Shown here one piece after another: positions 1 to 64,000 of a stretch of DNA of 64,000 nt. Origin of the DNA: Epithemia pelagica (taxonomy: Eukaryota; Protista; Bacillariophyta); the NCBI GenBank assembly GCA_946965045.2, contig OX337233.1, forward strand, positions 1,178,001 to 1,242,000, written 5' to 3'. A model generated the notes under the pieces. That model made no database searches, was not told the origin of the DNA, and saw nothing but the letters and a program-made list of their open reading frames with translations. Numbering within the stretch: position 1 is the first letter of the stretch; each line of letters opens with the position of its first letter. A program made the translations under genes and the position numbers.

Positions 1-2868
1 ATCGAGGCATACACTCCTAACCAGAATCTGGCTGAAGCCAATATTCGGGAACTAAAAAGGATGTATCGCCGTGAAATGAGAAGGACTAATTGTCCCTCAG
101 TCCTCTGGGATCACTGCCTTGAACTAATGGCAGCACGGAGATCTCACACAGTCTTGTCGACTAGTCCATTCAATACCGGTCCACCCCTAACTACATTGAC
201 AGGGGACACACCTGATATTTCTCACCTAGTGGAACATCGGTGGTACGACCCGGTTTGGTACTCCAATCCTGGGTTTGAAGGTCGAAAGTTGGGACGATGG
301 CTCGGACCTAGCCAAAGCGTCGGTCAAGCCATGAGCTCAAAAGTCCTAACTGACAAAGGGAAAATTATATACAGGACGTCGGTTTGGCCCCTGTCTTCGG
401 AGAAATCACACGATGAAACCTTCACAGCACAGCGTGAACAATTTGACGCTAATTTAAAAGCCGTATTGGGTGCAAGATTTGAAGGAATGCCGATAGAACA
501 AGGAGAACCCGATGAAGATGGCACGGATACTCCGTTTTACGACGCATATGAGGATGATGAACAGGAAGATGTTCGGAAGCCTGACCTAGACCAATACAAG
601 ACAGATTCCTATGACAAGCTCATTGCAGCGAAAGTCATGCTACCTTTGGGAGGATCATTGCGTCAGGGGCAAGTCAAGCGAAGGAAAAGAAATGCAGACG
701 GCAACCTCATTGGTCGACCTTCAACGAACCCTATCCTAGACACGACCATGTACGAGGTCGAATTTCAAGATGGTCACGTGGAGTCTTACGCGGCAAACCT
801 TATCGCGGAAAACATCTACGAACAACTTGACGAAGAGGGCAATAAGTATCGGCTCCTGAGCAGTATCGTTGATCACAAGAAAGATGCATCGGCTATCTCT
901 ATCTCAGATGGTACCTTCCATTGGAACGGGAGAGAGCATAAGAAAAGAACTACCAGAGGTTGGTCATTGTGTGTCGAATGGAAAGACGGGTCAACATCTT
1001 GGGAGAAGTTGCAAGATCTCAAGGAATCCAATCCCTTGGAAGTCGCGGAATATGCTGTAGCCAATCTTATAGACAAGGAGCCAGCATTTGCATGGTGGGT
1101 CGCTTTTGCTCTGAAGCGACGGGATCGGCTGATCAAGGCGGCCAAGTCGACTCGATATTTCCGCAAATCACAAAAATACGGTATCGAACTGCCCAAAACG
1201 GTAGAAAGGGCGTTGGAGATTGACCGAGAGACCGGTACTGATTTCTGGGCTAAGGCATTGCAACTAGAAATGTCAAAGATATTCCCAGCAGTAAAGATAC
1301 TGGATGAGGGAATGCCGCAGCCCGTTGGTCACAAAGTAATTCCCTGCCATATCGTCTTTGACGTAAAGATGGACTTTACGCGAAAGGCGAGATATGTTGC
1401 AGGTGGCCACAAGACAGGAGAGCCTGAAACACCGACCTATGCGAGCGTTGTTTCCAGGGAAAGTGTGAGAATTGGGTTCATGTTGGCGGCATTGAATGGA
1501 GTGGACGTGACGGCCGCAGATATAGCCGGGGCTTACCTCAATGCCCCATGTCACGAAAGGATTTGTACACTCTGCGGTCTCGAATTCGGAAAGGAATACG
1601 AAGGACGTTACGCAGTAATAACAAAGGCACTCTATGGCCTCAAAACCAGTGCATTCGCCTGGAGAGAGCACCTGTCCACAACTCTACAAGAATCGTTGGG
1701 ATTCAAGCCCTGCAAGGCTGACCCTGACGTGTATTTGCGACCAGCAAAGAAACAAGATGGTTCTTTATATTATGAACTCGTGTTCATTTATATTGACGAC
1801 GTACTCGTAATCTCGCACAGGGGACGTGAAATCCTCAACATGCTTGACCAGCATTATCTATTGAAACCGGACTCAATAGGTCCACCCAAGATTTACCTTG
1901 GAAACGAAATTCAGACTTTTGACATCGACAACGACGTATCTAAACGGTGTTGGGCATTGAGCTCAAAGAAATATGCCAGTGAAGCCATCCGTAATGTAAA
2001 GATTTGGCTGGAGGAAAGAGACATGATGCTCAAAACAAGAGTAGCAGGAGTACTCCCATCTGGATACAGACCCGAATTGGACACGTCGTCCTACTGTGAC
2101 CAAGAATGGCAATCTTTCTTTCAACAACAGATTGGAGTCCTCCGATGGCTAGTGGAACTCGGAAGGATTGATATAACAACAGAGGTCTCAATGTTGGCTG
2201 CTTACTTGGCTGGTCCAAGGGAAGGACATGTACATGCTCTCCTTCATGTTTTCGCTTACATCAATCAATATGACAGGTCAAGATTGGTGTTGGATCCATC
2301 ATATATTGTCCATGGGGAGGAGCCGTTGGCAGATTGGTCCGGGTTCTATCCCGATGCAAAGGAAGAAATTCCACCCGATGCACCTGAACCATTGGGTAAA
2401 CCGGTGCAAATCACTGTCTTCGTTGATTCTGATCACGCGGGTGATTTGGTGACTCGTCGTTCTAGGACGGGAGTCTTGGTCTTCTTAAATCGTTCGCCAG
2501 TAAATTGGTATTCAAAGAAGCAGACAAGTGTCGAGACTTCGACGTTTGGTTCTGAGTTCATGGCCCTGAAAGTGGGTATCAAGATGACCAAGGGTTTGAG
2601 ATACAAATTGAGAATGTTGGGTGTGCCTCTGGACGGTCATGCACACATCAGAGTTGACAATATGTCAGTGGTACAGAACAGTACCAGACCAGAATCCATT
2701 CTCCGCAAGAAATCGAATGCAATCGCCTATCATTTCGTAAGAGAAAATGTCGCAAACGGAGTATGTCGAATTGCATATGAGCCATCAAAGTCAAATCTTG
2801 CCGATCTCTTGACTAAAGTTCAGACCGGCACAGAAAGGAAGCGACTAGCGGAGATGATTTTGTACTAA
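1..2868 (+). CDS. pol: Copia Pol C-terminal part (integrase C-terminus, chromodomain-like module, RT, RNase H); 5'-partial
   Basis: Motifs NLAEANIRE (IN catalytic E), RKARYVAGGH, ADIAGAYLNA, KALYGLK, YIDD, FVDSDHAG, ETSTFGSEF, NLADLLTK. No stops in frame +1. Confidence 0.95.
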   Translation: MEAYTPNQNLAEANIRELKRMYRREMRRTNCPSVLWDHCLELMAARRSHTVLSTSPFNTGPPLTTLTGDTPDISHLVEHRWYDPVWYSNPGFEGRKLGRWLGPSQSVGQAMSSKVLTDKGKIIYRTSVWPLSSEKSHDETFTAQREQFDANLKAVLGARFEGMPIEQGEPDEDGTDTPFYDAYEDDEQEDVRKPDLDQYKTDSYDKLIAAKVMLPLGGSLRQGQVKRRKRNADGNLIGRPSTNPILDTTMYEVEFQDGHVESYAANLIAENIYEQLDEEGNKYRLLSSIVDHKKDASAISISDGTFHWNGREHKKRTTRGWSLCVEWKDGSTSWEKLQDLKESNPLEVAEYAVANLIDKEPAFAWWVAFALKRRDRLIKAAKSTRYFRKSQKYGIELPKTVERALEIDRETGTDFWAKALQLEMSKIFPAVKILDEGMPQPVGHKVIPCHIVFDVKMDFTRKARYVAGGHKTGEPETPTYASVVSRESVRIGFMLAALNGVDVTAADIAGAYLNAPCHERICTLCGLEFGKEYEGRYAVITKALYGLKTSAFAWREHLSTTLQESLGFKPCKADPDVYLRPAKKQDGSLYYELVFIYIDDVLVISHRGREILNMLDQHYLLKPDSIGPPKIYLGNEIQTFDIDNDVSKRCWALSSKKYASEAIRNVKIWLEERDMMLKTRVAGVLPSGYRPELDTSSYCDQEWQSFFQQQIGVLRWLVELGRIDITTEVSMLAAYLAGPREGHVHALLHVFAYINQYDRSRLVLDPSYIVHGEEPLADWSGFYPDAKEEIPPDAPEPLGKPVQITVFVDSDHAGDLVTRRSRTGVLVFLNRSPVNWYSKKQTSVETSTFGSEFMALKVGIKMTKGLRYKLRMLGVPLDGHAHIRVDNMSVVQNSTRPESILRKKSNAIAYHFVRENVANGVCRIAYEPSKSNLADLLTKVQTGTERKRLAEMILY

Positions 2869-3018
2869 GTGCGTTTCCCACTGTTGGAAAACAGGTTTGG
2901 GTACGTCCTGCAGTCAGATGATGAACTGATCTTTAAGCAGGTCCAGTTGGAATGGATAGAAGGAGTAGAAGAAAGTGCATGATTACGATAGTTGGGAACT
3001 ATCGAATCACGAGGGGAC

Positions 3019-3131
3019 CGAGAAAGGGTCGCGTTTATGAGCGAAAGTTTAGCGATAGATAGCTCCTCTAAGTTGGAGGTGCCTATTAGTCACTCTTTAT
3101 GTTTTTGTATCATCCACACCACGCTATTTTG
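3019..3131 (+). repeat. Putative 3' LTR of element 1 (~113 bp)
   Basis: Starts CGAGAAAGG directly after the PPT and ends CACACCACGCTATTTTG, mirroring element 2 (CAAGAAAGG...CACACGCGTAATTTG). The partner LTR is outside the window, so boundaries are inferred. Confidence 0.65.
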
Positions 3132-3767
3132 AAACGACAACCAAAGAGTACGAGCTCGTACTAGTCCTAGTACGAATACACGAGTAATGGCGACAATTTG
3201 AACCAGAGACCAACAACATTTCTGACCATGACAATGGTAGGGAAGCCCCTCTAGGTATTGCCCCTGTCAAGTAAAAAGTTTCCATTATCGAAATGACATC
3301 GAGCTGTATAATACGAGTACGCGTATAGGTATAGGGATGATCAAAGATGGTAGACCCTCCTCGCATACTAGTAGACACTACAATAAAAAAGTTGCACAAA
3401 CTAACTAAATTTTATACTCTTCTTACGGTGGATGTGGATGCGATAGTTCGGCTTCGATAAAAGACCAGCCCTGATGACTGATGACTGAGAGGACGCTGAC
3501 AAGAGCTGACACTGACAACTGACAAGTACCTACCTACTCGTACTCCTAGTAAAATACGTCGAAGTCGAAATCACTTCACATGAGCTATCGTAGGCTACGC
3601 CTGACCACATTCGATAATTCTTTGTTGTCCTCACTGCCTAATGGAAACGTCATGTCCCTATTGCCCCAGAGGTGAGTGGTGGTAGAGCAATGAATCCTAA
3701 ATCCTAAACAATTGCCTGGAAGTTCTAGTACTCTAGTACCACCACTCACCTCTTGGGCAAGTACGAG

Positions 3768-3879
3768 CAAGAAAGGCGACTGATATTAAGCGAGTTTTGG
3801 GCGAGTAGCTAACCCATAAGGGACGCGTAGCTTAATGCTCACTATTTTAGTTTTCACTTGGTATCACACGCGTAATTTG
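3768..3879 (+). repeat. 5' LTR of element 2
   Basis: Matches 10138-10249 at 111/112 positions (A3818 vs G10188). Confidence 0.95.
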
Positions 3880-3893
3880 GTTTATCAGACCCA
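3880..3893 (+). promoter_or_regulatory. Primer-binding site, probably half-tRNA type
   Basis: Abuts the 5' LTR. Its reverse complement TGGGT-CTGATAA-AC reads as an anticodon stem-loop. Confidence 0.55.
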
Positions 3894-4323
3894 AATGCAT
3901 CAACCGATGAAGGAGATGTCACACCACCATGGCCTGGGAAGGTCGCGAAATATCTAGATCATTCGCTTGGAAGAATGACTGCCCTAGGTTGGATACCTGT
4001 ACTCCCTTTCATCTCACTAATATCTCGCCTGCAACGGGGCTCGAGATGGATGATTGTGGTGTGTGGTCAGCGTATGCGCACACACCGGGCAATGGCGGAC
4101 GCGCCGCACATCCTGCCGTTGAAGGATGCCGCTATACGGACATGTTCATTACTTAAATGGCGTGCGCCGTCCTAGCACCTTATGCAAGCACTCCAACTCC
4201 GATTCTACCGCTCGCTCGCAAGTAGAATTCAGACCATGAAGTGAAAATCCCCCCAAAACAAATGAAGCTCACTTCGCTGGAAAGTCCGAACAAGTCCGAA
4301 AAAGAAGAAGAACACTCGCAACC

Positions 4324-5739
4324 ATGGCAGCACCGAATCCTATGCAACTACTGAACGTGTACTTGGATGTCGTCTTGCAGATTAACGATCCAGCAGTTCG
4401 TACTGCTCTCAATGGTCAAGGCCTAACCTCCGTCTACGACTTTGAAGCCCTCAGCGAGGCAGACGTCGCCGAAATTTGTACCAACGCTCGTAAACCTGGT
4501 GGCCTCATCCCCAACCCTGATCCGGCTGGAGTACCAGCAATGATAGCTAATCCAGGAGTTCTCATCGGGCACCTGGTTGAAAAGAAACTCAAGATGCTTC
4601 GTTACTACATTGTTCACATTGGGAAAATCAATCGCACTTTCGCTGCAGTTCCACCTACGATGAATGACTTGACCCTGTTGTATCGGATCAAAGAAGCTGA
4701 AGACGAGTATGACAACGAAGTTGAACTACCTGGGAAACTCAGCAGTGTTGATAATATTCGAGTCGTTCTTGAAGATTTGGATAACTATTTGGAACGCAAG
4801 CGTGGAGCAACTGGAATTCCCCTTGCTGCCTATGTGAGAGAAAACCCCGACGTCCAACCGGAAACCACAGATCCAAATGGGTTTGGCACCCCAACCATTT
4901 TAGCCGAAATGATTCGGCGCGCATCGCACCAAGGCCCTACAGCAACCACTGACATGGTTGCCGTATGGGAAGTAATTTGGCACATTACTCATGACGGTCC
5001 TGGCTGGGGATGGGTGATGTCCTTCGCCCGTACCCGCAATGGACGTGCTGCATACTTGGCCCTTAAGACGCACTACCTAGGTGACGTCTTTCAGTCTCGT
5101 CTCCGGGCCAAAGCCGATCAGATCTTGGAAAGCACCTACTTCGACGGTTCCAAGCGCAACTTCACATATGAACGATATATCAAAACATTGAAACGTGCCT
5201 TTACGGATCTCGAATCCACAGGCGAAAACGTCAGTGAGGAAAGAAAAGTTAGAATCTTGATGACTGGTACCTCAGATTCTCGGCTTGACAGCGCTAAGAA
5301 TCAAATCTTGGCGACGCCATTCTTGCGTTCAACCGTCGAGAACGCATCTAATTTCCTTGCAGAAGTATTGGACAGCAAGGTATCCTACAGCCCAGCAAGT
5401 AGGAAACAAGCAAGAATCTCTGGAGTATCGACTTCTACACTGAATAAAGGAAGTGGAAAGAAGAATGAAAATAAGAAAGAGAGAGAAGTCACTGATTGCT
5501 ATTATAAACCCAATGAATGGGCTAAGTTAAGCGGAGAAGAGCGTCAAAGGGTACGAGACGCAAGAGAGAAGCGTGACAAGAGGCGTGGAGTTGGAGCAAT
5601 CTCGAGCAAATCCAACAAGAAACCGCGTACAAATGGAGACGAAACACCCGACATTTCGGATGAATCGTCTGATGGTCATGATAACGACACAAAGGGTGTC
5701 GGCGCTATCATGAGCCAACGTAAGAAGAGAAGCGTTTGA
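4324..5739 (+). CDS. gag: Gag-like protein of element 2
   Basis: 471-aa ORF between PBS and protease. Contains PLAAYVR, GRAAYLAL and YYKPNEWAKLS..ERQRV segments typical of diatom copia Gag; basic C-terminus. Confidence 0.85.
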   Translation: MAAPNPMQLLNVYLDVVLQINDPAVRTALNGQGLTSVYDFEALSEADVAEICTNARKPGGLIPNPDPAGVPAMIANPGVLIGHLVEKKLKMLRYYIVHIGKINRTFAAVPPTMNDLTLLYRIKEAEDEYDNEVELPGKLSSVDNIRVVLEDLDNYLERKRGATGIPLAAYVRENPDVQPETTDPNGFGTPTILAEMIRRASHQGPTATTDMVAVWEVIWHITHDGPGWGWVMSFARTRNGRAAYLALKTHYLGDVFQSRLRAKADQILESTYFDGSKRNFTYERYIKTLKRAFTDLESTGENVSEERKVRILMTGTSDSRLDSAKNQILATPFLRSTVENASNFLAEVLDSKVSYSPASRKQARISGVSTSTLNKGSGKKNENKKEREVTDCYYKPNEWAKLSGEERQRVRDAREKRDKRRGVGAISSKSNKKPRTNGDETPDISDESSDGHDNDTKGVGAIMSQRKKRSV

Positions 5740-8700
5740 CACAATGTGATGTCTGCAACAACTTCTCGTGAGATTTCGGTTCCCCTAATCCGGTGTGAGC
5801 TCGACAGTCATGCCGACACTTGCTGTCTGGGCAACTGTTACGTTCTGTATCAGACTGATACGGCTGATGTCAGTGGTTTTGTTGAGAGTCTGGGTAAGAT
5901 TAAAGAGGCCGGCGTCATTACTGGTGTTTTGGCATATGATGATCCAGAGACTGGCCAAACGTTCCTCCTTTATTTCCACCAAGCTCTACACTTGCCGCAA
6001 TTAAAAGACAAGTGCCTCCTTAATCTGAATCAAATGCGGGAGGCCAGGATTGAAGTCAATGATATTCCTTTGAAGTACTTGAAACCAGGGGACCGAAATG
6101 AAAGATCCCACAGCATCATTGCAAGGGATACAGAAATGGGAGAATTGCGAATCCCTCTCGACCTAATCGGCGTCTTAAGCCAATTCCGCACACGTAAACC
6201 CACGAAAGAGGAGATTGATTCAATCGATCCTTCGTGTCGTATTGACATGACGAATGAACGACCCGAGTGGCAACCGAATGACTCAACACCAGATGTTGAT
6301 GAAAGAACACTCAGGGAATCGATACAGACGAACGTAGTAAATGCAACACGTGAGCGGACGATCAATCTCGCAATGACCAAGACTCTCCGAGTCAACAATC
6401 GCGCCATCCATGTCCACGTCTCAGACATTGGACATAGGCGAAAGGGGACAGTACGTCCGAATGAATTGGCACAACGATGGAATATTGGACTCCCCAGTGC
6501 AGAACGGACGTTCAATCAGACGACACAACTTGGTGTCCGTGAATTCACCAATCGAGGCGGCAGTCGACGTTTGAAACATACCGCATACCAATTGCGACAT
6601 CGTCGATTACGAGCAGACGTGTACACTGACACTCTGTTCTCAGAAACTAAGTCTCTTGATCAAAATACATGCGGGCAAATATTCGCTACGGACTTTGGTT
6701 GGGTGCATTTTTTCCCTATGAGAAAGAAAAGTGAAGCACTGACAACATTGCCAGCCGTCTTTGACAGCTATGGCATCTTCAACCATATTATTCCAGACAA
6801 GAACTAACCTCTCAAGAATTTCGGAGGGTAGCCCACAAGTACGGGTGCCGGATAAAACCAGTGGAAGCATGGACGCCCAACCAAAACCTGGCTGAGGCCA
6901 ATATTAGAGAATTAAAGCGCCTCTACCGCAGAGAAATGAGACGCAGCAATGCGCCAGCAGTACTCTGGGACCACTGTCTCATGCTGATGGCGGAGCAACG
7001 CTCCCATACGAGCTTTGGAAGTAATGTCAACGGTCCGCCCATTCAGCAACTCACTGGAGATACTCCAGTGATTTCCCATTTGGTGGAGCATCGATGGTTC
7101 GATTTTGTGTGGTATAGTAACCCTGGTTTTGAGGGTCGTAAACTCGGACGCTGGTTGGGTCCAAGTCATACGGTGGGCCAGGCAATGTGCGCAAAAGTCC
7201 TGACCGAAAAGGGCAAGATTGTGCATCGCACCTCTGTCTGGCCAATCAACAGAGATCTACAAATGGATGATGCTCACAAAGCACAACAAACCACATATAT
7301 GGAAAATTTAGAAGCGGCCCTTGGTGACAGAATGGCGGGTGTTCTGATCGATGCAGATGATGAACATGATGCGGATACACCCACGTTCGAAGCTTATGAA
7401 GACGACGAGCAGCCGGACGTTCGCATGCCGGAAGCAGATGATTATGCACCAGATGCATACGATAAACTCATCTCTGCAAAAGTCATGTTGCCCCTAGGCG
7501 ATGATCAACGAAAGGGGACTGTTCGGAGACGGAAATGAGACACAGAAGGTCGAGTCCTTGGACACGCATCGTCCAATCCATACTTGGACACAACACTTTA
7601 CGAAGTCGAATTCGATGATGGCCATGTGCAATCCTATGCTGCCAACATTATAGCTGAAAATATTTACGAACAGCTCGATGATGAGGGCAATCTATATCGA
7701 ATGGTCGAAGAGATTACTGATCACAAGTCTGATAAAACGGCTGTTCCTCTCTCAGAGGGAGAATTCGAATTGAATGGTCCCAAGCATAAGAAGAAGACCA
7801 CTAGAGGATGGTCCTTGTGCGTGCAATGGAAAGATGGCTCTTCAAGTTGGGAAGCCTTGAAGGATCTCAAGGAGTCGTATCCAATTGAAGTCGCTGAGTA
7901 TGCGGTTGCGAACAAGATCGAGAAACAGCCTGCATTCGCATGGTGGGTACCATTCACCCTCCGAAGGAGAACGAGGCTGATCAAAGCCGCAAAGATGACA
8001 AGATATATGCGTCAATCCCAAAAATATGGCATTGAGGTCCCCAAAACAGTAGAACGAGCGCTCCAAATTGATCGTGAAACTGGCACAGACTACTATTGGC
8101 GAAAAGCTTTGAAACTGGAGATGTCGAAGATTTTTCCTGCTGTCAATATCTTGGACGACGGCGTAAATGAACCAGTGGGGTATCAGGTAATCCCTTGTCA
8201 CATCGTCTTCGATGTCAAGATGGATTTTACCCGAAAGGCCAGATATGTGGCCGGAGAACACAAAACGGAAGAGCCTGAGGCGCCCACATACGCAAGCGTA
8301 GTCAGTCGTGAAAGTGTGCGCATTGGATTTATGCTAGCGGCTCTAAATGGATTGGAGATTCAAGCGGCTGATATTGCTGGTGCATACCTTAATGCTCCAT
8401 GCCCTGAAAAGGTCTGCACAAGGTGTGGTTTAGAATTCGGCACCGAGTACCAAGGTCGGATTGCGATTATAACAAAGGCACTCTACGGCCTAAAGACTAG
8501 CGCCTACGCCTGGCGTGATCTCCTGTCCACTACCCTACAAGAAGACTTGGGCTATTTCCCATGCCGTGCTGATAGCGGCTCTAAATGGATTGGAGATTCA
8601 AGCGGCTGATATTGCTGGTGCATACCTTAATGCTCCATGCCCTGAAAAGGTCTGCACCAGGTGTGGTTTAGAATTCGGCACCGAGTACCAAGGTCGGATT

Positions 8701-9957
8701 GCGATTATAACAAAGGCACTCTACGGCCTAAAGACTAGCGCCTACGCCTGGCGTGATCTCCTGTCCACTACCCTACAAGAAGACTTGGGCTATTTCCCAT
8801 GCCGTGCTGATCCTGACTGTTATTTGAGGAAAGCGACGAAAGGCAATGGAGAGCGTTATTATGAAATGCTATTCGTCTATACCGACGATATATTGGTCAT
8901 CTCTCACAAACCAAAGGAGTCGCTCACAATGCTGGATCACCATTACTTACTGAAACCGGATTCAATTGGTGTTCCGAAGTATTATTTGGGATCCCAAGGA
9001 CAAACATTTGACATCAATAACGACGCTTCACAGCGATGTTGGGCGTTGAGTTCAGAGAAATATGCAAAAGCTGCCATAAAGAATGTTGTATCATGGCTGG
9101 AAGACCGAGATCGCAAACTGAAAACACGAGCTCCAAGTGTCTTGCCCAGTGGATATCGTCCTGAGTTGGACACAACCCCATATTGTGATCCGGAATTAAT
9201 GTCGTTCTGCCAACAGCAGATGGGCGTACTCCGTTGGCTAGTTGAATTGGGACGTATTGACATCGCTGCAGAGGTTTCAATGTTGGCTGGATTTTTAGCC
9301 GGCCCCAGAGAAGGTCATGTGAAGGCAATGCTGCACCTCTTTGCATACCTCAAGCTACATGAGCGTTCACGGCTGATCATGGACCCTTCGTATATTGAAC
9401 TTGGTGATAAACCGACAAGCGACTGGTCAGGCTTCTATCCTGGAGCCACGGAAGAAGTACCTCCAGATGCACCCGAACCTTTAGGCAAGGCTGTCCAGAT
9501 GACGGTCTTTGTCGACTCTGACCATGCAGGTGACCTCTTGACACGACGGTCCAGAACAGGAGTGCTGATCTATTTGAATAGAGCACCGATCTCATGGTAC
9601 AGCAAGAAGCAAACCAGTGTCGAAACTTCGACTTTTGGTTCTGAATTTATGGCTCTCAAGGTTGGTGTGGAGATGCTTAAAGGATTACGGTACAAATTGA
9701 GAATGATGGGCATTCCATTGGATGGACATGCACACGTGAGAGTAGACAACATGTCGGTCGTCTACAACAGTTCCTTACGAGAATCGACATTACGCAAGAA
9801 ATCCAATTCAGTTGCGTATCATTTTGTACGTGAAAACGTTGCCAATGGGACATGCAAGATTGCGTTTGAGCCTTCCAAGACGAATCTAGTGGACTTGCTT
9901 ACTAAGATTCAGACTGGTCCGGAACGAACAAGGTTGGCACAATTGATTCTGTTCTAA
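5740..9957 (+). pseudogene. pol: Disrupted Pol (PR-IN-RT-RNase H) of element 2
   Basis: Motifs CELDSHADT (protease), DTLFS/IIPD/NLAE (IN DDE), YTDD (RT), FVDSDHAG (RH). Lesions: frameshift at ~6800, in-frame TGA at 7536-7538, and a 238-bp duplication. Confidence 0.92.
8336..8811 (+). repeat. 238-bp internal tandem duplication in RT
   Basis: 8336-8573 is repeated at 8574-8811 with one mismatch (A8420/C8658). Confidence 0.95.
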
Positions 9958-10129
9958 TGCAACCCCGGAGTACGTTTCCCGCCCGACCAAGGGGACTGGG
10001 TACGTCCTGCACGCCATACAGGGGCGCTCAAAAGCAGGTGTGGAGGAGATGGAAGAAGATATATGTTGATGTGATAGTCTGAAGTTGGCAAAATGTGACT
10101 ATATCGTGATGGTCCGACATAGCAATTGT

Positions 10130-10137
10130 GAGGGGAC
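10130..10137 (+). promoter_or_regulatory. Polypurine tract of element 2
   Basis: GAGGGGAC directly before the 3' LTR; identical to 3011-3018 in element 1. Confidence 0.8.
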
Positions 10138-10249
10138 CAAGAAAGGCGACTGATATTAAGCGAGTTTTGGGCGAGTAGCTAACCCATGAGGGACGCGTAG
10201 CTTAATGCTCACTATTTTAGTTTTCACTTGGTATCACACGCGTAATTTG
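10138..10249 (+). repeat. 3' LTR of element 2
   Basis: Direct repeat of 3768-3879, followed by TSD CGAG. Confidence 0.95.
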
Positions 10250-10615
10250 CGAGTACGAGTATTCGTAGGACCTGGTAGGGAAATGAGAATGGTTGGGAAG
10301 TTTACAATGGCTCGTCGAGATTGTGATTGCGCCCAACGCCAGGTGATTTTTTGTCTTGATCCCCATTGGCGGTCGACGGCAAGGTGATTGGTCGTGATCC
10401 CATTTTTTGTCGGTAGGCGGCCAGGCGGCGGAAATGCCACCTGTCGTCCTCCACGTGTCACTGCTCACGGCTTCGACCATGATGAGGATGACAATCTGAA
10501 GATGGCATCACAAAATTCTCGTTCACTGGGCAACATCGTAACTGAAGACCAAAGACCAAGACGATAACATTCACAACTGGAACAAAACTTCTGACAACGT
10601 AACGCGCGCGCTACG

Positions 10616-12574
10616 ATGATATCACCTTCTTCTTCTTACTATCCACAACACCGACGACGACAGGGTTCGCTTCCATTTCGCCTTGGACCATTGATTCGCT
10701 CGCTTCCACTCAGCATGATATGGCTGGCTCCATTGGTCGCAAGTGTCTTCGTGTGGAGTGACAATGCCACGTTGTTTCCAAGTGTCTTGGCCAAGGAGAT
10801 TGAGGCCACTCACGAATGGCAATTGATTGGGGAAAATGATACCCTTCCAGCCGGGTTGCACATTCGAATGGATATGACAACGGGGCAAAAATGGGCCAAA
10901 TTGCCCGACGACATTAATGAGGACGAATACTACAACCAATCCACTCCAGTAAAGGACCATTCCCAACCACAACAACGACAAGTTTCCGTGTCCATGACGG
11001 GTGAAACAACCTCTTCTTCCATTGCCGTGCAGGTTGAGAACAGCAATCCACCTCTTTCCAGCTCTGACAAAAAAGAAGAGACTCTACCGATGGACAAACA
11101 AGAGGAGGACTCCACACTAACAACGACGGCAGATTCATACGATTACGAAATGATGCATCGAACCTTGCAACAATTGCCTCCCGAAGAACAAGCACGAATG
11201 GGTGGCATTCCTCCTCCTTTGCCTTCCTCGTCCTCCTCTTCACGTTCCAATGACAAAGAACGCGCGGCATGGGAAGCTCAATTGCGTACCATTTGGGAAC
11301 AACGACAAGTCGAATTGCAAAAATTGCAAGAATCGCAAGTGGCCGATTTGCCTCAAATTCTCAAGGATCGCATGGCCAGTATTCAACATTATTTGCAACA
11401 TCCTCAGATTCATTTTGAGACGCATCAGACTCGCTCGAATGGACCACCGACATCGGTCAATAGCAACGACAGTAAAGAGGAGGAGGACGACGACGAAGAA
11501 ACGGTCAATGGTCATGATATTGTGCAAGTCTTGGCTGATTTGGAATACTTGATGACGGACATTGACATGGCTCGAGATTTTTATACCATGGGTGGATGGC
11601 CCTTGTTGGTCTCCCTCCTGGGTCCCCAGGAAGAACTCATAGGAATGGCCGACCAAAATGACGGCAACAATGCTTGGCAATCCTTTGTTCATGACGTTCA
11701 ATCGCATGCGGCATGGGTGGTCGGAACGGCCGTTAAGAATACACCAGAATTTCATGCCTGGTCGATTGAACCCCTCGTTCCTACCTCCGGTTCTTCTAGT
11801 AGCCACAAGGCACTATCCGCTTTGGACTTGCTCCAGCAGGGTTTGCAAGTAGACGGATCGCCGGATGGGACGAGTGTCAGCCATGTCACGGTCCAACAAA
11901 AATTTGTCTACGCCCTTGGTGCCTGCTTGCGAGGTAATCCCTTGGCACAACGACAGTTTGCCAAACCAAAATTACCAGAGGAAGAAGGCTCGCATGGTTT
12001 TGCTGTCTTGGCACAGGCACTGCAAGATGAATGGCTTCCCTGTAGTAATTTGGTAGGCCCCTCCCACATCCACAACGACAACAAGAAGGAAACTCGACAT
12101 TGTACCAAAATGGCATTGCGCATTTTGTCTCTGGTCAGTGATGTTTTGGTGGAAGTGGAACAAGCAACACACTCCGAACAAACACAACAACAACGACAAC
12201 AAAAGGGAGGATATCCTCGAGTCCGTGTTGAAAATGACCCCACTGACGGTTCAAATGATGTTGCCTTGTTGTTGAAACCCGAGGAATGGACACGGATCCA
12301 ACAAGCCGTGTTGGACAATACACCCGTCTGGTGCAAGGCCCTCGATCAAATTTTGCAGCAGCAGCAGCAAGCCAACGGTGGGTCCAGCACTACAGTGGCC
12401 TTGCAGGTGTTGGCCGCTTTTGGAACGAAATGCACCAAAACGTCAGACTTTCTTTCACGTCTATGGACCGCGGCAAAGGAATCCGATTCTTCGTTGAGTT
12501 CCCGTAGTGGGATGGATGATCGCGAAGCCTTGCACCAATCTTTGGAAACGGCCCTTCACGACAAACTCATGTGA
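10616..12574 (+). CDS. SIL1: ER nucleotide-exchange factor SIL1 (SIL1/Fes1 ARM family)
   Basis: Hydrophobic leader, HEWQLIGENDTLPAGLHIRMDMTTGQKWAKL, LADLEYLMTDIDMARDFYTMGGW, AAWVVGTAVKN; C-terminus HDKLM. Confidence 0.85.
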   Translation: MISPSSSYYPQHRRRQGSLPFRLGPLIRSLPLSMIWLAPLVASVFVWSDNATLFPSVLAKEIEATHEWQLIGENDTLPAGLHIRMDMTTGQKWAKLPDDINEDEYYNQSTPVKDHSQPQQRQVSVSMTGETTSSSIAVQVENSNPPLSSSDKKEETLPMDKQEEDSTLTTTADSYDYEMMHRTLQQLPPEEQARMGGIPPPLPSSSSSSRSNDKERAAWEAQLRTIWEQRQVELQKLQESQVADLPQILKDRMASIQHYLQHPQIHFETHQTRSNGPPTSVNSNDSKEEEDDDEETVNGHDIVQVLADLEYLMTDIDMARDFYTMGGWPLLVSLLGPQEELIGMADQNDGNNAWQSFVHDVQSHAAWVVGTAVKNTPEFHAWSIEPLVPTSGSSSSHKALSALDLLQQGLQVDGSPDGTSVSHVTVQQKFVYALGACLRGNPLAQRQFAKPKLPEEEGSHGFAVLAQALQDEWLPCSNLVGPSHIHNDNKKETRHCTKMALRILSLVSDVLVEVEQATHSEQTQQQRQQKGGYPRVRVENDPTDGSNDVALLLKPEEWTRIQQAVLDNTPVWCKALDQILQQQQQANGGSSTTVALQVLAAFGTKCTKTSDFLSRLWTAAKESDSSLSSRSGMDDREALHQSLETALHDKLM

Positions 12575-12985
12575 ACACATGACTGGACAACTTTCACACG
12601 CCACCAAGTATCTGAACAAGTCATTCAATGGACACTCTTTCATTGGAAACGGAATCAAAAGGAGCAGGGATGTTTTCAATGATTCATCTATACGGAACAA
12701 TTATGACAAAGCACAGCCTTGTGCTCCCGCACGGACTTTGTGCTTATGGGTTGCATTCCCTTTATTCTGGACAAGAATAACCTACCTAGACATGAAAGCA
12801 CCCCATGTGAACGTGAACCTAGAAAGAACAATAGGAGTATTTTACTTTATGGTAGGATCATAGGGGAAGTATATCATTGGGCTCGTAGTTTGTGGCCTAC
12901 CTAGCCTATGGTACTAGGTACTAAGAGTCGTCTCTAGTCTGTACGTCGGTCGATCCCATTTGCGCTGAAGTCAGTTGTTGCCACG

Positions 12986-14026
12986 ATGGGAGACAGAGAC
13001 AGCACCTTGAACAGTCTAGAACGAGGAGCTGAGGAGTTGGGTATTGATCTTATCAATGTGAGGACAGAAACCGATGAGAGGGAATTGTTTGAGTACTGCG
13101 GACTATCGAATACTTTGGCTACCTGGGGAATACTCCGTGCAAGAATCCGCGAGCTGCAACAGCCGCTCATTCATCAGGTGAGTGCTCGAGTTTTGAATGC
13201 CTTGAATTCCCATGGAGCAAGGGGAAATGTCTACAAGCTATTGGAAAAGTATGGAGCTCGCTATTCTGAAGCAGAGTCGAAGCAAATCGTTTATGACGGC
13301 AACGATCTAGCCGTCAAGGTATACTTCAAAGATGAAAGAGCAGCAACTGAGTTTCAGACAGCGTTGAACAGCTGGGAAATCCACAGAGCTCTTGTGAATC
13401 TCGATGGAATAGAAATCAATCCTCGCGATCCTTTGCCTGTGCCCCAACCGCCTGATCTTACGCGGTTCATCCTGCAGGACTATGAACCTACAGACTCGGA
13501 GTCTCCCTACGACGGTCTTGATTATCTGGAATCATACCGTCTCAGTGCTCCGATCACCGAGGCTGTAGAGTTCAACGATCCGATTGCCATTTATCAGTCG
13601 CTCGATGTGTGTGTTGGTAGGAATAAACCGTACAAGTGTCACCTGAGAGACAAAGCCAGGTTCATGTCCTTTGCAAGAAATGAAAACAATGTTGTTGCAG
13701 CTTCGTGGTCTCTTCACCAAATGTTAGATGGTCTTAATCATACAGACAATATGTCTGTGGTGAAACTGTCTGTGATCTCTTCGTCTGATTGTTTCATTTC
13801 GAACCAGGACAATCGATACGCCATCGTGATCCAGCTTGAATTCTTCAACGCAGTGGATGCCGCTGCCTTCCAGCCGCGAGAGGGAGCTGCCAAAATTGAC
13901 AGCACGACATGGCAAACAACTGTGTATGTTAAGGACAAGGCAGAGTTTGCGGAATTTATCCGATGGAAGGGAGACGACACAGAGAAACAATGGACTTTAT
14001 ACCGACGCACGTTGGAGAATATTTAG
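12986..14026 (+). CDS. Intronless orphan, possible HNH (His-Me finger)-like nuclease with a small helical N-terminal header
   Basis: 346-aa ORF with CHL...NENNVVAASWSLHQMLDGL (H..N..H spacing) and no low-complexity tracts, unlike its neighbours. Confidence 0.55.
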   Translation: MGDRDSTLNSLERGAEELGIDLINVRTETDERELFEYCGLSNTLATWGILRARIRELQQPLIHQVSARVLNALNSHGARGNVYKLLEKYGARYSEAESKQIVYDGNDLAVKVYFKDERAATEFQTALNSWEIHRALVNLDGIEINPRDPLPVPQPPDLTRFILQDYEPTDSESPYDGLDYLESYRLSAPITEAVEFNDPIAIYQSLDVCVGRNKPYKCHLRDKARFMSFARNENNVVAASWSLHQMLDGLNHTDNMSVVKLSVISSSDCFISNQDNRYAIVIQLEFFNAVDAAAFQPREGAAKIDSTTWQTTVYVKDKAEFAEFIRWKGDDTEKQWTLYRRTLENI

Positions 14027-14598
14027 CCACAGTCGCTAGGAGGGTGTAATACAACATGCTCTTGATGTGTTTTACTGGCATTGCAGGGGATGAAATGCCA
14101 ATCGAAACCGAAACCCCACATGATTCTCTTGTCTCGTACACGATTCATGTCGGCCTTTGTCTACGAGCCAGCATATCTGGCCACACATCCCCAATGGCCA
14201 CACCCTTTTTCTCCGCAACTTTCCTGACTTCTGCCATTAAGCATGGTATGGTATGGTGAAATCTATTGCTTAAGAGACTAGGGCGGTTTCGGACTGTACA
14301 ACGAAGGTCACGGTCGTTTCGACGGGATCATAGGTCACAAGGAGCAAGGCGTCTTCGTGAGGAATCGTTATTGTCAAAGGTAAAGGTCAGAGGCAACATC
14401 CAAAAGATGGGGTGGCTATCTAGAACAAAACTAATGATCATCGTAGTACGGTGATTACAGGCTACTTGATGCATATGTCCAACGAACTTCATTGGCTTTC
14501 ATCATTGGCTTTCATTGGTCGTTGCGAGAAAGATTCAATCCGCCTCGTGATCGACCGTCCACAAGGCTCTACCGCCCAGTGTAGTTTGTTGCATTGTA

Positions 14599-17559
14599 TC
14601 AGTTCATGAGCAAAAAGGGAGCATCTAGATTTTGGCACGTGTACTCGGCTGCTTCCCATTGTTGGTCCGTAATACCCGGATTGCCTCGGCTGGGAAAGTA
14701 GTAGGACCGTGCCTGGATACCATACAAGGCCGTTCCTTGTCGTACACTGTTGTACGACATGGTTTCATTCAGTGGTGTTCCGTACCGACTTTCCAAGTAC
14801 GAGGTAAAGTCTGTCCGGTTCAAACACATGATTGTCAAGACCCGATCCTCTACTTCGTCCAGGACCAACTCCAATTCTGGGGAACCAATGACCAAGGAAC
14901 GGTCCGAGAGCCATGGAGCATTTTGAAAGAAATCGTTCACGGCACAATCCCAAAAGTCGGTCGAGTCGGCGTAATGATTTCGTAGTGCATCCAAAGCCAG
15001 GCCCCGATTGCGATTGATACTATTCGTCAAGGTGTTCAAGATGGAATCAAAGGAATCGTTGAGTGTTACCGAAGTGTCTTCAATGTAGGTGGATACGGTT
15101 TCCAGTTCGTTCACGAGAAAACTCAATTCATTCACTTGACTAGTCAGATTTTGTGTCTCGTTTTGCAAGGTTGCCACACTGTCTTGCAACTGGGTCCGAA
15201 TCGTTTCCAAGCTTGTCACTTGTTCCGTCAAATTCTGTACAGTATCGTCCAGGACTGCATTTTGGTCTTGTAGATTGTCCACCACAGTGGTGAGATTGGC
15301 CACACTGTCGGTGAGATAATTTTTGGTTTCATTCAACTCGTCTGTCAAGAGTCGATACTGGTCGACTTGGGTGGTCAGTTCTTGTCGAACTTGTTGCAAG
15401 TCCAGCACCGTGGTATTGAGCTGATCCACTTCGGCCATGAGATTTTGATTGGTGGCATTCAAGTCATTGTTTTGCTCCTCGAGTTCCTGTACCGTCTCAT
15501 TCAATTCGACATTTTGCGCCAGATATTGACTGTTTTCCTCGGTCAAGAGAGCCATTTGACGTTGCAAATCCAGCACTTGACCATCCAAGGAACGGATCCG
15601 GTCTTGCAATCCCGGGACAGTGATCAAATTGAGTTGATCCCGTTCTCCATCACAGGCCTCATAGGATTGAAACAAGGTGGAGAATCGGTCTTGCAAGGTG
15701 GCGTAATTGGTTTCACAGGTGATTTTGGAGGCATTCAATTCCTCGACCATGGTTTCCAGAGTTGTCTTGTCGAGGATACAATCATTGAAATTGGACTGAC
15801 ACGTGGCATTGTCTAGTTCCAAGGCAGCAATGGTGTCCCATGCCTCCGCCAAGGTATCTTGCAACATGGCCTTGTCTTGCAGTGTGTCGGTCAGATTGGT
15901 TTCTGTGGCTTGCAATTGGGCCGTGAGAGAGGGAAGCGCCACGTGTTGCCACTCATGTTTTTCCTTGGTCAAGTTTTGTGTCAAGGTTTGCAATTCCCCA
16001 TTGTACATAGACAATTGTTCCAGGGTCGTATTCAAGGAGTCAATGTCTTGCAACAAGTCCAATTGGACGAGGGTTAAATTGTCATGCGCCGATTCACAAT
16101 GGACATGACTCTGAATGCGATCTTGCAATTCGACTGTAAGGTTGGTCAACAAGCCTTGCAGTTCAAGTTCCGTCTCGTGAAATTCGGTTGTGACGTGTCC
16201 CACCGATACTTGCAATTGTTGCGTGACGGCTTGGCAGGCTTGACGTTGCGTTTCGAGCGTTTGGACCTGGTCCTGCAACGCTTGGAGTTGGTCTTGCAAT
16301 TCTTGTATGCGCGTTTGAGCCTCGTGGTGCCATTGAGATGAGTTGGTGTCCAAAAAACTCACTTGACTGTAACAATTGGAATTATCCTGGTCCAAACTGG
16401 AAACGCGATGAAAACTCCACAACGCCAGTGCTACCAGTGCACCCAACAGGAACGCACAAAGGACCACGATCCATCGTGGCATGGACTTGTTGTTGTTGGT
16501 TGCGGTACTTTTGTGGTGGGGGGAACGAGTTTGGGTGTGGGAGGTACTCGAAATGGCTTGTTCGGGACGTTGGACGTCTTGTTGCTGTGGTTCCTCATCA
16601 CGGAGCGATTCCGAAGAGACAAAGAAGGAGGAGGTGACAATTGGACTGCTGGCAGTGTGCGCTGGGTGGTGTCTCATGTGTTGTCGTGGCCGACTCCTAC
16701 TACTTTGTGATGGTGCAGAGGACCGTACCATTGGAGGAGTGGTAGTAGTAGTGGTGGGTGTTGGTTTGGATCGTTGGTGGGATGGAAATCGCCGTGGTTT
16801 GTGAGGATGCGAGGAGGACCAAGCCGGAGGTGGAGTCGTAGAAGACGAGAGTACTTGTTTTTGTTTGGGGGATGTATAATACCAGTAGGTATACCCTTGT
16901 GGTTGGGACGTGGTATTGCTGAGTGACTTGGAGGAAGGACTCGAGGAAGAAGAGGAGGTAGCAGCAGAAAGGGGAGTGGTGGAGGCTGTGGTGGCTGTGG
17001 ACGGTGTGGTGGTGGAAGGGACACGGCTCCTCGTTTTGGTGGTTGCGGGAGGCGACGACACCACATGACTGGAGGAAGTTGTGGCGGTGGCAGTCAGTGT
17101 GGTGGGTGGATGAGACCATTCTTCTTGCTCATCCTCATCCTCCTTCTTCTCTCCAGGAACACCAGGAAGACCATCTTCCTCATCAAAGGCTGGAGACGGC
17201 ATTAAAGTCAAGGCTTGTTCCACTTCATCCACTGCACTACAATCGTCGTCATTAATGTAGTAGCTCCTGTGGTAGTGGTCGTCGTTTGGTGGTTCCTGGG
17301 AACCAAGAGAGGCTGTTGTTGTTGTTGTTGTGCCAGGAGGATCACTGGAAACAACGGTCGGAAGGTCTTCCTCGTCGTCGTCTGGAACATGATGACTGTC
17401 CATACTACTCGTCGTGTCAAAGGTGAGTGGACTCAGTACGGTTTCCAAGTGACGTTCCTCCTCTTCCTGTTCCTCTGGTCGTCGAATGTTGTCTTCCAGA
17501 AGATCCATGCCGGTAGGAAGTTCCAGTCCCTGATGTGGGGGTAGGATGGGGGAAGACAT
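14599..17559 (-). CDS. Single-pass membrane protein with long coiled coil and C-terminal WDC/CL/WE-A-Y-C domain (paralog 1)
   Basis: 986-aa ORF with TM WIVVLCAFLLGALVALALW, heptad repeats and many N-x-S/T sequons. Confidence 0.85.
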   Translation of the reverse strand: MSSPILPPHQGLELPTGMDLLEDNIRRPEEQEEEERHLETVLSPLTFDTTSSMDSHHVPDDDEEDLPTVVSSDPPGTTTTTTASLGSQEPPNDDHYHRSYYINDDDCSAVDEVEQALTLMPSPAFDEEDGLPGVPGEKKEDEDEQEEWSHPPTTLTATATTSSSHVVSSPPATTKTRSRVPSTTTPSTATTASTTPLSAATSSSSSSPSSKSLSNTTSQPQGYTYWYYTSPKQKQVLSSSTTPPPAWSSSHPHKPRRFPSHQRSKPTPTTTTTTPPMVRSSAPSQSSRSRPRQHMRHHPAHTASSPIVTSSFFVSSESLRDEEPQQQDVQRPEQAISSTSHTQTRSPHHKSTATNNNKSMPRWIVVLCAFLLGALVALALWSFHRVSSLDQDNSNCYSQVSFLDTNSSQWHHEAQTRIQELQDQLQALQDQVQTLETQRQACQAVTQQLQVSVGHVTTEFHETELELQGLLTNLTVELQDRIQSHVHCESAHDNLTLVQLDLLQDIDSLNTTLEQLSMYNGELQTLTQNLTKEKHEWQHVALPSLTAQLQATETNLTDTLQDKAMLQDTLAEAWDTIAALELDNATCQSNFNDCILDKTTLETMVEELNASKITCETNYATLQDRFSTLFQSYEACDGERDQLNLITVPGLQDRIRSLDGQVLDLQRQMALLTEENSQYLAQNVELNETVQELEEQNNDLNATNQNLMAEVDQLNTTVLDLQQVRQELTTQVDQYRLLTDELNETKNYLTDSVANLTTVVDNLQDQNAVLDDTVQNLTEQVTSLETIRTQLQDSVATLQNETQNLTSQVNELSFLVNELETVSTYIEDTSVTLNDSFDSILNTLTNSINRNRGLALDALRNHYADSTDFWDCAVNDFFQNAPWLSDRSLVIGSPELELVLDEVEDRVLTIMCLNRTDFTSYLESRYGTPLNETMSYNSVRQGTALYGIQARSYYFPSRGNPGITDQQWEAAEYTCQNLDAPFLLMN

Positions 17560-18132
17560 ACGGAAATCAATGTGGCGCTGCTACTAGTAGGTCGAATTTG
17601 GATGATGATGAGAGTCGTGATGAGTTTGAGAATGCACTCTAGGAATGACAACGACCGAGACTTTTTTCTCTCTCTTCGGAAGGTCTTTGTTCATTCCCAA
17701 AACGAGAATAAGAGAGAAAGGAAAGTCAAATCGAGAGAGATGACGATGGATGCAGTGTGGGGGCAAGAATCTCTTGTCGCGCAACTCGCGGTTATCGCGC
17801 ACGCCCCCAAACCACAACGGAGAATGTGACACAAAAACTTTTCAAGTCTTGGATAACCGCGATGACACTAAAAACGCGACGGACCTAATTTTACAATAGC
17901 CCTAGAGCGCTGTCCAAGAACACGGACCACTGCCCAGCTGTACACTACAATTAAACGTTCACATAAGTGGGGCGAGAACGGATGGTTTGGGGGGAATGGG
18001 ACCGCGACCGCCTGGGAAGTGGCACAGCACTGGAACATCCATAAGGAACCGACCGTAACGAACCATGCTCGACAAAAGATCCAAAGATTCTCGACCAAGG
18101 ACTCACTTCTCTTCAAGGCAACCACAAACGAC

Positions 18133-21100
18133 ATGAAGAATGATACTCGACCAAGTATAACTACTACTACTCCAAATAATATATGGACGGAACTGGAACG
18201 TCATTGGACGTCCTGGCAAGGGGAACTGGCGGACGTGATTTGGGATGCCCGTACCGATACTGGTTTGGTTTGTGGCTTGGAACTGGTCGAATTGGTGCGT
18301 GGATTGGCCGCGTACGTCTGGCGTTGCCATCGTCCCGACTTTTGCGTCCTCGTCGTTGGTGGGAATCACGTTGTGGCGGAAACGGTAGCCGTCGTGGCCT
18401 GCCTGGCCTTGTCCATTCCTATAGTACCCATTCACATTGACAGCCGCACCGTAAATCATCCAGTATCGATTCTACGCCTCCAACGACTGGTCCAACAATT
18501 GCAACAAGCGTCCTTTACCAACAACCACCACCACCGCCACCACAACGACGACAAGAACCACCAGGACGAACCATCACCACCACACTCCAACAACAACAAC
18601 AACCAAACCGGTTCCCCGGCACAACCACCGGAAAACGAATATGAAGAAGATCATGCAGAGACTGTATCGTCTTTTGGAATTGCCATGGTCTTGGGTTGTA
18701 GCCAAGAGGAGGACGACGACAATGGACAGGACCAAAATGTCCAGGTCCAAGCCTTGCATCGTGCCGGTTTGCATTCCGTCGTGTACCTGACCAGCATGGG
18801 GCAAATCTTGCAACAATTGCGAGTTCCCTCCACTCTACCTCTTCCTCGTGAGGAGGAGGATGAGGATGATGAGGATTTGGAGGAGGCGCAAGACAACAAC
18901 AACCACACCACGGCACCTGGCAGTCGTCTTGTCTGGGCCACGGCCGTGGCTGCTCGTGCACCTGTGCGGCACGATCACTTGTATGTACTGACCACTTCGG
19001 GCAGTACATCCTCCTCCTCTCAGGATTCGATTCCAGTCTTCCTCAAGGCAGTGGTGGGTTCCCAATCAATCCACTTATCGTCGCCTCGAGTGGTTTCGTC
19101 AACAACATTTGCAACAACAACAACAACTCCAGCCAGCCCATGACAATGAATCAGTCTGGAAGGTGGCCCGCAAAACACCCCTCACCTTTGTCGATGGCAT
19201 GACGGAATTGTTGGGAACCTTGTTTTTGGGACCCCACCTAGCACAATTGGTCACCTGGACCACCCCCAGTCCCTACGAACAGGAAAACAACGACGACACG
19301 AAGGACGAAACGCAAGTTGCTGCTCCTCCTCCTTCTTCTATTTTGGATGTCTGTCACGTGATTCGAGACTGGAAACCGCACCAAATTACCCTCTTGCCCC
19401 ATCAATGGGCCCTGGTAGTGCAAACACTCGATACCGAAGAATGGTCTCGCTTGCCCTTGACGCGTGTCTTGGTGTCGGGTCAAGTCTTTTCCGAAGGCTT
19501 GTGGGACCAAACGCGACAGTCGGTACCACCCACGGTACAGGTGTGGAATTTGTATGGCCAAACGGAATCGACGGGCGATGTCTCGGCCGCCGTGAATGTG
19601 ACTGCCTTGCCACGGCACGAGGCGATTCAACAGGGCTGTGTCACCGTCGGACGTCCCCTCCTACCCGACCTGATTACCATTCAACCTCGTGCCACATCCA
19701 GGGACCAGTCGTCGTCCTCGTCCTCCTCCAACCACCATGCCATGCACGAACTGCTGATCCGAGGCAACTTGTCCAATGGGTACTTGACCGATTTTTTTAG
19801 TGTCCCAACCACCACAATTCCACAAACCAACTGGGGAATTCACAACCATAGCAATCCCAAGGAATCACAGTTTTTGGCCACGGGCGATGTGGGATTTAGT
19901 GTCGACGGTCTCTGGTACATTGCGGGACGATGCAACGAATTGGCCAATGTCCATGGGATCTTGACCAGTCCCCACGAAGTGGAAACCGCCTTTTTGTCCG
20001 TCTATTTGAACCCAACGACCAGGACAACAACAAATAAGAATGACACAACAACAACGACTCCTCCTCCTGTATGGACGTGTGTAGCAGTCCTGGTGGAACC
20101 CACGGCTCGTAGTAGTAATAGTAGCAGTCGTTCGGCCCAATCCTTTGTCATTACTACTGCCGCACACGTGGCGGAACCCCACTATGCTCGAAGTCATATG
20201 CGACAAGCCGGAATCCCCTGGAATTTGATTCCCCATCGGGTCTGGTATCGACCCACCATTCCCCTCTTGACGACAGGAGGAGGAGCCGCCAAGGTGGATC
20301 GGACGGCCGTACGACACATGGTACTGGAACTCGAACAACAAGAACAACAACGACGACAACAACGACACGAACAAAACCCACGCAACAAGGATTCCTTGGA
20401 GGAGGAGGATGCTGCGATCCAACACAATGACAAGAGAAGGAACACGAGATCGCCCCTTCTCCAACGACTCTTATCGTTGGTCGCCCGTGTATTGGGACAG
20501 GATGACGATGGTGACAATGGCAACAACACTACAACAACAACTCGTTTGGATCCCGACAAGTCCTTGGTCGATCTGGGTGGCGACAGTGCCATGGCCGTAC
20601 AACTCTTGTACTTGCTACGTCAATCGTCGTTGTCTTGCAAGAGGAACACCCAACCAACACAAGAAGACACACCAAAGAGAAACAACAGCAATGCCCTGGA
20701 GAAATTGACGGCGGCTGATATTCTGCAATCAACCAGTTTGCGGAAACTGGAGGAATACATTCTAGAACAACAAGAACAACAACAAGGCCTTCACAAGAGT
20801 TCACTCGAAACACAACAACAACAAGATGACGACGAGGAAAACAAAGAGCCAACGAGTCCAAGCAACAAAAAGCCCAAATTAGAACCAACACTTGCGGCTG
20901 CTGTGGAAGGACCGTCTTTTTCGGACACCATCAGGAACAAACCCAATTCAAACCCGATGGTCCATAATGCTTCCCAACGACATGTTGCTATTGAATTTGC
21001 GGCTTGTGTCGATGGATCACCCCTGGTGGTTGCATCGTCGTCGTCCTCCTCTTCGCCACACCCGCATGGTGGTCACAGATCCAAAGTACTCCCAGAGGCT

Positions 21101-22716
21101 CCACCATTCGCCACAATAGCAACCAGTATTTATGCAGCTTGTCAAGGAGGTGTGGTGCAACGCATTTGTCCCCTCACCTGGACGGTTTTGGCCTGTCGAC
21201 ACTACAAGGGATGCATGTTTCAAGCCAATCCCGTACTGTGGGAGGGTGGCATTGTTCTTTGTGCCAGAAAGAAAAAGCGCAAGAAGAAGAAGAACAAGAA
21301 TGAGGAGGATACGTACAAGGAAGAAAAGGACAATAGAGAGGGAACGGGCCAAATTATCTCCCTCTCGTTGGATATGCAAGAAGAGCAATGGTCGCTAAAC
21401 TTACCGTCGTCCGGCAACAATGACATGGACGACCGTGGTCTGGTGTCCACTCCCATTGTGCTCCCCAATGATACAGCTCAGTCGCTTTTGGTTGCACTGG
21501 GATCCAGTGAGGTTTACTTGGTGGACCTTCTCAATGGATCACTGTTACAAACCCTACCCTTGCATCACGACGATTACCTTGGAAGCCCTGTACGGATCCG
21601 GTCCCATCGATCCATGATTCAAAACACGAACAAGAAGCATAACACTCTGAATGCCACCGCCGAACGGGATGTGACTATTTTGTGTACAGGTCCATCTGCC
21701 TGTGCATGGATCCATGTATCCTACCATTCCAAAACACACACATCGAGTACTTCTTGTCTTGGTGGCCATGATGAGGAACAAGAAGATCAAATAGAGGGAC
21801 AACATAATAATCTCGAGTTGGCCTCCATGGTGGTTCATCAAGAAGTGCCGCATAGTCAACCAATAGAGGACAAGGATGACAACAACCACGCCTTTCATCA
21901 CCAGTGCCCCACTCCAATTGGACCCCTGTACAAAAATGCTGCCATGGCAAGGATTGGCTCATCCTCCATCACAACAGAGGATCGAAACGAATCGCAAGAA
22001 TCAGTCCTGGTTGTGGCCGACAGCTATGGATGGCTCCATGTAGTCCAAGACACTCTGACTGGTTCTACCATCCATCACCAAACGATACTTTGTAGCGTCC
22101 AAGTGGGTGCCGAATGTGACAATCACCCTTTATCGTGTCCCTTGTCTTCTCCATCTGTCATTGCCGTCCAAAACGAAACCTTTGTAGTGGTGGGATCCTA
22201 CAATTGTCACGTGTATTGTTACCAGTTGGTGGAGCATCAAGACTTGACCCCACAGAGCCAACGTCAGCCAGCACCATCGACAGATGCCTCCAGCAAGGTA
22301 CGTCTGGAGTTGAAGTGGACCTGCTATGTGGGAGCATGTGTCTATGCCAAACCATTGACCTACCTGGAATACGACAGCAACTCGAGCAGCCATGGTCCAA
22401 ACACCAAACATTCGACCGACGGCAGCGGTTGTGGAGTCTTTTTTGTCGCATGTGTTGTGACAACGGCTGGTCATGTGGTGCAACTCCATGGTCGAACCGG
22501 TCGTTCCTTGTCACCCCATAACAAGAAGAAGGGTCGGTACTTGTATCGATTGTCGTCTGCGGAAATATGGTCCGATCCCCAACTCGTAGTCGTTGCGTCG
22601 CCAGAGCAAACAACAGACCCGACTACGACTGCTGCTCCCAATCATCCAACAATGGACCCCTCGGCCAAGATGGCCGAGAACGAAACAAGGACTACCACTC
22701 CATCATCCAGCTTGGT

Positions 22717-22748
<32 letters not shown>

Positions 22749-22834
22749 AAAGACAAAACTGGAATAAATTTGCTGTATTTGGTGCCCGCGATTCCCGACT
22801 CCATGCTGTGAGGCTGTGGGCTCCCCCCTCTTAG
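18133..22834 (+). CDS. AASDH/ACSF4-like NRPS-type enzyme (adenylation-PCP-PQQ propeller), one apparent frameshift
   Basis: Motifs YVLTTSGST, NLYGQTE, ATGDVG, AKVDR, carrier-protein LGGDS, PQQ-type repeats (LSSP, VVGSYNCHVY, VFGARDSRLH). Removing one A at 19064/5 joins the two ORFs as GSHQSTYRRLEWF. Confidence 0.8.
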
Positions 22835-23379
22835 TAGTGTTTCAGAGCTCTGCAAGTATTGCTATTGTATTGAACCGAATAACAGACATACACCCCGCAT
22901 ATGCACCATACTCATTTCTTGTTTGGTGTAATCCTGCGGCTGGGAAAGCATGGTTGGTATACTTGCTGTTGTGGTTGTTTTCTTTCGGGTGTGGTATCGA
23001 CAAGGAAGATTCCGCTCGTCGTTGGTTCTTTAAATAGACCTAAATGGGATGATATCGAATCACGGCTCACGGGTCTTTCTCGATATTCTGCAACGTGTGA
23101 GCAGGAGTATTGCTATGTATTATTCATTTTGTCTGGTACATAAGTGGACGCATGCACTATACAAAGAAGAAACGCAAGGTACTAGAAATTCTTCCAGGAT
23201 CATGATATCCTGTCGACAAGAATCCGAGACGCTCTCGCACCACAAATATGGATTGTTTGAACCAGTGTGGATCCTTTGAGGAGAACCAGTCTTGGATGGC
23301 TGTTGGTTGGGGTTTCATGTTTCGCCGAACGACATTGGGAACAATGTTCAGTTCGATCGAGTCTGCACAAGGCGGCTTG

Positions 23380-24408
23380 TTACTCGGAACAAGCTCCTTC
23401 AAAGTAAACACTGGTGGTCACCACCAAGAGTTCTTGCTCTCCCGTCACGGTATCGGTAATGGTCATGTTGGCCTTGGCATAAATCAAGACGGTCGGTTTC
23501 TTCGGATTGGGAACTAGTTGACGCCCCAAGGCCGACTCCTGGGCCGGCTGGACCCGTACTGATGGTGTGTTGCCAGCAAGAACGACCACCTCATGGTGGT
23601 GGTTCTTGGATAGATCCACTGTTCCACACAAAATCACCAAACCGCCTGAATAATAGAGACAAACTTGCAAGGGACTATAGTTTTTCTTCTTGTCGTTGTT
23701 GTTGTTGATGTCCTTGTAGATGGATGGTTGCTGTTGATTGGGAAATCCACCCACGGCCAATTGAAAACTCATCCTCATTCCTGTTGAAGAACTCGTAGAA
23801 TGATTGGTTGTGGTAACCGCAACGTTCGTCGTCTCCGCATCTGGGTGGGTAGTGGCTCGTCGTAGTCGTTGTGGGAGAGTTGCGGCCGGTCCCCCACAAT
23901 TGCGTACCGCAATCGTGGGATAGGTGGCCTGGGTTTGTACAAACGGAACGACAAAGTCCTGAAAGGCTGTCGTAGTTTGATAGACGAGTGACGAATAACT
24001 AAATTGAACATTGACCATGTGCAAGGGCGGGTAGGGTCCATAGTTCCAATGCTGCGAAGTAAGGGTCGAACCACACTCGGCCTCCTTATTTGACGAAACA
24101 TGTCCCACCAAGGCAGTCCCATTGTCCCACAAGCTCAATGGTACGATGAACGGTGGACAGTTCGAGGACCATTGTGTCATGGTGACAAGGCCATCTCGAT
24201 GAGATGGTAGCAATCGTTGAATCAAGGCATCGGGAACACCGGCTTGTTCGGCAAAGACTACTTTCACACCCTGCGGATCGTTGTCCCTACCTAAAAGGGC
24301 CTTTGCCCAAACCGAATGGGCCTGCACCGGAAGGAGGAGGCATGCCACGACCGTACTCACCAACACCACCAGCATCCAGCAAGGAACAATGGAGTAATGA
24401 TGATACAT
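23380..24408 (-). CDS. Secreted protein with predicted N-terminal His (DUF4198/NikM-like start), paralog A
   Basis: Signal peptide ending PVQA-H, then HSVW...VVFAEQAGVPD; shares C-terminal motif YAxANMTITD...ELLVV with paralog B. Confidence 0.7.
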   Translation of the reverse strand: MYHHYSIVPCWMLVVLVSTVVACLLLPVQAHSVWAKALLGRDNDPQGVKVVFAEQAGVPDALIQRLLPSHRDGLVTMTQWSSNCPPFIVPLSLWDNGTALVGHVSSNKEAECGSTLTSQHWNYGPYPPLHMVNVQFSYSSLVYQTTTAFQDFVVPFVQTQATYPTIAVRNCGGPAATLPQRLRRATTHPDAETTNVAVTTTNHSTSSSTGMRMSFQLAVGGFPNQQQPSIYKDINNNNDKKKNYSPLQVCLYYSGGLVILCGTVDLSKNHHHEVVVLAGNTPSVRVQPAQESALGRQLVPNPKKPTVLIYAKANMTITDTVTGEQELLVVTTSVYFEGACSE

Positions 24409-24996
24409 TGTTTTTTTTTGGACTGTCACGGAGACGGATGGATCACACGAAAAACTGTGCAAGATTTTGAAACTCTCTCAAGATCTTGTTCCTTTTGGTA
24501 CAGAGCGCTTGTAGTTCCTCCTTGTCTGGGGCTGCTGAATGTTATGATGTTGGTATGCAGCTTGACAACACAAAAGATTTTTGGATCTTTGATTTGGATG
24601 CAAAGAAAATGGCCTCTATTTGGTACAGTCTATTTTAACGCTGCCGCGCGTACCCGCTAGGGTATCGTCGACCGACGCACGCATGCGGCGAATGGTTTAT
24701 TATAATCTGGGGGCGTTGAGTGAGAAACGAGGGTGCCAAAGTGGCCATTCTGTCAGCAAGAGACGCGGGAATAATTAGGGGGTAGAAGATACGAAGGGGG
24801 CGAGAAACAGTTGCATCAAAATGCCACTTGCTTCCGCGCGCATGGCGGTGCGTGGACTGCACACGCGCCCACACGCAATGATCACCCAAACACACTATAC
24901 GATGGCGCTGATCCGAAAAAGATCTACGCACGTAGACACATCTCTAGTCGCAGCCTTTCAACACGCCTTTCGCAATAGGAAAGGACCAACAATTTC

Positions 24997-25816
24997 ATGA
25001 TGCACTGCAAGAAAAGTAGCTTGTTGCTGGTTTGGTGGTGGTCCTCGTTCTCGGGTTGACATGGATGCCAACTACTGGAGTGCAAGCCCATGCCGTTTGG
25101 GTGCAAACGACACCACCGACCCAACAAAATGTTGCGGATCAAGTACAACCTCTTCAAGTCGTCTTTTCCGAACAGGCCGGCATACCCGATGCCGCCCTCC
25201 AACATTTGGTTTCCTCTCATCCCAAACTCTCGCACATTGCGACGCATGCCCTTTGTCAAGAGGCGGACGAAACAGATCAAGAAGCCTTGCATTTGACCTT
25301 GAATGCCAATGGTACCGCCTTGGAGGGAGACTTTATCTTACGACCTCGAAAAAACGAGTGTTGGGCTCACATGGTATCGGGTCATTTTGATTTGGGACCG
25401 TTTGAACCCTTGAAGATGGACAATGTCCAATTCGCCTATTCGACCCTCGTCTACCATCACGACGACACGGAAAACAACAACAACGACCGGTTTGACCAGT
25501 CCATGGTGCCCTTTCTCCAACACCATGCGGCCTATCCCACCCTTACCTTGCGTCATTGCAGTACCACGTCGACCAATCGTGCCAATACTGGAGGGAGTCT
25601 CTACGAATTTGCCATGGGTGGCTTTCCCCACCAAAACCATGCGGCACCCTCCTCGCCTGCTCACCAGGTGTACAGTCCGGTGCAAGTTTGTTTCTATTAC
25701 CAAGGTGGCTTTCAGATTGAATGTGGAAGGGTGGATTTTGTTCGTCCTCCTCCTTCTCCCACGGAGGACGAGGAAATCCCACACACCAATGCCCATTGGA
25801 CCACGACAACTGCTTC

Positions 25817-25849
<33 letters not shown>

Positions 25850-26033
25850 CGGCCACAGTCCAGAGGACCAGGAGGAAGAGCCTACTACTACTAGCGGCAT
25901 TGCCATGAACCAACACGCCAACCAATGGTTGTATGCCTTGGCCAACATGACCATTACGGATACGGAAATGGGAGAACGGGAACTCTTGGTAGTTTCCACC
26001 AGTGTCTTGTTTACAGGAATATGTGAGGAATAA
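24997..26033 (+). CDS. Secreted protein with predicted N-terminal His, paralog B (1-nt frameshift in the signal peptide)
   Basis: ATG 24997 (MMHCKKSSLLLV) joins the ORF from 25032 if one T is added to TTT 25031-25033. Motif VQA-HAVW...VVFSEQAGIPD. Confidence 0.7.
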
Positions 26034-26562
26034 TCCAAATCGACTCTACCATGATCATCTTTCTCCAGAGGAGTACCTCTAGAAAGTATTGTTTCGTCTC
26101 TAGGAGTACAGAAGTTCCACTACGGCCACCCTATCCAGTAGTCTCGGTAGACTGGAATTGCACATTTGGGTTTGGGGGTGGATCGATTCATGGGATTGTG
26201 GTTCCTGCCCCCAATGCAGATTCCCCAACCAGATTGAAAATGGAGTCGGGCTCCCATGGGATATCAGGCATTTCGCCCAATCCACTTTCCGTTGAATCGT
26301 GTCACATCCAACTTTGTACACTAGGTAGTTACCGATCTCTTTGAATCCGGGACTTTTGGTGTGTGTGCTCAGCGCGGACCGCACCCCAAAGCTTCAAAGA
26401 GCGTAACAAACATTGGCGCGAGTATTCGACGAGAAAAGTCGAAAAAAGGCGAGAGGGGCAACCTGTAGTTCCACCCATCATCCATCGACCCTACGACACT
26501 CTTGCGTCCCATACATCTAGTCAATCCTTGAATCTTCCGCTGCTGCTGAGTGTGTTTGAACC

Positions 26563-27825
26563 ATGAAGAATAAATCCACTGCTACGACTAGTGGCGATGG
26601 CACCAACATCAACTATACGATTCACACACCCAATCAATCGTCCGGTGCTGGTGCGGCATCGCGGTCGATTTTGGCCATGAGCAAACCAGCCATGATGGGC
26701 GTCGGATTCTTGGCCTTGGGAACCTTGGCGGTTGGTTTGTTTAGTGCCTTTCGAGTCCCTGGATTGGAAGAACAAATTCGTGATTTGGAAGCCGAAATTG
26801 ATATTTTGGAATCGGAAATTGACGAACTGACCGTCCAAAACGATCGCTTTGAAGAGTTGAATGGAGAGTTGAACGACACATTGCTCGAGTTGGAAGAACT
26901 GAATGATCAATTGAATGAGACGGCCACCAAATTAAAGCAAGAAGTGGACACGCTCGAGGAAGAAGTGGACCAATTGGAAGACACCAAGAATGATTTGGAT
27001 AAGGAGAAGGATACCTTGACGCAATTGAATCAAGACTTGATCACCACACAACAATTGTTGGAAGTACAATTGGAAGACTTGGAACGAGTCAATCAAACCA
27101 TGACGGAAACCAATCAAAATTTAACTGCCACCACCGATGCCTTGTCAGCCGAGGTGCAACAGTTGGAAGAGACCAATACGGTCTTGACCGAAACCACGCA
27201 GGCCTTGAATGATACAGTGACGGATTTGCGACAACAAAATGATCGATTGGAAGAGGTCGTCGCGGATTTGGAAGTTGTGCAAGAATATTTCAATGCCACG
27301 AGTCAAGATTTATCTCAACAATTGAGCGAAGTTCAAACAGCGTTGGATTCGAGCATTACACAAAATCGGGAAAATACCTTTAGCAAATTGTTCAATTTTT
27401 ACGACGATGTTCGATTGCAATGGGATTGCCGCAATCAAGATTTCTTTGCGGACGAGGCCTTTTACAATCCCCTGCAAAATCATGCCAATTCCATTGTGGA
27501 ACAATCGGGGGAACAGGCCTTGAACAATCTCTTATCCACAATTGAATTGCGCATGATGCGATACATGTGTTTGGATCGAGAGAATTTTTCCCGATTCATG
27601 ACCTTTACCTTTGACAATACGATTCCTCACGAAGACGCCTTGCTCCTGGTGACCTACGATCACGTCGAAACGACCGTGACCAGTTACAGCGATGCCGCCT
27701 TGCGGTATTATGGACTGCCCGACTGTGGAGTCGAATGTGAAATATCACCGTCTGTATGGGAAACAGCCTCGTTTGATTGTACCAATCTTGATCAGCCCTA
27801 TCGATGGAGTGAACCGACCGTGTAA
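26563..27825 (+). CDS. Single-pass TM/coiled-coil protein, paralog 2
   Basis: TM GVGFLALGTLAVGLFSAF, then RVPGLEEQI, heptads, and a WDC...MCL...WETASFDC domain. Confidence 0.85.
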   Translation: MKNKSTATTSGDGTNINYTIHTPNQSSGAGAASRSILAMSKPAMMGVGFLALGTLAVGLFSAFRVPGLEEQIRDLEAEIDILESEIDELTVQNDRFEELNGELNDTLLELEELNDQLNETATKLKQEVDTLEEEVDQLEDTKNDLDKEKDTLTQLNQDLITTQQLLEVQLEDLERVNQTMTETNQNLTATTDALSAEVQQLEETNTVLTETTQALNDTVTDLRQQNDRLEEVVADLEVVQEYFNATSQDLSQQLSEVQTALDSSITQNRENTFSKLFNFYDDVRLQWDCRNQDFFADEAFYNPLQNHANSIVEQSGEQALNNLLSTIELRMMRYMCLDRENFSRFMTFTFDNTIPHEDALLLVTYDHVETTVTSYSDAALRYYGLPDCGVECEISPSVWETASFDCTNLDQPYRWSEPTV

Positions 27826-28094
27826 CTCATTCACAAAAGAGGGTCAAGCAACGAGAGGATCAACAAACCACCAAAATCTCTACCTAAGCACGGCAAAGTT
27901 AATGAAAGGAGTGGATCGAGACTCACACTCCAATGGCATGTGTACGTTACGAGAAGAATGTCTGGACTACATAGAATGTCCACCCAAAGACGCTGTCATT
28001 CCGGTAGGCATCCAACCGTATCGACAATCGTATATTTATTTGTTTCAATAGCATTCTCCTACAGGCACTATATTATTTATACAATCTATAAAAC

Positions 28095-28495
28095 AGAATA
28101 TCATACTTCCATACAGTTCTTTCTAGGCTAGCATGGGGGGCTTTCATGTTTACGTTCTTCATGTCGAGGAACGCAACTTGAGCACCAACTCCGTGTGCGG
28201 AAATGCAAGACTGTGCTTCATCATAAGTGTTCCATATAGATGAATCATTGAAAACATATCTGCTCCTTTTGATTCCGTTTCATATGATAGCGTGCCCATT
28301 GAATTGTTCGGATGCTTGGTGCCGAGTGACAGTTGTCCAGTCATGAGTCCACATGAGTTTGTCGTCAAGGGCCGTTTCCAAAACTTCGGTGCAATGCTTC
28401 ACGATCATCCATCCCACTACGGGAATTCAAAGAAGAATCGGGTTCCTTTGCCGCGGTCCATAGATGTGAAAGGAAGTCTGACTTTTGGTACATCC
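28095..28495 (-). pseudogene. Diverged inverted copy of the SIL1 3' end and 3'UTR
   Basis: Reverse complement aligns with ~12430-12845, e.g. CTATGGACCGCGGCAAAGGAA and GACAAACTCATGTG. Identity ~80% by eye. Confidence 0.85.
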
Positions 28496-28780
28496 CGATT
28501 CAAAAAAGGAAACGCAAGATAGTCGCCGCTTGTCATTCCATTTGCAACTTCCCTGGGGATGTATTACCTTATCATACCGTCGTCGCCTTTTCTCCTCTTG
28601 TTGTCTACTCGCCTGGTCGTCGCAACAGCGAGAAAAGGCGGGAATGAAATACAACATTCTTGCCAAATAAATCGTTTTGGCGTTCAAACAACAGCATTTG
28701 CGAAGACGTGGACCGCTCGTGGGTCCAAATTGCGCTCATGCGTCACGAGAGGCAATGTATCTCCCAGGATTCGATAAAAT

Positions 28781-31700
28781 TCAAGACGCCATGGAATGAA
28801 ACAAGTCCACGGTGTCTGGTTCCGGCATGACCTTGTTTGCTTCCTCCAAAACCTTGTTGTCCAATACAAGTCCTCTCGATAAGCACTTTTCCACCAATTG
28901 CGCTAATTCCGTGGTATATCCAAGGTTGGCATAGCCTTGGGCCACATTCGACAGGAATTGAACGTCGTACACGAGCTTGGTACCCTCGGCGAGTTGAAGT
29001 GTTTGCTGAATCGTGTCGAACCAACGTTGTCGAGTACGTGGAACCAAGTGAATCCGTGTGCGGTTGGTGGGAATATAATCGTCGTGATATTCACTAGCTG
29101 CCTTGGCAATCGTTTCCAGGGATGCAAGGTGGGGACCCAGTCCCTGTTTTTGCCGGGTCTGGACCGTTCCCAAAGCCAATTGGAGTTCATCGAGGTACAG
29201 GGAATCGTTATCCCGCCACATCATGAGCTGACACAATTCCAACCAGGTGAGGCGCTCTTTGAGATTCCAATAGTGCTTTTCGGCCCAAATGGCGGAATGA
29301 TTGTCTCCCGTGAGACGTCCCGTTTGAGTCGCCACATCGATTCGAGCTTTTGCTGTCGTGACGGCACCACCACCACCACTGTCAATGTTTTGGTTCGACG
29401 ACGACGACATGGCACTCAGAACAATCAAGCTCAGACTCTCCGAAAGACATCCACACGTCAAGGCACGCTTGTAAAGAGACGTGACACCCGCCATGTCGCC
29501 TTTTTGAAATAGATGCGACGCCGCCGTGACAAACAAATCCGGAGTCCTGTCCTTGGCCAATACTTGCTCCAACAAGTCTTGGGCTACCTCGACTTCTCCA
29601 ATGTCAAACAGGATATCCATGGCCACGGTGGAACTCAAAACTCCCTTGACGGATGGATCCTGGATCGTCTTGTCGTCGTCCATAAACAACTCGAGCGCCG
29701 TAGATGGATCCACCACCCGCATGACGGCCGCCAACAAGGAATCGGACACCTTCAACAAGGAACTCAACGACAAGCGTTTGGCCAGTGACTCTTGTTCTTT
29801 GGGTGGTACTAGTCGTTCCGGAATTGTGGACGGTGGGTTTAGAATCCAGTCCAACACGACTCGTCCGACAGTCGGATGGTTCTCCAATTGACGCAACACC
29901 TTGGTACAGGCTGCAGTGAAATAGACGCGGTCTTCTGTCGACAAGGACTCGTTCGAGTTCTTGACGTTGCACAGCAACGTTACATTCTCCAATACATCCT
30001 CCCAAACAGAGCTGCCATCTGGTTCTCCATCCCCATGAGTATGACTACGCAACAGGGAATCCGTGCGAGTCAAATCCTTTCCCTTCTCATCGTCGTCCGA
30101 GGCCGCAAGCGTGAGCAACTCGTGCGCGGCCTGGTGGCATTGGGCCCCCGACAGAGAGACGGCAGCCGTTGTGACAAAGTATTGGGGGTGAGAGGACACG
30201 GACGCTACGGAACCCAACCAGTGGCTTAGAGTCGTTGGGTCGGTCTTTCTCTGGATTTCCGGATAGAGATTGGCAAATCGTTGGGCACACACGAGTGCCA
30301 CTCCGTAGTGTCCCGACGCATTGCAGGTTCGCAAAACAATTTCCAAACCATCCACATACTGGGGTCTCAGGACCTGTCCTCCTTGTCGTCGCGTCACAGA
30401 GGAAGAGGAGGAGGACGACGATGCACTTGCCACCTCCAACTGCGGGAGATCCAAGGACCCACCAGGTAAAAGTCGTCCCCGGTCCACGAATGGCTGCTCC
30501 AACAAGGCAAACAACACAGACATGGCCGTCTCCCAGGCCCCATCTTTTTCACAAGACCGTAATACACCTATCCAAGCCTCTTCACTGAGGGTCCAATCTT
30601 CCTCCAACACTTGTTCCAAATAGCGGAGGGCTTCTTGACTGGTATTGGTTTGTGTGCAAGCTCCCAAGGCTCGGAGGGCCAAATCACGACAGACGGGCAA
30701 GAGTTTTCCCGCACCTCCCGCCCACTGCACGACACCAACACCAACGAAATGTACGTGAGAAAACAGATCCCACCAAAGGTATGGAAACCATTCGTCAAAC
30801 AGGTAGAGACCTCATTTCTCGATCAAATAGTATGGGAGAGTCTCTCCGTTACACGTACCTGCCACTCGACCGACGCGGCATGCGTTCCACTGGTCCAGGT
30901 ATCCAACAGGTTGAGGGCTTGATCGGGTCGTTGGGCCAAGAGATTGGCATGGAGGGCGGCTGCCACCAGCGCTTGTCCCCATTCGTGCTTCGTGGTGTCG
31001 TTGGTGGTGTACTGGGTCAAGGCGTCGGCCTCGCCGGCATATCCCAAGGCGGTACCCGCCGCCAAGACATAGTGATCTTGATCCGAGGGCGAGACCATGG
31101 ACAATTGTGTCACGGCACCCAAGACGCGGTCGACGGCCGAATCCTGACAGTCTTGCGCATGACGCGCGATACAGTACAATCCAATGGGATGTTCCACCGA
31201 CAAGGTGGTGGTCACGGGAGTATAGGCGGCCTGTTGGGGATGAATGGTCGACACAAACAAGTGTGTCGCTTCCTTCCACAAGCCTTGGCGAGCCGCCACT
31301 TCCAAGACACTTTGCACATGACATTGCTGGAGCGAAATGTCCAACGACCGCAGGAGCTGCAATACTTGGAGGCAATGATGGGTGGTCGATGCTCCTTCTG
31401 CCGTTTCGAATGGTTGCGTCTTGGCAAGACTCTGCAGTGCCCAGTCCAAGTACGTCGACAATTGTTGTCGACTCGAGGGATCACTGCGTTGAATCCAACC
31501 ACGCCGAACCGCCGTTTGGACAGTTCGTAATAAGTCCAGAGTCGTTTGGTACAATTCGTGTCGTCGATGTTGTTCTTGTTCCGCATGCGAATGGACACGT
31601 GTTGATTGTGTTCCCTTCACTCGTGATGTCTTCCATACAGGAGGTAGCGGGGGTACGTCCTGGAGTTGGTGATGGAGAGTCTGGAATCGGAGCGCCAAAC

Positions 31701-31986
31701 TGCCCACACCTTGCGCCGGCTGGAAGGATTCACTGGCACTGGCAGTGGAAGTAGTTCCAGCACGACGCCCTTGTGTTTCTCTCGGACGGCCATCTGGTTG
31801 TTGGTTCTGCGGAGGAACCGTTCGGACCAAAGATGCATGATAATGTCGTATTCGTCTCCCTGGAGCTGTCAGCCGAGAAGGCCACCCACAAGAAGTGACC
31901 GTCTGGAAGAATCGATGGTTCGGTGGTGGTGTGGTTCCCTTCCAAAGGTGCCTGCTGCAAAGGCGTTTGGATGCCAGATGCATCAT
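28781..31986 (-). CDS. Organelle-targeted PPR-like helical repeat protein; intron 30725-30858
   Basis: Basic N-terminal presequence; in-frame splice CAG|GTACGT...GTGCAG|TGG; repeats such as AWIGVLRSCEKDGAWETAMSVL and VLEVAARQGLWKEA. Confidence 0.65.
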
Positions 31987-32237
31987 GGCGCGTTGTTGAT
32001 ACGAATCTGTACTCCTCTCGAGTCACCACTGGACGGAATCCACTGTGCGATACTCGATCAATCAACGCAGATGTGGATCGACTCGCCACCTCGTGCCACC
32101 ATGGTCAAGTGTTCTGGGAGCGTCACTCGGCACAGTCAGAAGCAGTCGCGGACACGTCCGTCAGTCACACGACTGGCGTGAGACGCCTGGCGTCACCTGT
32201 TCCCTCACAAAAGGAATGAGAAACACCTGCCCAGACA

Positions 32238-32786
32238 ATGCAATGGATCTACCTAGACGAGTCAACAGTTTCCACTTTCGAGGGTCAAGTGGCACCATTC
32301 TGTTTCCCACACGTTAATATTGGACCGGATCTCATTTTCCTCATGTGGAACAAGACGCACACAGACTACATTGCAGTCATTTCACAAGCCAAGTACAAAA
32401 AAGACCTCAATCAACTTGACGCCTTACGAACGATCACACCATCTCTCCTGTACCATGAAAACCGAGGGAAAGACGGGGAGCGGTCCTCGAGGGTGATCAC
32501 TGCTAGTGATGCTCTGAAAAGGCGATGGGAGGATGTAAAGCCGCGACTTGTTGGTAGAGGTCAGCGTGGTTGCGTTCGCTTCATGATTCAATATCCCGGT
32601 GATAGTACAAGAAGTGTAAACCCTGGAGTTCTTGAAGACGACGAGGTAGAGGTGGGAGAGAACCAAGGCCCGAAGAAAAAAAGGAAGCCAGGATTTCTCG
32701 CATGCATAAGCCAGGACAACGCTCGCACAATGTTCGATGAGGATGCATTGAAGGTTCTCGATGCATTGAAGGACTCCGAATCGTAG
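32238..32786 (+). CDS. 5'-truncated Crinkler-type PD-(D/E)xK REase-like domain (duplicated fragment spanning 32220-32955)
   Basis: GPDLIF...SQAK...ALRTITPSLLY. Inverted near-copy of 36683-37282. Confidence 0.6.
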   Translation: MQWIYLDESTVSTFEGQVAPFCFPHVNIGPDLIFLMWNKTHTDYIAVISQAKYKKDLNQLDALRTITPSLLYHENRGKDGERSSRVITASDALKRRWEDVKPRLVGRGQRGCVRFMIQYPGDSTRSVNPGVLEDDEVEVGENQGPKKKRKPGFLACISQDNARTMFDEDALKVLDALKDSES

Positions 32787-33309
32787 AGAATGCTGTTCTC
32801 TCCCCCACCGACACGACGTTACAAATGGGGATGGACCGTAGAAAAGTGTAGTGCGTTTGGATGCTGGCACACAACGTACCTTTCTCGTCGTTCCAAGAGA
32901 AGAAAAGCATTCAAGTTTCATCCATATAATAGAGTTTTTTCTACAGAACCTTTTATATATCTCTGTATATACATCACATTTTTTGGAACGAGATTCAAAT
33001 ACAGTTTGATCCGTCACACTACATATCAGGAGAGGACCACAAACGAAGAAGATAACAGCAGATAGAGATTCCAGCGTCTCCGTGTGAGTGTGGTCAGTCG
33101 TGGATCGATCGTGAATTCGCCCGGCATTCATGGAACGAATCGTAGACTCGTCGTTGCTGGCTGGCCCCAGACTATTATAGAACCGAGAGCGACACAATGC
33201 CCTGGTCGAACCCCAACGACACCACTCGTGGTCCTCAAAAGTCGATCGATACAATCTCGTGCCTGGTTCGACAACGACGACGACGACGACATGTCTATCG
33301 ATTGACTAC

Positions 33310-35700
33310 CTAGACGGTCGTTGCCAAGGACGATGTCGCAAAGGCAAATTGCGTGATATTGTCACAATTGTAGTCGGCTGCTTCCCAATCGGCAGGGGAC
33401 AAGCCTCCATTGGCCGCGTCCGGATCATTGGGAAACATGTACGCCAAGGCGGCCAAGCCGTACGCATTGGTCCCCAGCACGTATTGTCGAGTGGTAATAT
33501 TGGGCGTCGTGGTATCAAAGCGGGTATCGAGGTACAAGCGATAATCTGCATCGTCGAGACAAATGAGCGTGACGAGACCGGTATCGGTGCTCATGTAATT
33601 CAACATGTCCGCCAAGGGCGCAGCGTCAATCAAAGCGGTGGGATTGGAGAATTGGGGCGGATACAAATCGCTCATGAGACAATCCCATCCATGCAAAAAG
33701 TCTTGGTATTCCAAATGCGTCGCTTCAATGCCAAAAAATCGGTTTTCGGCAATGCTGGCCGACAAGTCGTTGGCGGCCACGGCCAACTCTTCATCGGTGC
33801 CTTGCACGGAAGCATTGAGCCAGTTGGTAATGGTGTCCAATTCAATCAAGTTGGCCCGCAACTCGTCATTTTCTTGTCTCGCCACGAGTTGAAGCTGTTC
33901 CAACTCGAGGGCCAGTTGATTCAATTGGTCATTTTCTTGTTCAAAAAAGGTGACATTGGATTCCAAATCTCGTTGAATGACAATCAATTCTTTATAGCGG
34001 GCATCCAAATCCGTGACATAGTCCCGCAACTCGGCCACGTCGTCGGCCAAGAGTTGATTGGTGGCAGCGAGAATGTCGTTTTGGGCGCCAATGTCGTCGG
34101 TAATGTTGCGCAATTCGTCATTGACAATTTCCAATTCATCAATTTGAGCTTCCAATTCGTAGACAGACGCATTGAGAAAGGCGCTCGTTTCTCGCAAAAT
34201 TTCATTTTGTCGTCGGAATCGGGCAATGCTGGCATTGAGAATGTCATTGCTCGTTTCGAATCGATCGTTTTCGACTTGTAAGCGTTTGCGTTGGACTTCG
34301 AGACGATTGACTTGATCTTCCAAATCATTGACTTGCGTATTGAGTTCGGGGACACGAACGCCCGTCCACACCCCCAAGGCCACGGCACCGGCCGCCAAGA
34401 GCGCCACACCACCCAGGACGGGACGACTCATGCCCGCAATGGATCGGGACGGTGCCGACTGAAAACTGTGTTGGACGGTCGAAGTGGGAGTGACGCCTCC
34501 CTCGTCGTTTTTGCCAGCTTCACCGTCTTTGGAGGCTGCACCCCACGACGACGATTTGCGGCAGGACTTGTTCTTGTTGTGGACCGGTGTCGTGGCCCCT
34601 TCTTCGTCGTCCTCCATCAAGGTGGAATCTTGAGCCGTAATGGAGGTGGAATTCAAGACGAGGCGTGGTTCGTCGTCGTCGTCGTCAATGTCGTCCGGTT
34701 CCTCCACATCGGGCTGGGTATCAATCTGTAAGGAGGGTCGCGGACCATCGCTCGAGACGGCGGTTGCGGCCGTGGTGCTCGGTGGAGCGGACCGACGCGC
34801 CATCCATACACCGGCTCCCACTCCAGCCGCGGCTGCACCCGTGGCAGCTACTGCGGCAGTGCCAGTCTTGTTGCTCTTCTTCTTTTGGTTCTTGGCGGGC
34901 AACGAGGACCGACGACGCAAATCGTCGTCCACTGATTGACTTTGGCGAAGGGCCGTGGTGGATCGCGATCGACCCTTGTGGCTGCGTCGTTGCTGTGATT
35001 CGGCACTGTCGGTGGACCGTGAGGCTTGAATGGATCCGCCCAAGACAATGACTTGGCCGGGCGACGTACTAAATCGCGTCGATTTCTTGACGCGAGGGGG
35101 AGTCGTCTCCGGAACCGAAGGGGGCGTTTTGGGTTTGGGAGGCGTTCCACCGACGGCGGCCGCCATGGCCGCCAAGGTGGCCGCTGCCGCGGCTGTGGTA
35201 GCAGGCGACGGAGGAGATGGCTTGGTTGCTTCTTCTTCTTCCTCCGTGGCTTGTGGTTTGCTGCTCTCTTGTTCCTCATCCTCCTCATCTCGTGGGGGCG
35301 ACATGGGCGGAACGGCCATGACGGCACCCAAGGCGGAAATGGTTTGTTCCAATTGTTGTTCGTAGTGTCGTTTTTGCGCTTGCAACACTTGGGCCGACGA
35401 TTGCTGGGCGGGAGGATCCGGTTTGAGGCTTTTGCGCGAGGACGCATCGTCGGTCGTGGTCAAGGGCGAGACGGAACGAGCGTCTCCGGCTTCTTGTGGT
35501 TCTTCAGCGGCTGCGGCTGCCTGTGGCGGCAAGTCGTGGGTTGCCGGTGGACCCTCCGTCGTCGTAGTGCCACTGACAGTCGTGGTGGCCAAGGATTCCT
35601 CGGGCGGTGCCGCTGCTGCTGCTGTTGTTGTGTCCATCGAAGGAGCTGGCACGTCCGCTGCTTCTGGTTGCGGTTCGGCGGGAGGATTGGACGACGCCAT
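33310..35700 (-). CDS. Single-pass TM/coiled-coil protein, paralog 3
   Basis: First ATG at 35700; TM VLGGVALLAAGAVALGVW, then RVPELNTQV, heptads, and WDC...ICL...WEAADYNC. Confidence 0.85.
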   Translation of the reverse strand: MASSNPPAEPQPEAADVPAPSMDTTTAAAAAPPEESLATTTVSGTTTTEGPPATHDLPPQAAAAAEEPQEAGDARSVSPLTTTDDASSRKSLKPDPPAQQSSAQVLQAQKRHYEQQLEQTISALGAVMAVPPMSPPRDEEDEEQESSKPQATEEEEEATKPSPPSPATTAAAAATLAAMAAAVGGTPPKPKTPPSVPETTPPRVKKSTRFSTSPGQVIVLGGSIQASRSTDSAESQQRRSHKGRSRSTTALRQSQSVDDDLRRRSSLPAKNQKKKSNKTGTAAVAATGAAAAGVGAGVWMARRSAPPSTTAATAVSSDGPRPSLQIDTQPDVEEPDDIDDDDDEPRLVLNSTSITAQDSTLMEDDEEGATTPVHNKNKSCRKSSSWGAASKDGEAGKNDEGGVTPTSTVQHSFQSAPSRSIAGMSRPVLGGVALLAAGAVALGVWTGVRVPELNTQVNDLEDQVNRLEVQRKRLQVENDRFETSNDILNASIARFRRQNEILRETSAFLNASVYELEAQIDELEIVNDELRNITDDIGAQNDILAATNQLLADDVAELRDYVTDLDARYKELIVIQRDLESNVTFFEQENDQLNQLALELEQLQLVARQENDELRANLIELDTITNWLNASVQGTDEELAVAANDLSASIAENRFFGIEATHLEYQDFLHGWDCLMSDLYPPQFSNPTALIDAAPLADMLNYMSTDTGLVTLICLDDADYRLYLDTRFDTTTPNITTRQYVLGTNAYGLAALAYMFPNDPDAANGGLSPADWEAADYNCDNITQFAFATSSLATTV

Positions 35701-36381
35701 GATGTGGTTGTGGTTCTTGTTGTGGTGTGGGTGTGTCAAGTGTGTCGCGGACGCGAATCTTTGGAGCACGAGATGCTATTGGTCTCCGAAAAACGAAAGA
35801 CAACGACTACGCGAACTAAACTCTGGTGATCTCTCTCTCTCTCTCTCTCCCTTCAAGGTTGGCAAAGAGTCCACAAGCAAACGAGAATGTATGGATATAG
35901 AGAATGGATTGTCTCTCTTGTCTCAATGTCTATACTCAAACAATTGTTTGTTGGTGGAACGAGGATGGTCGCGTGTGGTGCACCTCTCTTTGTCGAAGTG
36001 TGGTGGGGTTGGACGAAATTTGTGTGGGATTGCCCTTCGTTGGTGGGGGACGGAAGACGGAATGAGATGCGCGGAAACGGCCGCACGAACGAAAAATTCA
36101 CAAAACCAAAAAATTAGGCGAAACGGAAAAACGGGATTTCCAATCCAATGGAGTTCGGATGGCGGACGCGAACCATGACTGTCCCAACCAATTATCAAAC
36201 TGTCAAGCCCCTCATTCCTCCCCCGATTTCGAAAACCAAAACTGTGGGAAATGGATTTGTGATTGGACGGTGGATGGGTCTCTTGAAGAATGAGTCATGG
36301 TCGGCGGGCCATCGAGGTATACTCATGTCGAGAAGAAGTCTGGTGGGGAACATTCGTAACGCGGTTCACGTCCTATTCATC

Positions 36382-36652
36382 GAAAGCCAGAAAACCTTTG
36401 ACACTTGCCCAATAAAATGCGGATTGAGGCATTGATTCAACGCGGAACGAAACGGAGATGATTAGCATGGTCACAGAGCAAGAATGACACACACATCCAA
36501 AGAGATGCGCGCCTTTGGGGGGGAATTCAGTCCATGGATAAAGTGGTCCATGGCGAAGGAGTGTCGATGATGGGACGGAACTACTATCTCCATCTCTGGC
36601 CCTGGTCGAGCAGAAACGCAAAACCACTGGATTTGGAAATCGATCCTACCGC
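36382..36652 (+). repeat. Direct repeat, left copy (~270 bp)
   Basis: Aligns with 39255-39512, e.g. GATTAGCATGGTCAC.GAGCAAGAATGACAC and GGATTTGGAA.TCGATCCT.CCG. Identity ~80% by eye. Confidence 0.85.
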
Positions 36653-36852
36653 CGTCATTGCAACGGGCCCCATACGAATGAATCTATAAAAAGGTTCTAA
36701 TAAACTCTACTATATGGATGAAACTTGAATGGTTTTCTTCTGGTGAAACGACGAGAAAGGTACGTTGTGTGCCAGCATCCAAACACACTACACTTTTCTA
36801 CGGTCCATCCCCATCTGTAACGTCGTGTCGGTTGGAGACAGAACATCATTCT

Positions 36853-39093
36853 CTACGATTCGGGGTCCTTCAAGGCATCGAGAACCTTCCATGCATCCTC
36901 ATCGAACATTGTGTGAGCGTTGTCCTGGTTCATGCATGCGAGATATCCAAGCTTCCTTTTTTTCTTTGGGCCTTGCATCTCTCTCACCTGTACCTCGTCG
37001 TCTTCAAGAACTCCAGGGTTTGCACTTGTTGTACTATCACCGGGATATTGAATCATGAAGCGAACACAACCACGCTGACTACCATCTCTACCAACAAGTC
37101 TCGGCTTTACATCCTCCCAACGCCTTTTCAGAGCATCATAAGCAGTGATCACCTTCGAGGACCGCTCCCCGTCTTTCCCTCGGTGTTCATGGTACAGGAG
37201 AGATGGCGTGATCGTTCGTAAGGCGTCAAGTTGATTGAGGTCTTGACTCGTAGATCCATTGCATTGTCTGGGCAGGTGTTTCACATCTTAAAGCGAGTAC
37301 TCCAAAGGCTGACCTAGAGGGCACCGTGTAGTTCTCTGTCAAGAACTCCCCTCTCTTGCCTAGCTGCGCCTTGAGTACATTTTGAAACTTCCTTTGAATT
37401 GCTGGTAGCACCAACTTTTCGAATGCCTCACCTAACCCACCTTTTTCTTGCATCTTGATATGCTTGAGGACAGTCGTGTGAAGGGAGAAGTAATTGATGC
37501 CAGCTTGAATCATTATCGGTTCGTCGAGGACGGCCTTTGATCCACCCTTACTCAAAGCAGCTACACCGACCTCAATAAGGTCCTCATAGTCCTTATCAAT
37601 AATCACTGGCTTTCCGCCAACGGCAAACTTGAAGATGGCAGACTCGAGATTCTTGGCGAGCCGATATCCTCCTTCTGTAACTACCTTCTTAATACCACTA
37701 TAGGCTGTCCCCTCCGGGGGCTCAAATGATTTCCCTCCCTCCCCGATCTTGTTGTTTGTAAAGGTTGCAAGAAAGCGGTCCAAAGAATGCATCAAGCGGC
37801 CTCCGGCATCCGAGAATGATCCTTGGGTCCCAACGTGGTCACTCGCGGGCTTTCGAACCAAGTACAACTCCAAGAAGCTTGCTGCCCATCGTGGGCGACC
37901 CCGGAGCCACTTGGAGACGTGCTCAATAACCAAAGCGTTTGATGCTTTTCCCCCCTCTTGTGCTGTCTCCTGCACGTCCAGGTGGAGGAAATTGAGAAGA
38001 TAACTTTTGACATCCTTAGCATCGAGGAGATCAAAGGACTTGTCGATTAATTTTCTGTAGCTATGGAGCGGATTTTTTGCCATGCTGCTCGAATATGACT
38101 CATCCCGGATATCTTCCAGTGACATGCGTGTACCGGCCATAAGTGGATAGCCGGTCTTGACATTAAGAGTAATAGATAGTATACTTGTCATTGACTTTAG
38201 CACTGCTGAGAAGGCACTTCGCCGTTTGTTTCCTGTGCTGTCGAGGAAAAACGACTTTAGACTCGTCAGAAGGGCCTGGGCTTCATCAACCACTATGACG
38301 GACCAGGGCCAATTTTCGCACATATTTAAGGACATGTAGTGCATGACATTTGTGTCCAAGGGGCGTTTCTCTCCCAAATCAAAGCTTGAATGCAGACTTT
38401 TCCAAAAAGATCACACTTCAATGCCTGCTTGGGGAACAATTGAATCAAGAGCCAGTCGTACGGCGTGAGTGAATGCTGTTTTTTCGCAGCTAATTGCTTG
38501 TTGATTGAATCGAAAATGACAACCCGAATATAAATCATGATCATCATATACTTTTTCATGAATATATAATTACTTTCGCTCTTCACCAGTCGAGCATGCC
38601 GTAGTCTCTTTTTCTCTTCTTCTGGGTCTTGCGATTGCAAGTCATGATCAAATTGGAAGCTTTCATCACCCAAGGCAGAATGTGCGGTTCCAAACCGGTC
38701 GACCACATATGAGAGATCCACGGACCCGGGATCGTTTCCGGCACCGGCCAAAAAGTACAAGCCAAAGTTGTGGCTCAGGTATTCGTAGATGGAGCGCGTC
38801 TTCCCGGCTCCCGAAGTACCATACAATCCGCTGCAAAAGCCCCTGGATTCGTCAATGAACCTATACACGTCTTTTGTCTTGTGGTCGTCATCTTGGAGAT
38901 CGTATAACAAAAGCGACGGAATCTGCGTGTTTGTTTTGGATGGGTTCTGGGGGACGGATATCGTTTCCTCAGCCAGCAGGCCCGTCTCCGAATGGAAATC
39001 ATCCAAAGTGAATCGTTCAAAAGGCTTGTCTTTAAAGTATTGCTCTATGAAATCAGAGCACTCTTGAGCAATTGTTGTTTGCTTTGTAGACAT
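36853..39093 (-). pseudogene. Crinkler-type NTPase + REase gene, disrupted
   Basis: Walker A GTSGAGKTR followed by HNFGLYF, Walker B VIVVDEAQ, GRPRW, GLGEAFE. Frameshift at ~38370; deletions of 6 and 137 bp remove the nuclease core. Confidence 0.75.
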
Positions 39094-39254
39094 GTTGTTA
39101 TTGTGAACGAGTCGTTGTATTACCGATCAGTTTCTCATGAAAACCCAACTCAATCTGAAACGATTCGAGCGACCGACGTACGGACGTCGTCGTCCTATGG
39201 CCCAGAGGTTCGAGGTCGTCGCAAGCTCATGTGTCGTTTATTGTTCAGTGTTTA

Positions 39255-39512
39255 GAAAGCTCAAAAATTCAGTAACAAGTGCCCAATTCTCGGATTGAGG
39301 CGTTGATCAAACGCTGGACGAAACAGAGAAGATTAGCATGGTCACTGAGCAAGAATGACACGCACAACCGAAGAGATGCGTCCTTTTTTGGGTATTCAGT
39401 CCATCGATAAAGTTGTCCATGCCTTCCATGATAGGACGGAACGATCTCGATCTCTTGCCATGGTCGAGAGGAGAGTCGCAAAACCAATGGATTTGGAACT
39501 CGATCCTTCCGC
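39255..39512 (+). repeat. Direct repeat, right copy
   Basis: Aligns with 36382-36652. Confidence 0.85.
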
Positions 39513-40018
39513 GAAGGGAATGGGAATGGGCCCCGCTTCGTGATGACGCTACATCGGGACTGGAACGTGACTGGGACCGATTCTCCTCGTCTCGAGCTTT
39601 TCTCTACTCCCAAGTAGGGGTAAAGGGTCGCATGTGTGTCGTGCTTTTGGTGTGCAAACTCATATTATGTTCTATCTCATGCTCATCAAATTTCGATCAC
39701 TAATCCTCATGACTCACCCCCGATCGGGGATAAGATTTTCTCCAATGTTGAAAGAGACATTATTTCAGTCTTGGGTGACTGGAGACGGGATGGTTTCTAC
39801 CTATTTTGGTCGTATTGGAGTTAGATGACTTTTGTTGGTATCTTGTATCTTTTGGATACAGCACAAGATATCTTGTGCCGTTCAATGTACCGAATACACA
39901 GGGATAAGAGATACGAGTCAGAGATCTGATAAACTGAGGGCTTGTCTCGAAAACACCTGCATAAAAAAGTCGACACTGTTCGTCTGTGCCAAGAATCTTC
40001 TCGGTCTCCAGCAAGAAC

Positions 40019-41875
40019 ATGGCTCGAAGCATAGTCTCCTTGCTGTTTGCGATCCAGCTGTTCTTCCAAGGATGCCCTGGTGTTTTGTGCAGACTATTGG
40101 ACTTTCTTGATGATTTTGGTGCTATTCCATTTGATGAGTCCAAGGAAGCATGTCAACACATCTCGGACCTCCTAGCTCGAATCCTCTAACACAACGCATC
40201 GAACAATGTTCTACGAGTTCCATTCAACCAAACGTTTTATCTACATCATGGAATCGCCGCTCAGGCGGTCAACAATAGCGTGATACAACTGGACGGAACC
40301 ATTCGGTTTCAGCGTATTGATTTTCCGGACGATCCGCACCACGCATGCTTGAAGATCACAAGGACACGTAACTTTACCCTAACGAGTAATTATCGCGGAC
40401 TCATCGACGGGCAGGGATCGCAGGTACGTTGCATTTTGCTTTCGAAGCTGAAGCTTGACAACCACCATCTCCTCACTATTGCGCTGCCTTTATCAGTATT
40501 GGGGAGTGCCTGGGGTTGGCTATTTATGTCGAGGGGAGCATCGTCCTCGATTGTTACGATTCGACCTCACGGAAGACCTGCTCATTGAGAACATTATTCT
40601 TCAAGACTCCCCATACCACACCCTTTACCTTGACGCTGTGAACCATGTCGAGATTCGCAACATTAGCATCGTTGCACGTCGCACTAACAAGGACAAGCAC
40701 AGGTATATTGATATGACTGCGTTCAATACTGATGGAATTGATGCTGCTGGGAGCAATGTTTGGATTCATGGTAAGTTTTTGCACCATGATGTTAGATGAA
40801 CGGATACCTGAGCACTCACGTGGTTGGATTCGTATGTCCAGACTGCGACATTTGGGTCCAAGACGATTGCATTGCGGTCAAGGACGTAAAAAAGCATGAA
40901 GGTATCGAATTCAATCCAGTTTCCTCAAATATGGTTTTTGAACGAATCAACGCATCAGGTCTTGGACTTACCATTGGTTCGATTCAAGGTACTCATGTCA
41001 AAAACATCACATTTAGGGATAGCTACTTGTATCGAACTATGAAAGGTATCTATATGAAGTTTGTAAAACCGAAGCACGAGTACCTGGAACGTGGTGTTGG
41101 TGCCAAGGTGTAGGACATTTTGTATGAAAACATTGCCATGGAAGAACCGGCCCAGTGGGCCATATGGATTGGACCAGCACAACAGGCGGACTCTGGTGAT
41201 CCGTGTCACGCCAATCCCTGCAGTTTGTGCTGGCCCTGGTTGAAAGGATCAGAATGCAATGTTGTTGCAAACGACAAGTTTCGTGACATTACGCTTCGCA
41301 ATGTACGAATAAACAATCCTCAAGGATCAGTTGGTTTGATCTATGGAAATCAATCTGAAACCATTGATAATGTCGTCTTTGATAATGTTCAGGTTACCAA
41401 AGGAGACCCTCTACCGATATCCAAAATCGACATCCATGAAACCTTTCCTGGAACTCGTCAACCGGTTCGTGATTTTTGGGTCTCTTCCGATTGGACCAAT
41501 TTGGAACTAAAGCAGAAAGAAGATGAGCTTCATGGTCATTTGAAAAAAGCAGGTCTTGGAGCAACCGCACCGAAGAAAATGCATATAAATTGGCTTGAAA
41601 TCTTGAAGGAAATCGTTTGTAGTGAGCTGGATCCCTCGTTTAAGGAGGTACGCAAGACGGGAGGCATACTCGATGGAATAAGAAGCACATTATTTGGAGC
41701 AACTCTGCTCCCCCATCAAAAGCCTGAATGGCTAAAGGCTGATCGCTATTATGTGTGCCAAGGCGTGAAGAACGGAGTAGCAAAAGGGAACACGTCTCCT
41801 GTCCCAGATTGCTTTGAGAAAGAAGAGGAGCGGTCTGCAAGGACGAACAAGAAGACAGCCTACAAAGAACTATAG
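40019..41875 (+). pseudogene. Glycoside hydrolase family 28 (polygalacturonase-like) with two premature stops; introns 40424-40496 and 40771-40841
   Basis: Signal peptide; DFGAIP, IDGQG, QDSPY, NTDGID, QDDCIAVK, GLTIGS. In-frame TAA at 40187-40189 and TAG at 41111-41113. Confidence 0.8.
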
Positions 41876-42385
41876 GGATTGGGAAGCCGACACATGTTAT
41901 TACTTCTAGTTCAGCAATATCTGGTCTTGCTAGGCCTTGGCTTTTCCTATTAGTGAAATCGATACCATGTTGTGTAATGTCTAGTAGGATCAGCATGGCC
42001 GTACGCAGCCCAAAAGAGAGCGCCCAGCATACTACTTTCTGTGGAGCCAGTGCTAGGGGTCGTCAACAATGGATAGCTCCACATAATGGCGCATCCATTC
42101 TCAGTTTCAGGCCAGCAATTCTTTGTTACTCAATCTTTGCGTACCACCGAAGCATATTTTCCAAACAGGTACGCGGGGAGGAACGAGTGCCTTGAATCTC
42201 AAGAGTGTCAGTTCTCTTGCTACTGTGGCTCATGTGGGTTTGTGAATTGCTGTCAACTTCGAATCGTGTGAGACTGCGTGCAAATTCAGTGACAGCATCA
42301 TAGCGTGGACCCTGTCATGATTGCTTGTCAATTCCCAAGTAGGACTTTCGTGACAAAGCTTGTTACCAGGAGTCTACCAGTAGTG

Positions 42386-44020
42386 TCACTGGTTGGACGG
42401 TAAGCAGTCTTTGGGCAGCTGTACCGTAAACACTCCTGGTTGTCCCTTGGGCAATGAAAAGGACTTGGCCAACCAGGTTGGATTCGAAATCTCGGTGCAA
42501 TATTGTCCAATCCCTTCACCGCGAGCCAAGACTTGACGATGCAAATTGGGATCTGTCGCCCGTTCTTGGTAGGACACTTGTCGGGTGGGACCCAGGGTGA
42601 CCATTCCCACCACATGTCCCTTTGAGAATCCACGAGGCAATCGTGTCCATTGTGGAATATCTTGACTGTCCTTGGCCAAAATATCGCGAAAGGTCTCTTG
42701 ATCAGGCCAGTCACGACGACCACAAGCCACCAAGATCTTGGTACCCACCGGCAAGTCTTGAAAGAGGGGTTGTTTCCGAGACTCGACCGTCTTGACTCCG
42801 TTCAACAAAAGAGAACAAAATGGCTGACTCATGGAAAAGCAAGGCATGTCCACAGTTTCTGTTGTTCTTGGTTGGCGCTTATCGTCCCCTGCTGCTTCAT
42901 TGACAAAAGCGTCTAGAGTCGCCGACCATCGACCCGGTCGACGCCTGTCTTCCGATAAGGTAAATGTCACCAGGTGTCCCGCCTGAAGTGTTCCTTGCAT
43001 CTCTGCCGGAACTTGCGATTCATGAAAGAAATACTCATCCTGTACCGCATTGTCATTGTCAATGACAAACCCAAACCCCTTCTTGGGTGAAAAGAATTTG
43101 ATCCTACCCATCATTACAGTGCCCTCGGGCGGCGAAGAGGATGTCTGTGACCCTGCCTTTCGTGCTCCACTCGATGCACTTGGTGAGATATCCAAATTCT
43201 TGCTGTCCAGGACATATCCCATCCAGTGCCGTGCATCCTTGCCTGCCTTTAGGTCACTGTATTTTTGCAGGGCCTTGACAAAATGTTCCATGGTCATGCC
43301 TCGTGGTGTATGACAACACAAGACTCCCAACTGACTAATCTCCTTCAAGTTCATGGACACATTGTCATCGAAAAACAGCATTTCAGTGTAGGCAAATCCT
43401 GTGGCCTGTTTCAAATGAGCAAAATGTTCTTTCTTGCTCCCTTTTTGAATTTCCACCAAGTTGGATCCAAACAAGGATTGGATCGGAATCCGCTCGTTCG
43501 AATCTGTCGTTACCACAAAGTCTTGAAGCAACTGGTGCGCCCATCGCGTACGAGTGGTGCGACTGGCAATGGCCAACTTCATATCATCGCCCGTCGATGG
43601 CGCGGCGGCAAAGAATTCGAGAATGCGTCGGGCATCGTCAAAGAGACAAATGTCCCGATCGGCCTGTGGCATTCCACCCTGACGTTGGTTGGGTATTCGA
43701 AGTTGATACAATTCCGGTGTCCACAACGTATTGTCCAAGTCAAAAACGAGTAACTTGGGGAGAACTTCAAGTTGAGACAAAAAATCTGTATCCAAAACAA
43801 AAGTCTGGTCTTGGTTTGTTGTTGTTGTTGTCGTCGACATGCCGAGAGTAGACGAACGCTTGAAATGACTCGATTGGGGAAGAGATTTTGGAGCGTTGCG
43901 ATCCAACCGTTGTGCAACCGGAGACATCCATGCAGCAGAGGGTACACACAGACATGCCAACAGGAATTGGAGTAGCAGCACGTAGCCCGCAGCAAACACC
44001 TTGCCGCTCAACCATGCCAT
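42386..44020 (-). CDS. Predicted plastid-targeted fusion: MDP-1-type HAD phosphatase + cold-shock domain + ASCH domain
   Basis: Signal peptide ending SAA-W plus a S/T/R-rich transit-like segment; FDLDNTLW/ASRT/K/FFDD; GRIKFFSPKKGFGFV..YFFHES; SMSQPFCSLLLNGVKTVESR. Confidence 0.85.
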   Translation of the reverse strand: MAWLSGKVFAAGYVLLLQFLLACLCVPSAAWMSPVAQRLDRNAPKSLPQSSHFKRSSTLGMSTTTTTTNQDQTFVLDTDFLSQLEVLPKLLVFDLDNTLWTPELYQLRIPNQRQGGMPQADRDICLFDDARRILEFFAAAPSTGDDMKLAIASRTTRTRWAHQLLQDFVVTTDSNERIPIQSLFGSNLVEIQKGSKKEHFAHLKQATGFAYTEMLFFDDNVSMNLKEISQLGVLCCHTPRGMTMEHFVKALQKYSDLKAGKDARHWMGYVLDSKNLDISPSASSGARKAGSQTSSSPPEGTVMMGRIKFFSPKKGFGFVIDNDNAVQDEYFFHESQVPAEMQGTLQAGHLVTFTLSEDRRRPGRWSATLDAFVNEAAGDDKRQPRTTETVDMPCFSMSQPFCSLLLNGVKTVESRKQPLFQDLPVGTKILVACGRRDWPDQETFRDILAKDSQDIPQWTRLPRGFSKGHVVGMVTLGPTRQVSYQERATDPNLHRQVLARGEGIGQYCTEISNPTWLAKSFSLPKGQPGVFTVQLPKDCLPSNQ

Positions 44021-44614
44021 GGTTTTTAACAGAGTCTTCTTCCAATTTTGCTGAGCAAATGGGTGGCGAGGTCAACTTACGTAGTACGTACGTTCATAAG
44101 AACGACTTAAGCACGACCTCACGCGACCGAATAAGTCTTTTTCTTCCCCGGGCCGCAAAAGCCACCTTGCATGCGCGCTGAAAGCAAGCCGATCCTCGCT
44201 CCTCGTCGGCACGAAAAGAGCGGCGTTTGCGTTTTGCCGTTCTCATGTTTTTCATCTCGTACCTCTGTTTTTGTCCACAAGTTTCCGGTCGGTTTTCCAA
44301 AGACCCGTTTCGTTTCGCGTCAGCTGACCTGTGAAGCGAACATGGTTCGGTTGCGGCAAACGCACCAACAATCAACCTCTCTCGTGGCTCCCACAGCAGC
44401 AGCAGCAGCAGCATTTGGTTTCTTGGTCTCATTCCTTTTCGGTTCCTACCAATCAAAAAGGAGTGAGTGGATTGAAACACTGACAACACAGTATCTCCTC
44501 TTACGCTTTGGCTTCTATCTGGCATCTGGACGAGTGGTCAATACTTGTTTATTCCGTTCTTATTCTCTCTGGACTTAGAAGAAGAAGACAGGGTTCTACC
44601 AAACAAACACCAAG

Positions 44615-45541
44615 ATGCAACGACCACTCACATGGAACACGTCCCCGCTGTCTTTGTCGTCTTCACCCACACAAGAGCGAATGGCAGTCTCCTCACCACC
44701 TCATGAGTATCAAGTCGATCATGGTTTCATTGATCTGTCGTTTGCTTCACCACCAACACCATTGAATTTCGTGAACCAAGTATCGGACGATGACGACAAT
44801 GACGACAATGAAGCACACGACGATGCCGTGATTGACAAGAGCATTCTTCTATCCGAAGATGATGACCACTTTTGCCGCTCGCCCCTTCAAGAGATTTCGC
44901 TGTCCTCCTCCAGTGACGAGGAGGATGATGATTCTATTGTGACGGACGAGGAGTCGTTGCCCTCCTCTCCCCAACCACGGCCTTACTTTACCATTATCAC
45001 TCCTCCCCGCTATCCGAGATTTGGACATCTCAATACTCGCCCCTACCGACCCTCTATTGCCTACCAACGTGCACGGCTCTATCCCATTCCCGAAATGGTC
45101 GAAGATGAAGAAGACCAGCAAGTTTCGAGGCCGACCAATGCTGTACCTGAGCAACATGGACCTCTCAATGCTCCAATATCGTCAACAGTGTCCTCTCCTC
45201 CCTCTCTGCAGTTTCCAAAACTTCAACTTTGGGGGCCACAATCTCCCATTGCCTGTGTGACACCGCCAAAAGAAAAAGCAGAGATGTATTCAATCCCGGG
45301 ACGGAGCAAACCTTCAAAAACTAAAACATTTCAAGAACCTACTCTCTTCTGCGACGCATCAAGTTTCTTGTCGAGTGCGACTGATGGTATGTTCTCGAAA
45401 CATGAGACAAACTCCCCATTGTCAGTACTGACAAATGCAAGAAAACCAAAGAAATGGGGCGACGAGAAGAGTGGGAGTGGCAATCATTCTTTTTCGCGGA
45501 ATGATTCTCGACTGAGATCCATGCCGACATTCACCGGCTGA
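44615..45541 (+). CDS. Hypothetical acidic, Ser/Pro-rich disordered protein
   Basis: 308-aa ATG ORF with diatom-like composition; no recognised domain. Confidence 0.5.
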   Translation: MQRPLTWNTSPLSLSSSPTQERMAVSSPPHEYQVDHGFIDLSFASPPTPLNFVNQVSDDDDNDDNEAHDDAVIDKSILLSEDDDHFCRSPLQEISLSSSSDEEDDDSIVTDEESLPSSPQPRPYFTIITPPRYPRFGHLNTRPYRPSIAYQRARLYPIPEMVEDEEDQQVSRPTNAVPEQHGPLNAPISSTVSSPPSLQFPKLQLWGPQSPIACVTPPKEKAEMYSIPGRSKPSKTKTFQEPTLFCDASSFLSSATDGMFSKHETNSPLSVLTNARKPKKWGDEKSGSGNHSFSRNDSRLRSMPTFTG

Positions 45542-45786
45542 GAGAGGATTGTTTGTTTCAATTATGTTGTCGCTTTGGAAGTATTCCTGCTTCGTTTTGG
45601 TTGTCGCCATCCTAACTCTAGTAGCCTGATTCAACTGTTACTTTGCGTTCTCGTTCGGAGCACAAAAGTAGTAAAGTAGAACGGTCGTTTATACCAAATT
45701 GTAGGATATCAGGATCCGAGAGACGTTTAGAATATGCGTTCTTCGTGTCTTTTGGAGGACAAGGACTGCTTTTGTGGAAAAAGCAT

Positions 45787-47784
45787 TCACTCAGAGTCAC
45801 CGCATAGGGGCAATGTCGAGGAACTCTCGTCCTTCAAGGGATTTGGAACGGTGATTTGCTGCGGTCGACACTGGCGACCATGAGCATTGGCGGCCAGTGT
45901 GGTAATACCAGTTCCATCGACTAAGCGGATAAGTTGGTAGGAGAACAAACGATAATGGTCGTCCAATGTTTTGTTGGGGCCAAATCCACACAAGAACCAA
46001 AAATTGTCACATCGACTCAGCCTCTTGAGATGGATTGCCGTAGCACCGGGATGATCCGGGCCTTGGTCGCAGCACACGTCCACGGTCCTTGATTCGTTTG
46101 GCCAGGTATCGGGAACAGGATGCTTCTCGATAGTGACAATATTTTGAACCTGTTCAAAGGGACCCTCCGCCGGTAAAATGTTGTTTCGAGTTTTGTAAGG
46201 TTGTTGGGGGTCATGTTGCTGAATGGGAATGTCGCTATTGTGAGGGACGGGTTGCAGTCGATGTGGAATAGCAATCTTTCCCTTGTCGATTTCTGCACTC
46301 AAAACCATGAGTGCTGACTGCTTGGTCACCAAGACGGAATCCGGTTCCGTAAGATAAATGTACTTCCACCGGCAACCAACCGTCATGTTGAAAGATGGTC
46401 CAAGCCATTGTCGTGCATCAATTGGATCGCCCCCGCCTCTGGTATGTTTTGCATACGACCCTCTTCTTCGTTGTGAACTTAGTTTCGAATTGTTGAGAGA
46501 CAAGAACGCTTTTCGAATACCGACTAAGCCAGCCATGGGAATTGTTTTGATTGTGCGTTTGTTCCCCCTGTTCCATTGGACGGTACCTTCATGTTCGGAA
46601 CAGTTCACAACCACGATTGAAAGTTCGGTCTTGTGCACACGAACTTCCAAACCGCGGCCCATTGAGTTGCTGTCGTTGGTACCACGAATCCATTCTCCAG
46701 AGATATGATTTGTTTTGTTCGTCTTGGCATACTCCAAAAAGGCTTTCTCCCACAAGGATCGTTCAACGAGGTCTTGTTGACTGCTTTGGAGCATTTCGAG
46801 TGTTGCAGACCATATTATCTTGCTGTGTTCATCCCAATCCGTGTTGTCCACCACAACAAGGATTCTTCCGCAACGGACTCGAATCAAAGAAGTCAATGTG
46901 GCCCCCAAGTTGGCCATGGTCATAATCTTGGCCCGCGTCGAGTTGAAGTAGTTCCGGTAGGGCATAAAGGCAATCAGTGCAATTGTTTCCTGCATGGCCG
47001 TCGGATCGTCACTTTGTTGCAGTTGCGGTTCCAGATTTGAGTTTGTCCTATTCTTGTTGGTTATTGCCACTTCTGGGGAATCCAAGGAAGCCAGAGTCTG
47101 GCGAATGTACTTCATGAGTTGATCTACATAAAATACATATGGCAGTGTGTTTCGTTTCACTTCATACCCAACTTGCTTCCACGCCTTGGAGGTATGCTCG
47201 ACGGCAAATTGCAGCCAATCGCGAGTCATACGCACATCATCTCTCGCAAATTCGTAAAAGGCAAAAGAGGCTCCTTCGACAAACATCATGTGTTGGTTGT
47301 GAATCGGATTGGGATTCAAGAATTCCAAGAATCGGTCCACCGATTGCCACCAAGTGGCAGAAAAGCCATCGCGTAGGGACAATTCCGATGGATCAATAAA
47401 AAGTGCAAGGTCTAGGTCCTTTTCGGAGGTATGGTTGAGCTGCAACGATGAATTTGTTGTTCTGTTGGAGAATTTCGGATTCGGTTCCTCCTTCTTGTTT
47501 ATCAGCGACGTAAATTTACCATCCCTTTGCTTACCCTTGAATTCTTCTAGAAACCTTCGTGACGATGTTGTCAGATTTAGTTCCAAGAGGACGTGTTTAT
47601 TCCAGTGGTTGGACACAGCAAGGTATGATAGGATGTACGCAATAATGAGGGTAAGGAAAAAGGTCCAAGAAGCAGTGGACGAAAGTCTTTTTGCGGTGTT
47701 TTTCTTGTGATTGGAACCATGAGGATTGGCGGAACGATGTTTTGTTAAACGATCATTCTTTGTTCTCCTTGTGGATGGATTCAT
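45787..47784 (-). CDS. Type II membrane protein, possibly glycosyltransferase-like
   Basis: N-terminal TM (FFLTLIIAYILSYLAV), luminal sequons, YIYLTEPD and PHRLQPVPH motifs, Cys-rich C-terminus. Confidence 0.65.
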   Translation of the reverse strand: MNPSTRRTKNDRLTKHRSANPHGSNHKKNTAKRLSSTASWTFFLTLIIAYILSYLAVSNHWNKHVLLELNLTTSSRRFLEEFKGKQRDGKFTSLINKKEEPNPKFSNRTTNSSLQLNHTSEKDLDLALFIDPSELSLRDGFSATWWQSVDRFLEFLNPNPIHNQHMMFVEGASFAFYEFARDDVRMTRDWLQFAVEHTSKAWKQVGYEVKRNTLPYVFYVDQLMKYIRQTLASLDSPEVAITNKNRTNSNLEPQLQQSDDPTAMQETIALIAFMPYRNYFNSTRAKIMTMANLGATLTSLIRVRCGRILVVVDNTDWDEHSKIIWSATLEMLQSSQQDLVERSLWEKAFLEYAKTNKTNHISGEWIRGTNDSNSMGRGLEVRVHKTELSIVVVNCSEHEGTVQWNRGNKRTIKTIPMAGLVGIRKAFLSLNNSKLSSQRRRGSYAKHTRGGGDPIDARQWLGPSFNMTVGCRWKYIYLTEPDSVLVTKQSALMVLSAEIDKGKIAIPHRLQPVPHNSDIPIQQHDPQQPYKTRNNILPAEGPFEQVQNIVTIEKHPVPDTWPNESRTVDVCCDQGPDHPGATAIHLKRLSRCDNFWFLCGFGPNKTLDDHYRLFSYQLIRLVDGTGITTLAANAHGRQCRPQQITVPNPLKDESSSTLPLCGDSE

Positions 47785-48216
47785 TGTATGAACTACTCTA
47801 CGACGTTAGGAGAAATACAACAACAGGAGAGACTCTGCCCAGAGCACCGAATAGGAGTCTTTTTGTGGCGATGTAGATATGGGATGATATCGGATATCGC
47901 CCTGCGTCAAGACATGCCGAGCGGGTCATATCTATTGGATGGCGTGACATGTATCTGTTATTTAAAAAGTACGCGAGCATATTCACAAGACGCATGTCAG
48001 GTTATCACCAAAAAATCTCGATGATTGAGGAGGCTGTATGTGCAGATGATAACAGCCATACAGATTCTACATTCCATCTATATGATTACTATTTTGATTC
48101 CTATATCACAAGATCAAAAGTAGGATGGTCGAAGAAGCAGAACCAAGCCAACTTGACTGTTGCCATCCGGGACGCCGAACAAGAAACGTAATGAATGACT
48201 GGGTGGATGCGGCGAT

Positions 48217-48617
48217 CTATGGCTTTTGAGATTCCAATTGTGCTCGGAGCTTCTCACATTCTTCTTTCCAGTGCTTGATTTGTGCCTCACGTTCCTTCAA
48301 TTTCTTGCGCAACATGACATTCTCCTGGTCACTTTCCCTAAGAGTGGAGTACCAATAGTCATCCAAGGCAAATTGCTCGCTGCAAAGGATTTTGATTTGG
48401 TTCTTCAAGTTCTCGTTCCAGTCCCTGAGTTCTTTGTTTTCTTGGGTCGTCTTTTCTAGTACAGCCGCGATTTGGCTCCGGAGATAATCCGCAATACTTT
48501 CATTTTCTGGTGTCAGGATGGAATGTGTCGTTTCTTGTAGAGCCGCGATTTGTCTCTTGAAATAACCCACCATGCTTTGATTTTCTAGCGTCATGCACTC
48601 GAATGTGGTTGATCTCG
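48217..48617 (-). CDS. Probable last exon of a small coiled-coil protein
   Basis: Heptad-rich ORF preceded by a CTAAC branch point and a TGCAG acceptor at 48618; upstream exons not resolved. Confidence 0.4.
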
Positions 48618-49426
48618 CTGCATGGAGGAAAGCATCAAGAGAAATCGGTTAGAGAACACTGTAATTCGTCATTCCAACGAGAAGGAAGGGTGTTGCTGCA
48701 CACACTTACAGTTGATAGAGATGATGTTTTGCTCACGCTTTGTGGCCCAAACAAACGATGGAGCAGTGTGATTTTGACGTGATCAATTTTATGTCCTTGT
48801 GATAAAGAAGGTGTGTTCAGTTCCTGTTTTCATTCCCTGAAAAACGCAACGGCGTTGCGATAGGTTTTTGGGAACGTACCTTGTCTCCTCAATCACTTTT
48901 CGACATACCTGAAGGAGAGGTGCGGTCTTGTTGGAGCATCTCTTGGCATGACTCTCGACGTCAAGCCTGTGGAGAACTGGGGTGGTGGAAGGTGTTGCGA
49001 TAGTGGTCGTGATAGTGTTGGACCCAAGTGTTCTTTTGCATTTGAATCGGAACACGTGTTGTATCCACTCACACGGACGACGGCCCAAGCCATCTTGGGG
49101 TGGCCCTGTTCTTCCACGGTCCAACTGCTCGTGGAACGTCGAATACGGAGCAGAAGCGCAACAGCGCTCAGCCACTGGATAAAAACGAGCATGCGAACGA
49201 CACTGTGTATCCTGAGAGCAAGCAGCGGTTGGACAGTACGGAAAGGACTCTCACATTGCGCAGTGTTTCCAAGCAAACCATTCTTTGTCGTTTTCCAAGG
49301 AGGGTTTCCAAACGTGTCGTAGCAGGTCCACAACAGACTAGTGTAGTAGTACGAATGGAACAAGGACAAAGGAAAAATCTAACACGACATTTCTACAGCT
49401 CTGCCATATGTTCGTTTTCTTCCTTG

Positions 49427-49945
49427 TTATCCGTTCAAAGAAGTCTTGGAGGAGGATTCCACGCGAGTCAGTGTTTGTGAATTGATCAGGACCGGTAAGG
49501 AGGGGAAGCGATTCTCATCCTCCCGCGCCAAACGTGGAGACGCCTGGTGGTCCTCCGTTTCGTCGTCGTCGTCGTCATCGGGTGGTACCACGACGACCAC
49601 GCCATCTCTCGCGTCATCTGCTTGTGGTTGGGCAAGATCTCGTCCTTCGGCCCAGGCGGCTTCCACATTTTGGAGGTAGGCTTCCAATTCCGAGACAGCA
49701 TTTTTCATACGGCGGACTTCGCGATTGATCATGGCTTGAGTTTCCTGGGCCAAACACGTGGTGTCTTGCGGAGACAACTTTCTCTTTTTCAACACGCCAA
49801 AATTTTCTCGAAGCGCATCAGACAGAAACGAATGCGAGGACTCTGTCCCGTCTTGTGGTTGGGACGTTTGGGAGTCGGGCACACAATCACTTGGTTCCAA
49901 TGGCACCGTCTTGGCAAGTGGCACAGTCTCCCGCATGATTGTCAT
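49427..49945 (-). CDS. Hypothetical protein
   Basis: ATG at 49945; helical core LRENFGVLKKRKL...NREVRRMKNAVSELE; acidic tail. Confidence 0.55.
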   Translation of the reverse strand: MTIMRETVPLAKTVPLEPSDCVPDSQTSQPQDGTESSHSFLSDALRENFGVLKKRKLSPQDTTCLAQETQAMINREVRRMKNAVSELEAYLQNVEAAWAEGRDLAQPQADDARDGVVVVVPPDDDDDDETEDHQASPRLAREDENRFPSLPVLINSQTLTRVESSSKTSLNG

Positions 49946-50741
49946 GCGCGCGCAATGGAGAAATGTGTCACAACAACGACCGACTGTAGATTGCAAACCA
50001 CTCTACAAGTTCCTGCTTTCCCACAACACCTGCTTCTCTTCACAGAGACTCTATTCGATCGATCTAAACGATTCCACAACGACGACAACAACAACTCACG
50101 TGAGGACAGGAGATTGTATAGTCATCCTTGTTCTTGTTGTCTCCTTCTTGTCTGTTGTTCCTTAGTTGCACTCAATCCATCACCCTTTCCTGGTCGACGA
50201 CTGAATTGGATGGAACGGTTCCGTATGCTCTCTCCCTTGAAGATCTTTTTTATATCCGGGTACGTTGGATCCTACGCCGCACACACACACACACGTAGGC
50301 GCACACCACAACGTACCTGTCCAAAATCACACAAGGCAAGCAAACAATCCACGAGAAAGGATTCGATTTCCTCCCACAACTACTAACGATGATGATGATG
50401 ATGATGAAAATGTTTGGGTATACACTATCGACAACGCAATCGCAGCTTATCTCGAAGCTTGTTCGAGGCGCGATCTGGCCGTAGTATATGATCCAAAACA
50501 CTTTTTGTGTGTTACCACAACGACAACGCCACCATGGGAGGTTTGGTTTGTGCGTGTGTGTGATGTGATGTGGATGGAGCGAATGACGATGTCTGCGTCG
50601 GTCCCTCAGTCGATCGTACCTGAGTCGCGGAATCGTGAATTCTGACAGTCGATCATCACGTACCACCAAAACTGAGTACCGGTTGAAGGGATCGAGTTCT
50701 GAAAGGCCAGAATTGTTGGATCGAATCGAACCAAGACGACC

Positions 50742-52073
50742 ATGGCGGCCCACCATCGCGGTTCCAATCCATATTTTACACTTACAAGGGAGGAGTCTAC
50801 GAACGACAACGACGACGCATCCGATTGTATGGATACCAAACCCCAAGCCGTCGATTCCAAGATTCCTGGGGCCACCAAAGATACCTTGCACCCGCCGCTC
50901 GAGACATCACTAATTCACGGCAGTACTGTTTTGGCCACAGTCGAGGATACTCTGTCTACTCAATTTCGCACAGTGACAACACGCGTGGAGGCACGACCAG
51001 CACAGACCACCACCACCATCACCAGCAACAAGGACCAACACAGCAGCACTCGAATGGTTTCAAGGCCAATGCCATCCACCCAAGAACGTACGAGTTCATT
51101 ATCAATACGACAAGAATCCGTTTCGTTCGCAACTCTCTCACAACCACATCACGATCAAAAGCCTGCAGCTTCCAGTATCATGAGTCGAGAACAGTTGCAA
51201 ACACAAACGTGCAGTAGTAGTTCGGTGGAATCACGACAACCCGAAGCCACTGTCGCTGCTTCGGCCACACCAAAGTCCAAACGAGCCAAACGGCGAACGC
51301 CCGCCGCCGACTCTACGGCGTCGTATTCGACCGGACGATGGACGGATGCCGAACACGAGGCTTTTTTGCGAGGGTTGCAACTCTATGGTCGTGAATGGAA
51401 AAAGGTGGCGTCCCACATTCCCACTCGTACATCGGCGCAAGTGCGAAGTCATGCCCAAAAACATTTTGTCAAACTGCAACGCGACGAAGATGCCTTGGGA
51501 GTGGTATCCTCGTCCTCGAATGCTCGACAATCCTCGCAGACCGCCACCACACTGGAGGGCTTGGCTCGAGGCTTGTCGCCCGCGGCGCAATCGACCTTGG
51601 CGCGCATCATGGCTCATCCGGAACTCGTCGAACAAGAAGTCGAAGTGACGATGCAGAGATTAGCGCAACGATATCGACAATTGCAGGATCGACTGCGGCA
51701 CATGGAACGAGAAGAAGCCCAAGCCGCTCGCCTCGCCATGGCCCGAAAACGACCGGCCGAACAACCACAACAACCACAACAAATGATCGGGAGGACCAAT
51801 GACGATCGGGACGAACGAACGCTGGGATTAGAGGATGAAGAATTGATTGCCGTGTCCGTTCTTCATGCGGCTCTTCCTCGGAGCGCGGACGGCATGAGTC
51901 ATGGCGGCGGAGGATCCAACGAGGCATCGCTCGCCAGTGAATTGGAAACCATGGATACCTGCAATAGTTCCACCAATACCACACACGATGGAGGCGATGA
52001 AAATACAACGACATCCAATGAGTCCCTGTCATCCAACAAACGGAGCAAGGTCATGGACTTTTCTTCTTCCTGA
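50742..52073 (+). CDS. MYB-related (1R, SHAQKYF-class) transcription factor
   Basis: GRWTDAEHEAFLRGLQLYGREWKKVASHIPTRTSAQVRSHAQKHF. Confidence 0.92.
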   Translation: MAAHHRGSNPYFTLTREESTNDNDDASDCMDTKPQAVDSKIPGATKDTLHPPLETSLIHGSTVLATVEDTLSTQFRTVTTRVEARPAQTTTTITSNKDQHSSTRMVSRPMPSTQERTSSLSIRQESVSFATLSQPHHDQKPAASSIMSREQLQTQTCSSSSVESRQPEATVAASATPKSKRAKRRTPAADSTASYSTGRWTDAEHEAFLRGLQLYGREWKKVASHIPTRTSAQVRSHAQKHFVKLQRDEDALGVVSSSSNARQSSQTATTLEGLARGLSPAAQSTLARIMAHPELVEQEVEVTMQRLAQRYRQLQDRLRHMEREEAQAARLAMARKRPAEQPQQPQQMIGRTNDDRDERTLGLEDEELIAVSVLHAALPRSADGMSHGGGGSNEASLASELETMDTCNSSTNTTHDGGDENTTTSNESLSSNKRSKVMDFSSS

Positions 52074-53020
52074 TTCGATTGCACCCGCAACTCTGGTCAC
52101 CGACCACATGGCAACCGATGCACCTACGCGCCATGGATGGATGAATGAATGAATGATTACCCATACGAAAATGAACATACTGCAATCGTAGAAGGGGACT
52201 ACTGTACAACTGGAATGTTTGATGTAGTGTAGAGAATATATTTATAGTTTAGTGATGATGAGAATGCAATGATTCTTATGATGTGGAGCACACAGCAGGA
52301 TAGGACTCACCGAGGGATGCTCGATGCTTTTCTACGCTGGATGGGGAAACACAGAAATTGCAGGTTTGGGATCATGAGCACGGCATCAGGAACGTCGGAA
52401 TCCACAAGGAGTGCACACAAGTCAAGTTCGGTTCGTTTCCAATTCCTTGGGCACATGTGGAGCAAAGGGGACAATGGCCTGCTTCGCCTCACCCACAGGA
52501 TTCCAGAAAATGCCCTCAACCACCAATGATACATGCACATGGGAGTCGTGCAATGATGCGCACAAGACGAGACTTAACATACAGAGGGAAGACTAGGTAG
52601 TTTGCATGGCCGTAGAGCAGGGGGACAGAGCCACAAGGAGCATCCACTCGATTTCGATACGCCACCACTCCTCCTGCTGCTTCCTTTGGAACCGATAACG
52701 GTACCAGGTCCACGTCACAAAACGATTGAGGGATCAGGGAGTTGGGTGCTCTTTTATCATGGTCGTGGGACAATCGTACGGTGAGTGGTACCCAAAGGTG
52801 TCCCGCAGACACTTGCGAAAAAAGTGGAAGAACTAGGCGACTTGGACAACTTTGGTCGTTTCAGAGTTCGATTCGAAGCACGTCTTTTGGTCGTTTCCAA
52901 AGCTATTTTTTGCGAGGCAATCTATATCTAATCTCATCTACACTGAGATTCACTGTTGCTTCGTTCTATATGAATTAGGAATCGCAGGGTTGCGGATACA
53001 CACCCAAACTGGTTTCCACG

Positions 53021-55270
53021 TTAGGAGGAGGAAGAGACTGCTAGCAAGTTGGTCGTCTCGTTGTTGCTGGAGTTGCTGGATTTGACGGGATCGTACTGTT
53101 GTCGGTACAACCGTAATCGTTGCCATCTCAAGAGGTACACCAGACTCACGGCCAACACAATCAAGGCGCCCATACCCGTGGGAACGAGCAAGCTGACCAG
53201 GGTATTGGTGGAAGACGTGGCATTGGCATTGGTGGACCACTCTCCCGTCGATGTGGAATCCATGGGGGTACCGCTACTACTACTGTCACCACCACTGGCC
53301 AATTCGTAGCTCCAGGGCAAAGTATTAATCTCGTACAACATGGCACCCAAGGCCCAACCAACCTTTTGTCCATTCAACACCTTGCTCACTCGAATCGTAT
53401 CGTTCAATTGAAACCTATATCCCTCATGCAACAATTCAAACACGTAGGCGGATCGGAAGCAATACGTGGGCAACTCCGCCTCATCCATTTTTTTATAATG
53501 CGCCAGGTGCAACTGATCCAGGTTCCGCGCACAAGCCACTTGTGTGGCCTGGTACAATTGTTGCAGGGTGGCACGTTCGGGCAATTTCAAAAACTTCCAC
53601 ACCTTGTAGTAATTGGAAAAGGCAATAAATTCTCCAAACTGTTCTGTCCGTTGTTGGGGCAATTGCGGTTGATAAATGCCGGCCAACGAACAATCGCCTC
53701 GGTGGGCAAAGTCACACCATTGATTCTTATCCAAATGCAACAAGTCCTTGGCCATGGCAAAACAGGCCTCCATGTCATGCTCCGGCGAGGATTGTCCATC
53801 ATTGTACAAGGTCGCTTGGTACCAACCATTGCCGGAAGGAAAGGTGGCATTGTAGTATTGCCATGTTTCCGTCTTGTTGTCCGGTTCCAAATGAATATTG
53901 GTTCGAATATCCAACTTGCTGCCCTTGGGCATACAAGGGTCGTAAATACCATCCACGATGCGTTCTCGACTCGATTTACCGGCCGCCAACCGTGCTCCGT
54001 GTCGACGAATCGCTGCATCATTCCATCACACACACACAATATAGATAGATACAACCAGGAGAATGGTGAGTGCTTCTGCCCACAAATGATTCGTGTCCCT
54101 CTCTCTTCTCTTTGGTGACGTACCTTCATTCATGCCATAAAACAAAAAGCTGTGTGCGTACACATTCCAATGTTTGGCCTGTCCAATTTGCAACTTGAAG
54201 AGATTGGACATGATATCTTTCGAGGATTCAAAAAAGCTAATTTGTGTACTGCCTCCTCCCAAATCCAGGGCGCCATGCATGGGTCGGGGATGCACGACGG
54301 CCCCGGCTCCCTTGGTTTGGGTGACCAAATCACCCACCAAAAAATTAATGCCGGCCCAATCGTAAATGGCTTCTTCTTCGCCACTCAGTGTCCGGGCTTG
54401 TTCGTCACTGCCAAACCAAAAGGGATTGTGGGTGGGATTGCTCAAGACGCGACGCACCGAGGCCATGACCCGCGCTCGATCCGAGGCGGACAAAATCCGC
54501 ATCCCCGCCGTGGCCCGCAAATAAATGGGAAAGGTATTGAATTCGGACCGTTTCTCGTGCAAGACGGATCGAGCAAAGTCCAACAAGGGTTTCAAATAGT
54601 CTCCAATGGCTTGGTCCAATTGAGCGTCAATTTGTTCCGGTGTGCGTGGCGCCGATTTGGTGGTGGTATTGTTGCTGTTGTTGGTTTCGTCCAAATCATT
54701 ATTGTTGTCGGGATGCAACAAAGAGGCAAATTCGGCCAGTCCGGGTCGCAACCGATCCGTCCATCGCGATTCGGTGCCGGGAAAACTCACCAATTCGCCC
54801 GACACGGCCGCCGTAATATCTTGAGGCGTCGTCAAGACGCGTGGTTGCCATTCGTAGACATGCAACCGCGTTCCGGTACTGCCGGCATCCATCATAATGC
54901 CATGCACCGTTTCCTGGGCAATGCCCGGATGTTTGTAAATGGCCTTGAGCAAGGCATTGTGCGAGTCCCGTTCTTTTTGACGTTCATGGTCCAAATGCTC
55001 TTGTTCTGCTTGGTAGTTGGTCCAAAAATCCCGTTCGCGTTGCGCCTCGAGGCGTTGGGCCGTTTCGTCGTCCGTCACGGTCGCTCCGTGATGGTGTTGT
55101 TTGTTCTTTTTCTTTTTCAAATCACGACGACGAAGGTGGACGCCATGGATTGACTCGTCAGGATTCTGTTGTTGTTGTTGTTGTTGTTGTTGTTGTCGCC
55201 GTTCCCCATGCAAGGACCAGGAATCCTCCGCTTCCAATCCATGCTTCGTCGTATCGTCGGCCATTGGCAT
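53021..55270 (-). CDS. GDA1/CD39-family apyrase (E-NTPDase); intron 54013-54123; N-terminus uncertain
   Basis: DAGSTGTR, LRATAGMR, GEEEAIYDW, ALDLGGGSTQ, GWALG; in-frame splice G|GTACGT...GCAG|CG; C-terminal TM. Confidence 0.9.
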
Positions 55271-55840
55271 GCTCCGCAAGGTTCAGTCTTGTGTGTGTTT
55301 GTGTGAATTTCAATATCCTCGTTCCACGAAACTTCTTAACTGATACGTCTCGTCCTTGTTCTCTTGCTCTGTCTCCTCTTGTTTTTCTTTGGGTCCAAGA
55401 CAAACGCGCTATTTGCTATTTCGGAAAGAAAGATTATGGAAATCGCTGTGTGTCCGAAACTATTGAGACACTTGGATTGCAAGTATGTGGCCAAATTGGT
55501 GGCAGACAAAGCGAAGAAAGAAGAAACCCAACAACAACAAACAACACTCCCCCTCCATAGCCATGAATCTGCCACGCCGGCGCGACGCAGCGTCTGCGGC
55601 CACCAAAGACACCTCTGACGCGAGGAAACTTCCTCTCGTCTCCGAACTGTTTGGTTTAAGAAACGTCTGAAATGAAACGTTCTGCCACCGCTTCGGGAGT
55701 CCAAATGAATCTTGCGGATTCTCCAACTACGACATGGGTACGACACAGAACTTGAAGTAGGTCAGTCATTACGTCGTCATCGGGATGATCGTGGTCATCT
55801 TTGGGTTTGAAACAATCCGTGACTGATTCCGACAAATCAA

Positions 55841-56461
55841 ATGGATGCAAAAATTTGCGACCATTTATTTGTCACTCAAATGCACGCTCAAATGACGTGC
55901 CACTACTCGAAAATCCTGGTCGATGAATGGTCCTTTGAAGAGAGTTTGGCGCGCAAGATGGAGGAGAATGGATCGGCCAAGGCATTGATTGATTTGGAGA
56001 AATCTGGCTTCAAGATCTCAGAGAGTGATCCTCTTTTGCTGTGCGTCGTTGATTGCGGAAATGATCATTCGGTCCTGTATGCGAACGGTGGAAACTATGT
56101 CTTGCCTGTGGGCGCTCCCGGGCATGCCGCATGGCCTGGTGGAGCCGCTCCCGTGGCTGGTGCTGCCTTACCCGATGGAGTTGATGCGGCCCCGCCAAAT
56201 GCTCTGGCTTCTTTTATCCGAGGAATGCCAGACATTGTTGACAAATCGGGAGGGCATGGTCTTTTGTTCTACGTACCGAATATGGGAAGGCTTCACGAAA
56301 TGCCCGGTCGGTTCGGTGGATCGGCGCAATTTCGTCGGATTGGCCCGACTATGGCGACCCTTTTGGGGGTACCGGCAGAGCCACCCTTGGTGGACTTTTA
56401 TACCCTTGATACGATGAGAGCTCCGCCCCACTACTATCCAAACTTGAATCAGACTGTTTGA
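55841..56461 (+). CDS. Hypothetical protein
   Basis: 206-aa ATG ORF with a Gly/Ala/Pro-rich middle; no recognised family. Confidence 0.5.
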   Translation: MDAKICDHLFVTQMHAQMTCHYSKILVDEWSFEESLARKMEENGSAKALIDLEKSGFKISESDPLLLCVVDCGNDHSVLYANGGNYVLPVGAPGHAAWPGGAAPVAGAALPDGVDAAPPNALASFIRGMPDIVDKSGGHGLLFYVPNMGRLHEMPGRFGGSAQFRRIGPTMATLLGVPAEPPLVDFYTLDTMRAPPHYYPNLNQTV

Positions 56462-56728
56462 CCACGGGAGCAGTGTGTTCTAGAGTGACGACAAGAGGTG
56501 GCTTGTATTGGTTCCACCGCTGTACGTTGGTCTCCACCAGCTGCTCTTGGATTGCAAGAAGATTCTTATTCGAGAAGATGCAACGAGACTGATAAAGACT
56601 AGAATCCAAGTTTCGGAGCGGTCCAGGGATATCCCTGTTTCTCCATGCGCATGCACATCCAGATGGTATCTCGTTGTGGGTCAATTCGTTCGAAGCATAC
56701 ACAGATGGATTTGGAAGCAGTAGGGTGA

Positions 56729-56798
56729 ATACAAAGGGAAAAAACGGCATCCCCGTCCACGACATACAAAGGGAAAAAACGGCATCCCCGTCCACGAC
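56729..56798 (+). repeat. Perfect 35-bp tandem duplication
   Basis: ATACAAAGGGAAAAAACGGCATCCCCGTCCACGAC x2. Confidence 0.95.
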
Positions 56799-56825
56799 GA
56801 ACACGCAGTTCGAGACACCAGACTC

Positions 56826-57011
56826 CAATCGTCGTCGACCAATCTATGCTCTACTCTCTAGAGAGAGTAGTAACGAGGAGGAGGACCAATATAGGCTAGC
56901 AAATCCAGTGACTCTCTACAATCAGACAGGGCTCCAGCAATCGTCGTCGACCGATCTATGCTCTACTCTACAGAGTGTAACGAGTAGGAGGATCAATATA
57001 GGGTAGCAAAA
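56826..57011 (+). repeat. Diverged ~75-bp near-tandem duplication
   Basis: CAATCGTCGTCGACC.ATCTATGCTCTACTCT...TAGCAAA at 56826 and 56938. Confidence 0.85.
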
Positions 57012-57256
57012 TCTCATCTCAACCTGCCTTCTGGAATCCAGTATGCGAAAATATTACGCAGTAGTGTTACGCAGGCATGAGGGACGTGGGACATTGTGAA
57101 TTGTGATTGTGGTGGTGGTGGTGGTGGTGGTGGTGGTGGTGTGGAGGGTGTCATCGGTATCTTTCCGCGACCATCGCAGAAAAGGAGGGAAACGGTGGGG
57201 ATGGGTAGTTTGGGGAGACCCACACACACCACACGAAAGAGTCCAGAAAATCCACA

Positions 57257-58003
57257 ATGGCACCTGCTCGATCGCGATCTCGGACACCCCCGGTACCGCA
57301 TGCATCGTCGACTACTACTGGTAACACAACGACCGTCACAGATTCCTCGGCGATCTTGTTGCAAGATCGGTTGCACGAATTACTGAGTCGTTTGTCGACG
57401 ACGGTCGATCGCATCAAAACATGGCCGGGAACCACCACCACCACGACAACGTCTAGCAGCGGCACCTCCACCACTGCCACCAACCACAACAGCAACAAGA
57501 ACACCAAATCATCGAATAATAATAATGACGCCTCGATGCACATTGAATCGACGGGGAAATTGATTCAAGCCATTCGGAACGTGTTGCAATCGATTGAACG
57601 GGTCGAAACCAGTGTCAAGCAACATGGCAGCACCCACTTGTGTCCGGTTCCCGTGGATTTGTTGGAATTGCTGGATCATCAAGGTGGATTGAATCCAGAA
57701 TGCTTTGCTCGTGGATTGCTACAAGAAGCCATTGGACAATTGGAAGGCTTGAAACGACGCAAAGTGGCCTTGGAAGGATTGGCAACGGCCGTGCAACAAG
57801 GATTGGAACAAAAATTGCAACAACAACAACAAAAACAACCAAAAGAAGAAAAAGAAGAAGAAGAATCCACACGAAAACGACAACGATCCGATGGTCAAGA
57901 CGAGGACACTGCCGAACCGTTGGCCAAAAAAGTCCATTTGGAGGATGAACGCAATCCGAAAACGTCCCAAGAGGACGGCACCAAAGGGGAACCAGTGGGA
58001 TGA
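57257..58003 (+). CDS. MED10: Mediator subunit 10-like (Nut2)
   Basis: VPVDLLELLDHQGGLNPECFARGLL...LKRRKVAL matches the MED10 core pattern. Confidence 0.75.
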   Translation: MAPARSRSRTPPVPHASSTTTGNTTTVTDSSAILLQDRLHELLSRLSTTVDRIKTWPGTTTTTTTSSSGTSTTATNHNSNKNTKSSNNNNDASMHIESTGKLIQAIRNVLQSIERVETSVKQHGSTHLCPVPVDLLELLDHQGGLNPECFARGLLQEAIGQLEGLKRRKVALEGLATAVQQGLEQKLQQQQQKQPKEEKEEEESTRKRQRSDGQDEDTAEPLAKKVHLEDERNPKTSQEDGTKGEPVG

Positions 58004-58391
58004 AATGCAGAAAGATCGAGGGAAACGAGACTCGGATTCACAGTGACACAGTTACCCTTGTGCCCCTGGTTGAGCTGACGGATCACTACCACACGTCAAG
58101 CGTCCACACAGCTCTCGACCCACTGCCCGTTCGCCGTAGATACCCAATGAGAAGGTTGACTTCCATTGGGTGTTGGTTCGACGGCAGGAGGAAATATGTC
58201 TTGACCATCCTTTCTTTTGCTTTCATAGGCAACCAAGAACTCTCATTTCATCTATCATAGGTGTATCAGGGTGGTAAGCCGAAAGGCATTTCTATAAAAA
58301 CAACCTTCCAAAAGAACGTTTGAATAGCTGGTAAAAGATGACACTACCAAATGTGGATTGGCGAGGATCCCATTTCCCCATCTCGATAGGC

Positions 58392-58876
58392 TTAATAATC
58401 ACCGCCGCCTCCTTCTTCTGCACCAAACATATCCATACCTCCACCCAAATCCATTTCTTCCTCCTTTTCTTCTTCCTTCTCTTCTTCGGCTGCATCTCCA
58501 CCACCATCTCCACCGGCGTCTCCATCTCCACCACCGCCGCCTATGCCGCCACCACCACTACCACCACCGGGTACGGCCAAAATCTCGGCCATCTTGTCCG
58601 GATCTCCGGCATAGCCCGCAAAAATCACGGGATAAAATCCCTCCACTTCGGTATTGCCCGTGGCCTGCAACAAGGTACCAATTTGGTCACTCGTAATGTC
58701 GGCCTATCGAAACGAAATATAGCATACAAACAAAGGAACATGAATGAGAATCATCGCGGAATGTTCATTCAACACAACCACCACAACAACGAACCACTTA
58801 CACCGCCATCGTAGAGTGCCAACATGGCAAAGACTGTGGCGTATTCGTCCTTTTGTTCCTTGGTCAACTTGTCCAT
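58392..58876 (-). CDS. RPLP1: 60S acidic ribosomal protein P1; intron 58704-58801
   Basis: MDKLTKEQKDEYATVFAMLALYDGG|ADITSDQIGTLLQATGN...EEKEEEMDLGGGMDMF. Confidence 0.9.
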
Positions 58877-59428
58877 GATTGTTGTTCTGGATGGCGCTTT
58901 TTATAAATCTAAAGAATATGACACTCTGGGTTTCACTCAGGCACGTTTAAGTCGGTGAATCGACAGCTTGAGAGAGGCACTCACAAAGTAAGGAAGGCCA
59001 TGGCCAAACCTGCGCCGTTCCACTTACCGCGTTACTTACAGTAAGGTTAGGGCTTTGCTCATTTCGTCTGCCCGTCGATCGATCAACCGCTGTGAATAGG
59101 TTATGGGCCATCGAGAAAAATGCGATACGTCCACCTCCTCCGTCTCCGTCTCGCCTTCTTGTTTAGTCCCTCACGTTTCATCAACCAAGAGACGGAGAAC
59201 GCGTCTTGAACCAATCCAACAAGAGAGTCCAGAACGTGGCGATTCATTGGAGTCACGCAACAACAATAGGCACTTCTTCTAGGTCGCAACTCCAAGAGGT
59301 TCCCCGCTTTCATTCCAAAGAGTCTTGGTATAGCAACCCACTCGTCCTCACGCACACACACACCAACCCCAAACCAACCAACAACCCCATTTGCTTCCAC
59401 AAACACACACACACACACACACACAAAC

Positions 59429-60448
59429 ATGTCGGAATCAGCCACAACCACGGACGGTGGTGAAGCCGCCACCGATACTACCTCGAACAATGACGCAGAC
59501 GATGGCACCTTTCGTATTTACGTGGGCGAGGATCGCAAAAATCTGAATTGCCGATTTTACGAGGCCAAGTACCCTGAAGTGGAATCGGTCGTCATGGTCA
59601 ATGTCCGAAACATTGCCGAAATGGGTGCCTACGTATCCTTGATGGAATACGACAATATTGAAGGCATGATTTTATTATCCGAACTCAGTCGTCGACGCAT
59701 CCGATCCATTCACAAACTGATTCGCGTCAATCGCAACGAAGTGGTCATGGTCTTGCGTGTGGACAAGGAGAAGGGGTACATTGATTTGAGTAAACGCCGA
59801 GTGACACCGGAAGATGTTCAGGCTTGTGAGGAACGATTCAACAAAGCCAAGGCAGTCCATGGTGTCTTGCGTCATGTGGCGGAAAAGCGTAAATACTATT
59901 TGGAAGAATTGTACGAAAAAATTGGCTGGCCCTTGTATCGGAAATTTGGACATGCCTACGATGCCTTCAAGTTAGCGATATCGGAAGACAATAAGGACAT
60001 TGATCCCTTTGAAGATATTCACATTCCCGATGACTTGAAGGAGGAAATCAAGACCTATGTGCTTCGACGTTTGGCTCCGCAACCAGTCAAAATTCGGAGT
60101 GACATTGAAGTCTCATGCTTTACTTACGCCGGCATTGATGCCATTCGCGATGCCCTCTTTGCCGGTATGGCGGTCGGCACGGAACAATCACCCATCAAAA
60201 TCAAATTAATCGCCCCTCCCATTTATGTATTGAGTACTACCACTCTGGAAAAAGAGGTGGGAATTGCTCTGTTAAACAAAGCCATTGATGTCATTCGGGA
60301 GAAAATACAAGCCAAGGGTGGGAAGATGGATATTAAAATGGAAGCCAAGGCCGTGAGCATCAAAGAAGAAACAGAACTCCAAGCTATGATGGATCGACTG
60401 GCAATGGAAAACGAAGAAGTAGATGGAGATGCCCCCGAAGAAGATTGA
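59429..60448 (+). CDS. EIF2S1: Translation initiation factor eIF2 alpha
   Basis: CRFYEAKYPEVE, EGMILLSELSRRRIRS, KGYIDLSKRRV, LIAPPIYV. Confidence 0.98.
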   Translation: MSESATTTDGGEAATDTTSNNDADDGTFRIYVGEDRKNLNCRFYEAKYPEVESVVMVNVRNIAEMGAYVSLMEYDNIEGMILLSELSRRRIRSIHKLIRVNRNEVVMVLRVDKEKGYIDLSKRRVTPEDVQACEERFNKAKAVHGVLRHVAEKRKYYLEELYEKIGWPLYRKFGHAYDAFKLAISEDNKDIDPFEDIHIPDDLKEEIKTYVLRRLAPQPVKIRSDIEVSCFTYAGIDAIRDALFAGMAVGTEQSPIKIKLIAPPIYVLSTTTLEKEVGIALLNKAIDVIREKIQAKGGKMDIKMEAKAVSIKEETELQAMMDRLAMENEEVDGDAPEED

Positions 60449-60718
60449 CTCCTTCTGTGTGGCATACAGCAGTGGGCACTTGGTTGCTACCACAACGACG
60501 ACTACCGATTGGAGGAGGAAACTCACCATAAGGGTAGTGGTCTTATAATACTACTCCCTCTTGTACTAAGAGCAATCCATTTAAAATGTCCTTCCGTATT
60601 GTACAAAGATTGTGATTGTGTCCAATGAGCAATGTGTCGTTGACAATCATCAAACGTCTTCCAGGACAGTGCGAAGTGGGAGGTTTGAACCAAGCAGCTA
60701 TAACAGTCTACGGAAAGA

Positions 60719-62720
60719 TCACTGGTGGGATTTGTTTGCTTCATTCCTTTGGTTGGTTGCTTCTCTTTTGTTGCTCGGCTGTTGTCTTCCAATGCAGTGG
60801 CTGGGAAGATTGAGTTTGTTCATGATGCGTTGCAGGACAAACTCTTGTTCTTGGGTCACAATGGATAGCACATTGCCCGATCGTTGAAATCGACCGGTAC
60901 GGCCCGCTCGATGAGCATAGGTGTCGGCGTTGGCGGGCAAATCAAAGTTGATGACATGGGATATATCGGTAATGTCCAATCCGCGAGCCCCCAAGTCACC
61001 TTCCGATAAGAGGACACGAAGAATGGAATCGACCTGTGGCGTTTCCCCCTCCTCATGCATTGTCAGCGCTTCTTCTCCGCGAAAGACTTCCATGGCGGCG
61101 GCACGCTGAGACAAACTATCTTCGTATCGCAAGGTGGAAATCAGAATCTGAATCCCTCTTTGCTCCTTGCCACGGTAGGATTCTTTCCATACCAGTGACC
61201 CATCCAAGGAGGCTGCCAAGGACTCTGCAATCTCTTGTACGGGGCGTCGCTCGTCCAAAAAGATTAATACTTTTTTTGACCTGCTTGCTCCCTCCTCCAA
61301 GGTATCATGTACCTCCTCGTCTTTGGAAACTGGAGCAGTCGCTGCAGTGACAATCTTTTGGAGGATCCGTTTCAGGGCCGGCAGTTTTTTGCCATTGGAG
61401 GCACACACCACATGGGCATGATGCAAGGTGGCGGGTAAGAGCAATTCACCAGGTCGTAAACTCACATGGACGGGAGGTTGCAAGGTCCATTGGTTTTGAA
61501 CGCATTGTTTGACAAAGTGGCGTGGTTGAGGAATCGTGGCCGATGCAAAAATGGTTTGTCGTTCCAGATTCAATGGCCGAGAACTCGTGCTGCTGCTAGT
61601 ACTCGAGGATCGTTTGTTGGGGCCGACAAGACCCTCTGAGGAACTCCCATCTTCAAAAGTGGGACTAAGATACTTGGACAAGAGTTGATGCAGTGTGGAC
61701 GAAGAGAGTTTCGCTGTGATACTTCCGGCATTGTTGAGTAAACAGGCATCGACCTCATCCACCACGACAAACTTGACACTGTTGTAACGACGAATGCCGC
61801 CCAATTGTACCATGTCACAGAGTTCTTGCGGTGTCCCAATCACGACATGAGGTGGTTCCGCCCAGGCCCAGGCACGTTGACGTCGATTTTGACTCCCCTG
61901 TAAGACATTCATGATCATTATTTTGCGTTGGAGTGATGGTTGTTGTATTGTTGAGGAGGAAGCCATGTCCAGGGAGGCATCCGAAGCAGCTGCCAATCGT
62001 TTGGCCACACGGCCCACTTGCAACCCCAATTCCCGGGTGGGTACCACAATCAAGACTTGGACCGCTGAACGGCTGGCATCAATGGACGCCAATGCGGGAA
62101 GTAAGTAGGCTATCAAAGAAACAAACAATAGTGTGAGACGATAAATTAACCTTTACGACTTGCACCTCCAGACATGAACTCACAACACTTCCTTCCCCTC
62201 AAGCTAGAACAACAACCAATCTCTTACCTAATGTCTTGCCGCTTCCCGTCTCGGCCTGAATAATCACATCATTCTTTTCACATACAATCTCATTCAAGGC
62301 TTGTTGTTGAATCCGAGTAGGATGAATCCATCCCAAATCCAAGCATCGTTGCAACAGCCACGGAGGGAGTACGGAATCATACAATTGGGCAAAGGTCTGA
62401 TTGACCAAAATTCCATCTCCAATCATTTGCGAGGCTTGCAACAAGACGCAACCTCTTGCGGGATTCTTCTTGCGATAACACAGACCATCGTGATACAGGA
62501 TAGTTTTGCTTCGGCGAGAGCTTGTCGTCGTTCGCACATTCACACTGTGTGTGAATGCACCGCTTTGGCCGTGGTATGGCGGCTGGAATGCCCATGCTGC
62601 ATCAATCAACGGCGCTTGAACAACGAAAAAGGATGAAATGGAAAGGAAGGTGACAGCAAGAGTCCAGCATTTCCAGGAAACGACGACAACCACAATCGTA
62701 ATCTTCCACAGAAGCAACAT
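60719..62720 (-). CDS. DEAD-box RNA helicase, probably plastid-targeted; intron 62111-62227
   Basis: AWA-FQPP presequence, Q motif (PTRIQQ), [33 protein letters not shown]. Confidence 0.9.
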
Positions 62721-63044
62721 CGAAATGGACTTGAATGGTGATGGATGGGCAAACAAAAGAAAAGGAGATGCCGCGCGACTCAAGATCTTTGAAGCGACTG
62801 AAGGGCGGTCTATTGGCATCAAAAAATCGACTTGCACCTCCTTGCACGCACCCTATGACTGTGACGTTTGTAGTTGGATCATCGTCGAACAGCAAAGAAA
62901 TCATGGAGCTCGCCGCAACAATGAGCAGATTCGATTTCATTCTTTGTCGGCAGGCAAACGTCGAAAGATATCGTCGAATCTTGTCTTGAAACTCCCTGTG
63001 GTGCACTCACTTATTTCTGAAACTTTGATCAGCACCAAACTACA

Positions 63045-63641
63045 ATGGCTTCCCGATTGTTGCAATGCGGCCTCATGGCAGGAGCCGGTGCTTTTGTCGA
63101 GACCAAGTACGGTCCGTCCATCCAAATGACTGGTCCAGCAAATACCAGTCCCTTGTTTGCTGCTACACCGTTGGTATTCATTGGCCTTGGCTTTTTTACG
63201 GTCGCTTTTGGTCTCAAGGTTGGTAAAGCTCGGATGACGTACATGGAAAAGGCCAAGAAGGATGGAGAAGAAAATGTCGAGGAACGATATGGTTTGCCCA
63301 ATTTGTACGCTCAAGGCACGTCACCGAACGCCAAGGCCTTCAATTGCATACAACGAGCTCATCAACACATTTTTGAAAACTATACCTTTGCCCTCGTTTT
63401 TGGATTGGCCGGTGCCCTCGAGTTTCCCATTGCCTCGGTCCTCTCTTCTGCGGTCTATGCCGCTGGCCGCATGATTTTTTCCTCCAATTACAGTCAGGCA
63501 GATGGGGAACCCGGCAAACGGTACTCGCTCAATCCTCTGGCCAAACACATGTGGACTGGACTTTTGGTGAACTTTTTCTTGGGTGCCTTTAGTTGTATCA
63601 AGATTCTCGCCAAGACACGATTGGCTCTTGCAGAAAACTAA
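63045..63641 (+). CDS. MAPEG-family membrane protein (microsomal GST3-like)
   Basis: YGLPNLYA, FNCIQRAHQHIFEN, GRMIFSSNY; several TM segments. Confidence 0.88.
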   Translation: MASRLLQCGLMAGAGAFVETKYGPSIQMTGPANTSPLFAATPLVFIGLGFFTVAFGLKVGKARMTYMEKAKKDGEENVEERYGLPNLYAQGTSPNAKAFNCIQRAHQHIFENYTFALVFGLAGALEFPIASVLSSAVYAAGRMIFSSNYSQADGEPGKRYSLNPLAKHMWTGLLVNFFLGAFSCIKILAKTRLALAEN

Positions 63642-64000
63642 AGTCGCACAGTGAGAAAAGAAAGTATGACTTTGTTCTTTGATTACGGGTTGTTGATGAC
63701 ATGTCAAAGATAGCGGAACTACGAGATCTACATAATAGATTGTTGAGTTTAGTTCCAAGCTGTAATAGTTCGTTCTTCTCGGGAAAGGAAGAAGCCGGAG
63801 AATGAAAAGACTGATCGTATAGATCACTGCACATGTTTCTGAACAGAATTACTTGCCAATCTTGAGCGTATTTTGATCTTCGTTCCCATCAACCATCTTG
63901 CTTCGGTGATTCACTGTGGTTGGACGGATTGTCCCGGAGCCCCGCAGCTTCGCTAGCTTTCCAAACGTCCGTCCATGGCCTCGCCGGTTCTGATAAAATA

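Follow-up and report, generated by a model that had tools for sequence, protein, structure and literature searches.

Both MDP-1 and EOLA1 are standalone proteins that are poorly understood in animals, plants, and fungi. MDP-1 of these organisms consists of ~165 amino acid residues and reportedly dephosphorylates sugar phosphates, phosphotyrosine, and protein-bound fructosamine-6-phosphate. To our knowledge, no MDP-1 activity on nucleotides or RNA ends has been demonstrated, and in 25 years the protein has not been given a convincing physiological role. HAD phosphatases devoted to modified nucleoside monophosphates from RNA turnover have a precedent in, for example, the pseudouridine-5'-phosphatase HDHD1/PUDP. 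However, this enzyme belongs to another, capped HAD subfamily and is not fused to a base-processing enzyme.

EOLA1 and EOLA2 (CXorf40A/B; PDB 5y7d, 6kir, and 9kyi) are ASCH-domain proteins of ~158 residues from the TRIP4-like clade and are cytosolic or mitochondrial by report. The link between EOLA1 and N4-acetylcytidine (ac4C) dates only from 2026, and the published accounts disagree on the activity, substrate, and location of the protein. The N4-acetylcytidine amidohydrolase activity was reported by two preprints and disputed by one structural study, in which mouse EOLA1 showed none. According to the 2026 preprints, EOLA1 removes the acetyl group from the free ac4C nucleotide and from ac4C in unstructured RNA, whereas ac4C in structured RNA is not deacetylated. 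The catalytic residues are K21, E24, and R26.

The locus described here joins both domain types in one polypeptide. The window, i.e., the whole 64,000-nucleotide stretch of Epithemia pelagica DNA that was analyzed, contains an uninterrupted coding sequence of 544 codons and a TGA stop at positions 42386..44020 of the (-) strand, without intron. All features below lie on this strand. An in-frame stop is located 17 codons 5' of the ATG. A 2-Mb ENA contig bears a protein call (P0001) that is 100% identical to the 544-aa product, and the gene is a nuclear gene of a raphid pennate diatom. No paralog of it was found within the window by blastn and tblastn. From the N- to the C-terminus, the protein consists of a presequence, an MDP-1-type HAD domain, a cold-shock domain (CSD), and an EOLA1-type ASCH domain, each of the domains being backed by sequence, family profiles, and predicted structure. 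The single uninterrupted ORF claimed by the sequence-only reading is present as stated, and its coordinates and residue ranges were correct to within a few residues.

The N-terminal domain (aa 87–255; 43256..43762) matched the Pfam family Acid_PPase/MDP-1 (PF12689) with E 4.6e-40 and a score of 137.7 against a cut-off of 27. It also scored 68.7 bits with the NCBIfam MDP-1 model TIGR01685, above the cut-off of 53.75. The HAD family profile aligned end to end with human MDP-1 (2wm8; 5.7e-30, positions 2–165 of 167). All four HAD motifs are complete, namely the DLDNT motif with D94 (codon 43739–43741), D96 (43733–43735), and T98, followed by S153 (43562–43564), K196 (43433–43435), and D218-D219 (43364–43369). 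Each of these motif residues was retained in at least 114 of the 116–119 aligned homologs. In the AF2 model, the domain is a capless Rossmann-like HAD core with pLDDT above 90 and no inserted cap, and Foldseek matched it to 1u7o (TM 0.85) and 2wm8 (TM 0.77). By motifs, scores, and fold, the domain is a member of the MDP-1 family (HAD superfamily, subfamily IIIC), with a predicted Mg-dependent phosphatase activity. The end-to-end alignment, the four motifs, and the missing cap are thus shared with MDP-1 (PDB 2wm8, 1u7o/1u7p), whereas the present domain serves as N-terminal module in a 544-aa fusion that is predicted to be plastid-directed.

A partly disordered linker (aa 256–302; 43115..43255; pLDDT below 50 at aa 285–293) leads to the CSD (aa 303–370; 42911..43114), which was detected by PF00313 at aa 303–362 (E 1.1e-8, 35.2 bits against a cut-off of 27). 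The CSD contains RNP1 as KKGFGFV (K314, F316, G317, and F318) and RNP2 as YFFHE (F331 and H333). F318 was found in 120/120, F331 in 118/120, and H333 in 116/120 homologs. The predicted fold is a five-stranded OB barrel that resembles CspA and Bc-Csp (TM 0.79–0.83) as well as CspB (TM ~0.8). A second, disordered linker (aa 371–390; 42851..42910; pLDDT below 50 at aa 376–384) connects the CSD to the C-terminal domain. The AF2 model of the whole protein had a pLDDT of 90 and a low pTM of 0.57, with both linkers disordered. In this model, the three domains appear as independently folded units joined by flexible linkers, and the combination of confident domains, low pTM, and disordered linkers would fit tethered domains that act on a shared flexible substrate.

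Pfam returned nothing for the C-terminal domain (aa 391–542; 42395..42850) searched by itself, even at E 10, and the Pfam ASCH family (PF04266) touched some homologs only marginally, under its threshold. In contrast, the domain aligned end to end with the sequences of the mouse and human EOLA1/CXorf40 crystal structures (E 2e-16), and the family profile aligned end to end with EOLA1 at 2.5e-30. With TRIP4, the same profile reached only 6e-3 over 23 residues in the octapeptide region, and neither the query nor the profile gave a sequence match to YqfB. The ASCH octapeptide (GxKxxExR) is intact as G-V-K-T-V-E-S-R. Its residues K410 (codon 42791–42793), E413 (42782–42784), and R415 (42776–42778) correspond to K21, E24, and R26 of EOLA1 and were kept in 119/119 homologs. 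The pocket residue S396 (42833–42835), which corresponds to EOLA1 S7, was Ser or Thr in 120/120. The predicted fold is the beta-barrel of ASCH domains, for which Foldseek gave TM 0.83 to 6kir and 0.82 to 5y7d, ~0.62 to TRIP4, and ~0.56 to ZmASCH. By alignment, profile, and fold, the domain is nearer to EOLA1 than to other ASCH clades, and ac4C deacetylase activity is predicted for it.

The alignment with EOLA1 is end to end and includes the G-K-E-R octapeptide, but the identity is only about 27–31%, and the domain stands at the C-terminus of a three-domain, putatively plastid-directed protein with a CSD and a phosphatase, unlike the single-domain proteins of the EOLA1 subfamily. Small ASCH ac4C amidohydrolases such as E. 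coli YqfB have in common with the fusion the PUA-like ASCH fold and the N4-acetylcytidine hydrolysis that is proposed for it. However, the YqfB clade has Thr in place of Glu in the octapeptide (G-K-T-R) and is without RNA-binding activity, whereas the fusion has Glu. TRIP4/ASC-1 is a member of the GKER clade of ASCH domains as well, and likewise has its ASCH domain fused to nucleic-acid-binding modules, but its partner is a zinc finger and its function is nuclear and in ribosome quality control. The domain assignments made earlier from the sequence hold for the HAD domain with all catalytic motifs (placed at aa ~88–255), in agreement with PF12689, TIGR01685, and the motif residues. They also hold for the cold-shock domain with RNP motifs (aa ~303–370), given PF00313, KKGFGFV, and YFFHE, and for the EOLA1/CXorf40-like ASCH domain (aa ~392–540), given the EOLA1 alignment, profile, and fold.

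The N-terminus preceding the HAD domain was analyzed with in-house heuristics. By these, residues 1–30 (43931..44020) form a signal peptide with a basic n-region and a hydrophobic core, ending in ...VPSAA before W31, which occupies the aromatic +1 position in the plastid motif of diatoms. The following transit-peptide-like region (aa 31–77; 43790..43930) begins at W31 and is Ser/Thr-rich, with few acidic residues and a poly-Thr run. The query therefore has, by a home-made heuristic, a bipartite ASAFAP-type presequence of the diatom/haptophyte kind, and the bipartite presequence of the earlier description was found with its hydrophobic core, VPSAA|W31 site, and hydroxylated, acidic-poor stretch. 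A small residue followed by F/W (small|F/W) after a hydrophobic region was present in 51/75 family members with a long N-terminus, compared to 5.9% of shuffles (in-house heuristic). The 25 residues after this site contained 19% S and 12% T (31% S+T) and 2.5% D+E. This stricter test was used instead of a looser heuristic that caught leucines in the hydrophobic core and had a shuffle background of 19%. The green-algal members have a simple transit-peptide-like extension in place of the bipartite presequence, as expected for a primary plastid. These features suggest that the fusion protein is directed to the plastid (stroma). A cytosolic isoform starting at a conserved internal Met after the presequence was also considered and rejected, as Met was found in 35/54 members compared to ~30 by chance, which is not significant.

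The protein search returned 157 matches to the fusion, which is therefore a large conserved family. Its members are labeled "magnesium-dependent phosphatase 1" or "CSD domain-containing protein" in the databases. The family was found in diatoms (two clades), haptophytes, and prasinophyte green algae, i.e., in at least four deep algal clades, and is known only from photosynthetic lineages. The fusion is thus not restricted to stramenopiles, as it also occurs in haptophytes and in a prasinophyte green alga. The order HAD then ASCH, with the CSD in between, was observed in 119/120 homologs, indicating that the fusion is under selection, and the catalytic and RNA-binding residues are nearly invariant across the family. 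The earlier statement that no characterized protein has this architecture stands in so far as we found no characterized member, but the architecture already exists as the family of 157 matches, and the preprint of Relier et al. (2026) devotes one sentence to ASCH domains joined with an S1-like domain and a HAD phosphatase. Our literature search returned no paper tying MDP1 to EOLA1.

A bacterial origin or operon context was rejected as a candidate: in 185,579 prokaryotic genomes, searched with the ASCH profile, a pattern, and tblastn, there were 31 pattern matches, of which 0 were confirmed. When the ASCH domain alone was searched against a word-indexed protein database, only three short proteins (P0121–P0123) were returned, but a match in this search requires 5-mers in common, which would leave metazoan EOLA1 undetected, and the result is therefore silent on standalone forms. 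These three proteins are probably fragments of the same fusion; one of them has a partial CSD.

The presence of the MDP-1/CSD/EOLA1 fusion in at least four deep algal clades, with the catalytic residues intact, is strong comparative evidence that the domains would cooperate on RNA-derived substrates. We tentatively propose, at slightly below even chance, that the fusion is a plastid enzyme for the clean-up and salvage of N4-acetylated (generally N4-acylated) cytidine in RNA turnover. The CSD would keep single-stranded RNA or decay fragments unfolded by binding to them. The EOLA1-type ASCH domain would then flip out the exposed modified cytosine and hydrolyze the N4-acyl group by means of K410, E413, R415, and S396. 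The capless MDP-1-type HAD domain could take phosphate off the same substrate stream, either from a fragment terminus or from a mononucleotide, so that ordinary cytidine/CMP rather than the modified nucleotide would return to the pool. As EOLA1 is reportedly inactive on structured RNA, a fused RNA-melting CSD would give access that standalone EOLA1 lacks. The role suggested earlier for the protein (to bind RNA, dephosphorylate, and deacylate) is still conditional, but better grounded now because the 2026 preprints give EOLA1 ac4C deacetylase activity. Plastid ac4C has been reported only from a rice chloroplast lysate, and C34 of the green-plastid tRNA-Met is unmodified. A comparable pairing exists in a bacterial anti-phage system, PUA-Calcineurin-CE + HAD, which likewise combines a PUA/ASCH-clan domain recognizing a modified mononucleotide from nucleic-acid degradation with a nucleotide HAD phosphatase. 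However, the HAD of this system is of the capped C1 type and has a gene of its own, the PUA domain is a sensor and not a hydrolase, the purpose is defense and not salvage, and there is no homology to the fusion at the family level.

The same domains could instead serve an eraser and end-healing enzyme on intact plastid RNAs, which we consider fairly unlikely. The CSD would recruit tRNA, rRNA, or mRNA, the ASCH domain would remove ac4C as a regulated epitranscriptomic step, e.g., under cold or light stress, and the HAD domain would clear the 3'-phosphates of cleaved RNA, like PNK-type HAD phosphatases. MDP-1 lacks a cap, and its open active site would suit macromolecular substrates (the title of the matched MDP-1-type structure reads "hypothetical phosphotyrosine phosphatase"), and the RNA-binding residues of the CSD are conserved. 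According to Statkeviciute et al., 19 ASCH proteins including EOLA1 reduce tRNA ac4C, but in the work of Relier et al. cellular rRNA and tRNA ac4C were refractory to EOLA1. Moreover, plastid tRNA is without a known ac4C site, and no sequence feature separates polymer from monomer substrates. It is improbable that the protein is mainly an organellar translation factor that binds plastid small-subunit rRNA and aids elongation, with catalysis being secondary. Shi et al. (2026) described mammalian EOLA1 as such a factor, which resides in the mitochondrial matrix and binds 12S rRNA and EF-Tu, and the organellar presequence and the additional RNA-binding CSD would be in line with this. In contrast, both catalytic centers are near-perfectly conserved over four deep clades, which argues for an enzymatic function, and the phosphatase would have no obvious role in translation.

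Distinctly improbable is the repair of non-enzymatic amino-group adducts, i.e., glycated or acetylated RNA bases, nucleotides, or proteins. In the sugar-phosphate-rich, acetyl-CoA-rich, and alkaline stroma, exocyclic amines could be subject to glycation or acetylation. MDP-1 would take the phosphate off phosphorylated Amadori-type adducts, the ASCH domain would strip the N4-acyl group from cytosine, and the CSD would bring the RNA. MDP-1 is said to be a protein-fructosamine-6-phosphatase, both catalytic domains act on modified amines or the groups attached to them, and plastid entry is predicted. Nevertheless, this proposal is purely speculative, and we know of no glycated-RNA repair enzyme of this type. 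Self-regulation, in which the HAD domain would dephosphorylate S396 in the ASCH pocket and so switch the deacetylase, appears highly improbable. S7 of EOLA1 is about 44% phosphorylated, which was proposed to tune catalysis, and both the conservation of S396 as Ser or Thr and the reported phosphoprotein activity of MDP-1 would agree with such a switch. However, a tethered phosphatase is always at hand and would keep S396 dephosphorylated, which makes for a poor switch, and the CSD is left unexplained.

Beyond the algal protein, the fusion may serve as a Rosetta stone. It is possible, although we regard it as doubtful, that MDP-1 and EOLA1 are consecutive enzymes of one conserved pathway for the disposal of N4-acetylcytidine or other N4-acylated cytidine nucleotides freed from RNA. 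The fusion would predict that MDP-1 dephosphorylates RNA ends or ac4C nucleotides, in a step before or after that of EOLA1. If so, MDP-1 would act physiologically on a modified nucleotide or a phosphorylated RNA end and not on a glycated protein, algal plastids would possess a dedicated form of the pathway that is tethered to RNA, and an unrecognized source of N4-acylcytidine, enzymatic or non-enzymatic, would exist in plastid RNA. The fusion also draws attention to an unexplored side of plastid RNA metabolism in two groups of major marine primary producers, the diatoms and the haptophytes.

An artefact, i.e., read-through of adjacent genes or a chimeric assembly, is effectively refuted. The ORF is single and without stops, the same domain order occurs in 119/120 homologs from many genomes and transcriptomes, and contigs from four sequencing runs were collinear with the locus. 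The sequence-only reading had named transcripts that split the domains as evidence against the fusion; several homologs come from complete transcripts (MMETSP, other species), and these encode all three domains. For E. pelagica itself, the ASCH domain, the CSD, and half of the HAD domain are spanned unspliced by RNA-like contigs from run X4, at low depth and with 43543–43811 uncovered. X4, a run of unrecorded type, was the only one behaving like RNA, and none of the runs is recorded as RNA. The small set of other samples contained six variants in the coding sequence, one synonymous and five residue-changing, none of them at a catalytic residue. H202N and D391E changed the residue toward the commonest one of the family column, P312A lies in a family-variable column, Q72K in the presequence, and H349D was the fifth residue change.

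The fusion gene is a single ORF of 544 codons with a TGA stop codon, located on the minus strand of the window at 42386-44020. Its N-terminus cannot be extended without an intron because an in-frame stop codon lies 17 codons 5' of the ATG. The gene is also present on a 2-Mb ENA contig, where the called product has 537 aa because translation is taken to begin at a GTG, seven codons after the ATG. Pfam assigned aa 87-255 to the HAD domain Acid_PPase/MDP-1 (PF12689, E 4.6e-40) and aa 303-362 to the cold-shock domain (CSD; PF00313, E 1.1e-8), and the NCBIfam MDP-1 equivalog TIGR01685 passed its cut-off of 53.75 with a score of 68.7 bits. No Pfam model matched the last 160 residues, even at E 10. 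This C-terminal domain aligned end-to-end with the sequences of the mouse and human EOLA1/CXorf40 crystal structures (E about 2e-16), compared to only about 0.5 for TRIP4/ASC-1. Domain profiles were then made from family members (alignments A2 and A3). The ASCH profile matched EOLA1 over the entire length (2.5e-30) and TRIP4 in the octapeptide region only (6e-3). The HAD profile matched human and mouse MDP-1 (5.7e-30 and 3.5e-28, respectively), with the next-best HAD at only 2e-3. An AlphaFold2 model of aa 78-544, computed with a 98-sequence alignment as input, had a mean pLDDT of 90.1 and a pTM of 0.57, with disorder at aa 285-293 and 376-384. As modelled, this means three confident domains joined by flexible tethers. 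In Foldseek, the three parts of the model matched MDP-1 (TM 0.85), CspA-type proteins (TM about 0.8) and EOLA1 (TM 0.83). The sequence-only reading, which had described these three domains behind a presequence in one uninterrupted ORF, was thus right in every particular, as the ORF, Pfam/NCBIfam, profiles and AlphaFold2/Foldseek all agree.

A word-indexed protein search returned 157 relatives of a length similar to the query. Both HAD and ASCH were present, with their order kept, in 119 of the 120 relatives listed. A CSD was detected between them in 94 of these 120 by strict phmmer with the query's own domains, and precomputed Pfam calls placed a CSD in more relatives than these 94. Among the homologs listed, P0033 alone (466 aa, on a 941-kb ENA contig) has HAD and CSD and lacks ASCH; it is probably a gene model cut off by an intron or frameshift and not a genuine two-domain form. 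In the 120-sequence alignment, D94, D96, T98, S153, K196, D218 and D219 of the HAD domain were nearly invariant, as were K314, F316 (F or Y), G317, F318, F331 and H333 of the CSD. K410, E413 and R415 of the ASCH domain were retained in 119/119. These three residues are equivalent to K21, E24 and R26, which make up the catalytic pocket of EOLA1 (Relier et al.; Statkeviciute et al.).

Several family members derive from MMETSP transcriptome assemblies marked 'type:complete', e.g., a 516-aa Entomoneis transcript. Since these complete transcripts carry all three domains, the domains are co-transcribed in other species, and the earlier claim of a one-gene fusion not split by transcripts held. The probability that the fusion is an artefact is practically negligible. 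None of the query organism's runs is recorded as RNA. However, in a contig of run X4 the neighboring GH28-like gene lacks 71 nt at a GT..AG joint, at a depth of 867, which suggests that X4 is an RNA run. With no splice, the X4 contigs tile the interval 41974-43542, which takes in the ASCH domain, the CSD and, of the HAD domain, the C-terminal half; 43543-43811 is left uncovered. The X4 depth across the fusion gene is 4-18, with the spliced joint of the neighbor ~100 times deeper. X4 therefore partially supports a fusion transcript in the query organism; its contigs show neither strand nor transcript ends. Contigs of three sequencing runs (X1, X2 and X4) match as far as 43817 and 42548 and then diverge by >255 nt. 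Position 43817 adjoins a (GTT)n tract coding for a poly-Thr run, and this divergence was therefore read as a low-complexity cross-match; the divergence at 42548 falls within the ASCH domain. No second copy of the fusion gene was found in the window.

The query N-terminus consists of a basic n-region, a hydrophobic core up to ...VPSAA, W31, and a Ser/Thr-rich stretch. Protein import in diatoms involves the ASAFAP motif, in which the aromatic +1 residue marks a protein for the stroma. Across the family, 75 models have 45 or more residues before HAD motif I. In 51 of these, a hydrophobic region leads into a small residue and then F or W, compared to 5.9% of shuffled N-termini used as control. The 25 residues after this motif contained 31% S+T and 2.5% D+E. 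From a presequence of this diatom type, a stromal location is predicted. The green-algal extension (about 60-95 aa) is basic and hydroxylated, without acidic residues and without a signal peptide, and would fit the needs of a primary plastid, or of a mitochondrion.

Members were found in the diatoms Epithemia, Entomoneis, Amphora, Fistulifera, Mayamaea, Attheya, Cylindrotheca and Pseudo-nitzschia, in the haptophyte Prymnesium parvum, and, through a cluster mate, in the prasinophyte green alga Cymbomonas tetramitiformis. The green-algal and haptophyte proteins were confirmed by Pfam as having the three-domain architecture. The ESM Atlas contained two clusters, one mainly diatom and the other mainly haptophyte. 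A maximum likelihood tree of 36 members resolved four well-supported clades: diatom A, with the query beside Epithemia (support 99/94); green-algal (100/100); diatom B, including Pseudo-nitzschia and Cylindrotheca; and haptophyte, with moderate support alone (81/91) and 99/96 for its union with diatom B. The diatom members thus form two deep clades (P0068 and P0098 versus the query and P0002), with clade B and not clade A joining the haptophytes. This split could reflect ancient paralogy, differential loss or gene transfer. Two green-algal proteins, P0125 (C. tetramitiformis KAK3284440.1) and P0129, have the complete architecture and a simple extension resembling a transit peptide. Accordingly, the fusion either is older than the secondary endosymbioses or passed through them. 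A search of prokaryotic genomes yielded no confirmed relative of the ASCH domain in either bacteria or archaea.

CSDs bind single-stranded nucleic acid and melt secondary structure, and MDP-1 is a capless HAD with an open site suited to bulky substrates. Its substrates are reportedly sugar phosphates, phosphotyrosine and protein-bound fructosamine-6-phosphate. That the fusion repairs non-enzymatic amine adducts, from glycation or acetylation, is very unlikely. Human EOLA1 hydrolyzes ac4C both as the free nucleotide and within unstructured RNA, and its role was argued to be cytidine salvage, since N4-acetylation blocks cytidine deaminase (Relier et al., 2026 preprint). Melting by the CSD would provide the access that standalone EOLA1 lacks. 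We tentatively favor a plastid enzyme linked to the turnover of RNA, in which the CSD would hold RNA decay intermediates, the ASCH domain would strip N4-acyl groups off exposed cytosines, and the HAD domain would take off a phosphate, either a terminal one or that of a nucleotide. Cytidine or CMP freed of the modification could then be recycled. The weakest link of this RNA-turnover reading is the substrate, because C34 of green-plastid tRNA-Met is unmodified and plastid ac4C is known from one lysate report.

Many ASCH proteins, including EOLA1, remove ac4C from tRNA and from the nucleoside, according to Statkeviciute et al. (2026 preprint), who also point to an earlier structural study in which EOLA1 showed no activity. 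An eraser and end-healing enzyme acting on intact RNAs is an unlikely alternative; hairpin ac4C and cellular rRNA/tRNA ac4C were not hydrolyzed by human EOLA1 (Relier et al.). Shi et al. (2026 preprint) located EOLA1 to the matrix of mitochondria, where it is bound to 12S rRNA and TUFM, and we consider an analogous plastid translation factor quite unlikely. S396, always S or T in the 120-sequence alignment, is equivalent to EOLA1 S7, which points into the pocket (Relier et al.; Statkeviciute et al.); a tethered phosphatase regulating this serine of its own ASCH domain is highly improbable.

In every sequence and fold property examined, the HAD domain agrees with the MDP-1 family. The ASCH domain likewise agrees with the EOLA1 family, except that EOLA1 is by definition standalone, whereas the query ASCH is part of a fusion. 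Public databases label the architecture 'magnesium-dependent phosphatase 1', 'CSD domain-containing protein' or 'hypothetical protein'. Relier et al. name, in one sentence, an S1-like domain and a HAD phosphatase as fusion partners of ASCH. The literature search returned no paper naming MDP1 and EOLA1 together, pairing magnesium-dependent phosphatase with diatoms, or describing the HAD/CSD/ASCH combination. The gene therefore belongs to a catalogued but unstudied family. What appears to be new is the identity of the HAD partner as specifically MDP-1, the predicted plastid presequence on members, the range across green, haptophyte and diatom algae, and the implied placing of MDP-1 and EOLA1 in a shared pathway.

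The convergent downstream neighbor is the GH28-like gene (40500-41972, plus strand), which resembles glycoside hydrolase family 28 and matches PF00295 in the piece 40796-41110 (E 3.9e-7). Its 71-nt GT..AG intron (40770-40840, plus strand) is removed in the X4 contig. The divergent upstream neighbor (44615-45541, plus strand) is a 308-aa ORF encoding an acidic, Ser/Pro-rich, low-complexity protein without a Pfam match. X4 contigs cover 44426-45327 at a depth of about 6. Dense substitutions and small deletions were observed at 44240-44265 in a contig of X2 (a different sample), and this variant cluster lies inside the ~600-bp divergent intergenic/promoter region between the fusion gene and the gene at 44615-45541.
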